Source: Tubulanus polymorphus
Taxonomy: Eukaryota; Animalia; Nemertea
Assembly: GCF_964204645.1 (NCBI RefSeq)
Contig: NC_134026.1
Span: forward strand, 1,387,950-1,451,949
Direction of reading: 5' to 3'
Length of the DNA: 64,000 nt
The notes under the pieces: generated by a model
Databases searched by the model: none
Seen by the model: only the letters and a program-made list of their open reading frames with translations
What the model was told of the DNA's origin: nothing
Shown here: positions 1 through 64,000 of the stretch, piece by piece
Layout of the letters: the number at the start of each line of letters is the position of its first letter
How positions within the stretch are numbered: position 1 is the first letter of the stretch
Position numbers and translations under genes: made by a program

Positions 1-615
1 TCAAACTTAATTTGAATTATGAATTTGGTATTTTTCTAGAATTACGAGATTTCACGAAACACTGTATTCCGAATTGAATAGAACTACGTGATCAGTGTAA
101 GCTATGATATACGATGTGTTGTCTTGTTGTTATCAGTATGAACCAAATAGGCGATGTCTTAAAAAACGTTTTTGGGTTGACTTGGTAATAATTCCATGTC
201 TCAACAACATATAAGATATTGTTGTTTTTTTGTCGTTGTTTTGAATGCTTCTTTCTTTCAAAACTTATTCAGAAATCAGGATATGATTTACAAATTATGA
301 CAAGAAAAGATAACTAGCTGACTTAAGTTAAAAGCTTATCATTCTTTTACTAAATACTATGAATTGAAATTTCTAGTTTGTCTAAAAAATTATGTTTCTG
401 ACATCAGGGAATCTTTTCATGAAATCAACTTGATACGTAAATAGATATAGCATGTTCTCCTCAAATTTCAGCTCTAAAAATCTGACCATCACTTTGATCT
501 CTTCAATCAGTGACAAATATAGCTAATCAATTTTGATTTTGAAAATCCAAAATAAACAAACATTCAAGAAATAGAAGATATTTATGAAGTATGTAAAAGT
601 AATTGTATGACTTAC

Positions 616-673
616 CGGCTATGGCTCCCGCTACTAGGAACGCTAGGACGAGTAAAGTCGCCCTCTGTTCCAT
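616..673 (-). CDS. First coding exon (signal peptide) of an unknown secreted or membrane protein; the rest of the gene lies left of the window
   Basis: ATG at 673 gives MEQRATLLVLAFLVAGAIA plus one base, then a GTAAGT donor at 615. Charged N-region, hydrophobic core and A-x-A cleavage motif. TATA box upstream. Confidence 0.8.
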
Positions 674-723
674 TATGTTCAGTAGTTCCAGGTTTTCTAT
701 GGCTCAGTCGCTTCTTGTGGTTG

Positions 724-731
724 TTTTTATA
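724..731 (-). promoter_or_regulatory. TATA box (TATAAAAA) of the signal-peptide gene
   Basis: Consensus TATAAAAA about 50 nt upstream of the ATG at 673. Confidence 0.6.
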
Positions 732-3700
732 CCATCCGAACGATTGCACAAAGTTCAAATTCCACTATTGAAGAAGATCTAAACCTTGCAAAAGCGCTGA
801 CATTAGCTATATGTCAAGAAAGATAACGGGGCTTTGTTTTAACTTACTGCACAATTATTTGGACTTTGTACTTGACGTAAGTGCTTCTCGATTTCATAAT
901 GGGTCGGATTAAAAATGGTTTGGTACAACTACCATCACGGTACACCAGTACTGAAATTCCATGTGCCAGCGTCGTGTTCATCCGCAGGACCTTTGCTCTG
1001 CCGTGTGGTTTTAATGTAGGGTTGTTGAACAATTGCAAACTTAGACGAATAATTAACATCTTTTTTTTACATATTCAAATGATTTAAAAAAGCATTAAAC
1101 AATTCTGTAATGAATGTTATGTTGGTTCCGGGTTGAGGGCACGGGAAATATAGAAATATTGCACAAAACGTCGAAATCAGCAAAAGTTTGAAATTTTTGG
1201 CAATAAATCCGATTGGACCTTATCCATTCTTTAATCGATAATCATGTGAGAGTGATTATTTGTTTACAAATAGTTTATTGGACCCAATTCTAAAGTGACA
1301 TAGTAAATATAGTTATCCGGTCCGTGCCTGGATGAAGTACGTGTGGCCGAGATTCGAACTTCACACTGTTAACACCGTTTTACGAAACACTACGTGATTC
1401 AGATTTAGTCACCTACGCAAATGTACCTTGAACGTTGGACGAGAACTTCTGTAGTAAAAGTGGCAAAAACTGTCATAAAAATCTCATAAAAGTCCTATCG
1501 AAATTCTAGATCCAGTTGGTGAAAGCGGTTGTTTTTCACTCGGAAAAGGAAGTCAAAAGTAGGGTAATTATCTCAGTCAACTATTTTTACACCTTGTCTC
1601 GAGAAATTTCTAAAGCTCACAGTTCACAGTTTGGACTTAGAACCTTCCTCTTGCTGTTGCATCTATGCACATCCTTTTTTCCACTGAAAATGATTTATCA
1701 AAAACCAATCATTTAGTTTCACTTCTGCCCCAATAGATAAGTCGTCCATTCGTTTGTGAAATCAGGGATCTTTGACAAAATGTTTAATTCAATTACATTT
1801 ATTCATGTATCGTCTGCAGGATCAATAGCCGAAAACCTTACTAAAAAGAACCGTCTGATGAATGTACTTTTTCCGGTTACAGGTTGGAATGAAAATCAAA
1901 AACAAAACAAGAGACAATTGAAGACAAATATTCATTAATATACTGCATTTTAATGTACATGCAACAGATTGACTTTATTGCGTAACAAGATAGATGACCA
2001 AAAACCCGATGTTGACCAGACTTCCCATTATTACTGTATGTTCTTCGTAATCTAAAAAATAATCTGTACAGGTGGGGATACACCGCTACTTACATTATAC
2101 TATTTCACAAATACATTCATCTATATATATATATATATTTATGTATATCTATATCATTAGTGACTCAAAGAGAAAATATTCAGATCGTAGATATTGAAAG
2201 GAAAAATACGTATTTCCAGCCATACCCAGAGCATGATCGTACATAGGAAGAGTACACGGCACCAATCAAGAAACGCGGACATCAAAAAGTTGAGCATGCA
2301 TTAAAAATTAGATATCAATATTTTCCTCGTGCTAGACAATTGATACGGCTGGATTGTCATCTGTCAAAATATATCATTTCATCACACAAAAGGAGGGCTT
2401 AACTTAACTGTAGCCACCACCTTGTTTTACACAATAATTTTTTGAATACATTTTTATGCCAGTAGAATACAATAAAGCAACCGAATGCTGCTAATATATA
2501 AATGATTATTTTTTAACATTAACTTTCAAAATATTTTATTCTAATATTGCAATGGCTAACTTCATAATAGAATACTTGATCAGATAAGACCCTGAACTTA
2601 AATCAGATAAGATCATAGATTTCTATTGTTTTCCATGTTAAACAATAGATTTCGAAGAAATATTCCAAATTCGTGATACCTTTTATATTGCATAAAGAAC
2701 CCTTTCTCTCCATGAGATTCTAGTTCACTTAGAAATGTTTGAAGTGAAATCTATTCTCTTGGCAGTCAACCTTACTCTCAGATTCCAAATACAACTAACT
2801 ATAAATAATTCGAGATAAATATCTTAGAATTAGATTTTAGAGACTAAATTGCATTTCAAACAATGGCATTTCGAAGGAAGGGCCAGTCTTTCTGTAAGTC
2901 TGAGTGATCTAAGACCAGTCTTAAGATTGAGATCACTTCAGGACTTGATTGTGACTGCACAACTGGGCCCAGGACTCATCGGATATACTAATCACTATAT
3001 ATGTATACATAAATCTATAACATAATTAGTATACTATACATTTTGATAAACATCTATATGATAACAATTAACATGAGTAAGTTTGATAAAGATTTATCAA
3101 ATTATAAATGAACAGTGCCTTCTGATCTCTACACTAATAAAGGCCCCTGGCAGTGAAAGTAAAATTAGTAGAATTTGAGGGAATCGTTTTTCCTCAATGC
3201 AAATATAAGAAACCTAATTAAATTCATGGAGGGAGAGCTGAGATGTACTGGAACATTTGTAAATTCAAATCTCAAAAGCATACACTTCAATAGACGGGAA
3301 AGTTTTGAGGTCGAAAAATACAGACACTGTTCATTGAAAACACGCCATTCGAACTACAGAAAAACAAAACGATGGTTTGACTGAAAAAATAGATAGAAAC
3401 ATCAATAGACATGTGAAAAATGTTGAAAACCAACAAAACAAAATACACAAAAAACAATACGCACAATAGATCTTTCAAAAAAATAATCATAACGCTATTA
3501 TTAGACCTAGTCAATGAATACTAAGTACACAACAGCTTCTAAACTAAACGAATATACATGAAGCATGTGACCAATTATTTATTTACCTATTACTGATGAA
3601 TAGAGGATTTATGTACTTATCAAATTCATAGCTCGACAGAAATCAATAGATTTTTTCATGAAAATGTTTTTCGCCGAATGCTGCGAATATTTGGTGCAAA

Positions 3701-5049
3701 ATTGTTTCGTATCTTGTGCATTTTGTAATTATGGTAGATAGAAATAATAACTCCATATGAAAATTAAGGATAAACAACTGAAAAACATCAATATGAAATT
3801 AACAATCAAGAAAATGCAAATTTGCGTAAAACGCAAATCGTGTCAAACTAGATGGAACCATTATAACAGCATTCAACACAACATGATGAAAATCTGATAG
3901 AATCGTAAAAATATATATTTCAAGACTTTCATAAAACTGAGTATCTACTACAGGAAACAAAACTACAATACGAAAATTGATGAAATTTACACAGTTTGTT
4001 TTTAGATATTTATCCTGGACAACAAATGCTATGAATTGTTGTTGCAGCACAGTTCAAAAATTAAACCACCCTCACCTTCAGACACATAATATGGAGAATT
4101 GTAATAATATATTTTTGCATAAACTATGTATATTACTTACATGTTTTTCTAAACAATTTGTTCTGAATAATCTCTCTAAATAATAACATACATGAGATTA
4201 CAAACCCGCCGTTTTTACAAGGGAAAATTGCGTAATCTCTAACAAATCGACTACCGGTATATCTAATTATTGCTACTAATAAACCAACATAAAACACAAC
4301 AGTACCAGTCGTACACATCGTCAAAATGATTTTTGATCAGAATTTTCAGGCGAAACTTATCACTAAAATCTCCATCTCTCTGAAGCTGAATTGACGTACA
4401 CTGACAATCTATTACTCTATGACAAAACAAAAATAAAGGCAATACACCACGTTACAGTTTGGCATGAGAAACCGTATGCCGGCACATTCATGAACTCTGA
4501 TCAAGTTGGTGATAGTTTGTGGCGTATTTACCTGTAAAAAAACTTAATAAGTACCACAGACAAATCATCAAAATAATATCACAGTATCACTCAAAACGTA
4601 TATTACAGATATAGTGTGTAAATTCATGAGGGTTTGCTGACCAGAATATACGCTTTCGACATATGCAGTTCTATCTCACATCTCTCCCTTATTGAAAATG
4701 CTTTTTTTAAGTTGACCCTTTCAGTGCTCATACAATGAATATTCTTCACAGAAGCAATAACTTTTACTGTTTGAAATGATTCGCCAATTATCCAAATCCT
4801 AGCTCCGTGACTGAAGTAATTTAAATGGGCCTATAGGGCTGCATGAATCAAACACAACTAAGATCATAAGAATATGATATGATATAATGACTATCAAAAG
4901 GAACGATCATTTACCCCAACAAGAAATAAATGCTGCGCAATGTATGCAATTAATGTGTATAGTCATAAACGAAGTCCACAAAACAGTTGATTCAATAGTC
5001 ATCAGTCAATTCATCCTTTGGCAACAGCACTCACGAGAAACTTAACTTG

Positions 5050-5085
5050 TTACTTTACTCCCATTATCTTGTTAACAGTAGCACC
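5050..5085 (-). CDS. Alternative last coding exon of the ferlin (GATVNKIMGVK*)
   Basis: cag acceptor, phase 0, paralog of 5755-5787 (GAVANKMVGA*); GTGAG donor at 5034 after the stop. Confidence 0.8.
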   Translation of the reverse strand, partial: GATVNKIMGVK

Positions 5086-5754
5086 CTGCAAACAGAAAAC
5101 GTTCATCATCAATAATTTGATAATAAGGTGATTAACAGTTTGACTTACCTTCAAATTTAACATCTACAAATATGCAAAATCTACATAGCCTACACATGTA
5201 TTATATCATAGAAATATATAATCTTGAAATCCTTGTATAAAGAAAGCCCTGCCATACATTCTTTTATTTTTCTATTTAGCCGCAATTTGCGTTACTTTAC
5301 ATGCTTATAAGCTATCACGAAGCGCCTTAACTTTTAGGCTTTAGTTAGTTTTTTTCTTAAGTTATGCTATAATTAAATATGCTTCAGAGTTTGTACAGAT
5401 TTAGATAGTTTTTAAATGCATCTGCGTAATGAGAGAAAGAAAGCATACTTGAAATGATTCTTAAAATGTGAAAATTTTTTTCAGTGAAGTTATATCGTCC
5501 AAGTGAAAGAACCTGTCACCAAAGTTTTCCTGATCAAAAATTTCTTTTCATGCAGATTGGATTGAATGATTCAAATGAAAAGAAATGGCTGTATCGAATT
5601 AAGAAAACCGATAACAAACAAGTAGCAATAGTCATTAGTACAAGCAAGACCTGACGATGCATAATAGCAGCCTTCAGCATCAATATTTTCAAAATGTATA
5701 TTATATTTGGTGATTTATAAATAAAATCCTATTTGCATTTGAGATACCTTCTGT

Positions 5755-38682
<32,928 letters not shown>

Positions 38683-39166
38683 TTTAGCACAGTTTTTGAG
38701 AAATTATTCCGAATTATCTAAGAAAAATTATAGTATATCCATGATATTGGTAAATGTATTGTACGTTCTTCTTGCAGAACTCCAGCTGTCCCACCCTGCC
38801 AGTGTGGCTTGATATAGGCTTCGTGTTTCGCCTCGCTGCTTACTTACAGTACTGCATAGAATGCGGAATGATTTGCATATATCCGCGGTAATATACTCGC
38901 GAGAATAGCCAATTCAAATTTAAATGAGCTCACTCGCATAGATGGCAGCATTAGCTAGACCATTTACCGAGCGAGCAGTACTGTCAGTGTCACACTACTG
39001 ACAATTAGCTTTATCAAACGCATTTTAAACCAAGTTATCTCACATATTCTGAGTGTCACACATGCTAAACGACATCGAAAAAATACACATCCTTGTTTCC
39101 TGTCAACAGTTGCACTTAGAGATCTCTTTCCCTCAACATAAAGGAAAAATGTAAATTTTTTCAAAA

Positions 39167-39200
39167 TTTCCGGGTTTTTCGTGGGCGCCGCCATTTTGTT
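39167..39200. promoter_or_regulatory. Candidate bidirectional promoter core between the ferlin (-) and CCDC142 (+), with a YY1 motif and an ETS-like site
   Basis: GCCGCCATTTTG (YY1 consensus) at 39187-39198 and TTCCGG near 39168-39173, in a CpG-rich patch between the divergent genes. Confidence 0.55.
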
Positions 39201-39830
39201 CATCATGTGACCGTGTTCGCGCGCGGCATGACGGGTATTTTGATATTAATGGCTACCTATAGAAAAATTTCTGTGAAATTAAATGTGTGTTTTGACAACT
39301 GAAATATTCAACAACTGGTCGTTCTACCACGTAATCATCTCGCTCTTTCATGCTTCCCTGAGACATTCTAATTTCAGGTAACTTTTGAACAACATCCATT
39401 GGTAAATGGGCCTATTTGTAACCAACGATCAATTAAAAGTGGTTTGTTTTTTTTACAGCCAGGCAGAGGAGCTAAAATAAATTCCAAATCAATTGATTCT
39501 TGAAAATATTGATGGTGTTCAATAGAAACCTGCCTGTGATTTTTGAGGACTCTTAACTGCACAGGGGCTCGTATCAGAGTTGTAGGTAATGTAAAAACGA
39601 TAATCTGTTTATCCAATGTAGGCCTAATAGTTATTTTATATAGGGCCTACTCTTCATAGACATTTGATTAACGGATTATCGTTTTTACATTACCTACAAC
39701 TCTGATACGAGCCCCTGTGCTTAACTGACAAGAGATCAAACAGGACAAAGTAATGAGATTCCTTTTCACTTTTAGAATTCTTAATAGAGAATGTATTTTT
39801 CTATTTCCAGGTAGTTTTGAAGATCTAAGT

Positions 39831-42800
39831 ATGGCCGGTCGAGGACCTTCGCTGCGATCAATTGGCAAAGTACATTCCGTAGAAACCGAGAATCCGCCGT
39901 TAACTTCGAGTCTTTCGCGAGACGAGGATATTTTACAAATATCGACGTTTGATCCGGAAATCGCGCGCGAAACGACGAAATCGATGCAGAAAATTCTACG
40001 TATATGTAACCCGGGTAACCACGTGTGTTTACGCAATCAGGGAGGTAGCGATTTTCTACACTGTAGACGAAGTATACGTTTAGGTAAAAATTATCTGGAA
40101 TTGCGTAATTTAGTGCAAAAACGCTCGCGATTAGAGTTAATACGAGATTACTGTTGTCGAATACAATCATTAGCCGCGTTTATTAAAGAATTACAAGGTC
40201 TCGTCGCCGAGGAGTACGTCACCTGGCAAAAAGTGACGGCCAGTTGTACGGACGCCGAAATCGGCAAGTCGAATTTAGAGCATTTGCGACCGATCTGCGA
40301 GGATTTACGCTTGCAGATATTTCACTGGAACTCGGTTAAGCAGCATTTACACCGCGACGTCTGGCTCGGCGCGAAACTCGCGACGCTCGGTCACGAGATG
40401 GAATTCGTGCGAATAACGTTCGAACGAATGGTGCACACGGCGTTGTGGTGGACGAGTCGACTCGTGCAACTAGGCGTCGATATTTTCGCTCATATCGATA
40501 TGTCTCGGCTGAGTCAGACGCAGATTTGGAACGTCATGCGCGGTATGGAAGAACTGAATTCGATTCTCGGTTTCATCAAGTCCAACCACATCCATCCATA
40601 CGAATCCAGCGATTTACAGTCGAGTCTTTCGAAGAAAATCGAACTGCCGAAAGATTTCATCGCGTATAAATTCCACGCGCAACAATCGAACGACCTCGCG
40701 TATATTATGCATCCGAATAATTTGAAATCGATCACGTTTTCGAAACTTTTGCATTCGATCGCGGAGACGCACGCTCGATTCGTCGCTGATACCGCCTATC
40801 GATTCTTCTTTCACAACGACGAGTTTCTGACGTTGCTCAAATCGTCGAAAATTCACGATTATTCGTGGTCGGTTTTCAGTAAAAGCGATTCGGCGTTGTC
40901 GACGACGCAGCAGCCGCAGCTGCAGCATCAGGTGCCGTCTGATACGTCCGATTATCACAGCTGCACCGGCAGTCGCACCAGCTTAAGCGATACGTTCCTG
41001 AAAGTCGGAGATCTTCGCGCGCCTGATCTGTCGATGCAGTCCGGACCGCTGTTAGAATTCATGGCGAAAGAAACCGAGTTCACCGTTCAATTTTTGAACA
41101 TCGTCTTTCAGTCGACGAATCATCTGGTGAAAAAAGGCAACCCGTTAACGGCTCACGGACGCGTGCACGCCGAACGACCATTCAACAAATCGAAATCAAC
41201 GGTTCCGACTTCGAGCAGTTCGCAAACTACCGCCGTACCTCCGCCCGGCCCGAAACGACGAAAAACTGTCTCGTGGGGCGATAACGCTGATTCAAACGTT
41301 AAAGCGCACCTCGTGCAGCGTTACTGGGACATGTTGTGGCATAGTTTCGGTAATCATCTTCAAGACATGTTGTTCTCTCATTCGTGGGGACCGGTCGATT
41401 TCACCGAGAAAATGTTCGGTAATATTGATTACTGTCAGGCGACTGTTATCATCATGGCTGTACAGATGGTGAAACAGGTATCGTATAAAGGTACGTTTCA
41501 TCGTAGAAAGTGGAGATTGGCAATTTAACTTTTCATGAAACTGGTATAACTTTATTTTCTGCTCTAATTCCTCCAACTCTTTCCTTATATTTTTACATGC
41601 GCTAGGGCTTATGTGAAATAAGCCAGTCAGAATTGAGTTATCGGCATAATAACAATAACTAAGATAATTTTGAGCTGGTATAAAATCTTCGTCCTAATTT
41701 TTATCCGCAGGTCAAAAGAATCTCATTTCACACCATGAACCATGAAATTTATATTTTCCTAGTAGTAGATAGATATTTTTCTGTTTCAGATCTATTTCCC
41801 GCCGCTTGTATTCCACATTTGTTAGTTGTAGCCAAACGGATGCAAGCACATGCTGCTTTCACTGCTTGGGATATAGGTAAGAGAATGTCCTCCAACTCTC
41901 GGTTAAAGTGAAAAAGACCACTTATCTTTATAAAGGACGCGTGGAAATGGATAGTAATTCTATTTTCTGTACCACTCTCAACTACCTCTCAGAGTGGTTT
42001 ACATACTTGATAATGACATTAATGTTTTATGTAATGGAATTAATAATTGAATAAAACATTAGCAGAAAATAATGCTCATCAAAATGATCAGTCTTAGAAA
42101 ATCAGTTTCCCCGGAAAGATTCATGACTGTTTTGTAGTTAGTTATAGGAGATAATGTATGATTTGTTTCATTCAGGTATTGGAGAATGTCTCGCCAGTTC
42201 AGTAGTCGATCATTGTTATCCCACTCCACTCGTAAATGCTGAATTTTGTACGAAAACGGGTAAAAAACTGCGAGATAGTTTCCAGCCGATGTCCATGTCG
42301 CTTCAAATGATTCAACAATGTATAGACGATGCCACGGATAGAGGTTTGTAACGCTGTGCGGCAGACAGTCATTGTTTGAATCACGAATCGTGTATTTACG
42401 TAAACCTTCTGTTATGATAAATTGACTATGTTTTTTCTATGGTTGAACGTATAACGTTTAAACAGCTGACGACGTTTTGTTTATTCTATTTTAGGGGCGA
42501 GCGTCGGTAAAGTGATGATATCTCGTATGATTCAACTTCCATTGCTTCTACCGGTGATGTTGCGAATTTTGAAATCGAGCGAGAACGCGTTACAGTGGTG
42601 TACGAATAAATCACATGGCTTCCTCAGCACACATTCCATTGGTCCATTCCTGTTAATCACTCAGAGTGATTTGAAAGTACGTAATTCAACAAATGACGAT
42701 ACGGTAGACTGTTTACCGGTAACTCGAACGCTTTCACTTAACTCCTACACGAATCACAACAAAATGTGAATCAAATTCCATTGTTTAACTCTATAATATT

Positions 42801-45800
42801 GCCTCTACTGGTCCAAATTGATTGAGTTAAAAGAGTACTGTGTTACCGGTAGACTGGTATTAATCTCAGTATTTCAAAGTTAATGACAGCAGAACCCACA
42901 TCAGTTGATGATTTAAAAATTCATTCTGACTAAAGTTCCTCATCAGAGATACAAAAATGAAAAGTCTACTGTATGTTTACGCTTCAGAACTGAATGTATA
43001 ATTCTATTATTTGGTTGTATTTAGTTTCTGAGTGATGAAGTTTCAACAGCTGTTCATATGACGCAGAATCTCTGCGATTCTAAAGGTAGCAGATTGGTGC
43101 ACGTAGATAGTTTGATGCAAACCGAACTACGAGATGTTTGGCAAGATTTAAGCGATCTTAGCGGCAGTTTACAGGTAAAACGATCATCCAATATTTCACC
43201 ATCTTAAAGCAATTCTCTCTGTGAAGTTGAATACTTCAGTGATATTATCTGCTGCTCATTTTACCTCAAAATAATTCTTTAAGAAAGATAAAATACAATA
43301 TAAACTTTTAGAACTTTGAAGTCACGAATTAAAAAGATTTTTCAAGCAAGCAATGCCCCTTACTCCTAACAACCTCAAGCTTTCAAGGTAACCGCACTTT
43401 GCCCATGGGCAATTTATTTTACCTAGCGATTATCTGGAGCGTGTATGAAACAACTCTCCGAAGAGATCAGCGACACGGCGACTGAATTTTTCTCCGATGC
43501 AATGCCAACCGGAAAAATTTGGAGACAGAAAAACAATCAAGGTACGACATGGTCATCAATACGGGCATTTCAATCCATCTAATTCTCACTTGTTATGTAG
43601 ATGTAATATTTCTACAGAAACTCCCTAAAGAACTACGTCTACTGGGGTCAGATTGATGGTGGGAAAAAAATGTGAAAAATCCCTTTATTTTGTTGTGAAA
43701 AATAACATGATTTATGCCAATTGTGAAGATGTGAAAAATTGCTAAGATCCCAGAGTTCATCAATCTGACCCCTGCGCGTAACAAAAATAGCGTTTTCAAC
43801 ATGCAGTTCTGGATCCGGTTCCACAGTTGTGAGTTAGAGTTAACTCTGAGTTAAAGTTAGTTCATTTTCAATGTTTTAACTCTTAGAGTCAAATTTAACT
43901 CAGAACTGTGGAACTGGGTTCTGTGTATTATCAACGATAAGGCAGATTTTATCGATTATATAAACATGTGTTTCAGAAGGAGATGGTTTTATTGATACGG
44001 AGGGTAATGACGTGTCCAGTTGTTTTTCACCTCCGACACACACTCCAATATTTATCTCTATATTTATCTCCTTGTATTCATGAGAATTAGTTTAGATTCC
44101 CAAAAATTAAAGTTGTGTACGTAGTTCGCTTTCGTGAAGTCCAAATTGTGACACTAGTTCATATCCTATCTTATCGGCGCACATTCATATTCATTGTCAC
44201 CTTCTGAAAAAGTCAGTGTAAAAAAAAAAGTCGATGCTATATATGGTAATTGTAGACCTGTAGACATCTCCGTGGTACACATTGTTGAAGTTCTTCCGCA
44301 ATTAAGGGTGTATTAAAAAGTTTCATGTAGAAATAGTAGTAATCTGCTCTCTGAAACCTTGATTTCATCTGTTCATGCTGGTTTTACTATAGGCTTTTAA
44401 AAACTATAGATCTCTATTCATATGTCGGGCTCGATTGCATTCATAATCAGTCAATTCACTTCATAAAGTAGATGTGTACAACTTTGCTGATTGTCAAGCC
44501 ACAAGTACGCAACCAAATCTTTGACGCCCTCCCCAGTGGATGCATATGTTCTTCATGAATGGTCATTTACTCCTCGTGTCTCGCTTGAAAACAATTACAC
44601 ATTTCCGATGACGAAAACCTCAGTAGATCCCCATATTGTCTCTATGGCTCCATTCATATAATTTAATCATTACTTAGTTTAGTAATTTTGATGATTGACT
44701 AATGAAATAGCTTATCAGGCGGTGGCCACTGACCTGGCAAATTCAGGAAAATTTGAGAAAAAATTTCGCGAAATTCAGATAATATTGACCACTTGTTTTT
44801 CTTATGGATACGTGATTCGATGAAAAATGAATGAATTGTAACATTCAATCAGTGGAAAGTGGCGCCACCCTGATTATGTGCTTTAGTAATAATACTCAAG
44901 TATTCTAAATTGTATTTTTTCATTACAGAATTTCCGACTGAGGCGAATGAATACGTTCGACACGGTTTAAACGCTATTTTAGAGCCGGTTATAGCCGGCG
45001 CAGAAAAACTAAAGGTCACATCACAACTCGGCGTCATTTCGGTAGCCGTTTCTAAAATGTGCGAAGCGTGGACAGATTTTATACTGAAGGAAAGAATTAG
45101 GTTCAGGTATGTAAAGCTAGTACGTACATGATAAACCCTTTCAGTGCAGTGTATAAATCAGTAATGGACTGTACTAAGTACACCACGTATTAGTAACTAA
45201 CAATGTACCGAAGAGCTGTACGTCCGTTATTCAACACACTGGGGTGGAATTTTTCAAAACTTGCAAATCATCTCCAACACTAAGGTATTGATTAGTCAAC
45301 ACTGAAAAAAGGGTTAATGACTACCAGAAATCTTTGCTTTTTATGCAAAATGGGATCTCAATTTGCTCTTTTTCAATAAACACCATATTGCTTGCCAGTT
45401 CAGACTTGATGGAGGATTGTAAAACTGCATTTGAAATTTCCAATTATGCACTTCGATTGAAAAAGAAAATTATGTAAATTTCAATTGCAAAATGAAACCC
45501 CCTGTTCTGTTCCCGGTAGGTTGGACACTTTAAGATGATGGCTATTTTAAGATGATGATAAGACTACGATATGTTTATATGATGGTTATATTATTTTCTA
45601 TTGCAGTCTTCACGGCGCGTGTCAACTGAAAATTGATTTCGATTACGTCATCTCATGGCTCGACTCTTACATAGAAAATACCGAGGTCAAGCAGAGTGTT
45701 CTTTCTCTGGACGTTTTCAAATACTTGGACGGTATTACGCAATTACTCATGAAACAACCGCCCAGAATCGGGAAAATGACCGAAGAAAAGGGTACGTTTT

Positions 45801-46335
45801 AGCAACATAAATCGTCAGGTTGGCCACTTAACTAGAAATCAAGGTAGAGTCAGGGAAATTTCTTTTCTTAAACAAAGTCAGGGAATATTCGGGGAATATT
45901 GTAAGAAAAAAGTTGAAAATCAGGGAAAACGTCTGTGAAATTTGTTAAGATTATATCTTGCGTATTGGACTGTGTTAATTGATTGGATTAAGAAAAAGAA
46001 CATACATGTCAGGAAATAGTCGCGATCGAAGCAAATGAAAGTGGCCACCGTGACCGTATTATCTGAAAATAATTGATGATTTAGAACACATAGATATGCG
46101 GAGTAGCCGTTGGCTATCTAACAATGGTTCTATTCTATTTGTAGCGACCGACTATAGTCCGAGTACAATCACAGAGCAGTCGTCTATATCACAAACCTCC
46201 GATGTAGCGAGCAATAAAATGGATGACTTGGACACAAGTTCGTGTCTGGTAAAGAACGTTGATGATTGGTTGAGTCTACGGGTACAAGGTGGCTCGAGAT
46301 CGTGGAAGATCGCTACGTGTTTTAACGCGTCGTGA
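39831..46335 (+). CDS. CCDC142: Coiled-coil domain-containing protein 142 homolog, about 971 aa
   Basis: Exons 39831-41490, 41790-41876, 42176-42343, 42495-42676, 43025-43174, 43427-43541, 44929-45106, 45607-45791, 46145-46335 (2916 nt, in frame). Motifs EAWTDFILKERIRFSLHGACQLKIDF, AMPTGKIWR, DWLSLR resemble CCDC142. Probable 5'-UTR exon ends at 39377; acceptor at 39810. Confidence 0.85.
43811..43920. mobile_element. Palindromic MITE (CCAGTTCCACAGTT family)
   Basis: Same family as 17650-17758. Confidence 0.8.
44716..44872. mobile_element. MITE (CAGG..GTGGCCAC family) in a CCDC142 intron
   Basis: TIR-like ends; flanks CTTAT and ATTAT. Confidence 0.6.
45816..46052. mobile_element. MITE (CAGGTTGGCCACTT family) in a CCDC142 intron
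   Basis: CAGGTTGGCCACTT ... AAGTGGCCACCGTG; internal AGTCAGGGAA repeats; flanks ATCGT and ACCGT. Confidence 0.65.
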
Positions 46336-48894
46336 CAATGCCTTCCGTGTATAGGTAATGTTTAGTGTACTTAACATGGTGAATTCAAATATTCAGTCAA
46401 CTCTGCTACTAAGGTATATTTGTACCCTATTATTATGGATGAACTTGACTAGCTGTTGGAACTAATAATCGAAGACACTGTAGTTCAATCTCACGCATTT
46501 TCATCAGTGTCTTGAAACTAGGTCCGAACTACAGCGACTTCGTTCAATCACGATTAACTATCTTCAGACTGTTAATTGGACTAACACTTTGTTCACTATT
46601 GGTCTACTAGCTATGAGAACCGAAGTTCTCTGAGCCTCTCCAGTTGGGACAAAAGTGGTCATGAAGTCTGGACTTAGTTCGTAAGATTGACAAAGAATCA
46701 AAATTGGCTTATTTTCTGAAATTTAAGCCTTTTACAGAAGATTGTATGTACAACATTCGAAATCTGAATTCCTATTTCAGCAGAGTTTACTGTATATATG
46801 ATGCACATCTTAGTCTTCTATTCTCTAGATGAGAATCTAAAAACATACATATCATCAGATTGATAAATGTGATAAAGGGTCGAATGAAAGAGATAATGTT
46901 CGATAGATCAGTGTTCGGATTTATGCTTAGTGAGCTTCAGACCGATTCACAAAGCAATAAATCGTCATAGGGACCAAATATGTATCTATGATCGATAAAT
47001 GGCTTGATGGCAATGCTCCGTAGACAGTATTATCAGTATTGTCATATATAAAACATCTATTCATTCATGTCGTTCGTCCAAGTATAATTCATATCAATAT
47101 AACAATCTAGGCATAAAATATTGAGATGTTATTCATTTATATATATATATATATGTATGGACAACGCAATTGTTTTTAAAATAACTTTGCATTGTCAATA
47201 ATTAGAATAATTAACACAGTCACTGCTGACTACAAGACCCCCACTTGCAACTACTAGCTATCTCAAAGCTAAACCTTCTTATATTTGCACCGGAGCAGGG
47301 ATTCGAACCTGATGGCATTGACGTAAACAAACAACGCTTCGTTCTAAATGCTCATTAGTCAATTTTGAAAATGGCTGATTATGTACTGGCTCTATTGCCA
47401 ATTAGGGAGATACTCACAGCCTGAACAGGGGGCAGCAGGGTATTACCACGGAGGCAGTGAATGTGTTAATGATGTATGTATTGTTCGGGATGACGGTAAA
47501 TTACTTCATCTTCATTTAATTCTTATACACAGAACAAAAAAACGTAGTATAGATACATATAATGTGAAATAATGCAATGCACCGTTTCTATGCCAGTATA
47601 ATCATGATGCAATAAAGAATATTATCAAGACGTTTAATAGAAATATGTATCTGAAAACAGTGCATCCTATTGATGTGTTTCAACATATATTTGTGACAGG
47701 AAAACAGCTTCCATTTGGTAAAAATATTGTCTCATCGATGTAAAAAAAAGGTTTTTGTTCAATGCTCAGCTTGTATTAGAAAAAACCCGAATCAATTATA
47801 GGGGTTACCTTTCAAAAAAACTGGGTGATTAGTTTTCATCTATTATAATGGAGGTTTTGGAAACCGAAGAGATATATTTATTTTGTGTGGTATAAAACTG
47901 GTATAATCAATGATTTTTGTTGTCAAACAGCGTAGAATACGTATTATACCCCTCGGTATCGACATATCATATCATATTGTTATATATTTCTTATTGAACT
48001 TAAAGTTAACTTGGAAAAAAATATGAAATATTGATGTGATACATGTATTGCCAAATAATAAGTACTTAAGATATAGTAAACTATTAAATGATAATTTACT
48101 CAATTGTTGGAGTAATATATTTATAAAGTATACAAGACAATATGATATTTTTCATGCCGCCACCACTATCAGCTGCGTCAGGGTTACTTCTGAGATTATT
48201 ACAGAGTTTTTACATTGAAAAAAGAAAAATGAATGAATAATGCAAGCAAATTTTTCCGATTAATATGCGGAGAAAGAAAAAACTATTTGTTAATTTTCGC
48301 TACAAAAAATTCTATTTTCAGCCCGGCAGGTGTATTGGTGTTAGGGTCTCCCAGAGATTTTAGTGTGTGTACCAAAATTTGGCAAAATATTTAATGTAAT
48401 CATAGATCTTTAAGGTGGTTGCAGGTTAGGCTGACCTACCCCCGCCTTTAGTTCAGAGAGACAAGTTGTCAATTCAAACCCGGTTAAGACGTGTGCTTGC
48501 CTAGTTACTTAATACATAGTTCATCAAACCTTACCTTAAATCCGCTCCTACTGAATAAATGTGATCGATATCATATTAGTAGTGACGAGTTCTATGTTGC
48601 TGTTATATATTGATATATTGAATTTAAAACGATGTTGAGGTTTTTATTAAGTAAATTTTATCCGTTTAATATGTATATATATATATATATCTATATATTG
48701 CGATGTTAATTATGATCACACTCTAACTGAACAGAGCAATATGAACTGTGAACATTGTTATTAGTATATATAGGGTATATTGTTATTGTTTGTTGGTGAA
48801 GTTTGAAGTATTATATTCTGTAAGCGTATTTCCCCTTTGGTATTTAAGAATGTGCGAACGAAGTAGATGAAAGATATTTCTGCTGGACACGCTG

Positions 48895-49152
48895 CAGGGT
48901 CCGATCTAAACACTTGTCCGATTGCCCGGGATAAGTATATTCTCATCAGGGCAAGTAGGTTATCATTATCGCTTGTCCGCTGGGCTAGTGCAGTTTTACG
49001 TCACAAAGCTATTTTCCCAATCAATACAACGGATTATAGTGCCACCAATCGGACTGCCTGTGAAGGGCAAGTATTTTTTGGAGGGGGCAAGCGAAATTTC
49101 AGATATGCTTGCCCCGCGGGAAAGTGGCTTTCATTCCTTAGATCGGACCCTG
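48895..49152. mobile_element. MITE, 15-bp perfect TIR CAGGGTCCGATCTAA, 5-bp TSD CGCTG
   Basis: TIRs 48895-48909 and 49138-49152; flanks 48890-48894 and 49153-49157 are both CGCTG. Confidence 0.85.
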
Positions 49153-49183
49153 CGCTGTTGTGAATTTTTGGGCGAAATTCTCT

Positions 49184-49460
49184 CAGAGGCGGATCCAGGG
49201 AGCCTGACGTTAGGTACTTAAAAAAATTCCTAAATGCCCTTCTCGAAGAGAGAAAAAAAAATTCAAAACGTCTTCAGAAACTTATTAAGTTGTATGAGGC
49301 AAAATGTCCTGAGTACAGTTCCTAGTACTGTGCAACGCTATTTCCAATGAATTTTTAGGTTGGGTTTGAGGCTCTTGCCATCCAAACTACTATTCATCAG
49401 GAATCTGAATTCACTAGTTTATGCCCTGTATTTCAAAATTGGACCCTGGAACCGCCGCCA
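49184..49460. mobile_element. Degenerate MITE of the CAGGGGCGGATCCAGGG family
   Basis: CAGAGGCGGATCCAGGG ... CCCTGGAACCGCC. Confidence 0.55.
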
Positions 49461-50072
49461 GCGTTTGCAACCATTGTTTTCATTTACTGTCGTTCTGTGA
49501 TATTCACTCGTTCAATATTATATGTTTTTAACCCAATAGATAACTCGTATTTTTCCTTGATTTCGCTTGATTAGAGATTATCTTCCTTTTTACTGTCCTC
49601 AAATTTTATTCATTGCCCATCATGACAATTATATATCTATATATACATGACCGGTACTTCATTGTATTTGTTCCCGTTCCTTATTTTGTTTTTGTAGTTT
49701 TAGTTTTATTATATTTTTGAGTTGGTGGAACGTTTTTCCTGCCTATATTAGTTAGTAGCGTGGTGATATTAGCTGTGATATTGATGTTTAGATATTGTTA
49801 AATCCTTTGTTTCAGTCTCACTATTTTTGTATGTTCAATCGTGTATTATTGTTCCTTTTAGAATGACAATAAAATAGTTACGAATAAGTATATGCTCCGT
49901 TCATTTTCTTTTTAAAATCTTTCATTCAGAAATTTGATTTTCTCAGAGGACTCGACTCAACACACTGTCCCGTGAGAGGGCCCGGTTTCAAATAATGTCT
50001 TAATGTCAACAGATATAGTTGTGTGATCGGCGGTCGATTTTACATAATTTTTTTTGAAATTGAAGTAGGACT

Positions 50073-50377
50073 ACTTCTTTGTCTTCTTGGGTTTCGTCGA
50101 AGCTGAAATGAATAAAAGAACAACATTCGGTAGTCAAACATTTCTTTATTAATCTTAATTTGCATGTATATCAACTTAACTTTCAAGATTGCCGAGTTCA
50201 GCAATGACTAGGATTTTCTCGACGGCGGTGGAATCTTCAGAATCACTTCTTTGTCTTCTTTGGTTCCGTCGAAGCTGAAATTGAGTAAAAGAAAAACATT
50301 CTGTAGTCACACGTTTCTCAATCATTATTCCTAATTTACATGGGTATCAACTTAGCTTTCAAGATTGCCGAGTTCAG
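50073..50377. repeat. Direct duplication of about 130 bp (50073-50201 and 50245-50377)
   Basis: Shared ACTTCTTTGTCTTCTT...GTCGAAGCTGAAAT...CTTTCAAGATTGCCGAGTTCAG. Confidence 0.85.
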
Positions 50378-50480
50378 TACTTTTTTTACGGCATCTTCTG
50401 TAGTCGCCTTCTAGCATCTTCTTCTTCATCTTGGGAGTCCTGAAATGAAAAAAAAGAGAAGAGCGATGAAAACCTGGTAC

Positions 50481-51267
50481 GGAACAAAACTAATGTCCGA
50501 AAGCTTTTCAGCTCTCCGTCGCCGGTCACATGCCGAGAACACCAGACAAAGAGCCAGCCAGGAATATACTGCCCTCTACACGCCCTCACACAGAACACGA
50601 AAACCAGGATGACGACGCCTTACTTTCACCATTTACCGACAGGGTGTGCCGGGTGACGTCAGTAACTGACAAACCTATCAAATTGCCCAAGCCAAAAATA
50701 GGGCAGCGCAACTGGATTGCCCGCACTAGCACTAGACTTAATCCCGCCCGAAGCAACCCACAGGGAATCAATGAATACTAACACGCAAAGGAAGACAGGG
50801 AAATTAATCCCTGCCCGAAGCAATCCCTTAAAAGGAATCAATGAATATTAGCACGCAAGCGATCCCGCAGTGAATCAATGAATCCTAGCACGCAAAGGAA
50901 CACAGGGAAATTAATCCCTGCCCGAAGCAATCCCTTAAAAGGAATCAATGAATGCTAGAACGCAAAGGAAGACAAGACTAAATCTTTGCCCGAAGCAATT
51001 CCTGAAAAGAAATCAATGAATACTAGTAGACAGTCCAGCTTTACCACTCCATTTTTAACCCGTGCAATCCGACTGACTTGCCCGTCATTGACGTCACCCA
51101 GCACACTCTGTTGATACGTGGGGAGAGTGAGGCCTCGTCATCCTGGTTTTCGTCTTCCGTATGAGGGAGTGTAGAGGGCAGCTATTTCCTGACCGACTCT
51201 TTGTCTGACATCCTCGACACAAGACCAGCAAAGGAGAGCCGACGCTTACGGACATTAGTTTTGTTCC
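50481..51267 (-). ncRNA. Candidate long hairpin RNA (arms 50481-50730 and 51022-51267)
   Basis: Arms about 73% identical as inverted repeats; transitions about 34:9 in favour of G.U pairing on the minus-strand RNA (hand count). Confidence 0.55.
50738..51025. repeat. Tandem ~65-bp repeat, about 4 copies (TTAATCCCTGCCCGAAGCAATCCC...GGAATCAATGAAT)
   Basis: Units visible at about 50738, 50804, 50911 and 50978. Confidence 0.85.
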
Positions 51268-51484
51268 AGCAAATGTTGAAAATCGACAGAGAAATCGGCC
51301 CTGAAAAAAAGAACGGATTAATCCCTGAAAAATTGAACGGGTTAATAAACACGGAACAGTACAGGACAGCACAGAGACAAACAGTAACACATAAAACATA
51401 AAGACGTCGTTCTTCAGGAAGCAGGAACAGGAGCGCAGCGAAGATCGCCAGGATCATGATCGCCAGGAGAATCCACGGAAGCAT
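51182..51484 (-). CDS. Small ORF with an N-terminal hydrophobic helix (MLPWILLAIMILAIFAALLFLLPEERR), possibly spliced
   Basis: TATAAG about 45 nt upstream; after about codon 27 the sequence looks like an intron with two TTTTTCAG acceptors near 51301 and 51325. Confidence 0.35.
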   Translation of the reverse strand: MLPWILLAIMILAIFAALLFLLPEERRLYVLCVTVCLCAVLYCSVFINPFNFSGINPFFFSGPISLSIFNICWNKTNVRKRRLSFAGLVSRMSDKESVRK

Positions 51485-52094
51485 GTCTGCACAGTGTGAG
51501 AGAGCGGAGGTGAATGAGCTCGCCTATGCTTATACACCGTGGTCAGCCGGTGACGTATTCCAATTGTGATCAATAGCGCGTGTGAATGATATCAACAAAC
51601 TCTGAAAAACCGCAAATGTGTCTCTATTGTTGAATGAAAAGCTAAAGGTTCCACTGCCGGGTTAGTCTGAAAACCAGTCGTTTATCGGTTCCCTACACAA
51701 CATGTTTGAACGACGCCGCTAGGTTCTAGAACTGCCGTGCCGGGTTGAATACGCGCCAGTAGCTAGCTGAACAATAAGGCCATAAAAATAGATTACTTGA
51801 TTCCAAACAGCTCCCCTCCAGCCGCCGCCTGTTTTTTTCTTAACTTTTAGAATGATTTATAAACTATACCGACCGATAGCTCGTCACGACTTCAGTTAAA
51901 AATGCACACCAACCATGCCAACGTACAAGTCTTCACAGGGCCATACGGCATAGAGCTTTTGGAATATTTCGTTCGGTATCGGTACGTTATGAAATATTAG
52001 GCCTACACTAATGAATTTTGTGAGTCTCCCTCAAGTTCTGAATGACCTATATTTTCACGAACTTCTGACGAGGATCAAGTACCCGGTATTGAGT

Positions 52095-52266
52095 TTTGAA
52101 TCGGGTCCTCTCACGGGACAGTGTGTTGAATCTTTCCTCTCACGGGACAGTATTTAGAATCGAGTCCTCTCACTTCGGGTCAAGAGTCCTCCTGGCACAT
52201 GGGACAGTGGCTTGAATCGGGTGCCCGACCTCACGGAACACAGCATTGCGAATCGGATCCTCTCAC
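52095..52266. repeat. Minisatellite-like ~30-bp units (GAATCGGGTCCTCTCACGGGACAGT), about 5 degenerate copies
   Basis: Direct inspection. Confidence 0.75.
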
Positions 52267-53422
52267 TTTGACTAAATATTAGGTTCTCTCGAGACAGATC
52301 TAATTAGGGCCAATAAGTTGCCTTCTTCGATTTTACTTTTTTGCAGTGTAGACGCTTAACAAACGTTTAGTGAATAACCACTGGAACCAAAAAGACTACA
52401 TTCACTTTATTTTCGATCGATACTGCCTTTCTGTCTTCTCTTGATCCTAGTTAGTTACCTAATCGTTGGTGGTAAGCTTTTTATAATCGGATGGGCTTAT
52501 ATGTGGTTTGTGAAAATATCCGATCGTGAAACTAAACCACAGACAGGTTACTGACTACTCTTGATCCGACCTTTATTACATCTAATTTTTCGATTTGATG
52601 ATATCATTGATCTGAAATAATCAAATAACGAATAAATTTAGATTATTAACATGTTCTTAACATTTTCAGTGTAGTAAACAATCGAGTTCAGTTACTTCCG
52701 ATATTTCGTCTATAAAATGCAAAGTTTTCATTTTTCATCGGGACCTGTGACGGGACTCAGGTCCTCTCACAGGAGATGCTGCACTGTTGCAGAGAGATAC
52801 CGGTTTCGAAAAAAAATCGATCTCCCTCCACCATCCAGGGCTCCAAAATTTCTTGAAACTATTAAACTTTACAGAAATATCATCTTTAAAATGGCATCTA
52901 CTGATATTAGCAAGAATCTACAACAGCAGGTTCCACTCGAATTCATGTTTAAATGAATCAAGACGCGCCGGGTGCACGTCACTGCGAATCAACAAAAAAT
53001 CATAATTAAATTTTATTCCCGTTCTCTCTCAGTCCATGCTAAAATTAAACGATACCTTGTTTCTCCTAATCAGCCAGGTCATTCCATTGACTGCGATGAA
53101 ATTTCATATTCAATTCTATAGCTGCCGGGTCTGTTGTTAGTTTGGCTAACATGATCATGAATGAATGTATAGGCCTATGTTAGAAGGTGGCAATTAATTA
53201 TTAGAATATAACCAGTAAATGTTTAGCTTTTTCTTTGGTTGCTTCACATGAATATGATATATGATGGGCGACCCACCAAGTTCATGGCCTAAAAATTCAG
53301 TGAAGCTCCTATTATTACATATATATAACCTATAACAACAATCTATATGAAACACCTACATCTCTAAGCAAAACATGTTGAAGTGAAACATATCTGTAAC
53401 TGATTTGACTTCTGGTTTGTAG

Positions 53423-56400
53423 GATGATGATGTATACGATGATAATGAGGATGATATTGATGAAATTGAAGATTGCCCTGATTCCGTTGGCTCGAAGTTG
53501 AAAGCTTGTTTAAATATCAATGATTTAACTGAAGGAACTGAGTTTGAGATCGTTCCATCTGTAACAGAAGATGAGGTTCCTTATTCAGGTAGGCCCCTCT
53601 CCTCACCTATTAGAGTTTTTTGCAAGTTTTTGAATTAACATTAAACTTAAAGCCCTTATAATCTATGCTCGGTTTTCAAGCAAAATCCTGAAAGTGCTTA
53701 AAACTGCTTCATTCCACAGTTAAACTTGAAGGATAAATCTTTTAATGTAAAAAAGTCTTTGAAATCTGCAGACTTCCATTTTTGAAATGTCTCAAAGCAC
53801 TTCATTGGTTTTCGTACCACTTTTGCCTCGACCGTATGCTGCAACGAACCTTTTGAATTTCGAAATATTATGAATGAAGAGTTTGTTTTTGTAGATCAAG
53901 TAAAAAAAGAATATTTTGGAAACGGTAATAATTTGATCGCTCAAGGTGAGGACAGCGATGAGGAGGAGAATAGCGATCTTACTCCTTTCGAGAGAATCGA
54001 AAGAAAGATGCATGATATCTCGGACGGTGAAAATGGTGTGATGAAAATGGTGTTGAAGGAAGGGGCTGGAGCTCGAGTACCGGATGGGGCTTTTGTCAGA
54101 GGTATATCGCTGATTTTATGGTTTTAACTCACTAACTTCAAGCCGTCACTCTGTCTCAACTCTCTCTAAACTGCCCTATTGATGCATAGATAATTCCACG
54201 TAATTCCACGAATGAAATTGGTCTAATTAAAACCTTTTAAACCTGTTAAATTGATCTCAATCCTCAGAGAATCAGAGATGAATCATTATCATCATTACCA
54301 AAAAACATCCTCTTATTGTATTTTTGTCATTACTTAGAATTCATTTGTCAGTCATGAATTTATCTTTGAATAGTCCAATGCAGGGGCGGATCCAGGGGCA
54401 TGTTGTGACAATGTCGACCAATATAAAGGGCATATATTCTTAATTTGGCGGAAAGGCGTATCAGCAAAATTTTTGAAATTTTACTATCATTTTAGAGCTT
54501 TCTGAGCATCTCTGAGAGGCATTTAGTCAAGAAAAGGTTATATGTTTAGGAAAAATATCTATTGTGAATCTCGAGTGGTAACAATGGCAAATTCTGATAC
54601 AGAGAGAAAAAGTAAAAAGGCACTAAAGAATTCCACCCGTGTCGGTCGACACGGTCTAAATCCTCCCCTGCAATGAAGCTTGATGGTATTACATCTCTGT
54701 ACATGATATGTTGTGTGTAGTATGTATGTGAATTAAGTGAATTAAACCGTCATCTCTTAATTTCTATTATTTTCAGTTCATTACAATGGATTCCTCGAAT
54801 ACAGCGATGAACCGTATGACAGTTCAAGATTGCGGGATTGTCCGGAAAAATTCACAGTCGGCGAAAGTGAGTTTGTATTGAATTTTAATTTTGATTTCAC
54901 CAATAAATCAAGAGGTTCAGTTGCTCAAAAAAGTTGGTCGAAGTGGACAAATACCACAGTGACAATTTCATTGAAACGATGGAATTTGTCTAACCAAGTT
55001 TTGAGCAACTGGCCGCTGATAGATGCTTTGGTTATAATGCAGATTTTAGTGGTCACCATGTCGGTTATCCATCGATTAACTTTTGAACATCTGGCCCAAG
55101 AGGATTTCTCGTATTTCTCGAGAATTTTTGTTATTCCGACATCATTAAGAATTAAGAACACGTTTTGCTCCATCAAATTTTTCTGAGGTTTGTTATTCCT
55201 CTGTTTTCAATGATTAATTATTCTGTGATTCAGGTGAAGTGATTCCTGGATGGGAGATAGCAGTGAAAACGATGAAGAAAGGAGAATTGAGTCGATTTCT
55301 CATCAAGTCTGATTACTCGTATGGACCGAGGGGATGTCCGCCTCGTATACCCCCTGCAGCTGCTAGTCAGTACCTTTTGATATTTTTCATTGTCTGTCGT
55401 AGCTAAGCATCATAAACCTCATTAGAGGAGGACACACAAAACATCGATGTACTACTACTTGTATTTATGTTTTATTTGTATTTATACTATGCAGGGTGCT
55501 ACTGAAATGGAAAACCTGACAAGTGTTTATCAATACGTGATTCATGAACAGATAAATGAATAAATTCTAACATTCAAAGATATCTCCATTCATCAGTAGA
55601 TTCACTAAAAACATGGTTAAAACATGGAAAACTCGGGAAATTTTTGGGGCCACCTTGATGATGTTGTGCAGATGTAGTTGTTTTCATACTCACTGGTATT
55701 TGATATATCTATTGTGTTTGTTTTTGTTACAGTTTTATTCGAAATTGAGGTGCTCAGTTTTATGGATAGGTCGGGGGTTGATTCCTTCTTCAATAAAAAT
55801 AGGGTGTGTATTTCATTATAGAAATTCATGTATCCGATAGTTTTAATTCTTCTAACATCCATCTCTTCGTTTCAATGATTTATTTTAGAGAGATCGATTG
55901 GAAACTCCGTTCTCTGATGTTATGAGAGCAGTTAGGGCGGAAGAAGAGGTAACTAACGTGAAGTTCGCTTTCTACTATTGTTTTCTAGTTTTCTTGCTTT
56001 AAACCTTCTCTTTTTTCGCATTACAGATGGCAAAAGACCAGTGGAAACGCCAGAAATATAACAAAGCACTCGTTAGATACCAACGGGTAAAAATCTTTAT
56101 AAATTTTCACTGAAAGATGATATTTCTCTAGGTTCCGCGTAGTGTCGTACTTACGACTTGTATCAATGCTGTATTTTAGATAGTGACACGAGCGTTGGAA
56201 GAGGCTCGACTCGAAAATGCTGAAGACGAAACTATTCAACAGAAGCATCTTCACAAAAACTATCTTAACCTAGCGCGGTGTGCTTTAAGACAGGGCGAGT
56301 ATGAAAGAGCGCGAAGCAATTGTCGTAAGGCCCTCGATATCAAGAGGGATGCGCCAACATTATTTTTAATGGGCAAGGTAAATGAAATTTGAAACTTTGC

Positions 56401-57886
56401 CTCTTGTTTATTGTGTAATACATACTGGTGTGTAATTATTCATGACTGATTTATTACTGAGTTTGAGGGTGGCAAATGAATTACAAATAACATCGAACTC
56501 CGCAATGCGATGTACAAGCAAATTTCATCACCGATTTATGCACAGGCGCTGAATGGTCAATACATACCGGTATGCAAGTATTCATTATATCTGATTTATT
56601 ATAGAGTTTGAGGGTGACGAGCGAGTTCGCACGTGCGCGGAAATTCCTTCAAGATGCGCAGAAGTTAAAACCATCGAGTTCAGAAATAAACAAAGAATTA
56701 TCCGTTTTAAACGAGTAAGTTTTTCCTTATTTGCGTAGCAATGTATCTCATCATTCAACTGTGGTCAACATCGCGTATCTGAAATGTATTTTTTTTCAGG
56801 AACGTGAAAAGCTTCAACGCGAACGAAAGAGATTTCTGGAGAAGGGCATTTAGTGGAGGCACTGATGGTTCGTATTACTATCTATCATTAGAATTACTGC
56901 CAATTGATTGTGGAAAAGTTATACAAAATATATAGTATAACTATTATGTGTTATCCGAATCAGAGGATTTATATTTCATATATAGTGTCACAAAAATATT
57001 GCCACACACATCTGAATTGAACAGTTATCACTGAGTTGATCAGATCCGACTTCAGTGGAGTCTACTTTTTATGTATTTCGTATAGGTTCATTCACATTTA
57101 TTGATATTAACTTGATTTAATGCGCATACATAGAATGTGGATAGATCTATTTTTCATGTTGAGTTACTGTTCACTTCAGCAAGATGATTGAGACTATCGC
57201 ATAGATCAGATGGCTTCCATAACTTAATGCAACTGTTTAGAATTAAATCGATCAGTTTTCAGTAGAATGGTATTCGTATTTGTAGATGCGACGGAAACAA
57301 TCGAAACGAAAGGGAGCGAACTTTTGACGAGTCGCCCGGATTCCGAATTCAGGCGATTGATAGAAGACAAACTCATGTAGGTTTACTGATCGTGATGTCA
57401 TCGTAGCGATGTTCTATCCTCTTTCTCACAGGTTTGAAAACTTACTTCAGTAGAAAACTCTGTCTTAGTAGAACGAATCTCTTTGCGGGAGGATGTGTGT
57501 TTGTTAGTGAGGAACAACTTGGGTTTGGCATGAGCAAGTCGGAACTGTTATTTTAGCCGACTTGTTTGTTGATTTTCCGATCCAACTTACACAAGTTTTA
57601 GCGTATTATTGTCGCCTGAAAATTGTGATCGTTAAATTTTTCAGCGATTTCAAAAACGATGAAGAGAAGACTGATTTGCCATTTTTCGGCGGTAGTATGT
57701 CGGTGCAAGAGATGGCAATTATTGGTGAGACGGCGAAAAAACTCGGTATCAGCGTCGTTCATAGAGGAGAAGTGAGTGTTGATCAATGTGTATGAGGTAT
57801 TTTCGTTTAATCTGTGAAACTGAATTTTTTTTTATTTGCAGGGCACGAATCTCGAGATAAAATTTTCTAAAAATAGCGAAGCGTAG
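53423..57886 (+). CDS. FKBP6: FKBP6/shutdown-like FKBP-type PPIase + TPR co-chaperone with a C-terminal R3H-like extension (start exon uncertain, possibly 52891-52929)
   Basis: Exons 53423-53588, 53895-54101, 54777-54866, 55234-55365, 55733-55803, 55889-55948, 56027-56086, 56180-56377, 56605-56714, 56800-56867, 57286-57376, 57645-57771, 57842-57886. FKBP motifs VHYNGFLEYSDEPYDSSRLR, GWEIAVKTMKKGE, YGPRGCPPRIP, ILFEIEVL; TPR-like NYLNLARCALRQGEYERARSNCRKALDI. Confidence 0.9.
54381..54670. mobile_element. MITE in an FKBP6 intron, TIR CAGGGGCGGAT, 5-bp TSD CAATG
   Basis: CAGGGGCGGATCCAG ... CTAAATCCTCCCCTG with CAATG on both flanks. Confidence 0.8.
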
Positions 57887-58230
57887 AAACGTTAGAAGAA
57901 ACGGATACACGTGAACTCGGTTAATAATTATAGCTTCAGCTTTGACGGCTTATCACAGTTTTACTGAATATTATTATTCATAACGCCTTTACTTTAATCA
58001 TGAGAACCATAATACAGTGAGGTTCGATGTACTCGATATGCATTTATGTTAAGTGTCATAATTTACTAAACGTCTTCCACCGATTTACTGAATGTATTAC
58101 AGTATGTTGTTTCTGTTAAAATCATATTTTTGTACCGTTAACTCTGCTGATCGTGTCCAAATGTTATTGTTACGTCTTAAAGCGAGATAACATTTATATA
58201 TAAGACCATATTGAGATTTTCCTGAACTAG

Positions 58231-58404
58231 TAGTCAACCCCCGATATACCGCCCTCCCATTTACCGCCATTTCGCCTACCGCCAGGTTTTCTCAATGTAA
58301 ATCTCAATAAAAATGCATTGTAAAACACCCCCGATATACCGCCATACTCTCTATACCACCAAAATCGTTTTGCACCGATGTGGGCGATATATCGAGGTTG
58401 ACTC
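58231..58404. mobile_element. Tc1/mariner-pogo-like MITE
   Basis: AGTCAACCCCCGATATACCGCCC ... GGGCGATATATCGAGGTTGACT inverted termini; internal TACCGCC repeats. Confidence 0.7.
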
Positions 58405-60959
58405 TACATCTACGGGTATTATGCTTAAGTCATGCTGTGTTCAAGAAGTATTTGGTGCTACTAAAGTGAAAATTCATGAAATAAAAACTAAGGAAATGCT
58501 GAAACGTTTAGTACCGGTGTATTATAAAATACATATATATATATTTGTGTTAATATGTTATAGTTTTTTCATGTTCAGTATTCATTCAGCTTTAAAACCA
58601 GGTTCTTACGGATCGGGGAAATCGAATTCATGGAAATCCGGATTTACTTTTCCCTGCAGAGAAAATAGGGGAATTCTGACTTCTTGAAAATCATGAAATT
58701 TCAATGTTTGGTGTTATCCCGTAAGGAACATGAACCTCTTGATAAGAAACGGCTGCCATTGACAACATACCTCGCTATTTAATGAGGAACTTTTTGATTC
58801 ACTGATCAGTAAGAACCCCGTGAAACATTGTTTAAAGTTTTAAAAGTTGGTATCACTGTAACATTCAATCATGTATCTTGCTATTTACCAATCATCATAC
58901 CGGTACTCGTACTATAACCTGCTTGTACATATGACTCGCGCATCTGATGGGTAAGAACAAAGTAAATATATAATCATTTAGCTACCAATTATATATGTAT
59001 ATGTATATACATACATATGTATGTATGTAAGTAAGTTGAGTGGATTTGGTTATATATGATCGATAGGATATTTGTTCTTGCTATCTTCTCTGTTTTGTAC
59101 ATATTAAACTGAACAAACCTTGCTGGCTAGGTGGTCTAGAAAGTTTGTGTGTCGGTTATTCACGTACATGTTAGTAGCATTAGCACTTTACTGAGATTGT
59201 GTTGTCTTAACCCAACTATAGTGTAATATATAGTATTCCGTGTTTTCGAACGAACGATTCTCTCTCCGGTTTCAGTTTCAGTCGACGAACGTGAAGTTGA
59301 TAGTGAAATAAATTGATTTTTATACATTTATCTACAATTTCAAGAGTTTTTTTTTCTTTTTTATTCGTAAAAGGAATTCACAGAATCGCGGCAGATTTGA
59401 ATGTTGACGCCCGCGTGTATATGTGTACAAAAAGTGTCAATTTACCGTTATTTTGAATTTGAAATCAATGATAGCTTACTCTCAATTCTATGTATGAGCG
59501 GGTTCTTTAACCTTTTCTTGAAATAGTTTTTCTGGCGGTTTTTCGTTGATTTACATCTCGCGGGTGTGGTATACTCTAGGATGAAGCCGAAGAAGTGGGT
59601 GAGCGCTTGTACGGTGTGGTTTGATTACTTTATAATACACCTGTATCGCAGAACCGAACTATACACACTTCATCTAGAAATAACCGAATAGAAAATGATA
59701 TTTCTATAAATGTATGGAATTTATTGATGAAAAGATCTCAGTTTCATTCGCTACCGATCATTGACAAGACAAAGGCGGTTTCAAAAAAAATCGTCTGCAG
59801 CGCTGTGTCTGTTAAAGCCGTTATGTTTAAATAATTCTTTTTAAATAATTGACCAATTATAGGATATGACGGAATAAAGTAGTCTAGCATCGTGTTTGTT
59901 AACCGGGTGTCATTTAATTTTCTTTATTGTTTATTTACCGAATTTTATTCGCTGGTTTTATATGCCAATGACGTCATCATATTCTATAAATATAGAAAAG
60001 TATGTTTTCATAAAACAGATGTTCTCGACGATACAACTATTTATATGAGCAGGTTGTTTCTAACTATAGAACTGGGGGGTGTTGTAAAAGTTCAAGTGCC
60101 GTCTATTCCATCCAAATTACGAAGTTACATGTCTTAAATCGGGTTCATATTACCGGGAAGAATCCATTGGTGCTGACCATTGACCGATCGGCTGATTGGA
60201 CATTTTTCCGGGAGGTCTTGGCTTGGACCTACGCGGGGTTAGGAAAATAAAAACGTTTAGATGCGTTGATCTTCCAGCGAATGTTTTTCGTCGCGTAATT
60301 GGCGATGGATGAATTGTTGGCATTTTCGTAGATACTGCACTAACACGTTTGCATTCCCATCACATGTAACAGTTTTGATCGTAAAAAAGTAATTACGCGC
60401 TGGATATAGACAATGGAAATTCCGAGAAATCCTCCATTCTCGGGGCTTCTCACCTCTCAGGAATTTATCTTTGCACCGAAGCCCGCTATTTCCAATCGGT
60501 ACCGAGGTTTAGGATGCTAGACTACACCTTCACAAACGATAATACACGTAGACCTATATAAGTGTATTAAAGCACACAGTCATTTGGACTGTAGTGGGTA
60601 AGTAAGAAATGTATCCATAGATCAACGTGAATAACAATATTATATTCACCAGCAAATACAACTTCGGCTGAGCTGGTTAAATTTTTAATGATTTAACAAT
60701 GATTAACGCTACTCGCCATCACCATTGGCTACATCAGCATCCTTGTCAACTGAGGCCGAATGCAATACATTCTCTTGTACTATAACGAACGAGCACTGCT
60801 GTTACGCCCATCTTGACCGATCAACCAAAATTGTGTCTGGTAAGATATGTGTAGTTATGACTAGGTTGTAATGACTGAAAGGGTCCGACAAACGTTATAC
60901 CCGCAAGCACACAGGCGGGCTCGAGAACAAAAACACAATGGGTATAGGACAGGTTCTCT

Positions 60960-62167
60960 TCAATCTGGTTCGCTGCTGAGTATACCAACTTTTCTACCAA
61001 CCCAGCGACATTTCTCTTTTACTTCTTCTTGCATGAGGTTGAAACACATCGCCAATACGGATAATCCAAACGCTAGGTAAAGAGCACAGGCCACCAGTTT
61101 CTCCTGCGAGGCCCACGAGCCCAATTTCATTCCTGGGACAATATCTCCGAATCCTATAGTACTTAATGTTACAAAACAGAAGTAGGAACCGGTTAAATAG
61201 TCCCAGCCTTCCCAACGCGCGAACAAAATCGACCCGAAGAAAACGTACCCTGCAATAAGTAGTAAACACAAAACAATCGGGACTCGTACTTTCTGTTCTT
61301 TGTGAGACTTATGTTCGACTTCGATATCGACACTTTTTGTATGTTTTAGGGCGCTAATTCTATCTAGGTTGCGGCTTCTATGTTTTGCACTTCCACTGGC
61401 GCTACCACCGCTTTCTTCACCGGCGGCGGCTAATGCAAACATTGCTTCCGTGTCACTTTTCCATCGTTTATCCTTTCGACGATTTCGTTTTCGTCGATTT
61501 GATCTGTTACGACGTAAACGAGCTCGTCTAGCCGTTTCTTCTTCCTGAATTTCCTCTGGTGTTTTAGCCTCCTGTTCCGGATTGCTTTCGCCGAAACCGT
61601 TCGTCAAGTCGGTTTCCTTGCAATCCAACAACTCGTTGACACTGATCAAGATATCTTCGTCTTTCAACAGAATTTTTGTATCTTCGAGCGACAAATTCCC
61701 GCTTTTGAATTCGTCGTATTGGTAAAACAAATCCGCAAAATCTGTCGGAGTTTCTACATGATTTTCCTCGCAATGTTCTAACAAGCTTGTCTCCGTCAAC
61801 GTACTTTCACGATTTGGCGTATCCTTTGCGTTCTTGCCTCCTTTAGCTTCGTCTTTATTAGTTTTTTCTTTTTTAGTTTTCTTCTTTTTGCCCTTTTTAT
61901 TGGCTTTAGTGTCGTTTTCGATCGGATGTTGTTGACTATTTTCTGGATCGACGTCCGTACCGGCTCGTCGCCGACGATTCTGCTTCGAAGCTCGGAAACA
62001 AATACAACATACTCCGCAGCAAACCCGAGCGTATAACATTCGAAAGCAGTCCGCAAGAAAATCGCCGATATTAGCGAGACACAGGAAAGTAAGGGGTATT
62101 CCGATCAATGCATAAAGTATCGTCGCTACACGCCCAGTCTTGGTTTTGGGCGCCACGTGACCATATC
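60960..62167 (-). CDS. Two-pore-domain K+ channel (K2P/TWiK family), last exon; earlier exons were not found in the window
   Basis: Acceptor at 62168. GYGHVAPKT (end of P1), M2 TILYALIGIPL, M3, P2 YFCFVTLSTIGFGDIVP, M4, stop at 60960. Confidence 0.93.
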
Positions 62168-62412
62168 CTGAAACAGAAAAAAAGAAACTAACAATTTCGA
62201 TTCAAAATTAGTGTGTATTCAAAGGTCACGGGGAAAGTGACAATGAATGAAATTACATTGACCGATGCAGCCAATAAAAGTAGTTTAGAAGAGTTTTACG
62301 TCCCAACAGCAAGTAACAGTGTAACCCTAGTGGGTCTTAAGAGAGATGGCTCACAACCTGACTATACGTAAGTAAACAGAGTTTAGTCCATGTATATGTC
62401 TAGGCAGCCAAC

Positions 62413-62483
62413 GCCAGAGGTGGTTTCGAAGCAGGGACCTCTTTGTTCCCAGTCCTCCACTCAACCAACTTAGCTAACTGCAC
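62413..62483 (-). mobile_element. tRNA-derived SINE head or tRNA pseudogene in the K2P intron
   Basis: A-box-like TAGCTAAGTTGG and B-box-like GCTTCGAAACC at tRNA-like spacing; cloverleaf degenerate. Confidence 0.55.
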
Positions 62484-64000
62484 AGGATAAGTCTATTTGA
62501 TCAGTAGCTATACAGATTGATGTCATACGATATATACGTATGTATTACGTGACATATTGAGTAACACTATCCGAGCGTGTGATCTCGTTAATGGGATTTC
62601 TATTCGGGTTCTAGGCAGAGAAACTTTCTCTGCAGCTTTTGCCTGATATTGTGCAGACGGTAACAAGAAAATATTAGATTTCTGTGAGTGAGGAACTTTG
62701 GCTGACATTGGTTTTATCCGTGTATATCAAGAAAAATAACGTGATCTGTACAGAGCGATTCGGCTGCTAGATAAAAGGATTATAGAACACTGTGGAAGCA
62801 AAATCTTTTCAAGTTTGTCTGTTTTTGCTAAGAAAACATTATTTTTTACTATCTATCCATTTGCTTGTACCTACTGTCGGTGCGCACATAACTTAACGTT
62901 GCGAGGTGCAATACGCGTTGAAAAGGTCAGAATTACTAACATTCTCTGGAAATAAATTACGCAAACGAACATACTGTTCGAAACAATTACTTCAAAATAT
63001 TTAAGGAGCCAGACCTTGGTAATTGGTGCTCATTCACTATGCGCTACACCTGTCCTTTTACAAGTTCAGTCCCGTAAAGCGCTACTACGGTCATTACTCT
63101 AACGAAAGATTTCTAGATCATTAAACTAAATGGTTCTAGAATTGCCGAATTCCAACGTGAATGAAGATAAAACTATTGCGGTAACCGACGCTGTTAGTAA
63201 CGGATGGGGTTTGTTTGAAGTTTCAGCTGTTTATTGAAAATGAAAGGATGAATGTCTTTTGTAAAAACACTGATAGCTATCGGCATTCGATATAAAAATC
63301 ATTTACATCCACGAAAAAAATGCGACAATTTTTGCAAGTTGAAATTTCGAATCTTTTCCTGAAAACGAATATTGTGACTGCGTTTGCTGATCTAATTGCG
63401 AGCGCATACGAATCACATTTTCCATATTACGTTTGCGAACACTTATTGAACGCAAATCATCAATGTGAGATATATCTTCGACTGTTCGAAAAAACCCTGG
63501 ATGCACTTGTCCTTCGAAACCAGTACCATATACACTCACTAATATCCCGATAATCTAAGAGAGACAGAACTAGTATGTTAAAATCTCGTGACGAAACCTC
63601 TTCTCTATCTTCGCGATATAGAATTTTCGTCATCTTGGTGTATATATTAAAAATGAAAATTCTCTCGGCAACAGACTCGTTGGCGGGTCAGATGAGTTGT
63701 AAGAATTACTAGGGATCACATACTCAATCAATATTTGTTAATATGTTCGCGTATTCTGCAGATATTTGCGGAAAATGTCACTTTGAGCATCTCAAGGATT
63801 TTTCGAGTGGCGTTCGCGACGCACGACGGGTATTCTTTTTAACGATTTAACGTTTAAATTTGACGTTAAGTTATCTAAATGACGCGGCGACTCGTCACCA
63901 CTAAGAGTCTGGCAAGTTGCATACGTCCCATGTGAAGCCGTACTCTTTCTCATCGTATTTTCCAGTATATAACATATCCATGTTCTCAGTTTTTGGTGCG

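Follow-up and report, generated by a model that had tools for sequence, protein, structure and literature searches.

What lies immediately upstream of FKBP6, a piRNA factor, in the nemertean Tubulanus polymorphus, a single mobile element or a neighbourhood of unrelated repeats, and what does its interior produce? Within the window analysed here (a 64,000-nucleotide stretch of contig NC_134026.1), the features assembled in Table 1 are best read as a probable foldback-type carrier with a hairpin-RNA gene in its middle. Given the number of copies observed, the geometry of the arms, the G-U bias on one strand, the inverted orientation of the arrays and the absence of coding capacity, we tentatively favour, at somewhat less than an even chance, one copy of a 150–200-copy family without a known protein gene. 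This copy would be a likely rearranged non-autonomous foldback-type DNA transposon, its middle a likely RNA polymerase II unit whose unspliced 1.4-kb RNA, by prediction, forms a G-U-rich hairpin of 250 bp that may be cut into small RNAs.

Table 1. Features of the repeat and of its flank toward FKBP6, in window coordinates.
Feature	Position	Strand	Basis and remarks
Left array, ~2 units of 29 bp in inverse orientation to right array	49945..49999	-	87–89% complementary
Short high-copy segment, ~300 copies	50009..50067		depth 2043 against 6.8; right limit 50067 by eye
Two duplicated 3' units, 172/176 bp (50073–50201 and 50245–50377)	50073..50377	-	86% identity
AATAAA, likely polyadenylation signal	50145..50150	-	only minus-strand match in 49900–51540; RNA-like contigs end near 50152
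Strong acceptor-like tract	50440..50465	-	use not seen; crossed by X8 contig 50245–50549 and X9 contig 50289–50454
3' arm of long hairpin	50468..50732	-	fold and arm alignment; ~190 copies
Loop, five 43–107 bp repeat units	50735..51030	-	variable among copies; ~40 copies at 80% likeness
5' arm of long hairpin	51020..51278	-	minimum-energy fold
Putative 100-aa ORF, hydrophobic N-terminus	51182..51484	-	ORF scan; ATG 51484
TATA-like box TATAAG (51529–51534) and CRE half-site TGACGT (51551–51556)	51529..51556	-	motif match
Upstream part of repeat	51557..51870		~60–125 copies dropping to ~30; right limit from bin depth, ±~15 bases
Single-copy spacer separating core from right array	51890..52093		depth 9.4 and 10.6 against 6.8
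Right array, 29-bp units, outer ones degenerate	52094..52270	+	TRF: 29-bp period, 2.6 clean copies and further degenerate ones
Independent MITE, 110 bp	52448..52557		12-bp inverted ends; 10-bp target duplication 52438–52447 / 52558–52567
~20-copy segment	52558..52778		depth 153; ends in head-to-head array-like unit pair 52736–52778
FKBP6 first exon	52786..52929	+	X8 RNA-like contig from 52786; coding exon 52891–52929, ATG 52891

Raw genomic read depth places the core (~50150–51780) at up to 150–200 copies, with depths of 1000–1400 against a single-copy mean of 6.8, the latter derived from the 10 of 30 depth bins taken as single-copy. Module copy numbers differ tenfold, with successive modules present in ~300, 25, 200, 40, 30, 1.5, 160, 2, and 23 copies by read depth, and three separate edge modules are alike in count at 23–31 copies. 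Other copies of the short high-copy segment diverge on both sides: 2854 reads have loose ends ahead of 50009 (agreement 0.83) and 983 have them past 50053 (0.6), and most reads over 50009 run on leftward into other sequence. Many copies carry a single 3' unit (136 X5 reads and a contig of X9 contain the joint 50201–50413), and in most copies 51637–51738 is replaced by 23 nt. The promoter side is multi-copy as well (depth 769–861 at 51559–51616), which argues against plain retroposition, and beyond the core the reads show 52196–52399 to be single- or near-single-copy.

The most distinctive part of the core is a long hairpin, whose two arms share TGACGTCA and enclose a tandem-repeat loop, as the initial annotation had described. 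Aligned to each other, the arms form Watson-Crick pairs at 196 of 260 positions, and in the minimum-energy fold 218 of the 244 nucleotides of the 5' arm are paired with the 3' arm, the longest helix spanning 35 bp. The resulting ~250-bp minus-strand hairpin (z −24.5, 20 shuffles) agrees with the proposal of a structured RNA, with an RNA fold energy of −455 kcal/mol on the minus strand versus −327 on the plus, and a DNA fold energy likewise lower on the minus (−184 versus −158). The 48 transition mismatches between the arms comprise 39 that are G-U on the minus strand and 9 that are G-U on the plus (p 1.5e-5), with 15 and 0 respectively in the outer half of the hairpin, whilst five control inverted repeats pooled give 5 and 7. 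This skew in the sequence points to selection on the structure of one strand. Furthermore, among the read variants listed (40 of 448 and 40 of 346), all six majority alleles of the 5' arm, at 51154, 51168, 51222, 51227, 51230, and 51248, bring back Watson-Crick pairing, suggesting that the family pairs better than the present copy.

ADAR avoids a 5' G neighbour, and ADAR editing was rejected as the source of the G-U pairs, with 13 of 39 G-U guanines preceded by G, not fewer than the 27 of 97 A-U adenines. Taken singly, the loop units show no folding advantage over shuffled sequence (z −1.5 to +0.5), and the idea that they represent miRNA hairpins or ribozymes was dropped for want of a folding signal or an Rfam match; the Rfam covariance models gave four matches, all at E 1.6–3.8 and below gathering score, and no conserved miRNA match. 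A link to miR-29 was also set aside, as TAGCAC occurs on the plus strand at three of five loop positions and its minus-strand complement corresponds to positions 1–6 only, which we take not to cover the miR-29 seed. A search of the 64-kb window for targets of the arms found none.

The TGACGT at 51551 and the minus-strand TATAAG reported by the initial annotation are both present, and from their sequence likely constitute a putative core promoter. RNA-like contigs from X8 and X9 (one sample from one study, not on record as RNA) cover 50152–50665 and 51176–51486, carrying no strand, start or end and matching other copies in their letters. X8 and X9 behave like RNA: in X8, a contig lies at the single-copy 5' end of FKBP6 (depth 7.4) but none on the array, which is ~160-fold in DNA by read depth. 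Of the other sets, X6 yielded no record and X7 one unrelated record, neither of them counted as evidence. One X8 contig extends 48 letters beyond 51486 and would thus cross the TATA-like box. The repeat interior is probably transcribed. A splice-site scan of the minus strand across 50100–51540 returned three acceptor matches and no donor matches, and the contigs are unspliced across the acceptors, so that spliced exons are not supported. Of the two duplicated exon/intron units previously proposed, the duplication therefore stands, whereas the splicing signals are acceptor-like only; the proposed spliced RNA finds no support in contigs that pass straight through the acceptors.

Whether the core is carried by the flanking arrays is a separate matter. 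The ~30-bp unit array placed at 52095–52266, and the inverted copy of the terminal unit placed at 49946–49992, were both recovered with slightly different limits (Table 1). The 16-nt core of the unit occurs three times in 64 kb, always inside the two arrays, compared with 0.11 by chance and with no shuffle of 100 reaching three; as the unit is absent from the rest of the 64 kb, the pair of inverted arrays with 2.1 kb between them is no chance arrangement. Elsewhere, right-array units form longer arrays, as 651 and 352 reads crossing “goes back” joints indicate. To the left of the left array lies unique flank, single-copy in X5 and spanned by one unitig (49125–49993) in X1. No target site duplication of at least 6 bases was found at the provisional boundaries tested (49936–49951 versus 52165–52299 and 52740–52829), nor a convincing one of 4–5 bases. 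Inverted similarity beyond the arrays was not significant in five inverted comparisons (p 0.06–0.82), and a diverged long TIR suggested by inspection did no better than shuffled sequence. In no read or contig are arrays and core joined in another copy. Given the single-copy spacers flanking the right array and the lack of a target site duplication, it is by inference that the arrays and core are taken to move together.

Several other readings account for parts of this evidence. The most substantial, although rather unlikely in our estimation, is a nest of separate repeats, in which a dispersed hairpin-RNA gene family spreading by other means lies between pieces of an array element and a MITE, with the arrays mere neighbours or part of a one-off composite. 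Neighbouring modules of very unequal copy number split by single-copy spacers, the loose ends on both sides of 50009–50053, a proven independent MITE, and the missing target site duplication all fit such a nest, and the satellite-flanked Dox and hpRNA genes of Drosophila, as described in part of 10.1101/2021.08.05.454923, offer a precedent; however, the arrays are missing from the other 61 kb and inverted to each other, and the similar counts of the three edge modules are what a full-length subfamily would give. A non-autonomous Helentron (HINE), spreading by rolling circle with captured modules and owing its G-T bias to a single-stranded DNA intermediate rather than to RNA, is quite improbable. 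HINEs are described as having single 12–15 bp subTIRs and a 3' palindrome 8–35 bp from the end, and the present element shares with HINE / DINE-1 internal tandem repeats and the lack of coding capacity, and may also share a T-rich left flank and the lack of target site duplications (PMC4067079, in the part describing these elements). No empty site appeared among the reads displayed. The absence of a target site duplication at the boundaries tested, the patchwork copy numbers, a T-run at the left edge (left only), the better folding of the minus strand as DNA too, and a 5-bp palindrome at 52780–52793 are in keeping with this, but the element has arrays instead of single subTIRs (best outer pair 12/16, by eye), and position 52794 is single-copy, placing the candidate palindrome outside the repeat, with no 3' palindrome seen inside it. 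The TATA box, AATAAA and RNA-like contigs moreover account for the strand without single-stranded DNA.

A retro-derived origin, as a solo LTR or a similar unit, is highly improbable; such a unit would have a U3 promoter, a long structured R region and a polyA signal, and its G-U pairs would stem from the editing of an RNA intermediate. One 1.8-kb multi-copy block does contain promoter, hairpin and polyA signal, with its copy number peaking over the transcribed part, yet its ends are imprecise, no TG...CA ends with a matching duplication were found (at least 7 bases around the core, plus by eye), and the G-U neighbour context speaks against ADAR. The least probable reading is a spliced small-protein gene family, in which a signal/TM exon would be followed by short basic exons, with the hairpin lying in an intron. 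The TM/signal-like peptide proposed from ATG 51484 persists as an ORF with a hydrophobic N-terminus, whose peak of 3.07 is reached in 0.25% of 2000 shuffles (for a region picked after seeing it), 7 of its 13 clean variants are synonymous (5 more beside indels left out), and the acceptor at 50440 is strong. Against this, no donor was found, the contigs cross the acceptors, the hydrophobic stretch carries two single-base insertions (300 reads each) whose combined effect on the frame the reads do not show, 90% of shuffles contain a window above 1.6, and three of the seven synonymous changes also restore hairpin pairs. A TM micro-protein is thus far unsupported, with no homologue among six candidates and two matches among 1.84 billion discarded as repeat-summed repeat-protein artefacts. 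Three further ORFs of the element gave weak matches only, below the cut-off, and none of 47 frames has a transposase or Pfam match at E 0.001, in agreement with the initial annotation's view that the interior lacks a transposase.

The following comparisons draw on parts of the cited sources. In foldback elements the ends contain tandem repeats, the middle is non-coding and varies, and rearranged forms are numerous (PMC4079207). With Tetris of Drosophila virilis, a foldback element alongside which Galileo is cited, the present element shares non-autonomy, inverted tandem repeats on both sides, a variable non-coding middle, longer unit arrays elsewhere and rearranged copies; it differs in showing no 8–10 bp target site duplication and no matching outer and inner TIR domains, and in its middle, a promoter-hairpin-polyA unit that itself contains an inverted repeat (PMC4079207). 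The Drosophila hpRNA genes Nmy, Tmy and hp-CG4068 likewise place a long inverted repeat in an mRNA-like transcript (here putative), can be multi-copy and repeat-flanked, and form a duplex poorly covered by RNA-seq, whereas the present family, known from sequence, numbers 150–200 copies, has no target in the window and belongs to a phylum reported to be without DICER2 (PMC10317233, 10.1101/2021.08.05.454923). Pack-TYPE TIR elements are also non-autonomous with unrelated cargo, and neighbouring insertions of these can form composites; they are described in plants, and the cargo here matches no coding gene, and neither long TIRs nor a target site duplication were seen at the boundaries tested (PMC8903248). 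Giant invertebrate miRNA hairpins are similar in reaching several hundred bases, in pairing well at the base and in having structure between the arms, but the present hairpin has no Rfam miRNA match and belongs to a repeat family rather than a conserved locus (PMC12553114). A viral derivation, also suggested initially, found no backing, with no loci in two IMG/VR pattern scans of viral contigs. Metagenomes contained no loci for the arm pattern; four loci for a two-unit pattern do not align to the element, and one of them (L004), a coding repeat within a bacterial gene, was rejected as chance. Searches of the open literature (subscription journals, Repbase, Dfam and supplements lying outside their scope) listed no description of the present element, and none of a spiralian transposon with an internal G-U hairpin gene.

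Toward FKBP6, the MITE went unremarked in the initial annotation; its edges are marked by 2568 and 3654 loose-end reads (agreement 0.33–0.34), and the MITE-free joint 52447–52573 is present in X1, X2, and X5. Repeat-derived sequence reaches ~52770, ~15 bases short of the FKBP6 RNA-like contig, and the array-like pair near its end is 86% alike over 21 nt (hairpin z −2.7 on the plus strand, −4.2 on the minus). The first exon of FKBP6, earlier placed ~1 kb away, has its coding start 620 bp from 52270. In the CERP2/CELE2 MITE-derived germline promoters of Caenorhabditis, too, paired motifs from transposon ends lie immediately ahead of a germline-type gene, as against the single locus seen here in sequence alone (10.1101/2022.01.21.477252, in part).

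For the favoured foldback-type carrier, a transposase acting in trans would bind the 29-bp arrays and move arrays and core together, the present copy having lost its outer left flank and being in decay. Transcription of the minus strand would then begin close to the TATA box (51529) and extend as far as the AATAAA (50145), with selection at the RNA level having retained G-U and removed A-C mismatches, so that the RNA would stay double-stranded whilst the DNA palindrome is only ~75% perfect. In the weakest step, Dicer-1 or Drosha, or the piRNA pathway, might generate small RNAs from the stem, and these would repress the autonomous partner of the family or some other selfish target. An siRNA-type Argonaute of unknown cargo is reported to persist in nemerteans; the reported lack of DICER2 in the phylum and of an endo-siRNA signature in Notospermus gonads both count against the small-RNA step (part of PMC11114477, whose main text does not name Tubulanus). 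A bolder version, which we regard as improbable, is a mobile hairpin-RNA gene, in which a DNA transposon family spread 150–200 promoter-driven, G-U-stabilised hairpins whose small RNAs load the orphan siRNA-type Argonaute that nemerteans have in the absence of Dicer-2, and one terminal motif pair now serves as the FKBP6 proximal promoter.

Non-autonomous DNA transposons usually carry inert cargo, and their hairpins arise from end pairing and are strand-symmetric. In contrast, the present repeat holds an internal hairpin with a strand-specific signature of RNA-structure selection, in a family of 150–200 copies. Its natural G-U design parallels the engineered G:U hairpin transgenes that escape self-silencing in plants (as described in part of PMC9263138), and the family provides a concrete candidate substrate for the nemertean siRNA-type Argonaute. 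Additionally, the position of the repeat at the start of FKBP6 offers a way to test transposon-derived control of a piRNA-pathway gene.

The hairpin (arms 50468–50732 and 51020–51278, joined by a loop) is the strongest signal of the repeat copy at 49945–52270, hereafter the element. The minus strand of 50470–51280 folds to −455 kcal/mol, with a z-score of −24.5 relative to 20 shuffles, and the plus strand to −327 kcal/mol. The 260 aligned arm pairs comprise 196 Watson-Crick pairs, 39 G-U pairs on the minus strand, 9 on the plus strand, and 16 others. This bias towards the minus strand (39 of 48 mismatches of the G-U type, p = 1.5e-5) is present in both arms (22 U-G and 17 G-U) and reaches 15 versus 0 in the outer half. 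Controls, all of them short, comprised four further inverted repeats from the window and the pair of 29-bp unit arrays at the two sides of the element, and together give 5 versus 7. Selection to keep one strand paired is the most economical explanation. ADAR has a nearest-neighbour preference, and editing was rejected as the source of the G-U pairs, whose neighbour context departs from it. All six majority read alleles listed for the 5′ arm restore Watson-Crick pairs, suggesting that the window copy has decayed slightly and that its family pairs better than it does; arm-to-arm cross-mapping is an unlikely cause, with read depth on the arms (1270–1420) equal to that on adjoining sequence (1395). 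The family-wide G-U count is extrapolated from the variants listed, a minority of all.

The features listed in the initial annotation are all present, and no part of the element recurs within the 64-kb window, with the 16-nt core of the 29-bp unit occurring three times, only in the two arrays (0.11 expected). Rfam searches of the element returned nothing, and none of 47 frames matched Pfam (56 have at least 30 codons; of the others, three had a separate search and six are short). TAGCAC lies on the plus strand at three of five loop positions (50731–50965), which on the minus strand does not amount to a canonical miR-29 seed match. Family-level observations rest on reads and contigs matched to the window, with copy numbers taken from about 12/100 of X5, a run of raw genomic reads. 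These depths indicate that the element interior is a real family, with the promoter side travelling along in most copies. Copies differ in their loops, in the number of 3′ units (one or two), and in a promoter block of 102 bp. The spacer, itself single-copy, was found with shared allelic differences in X5 and a second run, X1, from two studies, and the insertion is therefore not private to the assembled animal.

Copy number along the element and its right flank, from X5 depth relative to the single-copy mean (6.8; 10 of 30 bins, range 3.4–9.5, three ambiguous low bins of 11–18 excluded)
Feature	Position	Copies
	49952–50053	about 300
	50054–50155	about 25
Hairpin arms and 5′ part		150–206
Loop		about 40
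	51584–51685	about 60, peaks near 120
	51788–51889	about 30
Spacer	51890–52093	about 1.5
Right array		about 160
	52196–52297	about 2
	52604–52705	about 23

Two further runs, X8 and X9, come from one sample of one study whose library kind is not on record, and appear RNA-like because an X8 contig (depth 7.4) covers the single-copy 5′ end of FKBP6 yet none covers either the array, present at 160 copies, or the promoter block upstream. Their contigs span 50152–50665 and 51176–51486, stopping beside the sole minus-strand AATAAA, with one running 48 letters beyond 51486, far enough to cross the TATA-like box. As the contig letters are those of other copies, we infer transcription for the family, expression of the window copy itself being putative. 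The RNA had been described as probably spliced, which the contigs do not support, with 50245–50549, 50289–50454, 51244–51369, and 51210–51410 crossing acceptor-like sites unspliced, and no donor motif found on the minus strand of the element; 15 of 210 joints are listed, and minor spliced forms may occur. The proposed transmembrane micro-ORF fares similarly. Although its hydrophobicity exceeds 99.75% of shuffles, protein searches found no homologue and reads show insertions within it in a subfamily, such that it is probably non-coding and a spliced micro-protein gene is a very improbable reading of the locus.

Evidence on whether the arrays are the ends of the element points both ways. In favour, the arrays are inverted to each other, have no further copies in the window, and accompany three edge modules of similar copy count (23–31). 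Against this, single-copy stretches flank the right array on either side, 2854 reads diverge from the window at 50009 into another, shared continuation, and we found neither a target-site duplication (TSD) at the element boundaries nor matching sequence beyond the two arrays. Arrays at other sites are longer. This layout fits a rearranged foldback copy, as PMC4079207 records for Tetris of Drosophila virilis, and also a nest of separate repeats surrounding a hairpin gene family, which we consider possible but doubtful. A Helentron is unlikely, and a solo LTR more unlikely still. The foldback and nest readings share one core claim, a gene-like unit in many copies whose RNA hairpin is under selection, and of this we are reasonably confident.

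Our preferred, tentative reading is an array-bounded element mobilised by a transposase supplied in trans, the middle of which would be transcribed from the minus strand into an unspliced hairpin RNA, then cut to small RNAs that damp a selfish target. The small-RNA step is the weakest, as DICER2 is reported absent in nemerteans, and Notospermus showed no endo-siRNA signature whilst retaining an siRNA-type Argonaute (PMC11114477). The element would work like a Drosophila hairpin RNA gene carried inside a foldback or Pack-type element. It is assigned to neither class, because the window copy, unlike foldback elements, shows neither a TSD nor long TIRs, and its siRNA output is putative. No published description was found in the literature searched, a comparison that excludes Repbase and Dfam.

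The window holds other repeats as well. A 258-bp MITE (48895–49152; about 140 or more copies by read depth) has perfect 15-bp inverted ends beginning CAG and a 5-bp duplication, another repeat with CAG ends and a duplication of 5 bp lies in an FKBP6 intron (54381–54670), and a solitary end similar to the latter occurs at 49184–49200. A 100-bp palindromic repeat has two copies (17652–17752 and 43815–43917, 91% identical), with further palindromes at 37306–37426 and 39559–39720, the latter directly upstream of the CCDC142-like start. A metagenome locus (L004, 3950–4310) was rejected as a relative of the 29-bp unit: it belongs to a bacterial gene whose 30-bp coding repeat has two short motifs in common with the unit by chance.

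The element sits downstream of the CCDC142-like gene, whose stop lies near 46337, and upstream of FKBP6; both genes are on the plus strand. The single-exon ORF at 39834–41504, the lone first exon (557 codons) of the former, is a 100% match to a Tubulanus polymorphus protein with a CCDC142 domain, and the exon at 53897 matches an 'FKBP6-like' protein of this species. The FKBP6 model starts at 52891, with a weak GT donor (GTTCCA, 52929–52935) opening its first intron behind a 13-codon exon; 53018–53268 in this intron is a roughly 25-copy repeat (depth 187). Within the outer right segment (roughly 20 copies) lies a separate 110-bp MITE (52448–52557) with 12-bp inverted ends and a perfect 10-bp target duplication, which we take to be of Mutator-like length; it has several hundred copies, longer forms with sequence added at 52501/52502, and is also found in the RNA-like runs. 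The segment itself stops at about 52760–52775 in a hairpin-forming, head-to-head pair of array-like units, and the RNA-like FKBP6 contig begins at 52786, a contig end rather than a start site. The proximal FKBP6 promoter appears to be occupied by repeat-derived sequence, resembling, at a single locus and in a putative role, the MITE-derived germline promoters described for Caenorhabditis in 10.1101/2022.01.21.477252.

What the first reader, a model, noticed from the sequence alone, without database searches (positions are those of the whole stretch)
50481..51267. Long inverted repeat with strand-specific G.U wobble bias: candidate hairpin-RNA (endo-siRNA/miRNA) locus or fossil of ADAR-edited dsRNA
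Seen: 50481-50730 and the reverse complement of 51022-51267 align almost without gaps (shared GGAACAAAACTAATGTCCG, GCCCTCTACAC, ACGAAAACCAGGATGACGA, GGGTGACGTCA). Over 210 aligned nt I count by hand about 57 differences: about 34 transitions giving G.U pairs in a minus-strand transcript, about 9 transitions the other way, and about 14 transversions. The minus-strand RNA is therefore about 89% paired versus about 77% for the plus strand. Neutral DNA divergence should be roughly symmetric. Inference: either selection maintains a ~240-bp RNA duplex (as in Drosophila hpRNA endo-siRNA loci or viral miRNA precursors), or A-to-I hyper-editing of the dsRNA was fixed by reverse transcription, since every biased change also reads as A>G on the minus-strand RNA. 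A TATA box just upstream on the same strand supports transcription in the predicted direction.
Basis: partly seen in the sequence, partly recalled or inferred. Interest (0 to 1): 0.85.

Follow-up and report, generated by a model that had tools for sequence, protein, structure and literature searches.

The report
Ribbon-worm mobile repeat carrying giant hairpin
A repeat present in roughly 150 copies in a ribbon worm carries a 240-base-pair inverted repeat whose mismatches favour pairing on one strand only, so it likely folds as a long RNA hairpin kept by selection and may be cut into silencing small RNAs, in an animal group reported to lack the usual enzyme for that.

Summary
Over 239 aligned columns (50481-50722 vs 51028-51267), 35 differences give G.U on the minus strand, 9 on the plus strand and 16 are transversions (p=1e-4); 89.5% vs 78.7% paired. 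The window is from the nemertean Tubulanus polymorphus (a neighbouring protein is 100% identical to its RefSeq CCDC142-like protein). The hairpin is not a single host locus. It is the best-covered part of a ~2.3-kb repeat family: about 150 copies by WGS depth, inverted arrays of a ~29-nt unit at its ends, and a minus-strand Pol II-like layout. The bias is family-wide: 21:3 in pairs shared with the read majority, about 30:9 in the majority. Six near-fixed family letters all restore pairs broken in this copy, so this copy is decaying. The loop repeats show the same strand preference. The ADAR-fossil reading fails: no 5' G depletion, 10 of 14 G.U switches are C/U, and no retroelement features were seen. 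Family-wide variation shows no strand-biased mutation (159:158). Best reading: a selected minus-strand hairpin, likely a small-RNA precursor of a mobile element. Transcription, dicing and targets are untested. The scan noted similar wobble-biased repeats on other DNA before.

The parts
49945..52270 (-). ~2.3-kb multicopy repeat element, likely a non-autonomous DNA-transposon derivative; termini and target-site duplication not fixed
   Evidence: WGS depth 100-1350 across it vs about 7-11 in flanking unique bins; inverted end arrays
49945..49995 (.). left array of the ~29-nt subterminal unit (2 units here; other copies have more)
   Evidence: inverted to 52094-52170 (I4 and I6); read joints going back 30 and 55 nt
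50073..50441 (-). tandem ~172-176-nt 3' units, each starting after a pyrimidine tract + CAG; AATAAA at 50150-50145
   Evidence: direct repeats D11, D16; sequence; motif scan; function inferred
50481..50722 (-). 3' arm of the long hairpin
   Evidence: depth about 1200-1400 in the outer part
50726..51027 (-). loop of five tandem units (periods 68 and 107) with a small G.U-rich helix kept on the minus strand
   Evidence: 33 of 34 cells paired, 15 of them G.U
51028..51267 (-). 5' arm of the long hairpin
51182..51484 (-). 100-codon hydrophobic ORF whose last 83 nt lie in the 5' arm; may be a T-rich intron-like stretch rather than a real protein
   Evidence: no convincing homologue
51529..51564 (-). 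promoter-like motifs: CCAAT box, CRE-like half site, TATAAG
   Evidence: consensus names recalled; TATAAG varies in about half of family reads
52095..52270 (.). right array of the ~29-nt subterminal unit (about 6 units, decaying outward)
   Evidence: read joints going back 24, 30 and 75 nt

Best explanation
The inverted repeat is the core of a roughly 150-copy repeat family in a ribbon worm, and it likely folds in the element's own minus-strand transcript into a 240-bp G.U-rich hairpin that selection likely maintained and that is likely cut into small silencing RNAs. Shown: the repeat, the strand bias, its presence across the family, the decay of this copy, the multicopy state. Inferred: mobility by a DNA transposase supplied in trans; Pol II transcription from about 51500 to the AATAAA at 50150; selection on RNA pairing (G.U tolerated, A.C and transversions removed). 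Untested: dicing (it would need Dicer-1, since Dicer-2 is reported absent in nemerteans), loading on the retained siAGO, and the target. The 5' arm overlaps the element's own ORF, so the nearest candidate targets are transcripts of the same family or its helper.
For: 35:9 bias, p=1e-4. Against the family's own substitution spectrum, only the minus-strand G.U class is in excess over transversions (Fisher p=7e-5); the plus class is not (p=0.84) (spectrum). Hand tally from the 34 arm rows plus its loose-end lines, pairs 50481-50701: 21 G.U vs 3 C.A are shared between this copy and the read majority (p=3e-4); the majority state is about 30:9 (p=1e-3). 6 of 6 near-fixed family letters (91-98% of reads) restore Watson-Crick pairs. 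6 of 6 pairs changed on both sides are paired in the majority, and 3 of them are paired in both states. Arms are held by 4-5 times more reads than the loop (about 1200-1400 vs 250-330). The loop helix is paired in 33 of 34 cells with 15 G.U, and all 4 varying pairs switch between WC and G.U; 5 of 5 loop units fold with lower energy on minus. The promoter-like motifs, acceptor-like sites and AATAAA point the same way.
Against: Single-transition differences between this copy and the majority subfamily are 12 WC/G.U vs 7 WC/C.A (p=0.36), so recent divergence alone does not show the bias. Of 33 pairs touched by listed rows, 9-12 are unpaired in the majority. Six double changes vs about 3 expected by chance is only p=0.06. 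Left-arm and right-arm variants are phased by similar frequency, not by linked reads; 14 of 54 rows were not shown; 5 of the 6 double changes rest partly on loose-end or 2-read lines. Nemerteans are reported to lack Dicer-2, and one species showed no endo-siRNA signature (PMC11114477, section 7). No arm-complementary target of 13 nt or more lies in the rest of the window. TATAAG is weak and variable. Only 2 of 5 loop units fold better than shuffles on minus (z about -2.2).
Confidence: 0.5

Rival explanations
1. The RNA duplex is selected but is not a small-RNA source: it acts in cis, bridging splice sites around the tandem acceptor-like 3' units, or sequestering or stabilising the element's transcript.
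For: All pairing evidence applies equally. The stem base lies 40 nt upstream of an acceptor-like site at 50441 and just after two tandem acceptor-like sites. Dicer-2 is reported absent (PMC11114477).
Against: The only good donor at the stem base (GT at 51249-51248) is private to this copy: 1390 of 1416 reads carry another letter. 240 bp of near-continuous pairing is more than a splice bridge needs (own knowledge).
Confidence: 0.2
2. The hairpin forms on one DNA strand during replication or transposition of the element, and repair or arm-to-arm conversion removes A.C mismatches and transversions but passes G.T; no RNA function is needed.
For: It explains strand polarity and family-wide inheritance. 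A read joint between the arms (50569 to 51184, opposite strands, 127 reads) shows that copies differ in which arm carries which letters.
Against: It does not explain why the arms are held more widely than the loop and promoter. The end-array inverted repeats of the same element show no minus bias (1:3 and 2:0; few sites). Polarity matches the Pol II layout.
Confidence: 0.13
3. A neutral inverted duplication that diverged under strand-biased mutation (C>T and A>G on the transcribed sense strand).
For: The 3' arm, loop and ORF are 62-64% G+T on minus. 15 of 35 G.U pairs are in a CpG context, and the two private G.U are CpG C>T. GC skew changes sign along the window.
Against: Family-wide differences are symmetric: G>A + A>G 159 vs C>T + T>C 158 over 4.5 kb, which includes other repeats, and 16 vs 14 in the hairpin region. 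The 5' arm, promoter and 3' units are 46-51% G+T. The bias is 29:1 in the stems and 1:5 in the bubble.
Confidence: 0.12
4. A fossil of ADAR hyper-editing fixed by reverse transcription.
For: Every minus-strand G.U can be read as A>G, and the G is split 17:18 between the arms.
Against: G is the 5' neighbour of 12 of 35 such Gs (9 after allowing for adjacent G.U), against 27 of 83 for unchanged As (p=1.0 and 0.52), whereas hyper-editing strongly depletes upstream G across Metazoa (PMC5625713, passages). 10 of 14 G.U pairs that switch between copies switch with G-C, only 4 with A-U (hand tally). No poly(A) tail, LTR or RT was seen, and acceptor-like sites remain in the DNA.
Confidence: 0.04

Closest known systems
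Drosophila hairpin RNA (hpRNA) endo-siRNA loci (PMC10317233, passages read)
   Same: Long imperfect inverted repeat inside an mRNA-like, spliced, polyadenylated unit; some are amplified and carry transposon pieces. That their stems are G.U-rich is recalled, not read here.
   Different: Here the hairpin is cargo of a ~150-copy interspersed family with inverted end arrays, in a phylum reported to lack Dicer-2; no small RNAs or target shown.
Non-autonomous cargo-carrying DNA transposons (Pack-MULE size range in PMC6431247, passages; Foldback/CACTA subterminal arrays recalled)
   Same: 1-2 kb scale, inverted ends built of short tandem units, gene-like middle, no transposase.
   Different: Exact termini, target-site duplication and partner transposase not found; the hairpin is internal and strand-polar, not formed by the terminal repeats.
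MITE-derived miRNA and siRNA hairpins (search listing only, 10.1101/2021.07.25.453727)
   Same: A mobile repeat supplies a fold-back transcript.
   Different: The arms are 75% identical and G.U-biased rather than near-perfect terminal repeats, and lie under an apparent own promoter.

Membership tests
hpRNA endo-siRNA locus | long intramolecular duplex, much longer than a pre-miRNA | tested here: met
   205 of 239 pairs with p>0.9 on minus; in silico only
hpRNA endo-siRNA locus | mRNA-like transcript (capped, spliced, polyadenylated) over the hairpin | tested here: inconclusive
   motifs only; no stranded RNA data
hpRNA endo-siRNA locus | phased ~21-nt small RNAs from both arms | not testable with these tools
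hpRNA endo-siRNA locus | Dicer-2 / AGO2 dependence | not testable with these tools
   genome not held; PMC11114477 reports siAGO but no Dicer-2 in Nemertea; Tubulanus is not named in its main text
hpRNA endo-siRNA locus | complementary target gene | tested here: inconclusive
   none in the window; arm-frame translation has no convincing homologue; genome not searchable
hpRNA endo-siRNA locus | pairing conserved by compensatory change | tested here: inconclusive
   6 of 6 double changes paired, excess p=0.06, phasing inferred
non-autonomous TIR DNA transposon | multicopy | tested here: met
   arm depth about 150 times the unique flank; dispersal not shown directly
non-autonomous TIR DNA transposon | inverted terminal or subterminal repeats | tested here: met
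non-autonomous TIR DNA transposon | defined termini with target-site duplication and a partner transposase | tested here: inconclusive
   none evident by eye; no other full copy available; scans 56 and 57 empty
ADAR-edited retrocopy | A>G changes with upstream-G depletion | tested here: not met
ADAR-edited retrocopy | signs of reverse transcription (poly(A) tail, LTR, RT, intron loss) | tested here: not met
known Rfam family or miRNA | covariance-model match | tested here: not met
   0 matches at E<=1 in 49500-52800

The most novel reading that the evidence does not exclude
A DNA transposon family in a Dicer-2-less ribbon worm carries its own hpRNA gene: a Pol II transcript with a selected 240-bp G.U-rich stem that feeds small RNAs to the orphan nemertean siAGO and silences a rival element or a host defence gene, i.e. 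a mobile, self-spreading endo-siRNA cassette.
Probability: 0.2. Interest if true: 0.85.

Novelty: new variant of a known kind. Interest (0 to 1): 0.52.

Why it matters
Nemerteans are reported to keep siRNA-type Argonautes without Dicer-2, and what those Argonautes load is open (PMC11114477). A selected, multicopy long hairpin gives one concrete place to look: a single small-RNA library from this species would show whether long hairpins are diced. If they are, this would be a hairpin-RNA gene spread by a mobile element in a spiralian. If not, it is a selected long RNA duplex with another role, or a one-strand DNA process.

Tried and rejected
No RNA holder listed: no evidence either way. Runs X6 and X7 gave 0 contigs on the hairpin. 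X8 (kind not on record) gave 30 contigs on the outer arms only; with no silent control stretch this is not counted as expression. The window's genome is not held, so no full copies, R-scape, target search or target-site duplication. Exact-motif scans found nothing in viral contigs or metagenome contigs; the search for related loci had 69 pattern hits and 0 confirmed: no sign of a viral origin, and no proof against one. ORF searches: no Pfam hit at cutoff, 0 hits, no usable Atlas hit, and 2 weak hits (E 6e-5, 4e-4) to unrelated repetitive proteins, judged spurious. A splice donor at the stem base was considered and rejected as a family feature. Rfam empty. The bacterial promoter scan is not informative here. 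Two primary hpRNA papers looked up by recalled ids were not held. No description of this element appeared in the listings of searches; repeat libraries (Repbase, Dfam) could not be searched, and supplements were not read (the miRNA tables of PMC11114477 could bear on it). Structure prediction was not used: no credible protein.

Full report
1. Observation. The repeat finder lists the pair as the longest inverted repeat of the window (212 nt ungapped, 73%). A gapped alignment gives 259 columns: 190 identical, 39 differences that pair as G.U in a minus-strand RNA, 9 that do so on plus, and 21 transversions (p=1.5e-5). Trimmed to 50481-50722 / 51028-51267 it is 239 columns, 179 / 35 / 9 / 16, p=1.1e-4, 89.5% vs 78.7% paired. 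The minus strand folds at -455 and the plus at -327 kcal/mol; in a 1.4-kb context 205 vs 142 of the 239 pairs reach p>0.9. The bias sits in two stems (16:0 over 138 pairs, 13:1 over 58) separated by a 23-pair bubble (1:5). Seven shorter inverted repeats of the window, two of them in this element's ends, show no such pattern but have only 1-4 transitions each. Rfam has no match.

2. Where it lies. The ORF at 39753 is 100% identical over 94% of its length to a Tubulanus polymorphus protein carrying PF14923 (the name CCDC142 is recalled); its exons run on plus to 46332. A plus-strand FKBP + TPR gene follows from about 53400, with FKBP6 as best PDB match for one exon (E=0.008). The hairpin lies between them, inside 49945-52270. 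In WGS run X5 the unique flank has depth about 7-11, this stretch 100-1350. At 80% likeness the outer arms reach about 1200-1400 and the loop 250-330: about 150 copies hold the arms and about 30 hold this loop type. The ends are inverted arrays of a ~29-nt unit, 2 units left and about 6 right, and read joints show longer arrays in other copies. I could not fix termini or a target-site duplication, so 'DNA transposon derivative' is an inference.

3. Anatomy on the minus strand: CCAAT, a CRE-like half site and TATAAG at 51564-51529; ATG at 51484 opening a 100-codon hydrophobic ORF; two tandem pyrimidine-CAG sites; the 5' arm; a loop of five tandem units; the 3' arm; then ~172-176-nt tandem units each preceded by a pyrimidine tract and CAG; AATAAA at 50150. 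These are motifs, not shown function. TATAAG differs in 74 of 156 reads. The ORF has no convincing homologue and is 42% T over 51268-51484, so it may be partly intron.

4. Family variation. One search found 54 positions at which at least 45% of reads differ and showed 40, 34 of them in the arms; I tallied these by hand against the pair table, adding partner letters from its loose-end and between-joint lines. (a) Six positions differ in 91-98% of reads; all six restore a Watson-Crick pair (4 transversion mismatches and 2 CpG C>T wobbles in this copy). This copy is decaying and the family pairs better. (b) The others, at 51-79%, mark a second subfamily. For pairs 50481-50701, 21 G.U and 3 C.A pairs are common to this copy and the majority (p=3e-4; 5 unassigned hidden rows could lower the 21), and the majority state is about 30:9 (p=1e-3) (statistics). 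(c) Six pairs change on both sides and all six are paired in the majority; three are paired in both states (G-C to U.G, G.U to U-A, U-A to G-C). Against this: six doubles vs about three expected is p=0.06; single-transition differences between subfamilies are 12 WC/G.U vs 7 WC/C.A (p=0.36); 9-12 of 33 touched pairs are unpaired in the majority, many in or near the bubble; phasing is by frequency only. So the bias is old and shared, and selection during the recent spread is suggested but not proven.

5. Second signal. The five loop units align, and each folds with lower energy on minus, though only two beat their shuffles. A 7-bp helix chosen from those folds is paired in 33 of 34 cells, 15 as G.U, and its 4 varying pairs all switch between WC and G.U; no pair changes on both sides and the shuffle control is uninformative. 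The units are close relatives, so this is modest support.

6. Alternatives. ADAR: the 5' neighbour of the wobble G is G in 12 of 35 (9 after allowing for adjacent wobbles) vs 27 of 83 for unchanged A, while upstream G is strongly depleted at hyper-edited sites across Metazoa (PMC5625713, passages); 10 of 14 switching wobbles alternate with G-C; no retro features were seen. Strand-biased mutation: family differences are 159:158 over 4.5 kb (this includes other repeats) and 16:14 over the hairpin; relative to that spectrum only the minus G.U class is in excess (p=7e-5; plus class p=0.84). One-strand DNA hairpin repair cannot be excluded. A cis role in splicing is possible, but the donor at the stem base is private to this copy.

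7. Mechanism. I put about 0.7 on selected RNA pairing, and 0.5 on a small-RNA precursor specifically. The element would transcribe an mRNA-like RNA whose middle folds into a 240-bp rod; G.U-making changes are tolerated, A.C-making ones removed. Drosophila hpRNAs are spliced, polyadenylated inverted-repeat transcripts, some amplified and some with transposon arms (PMC10317233, passages). But nemerteans are reported to have siAGO without Dicer-2, and Notospermus small RNAs showed no endo-siRNA signature (PMC11114477, passages and section 7); an annelid and molluscs also lack one (PMC8915122, PMC12479628, passages). Processing would have to use Dicer-1. No target is known; none of 13 nt or more lies in the window.

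8. Novelty. No description of the element appeared in eight searches (listings only), and repeat libraries were not searchable. The scan has no note on this or look-alike DNA but has several on wobble-biased inverted repeats in other genomes. It works like an hpRNA stem in silico; membership is not established. Verdict: a real, family-wide, strand-polar long hairpin in a new mobile repeat; interest 0.52.

Noticed in passing
window 53423-56392 (+): Exons of an FKBP + TPR gene, best PDB match FKBP6, a piRNA-pathway factor by the title of PMC9606565 (listing only). A possible first exon starts near 52891, which would put the repeat head-to-head about 600 bp upstream of it. Probably coincidence, untested.
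   Followed up: partly
window 52740-52800: A third, decayed array of the ~29-nt unit, oriented like the left end; either the true outer end or the start of another copy.
   Followed up: partly
window 52448-52557: Fragment of a very high-copy repeat (depth about 5000 vs 7-11 unique).
   Followed up: no
window 50009-50053: A 45-nt piece shared with another, more abundant repeat family (2785 reads with a loose end there); may link the element to its autonomous partner.
   Followed up: no
window 48895-49250: Another multicopy repeat (depth 650-1750) just left of the element.
   Followed up: no
window 17647-17760, 43811-43923, 7464-7508: Copies of a MITE-like palindromic repeat, one inside an intron of the CCDC142-like gene.
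   Followed up: no
window 39559-39720: 61-nt 95% inverted repeat about 100 nt upstream of the first aligned codon of the CCDC142-like gene.
   Followed up: no
window 60960-62156 (-): Large exon with two Ion_trans_2 stretches' hit, a two-pore potassium channel-like gene (family name recalled).
   Followed up: no
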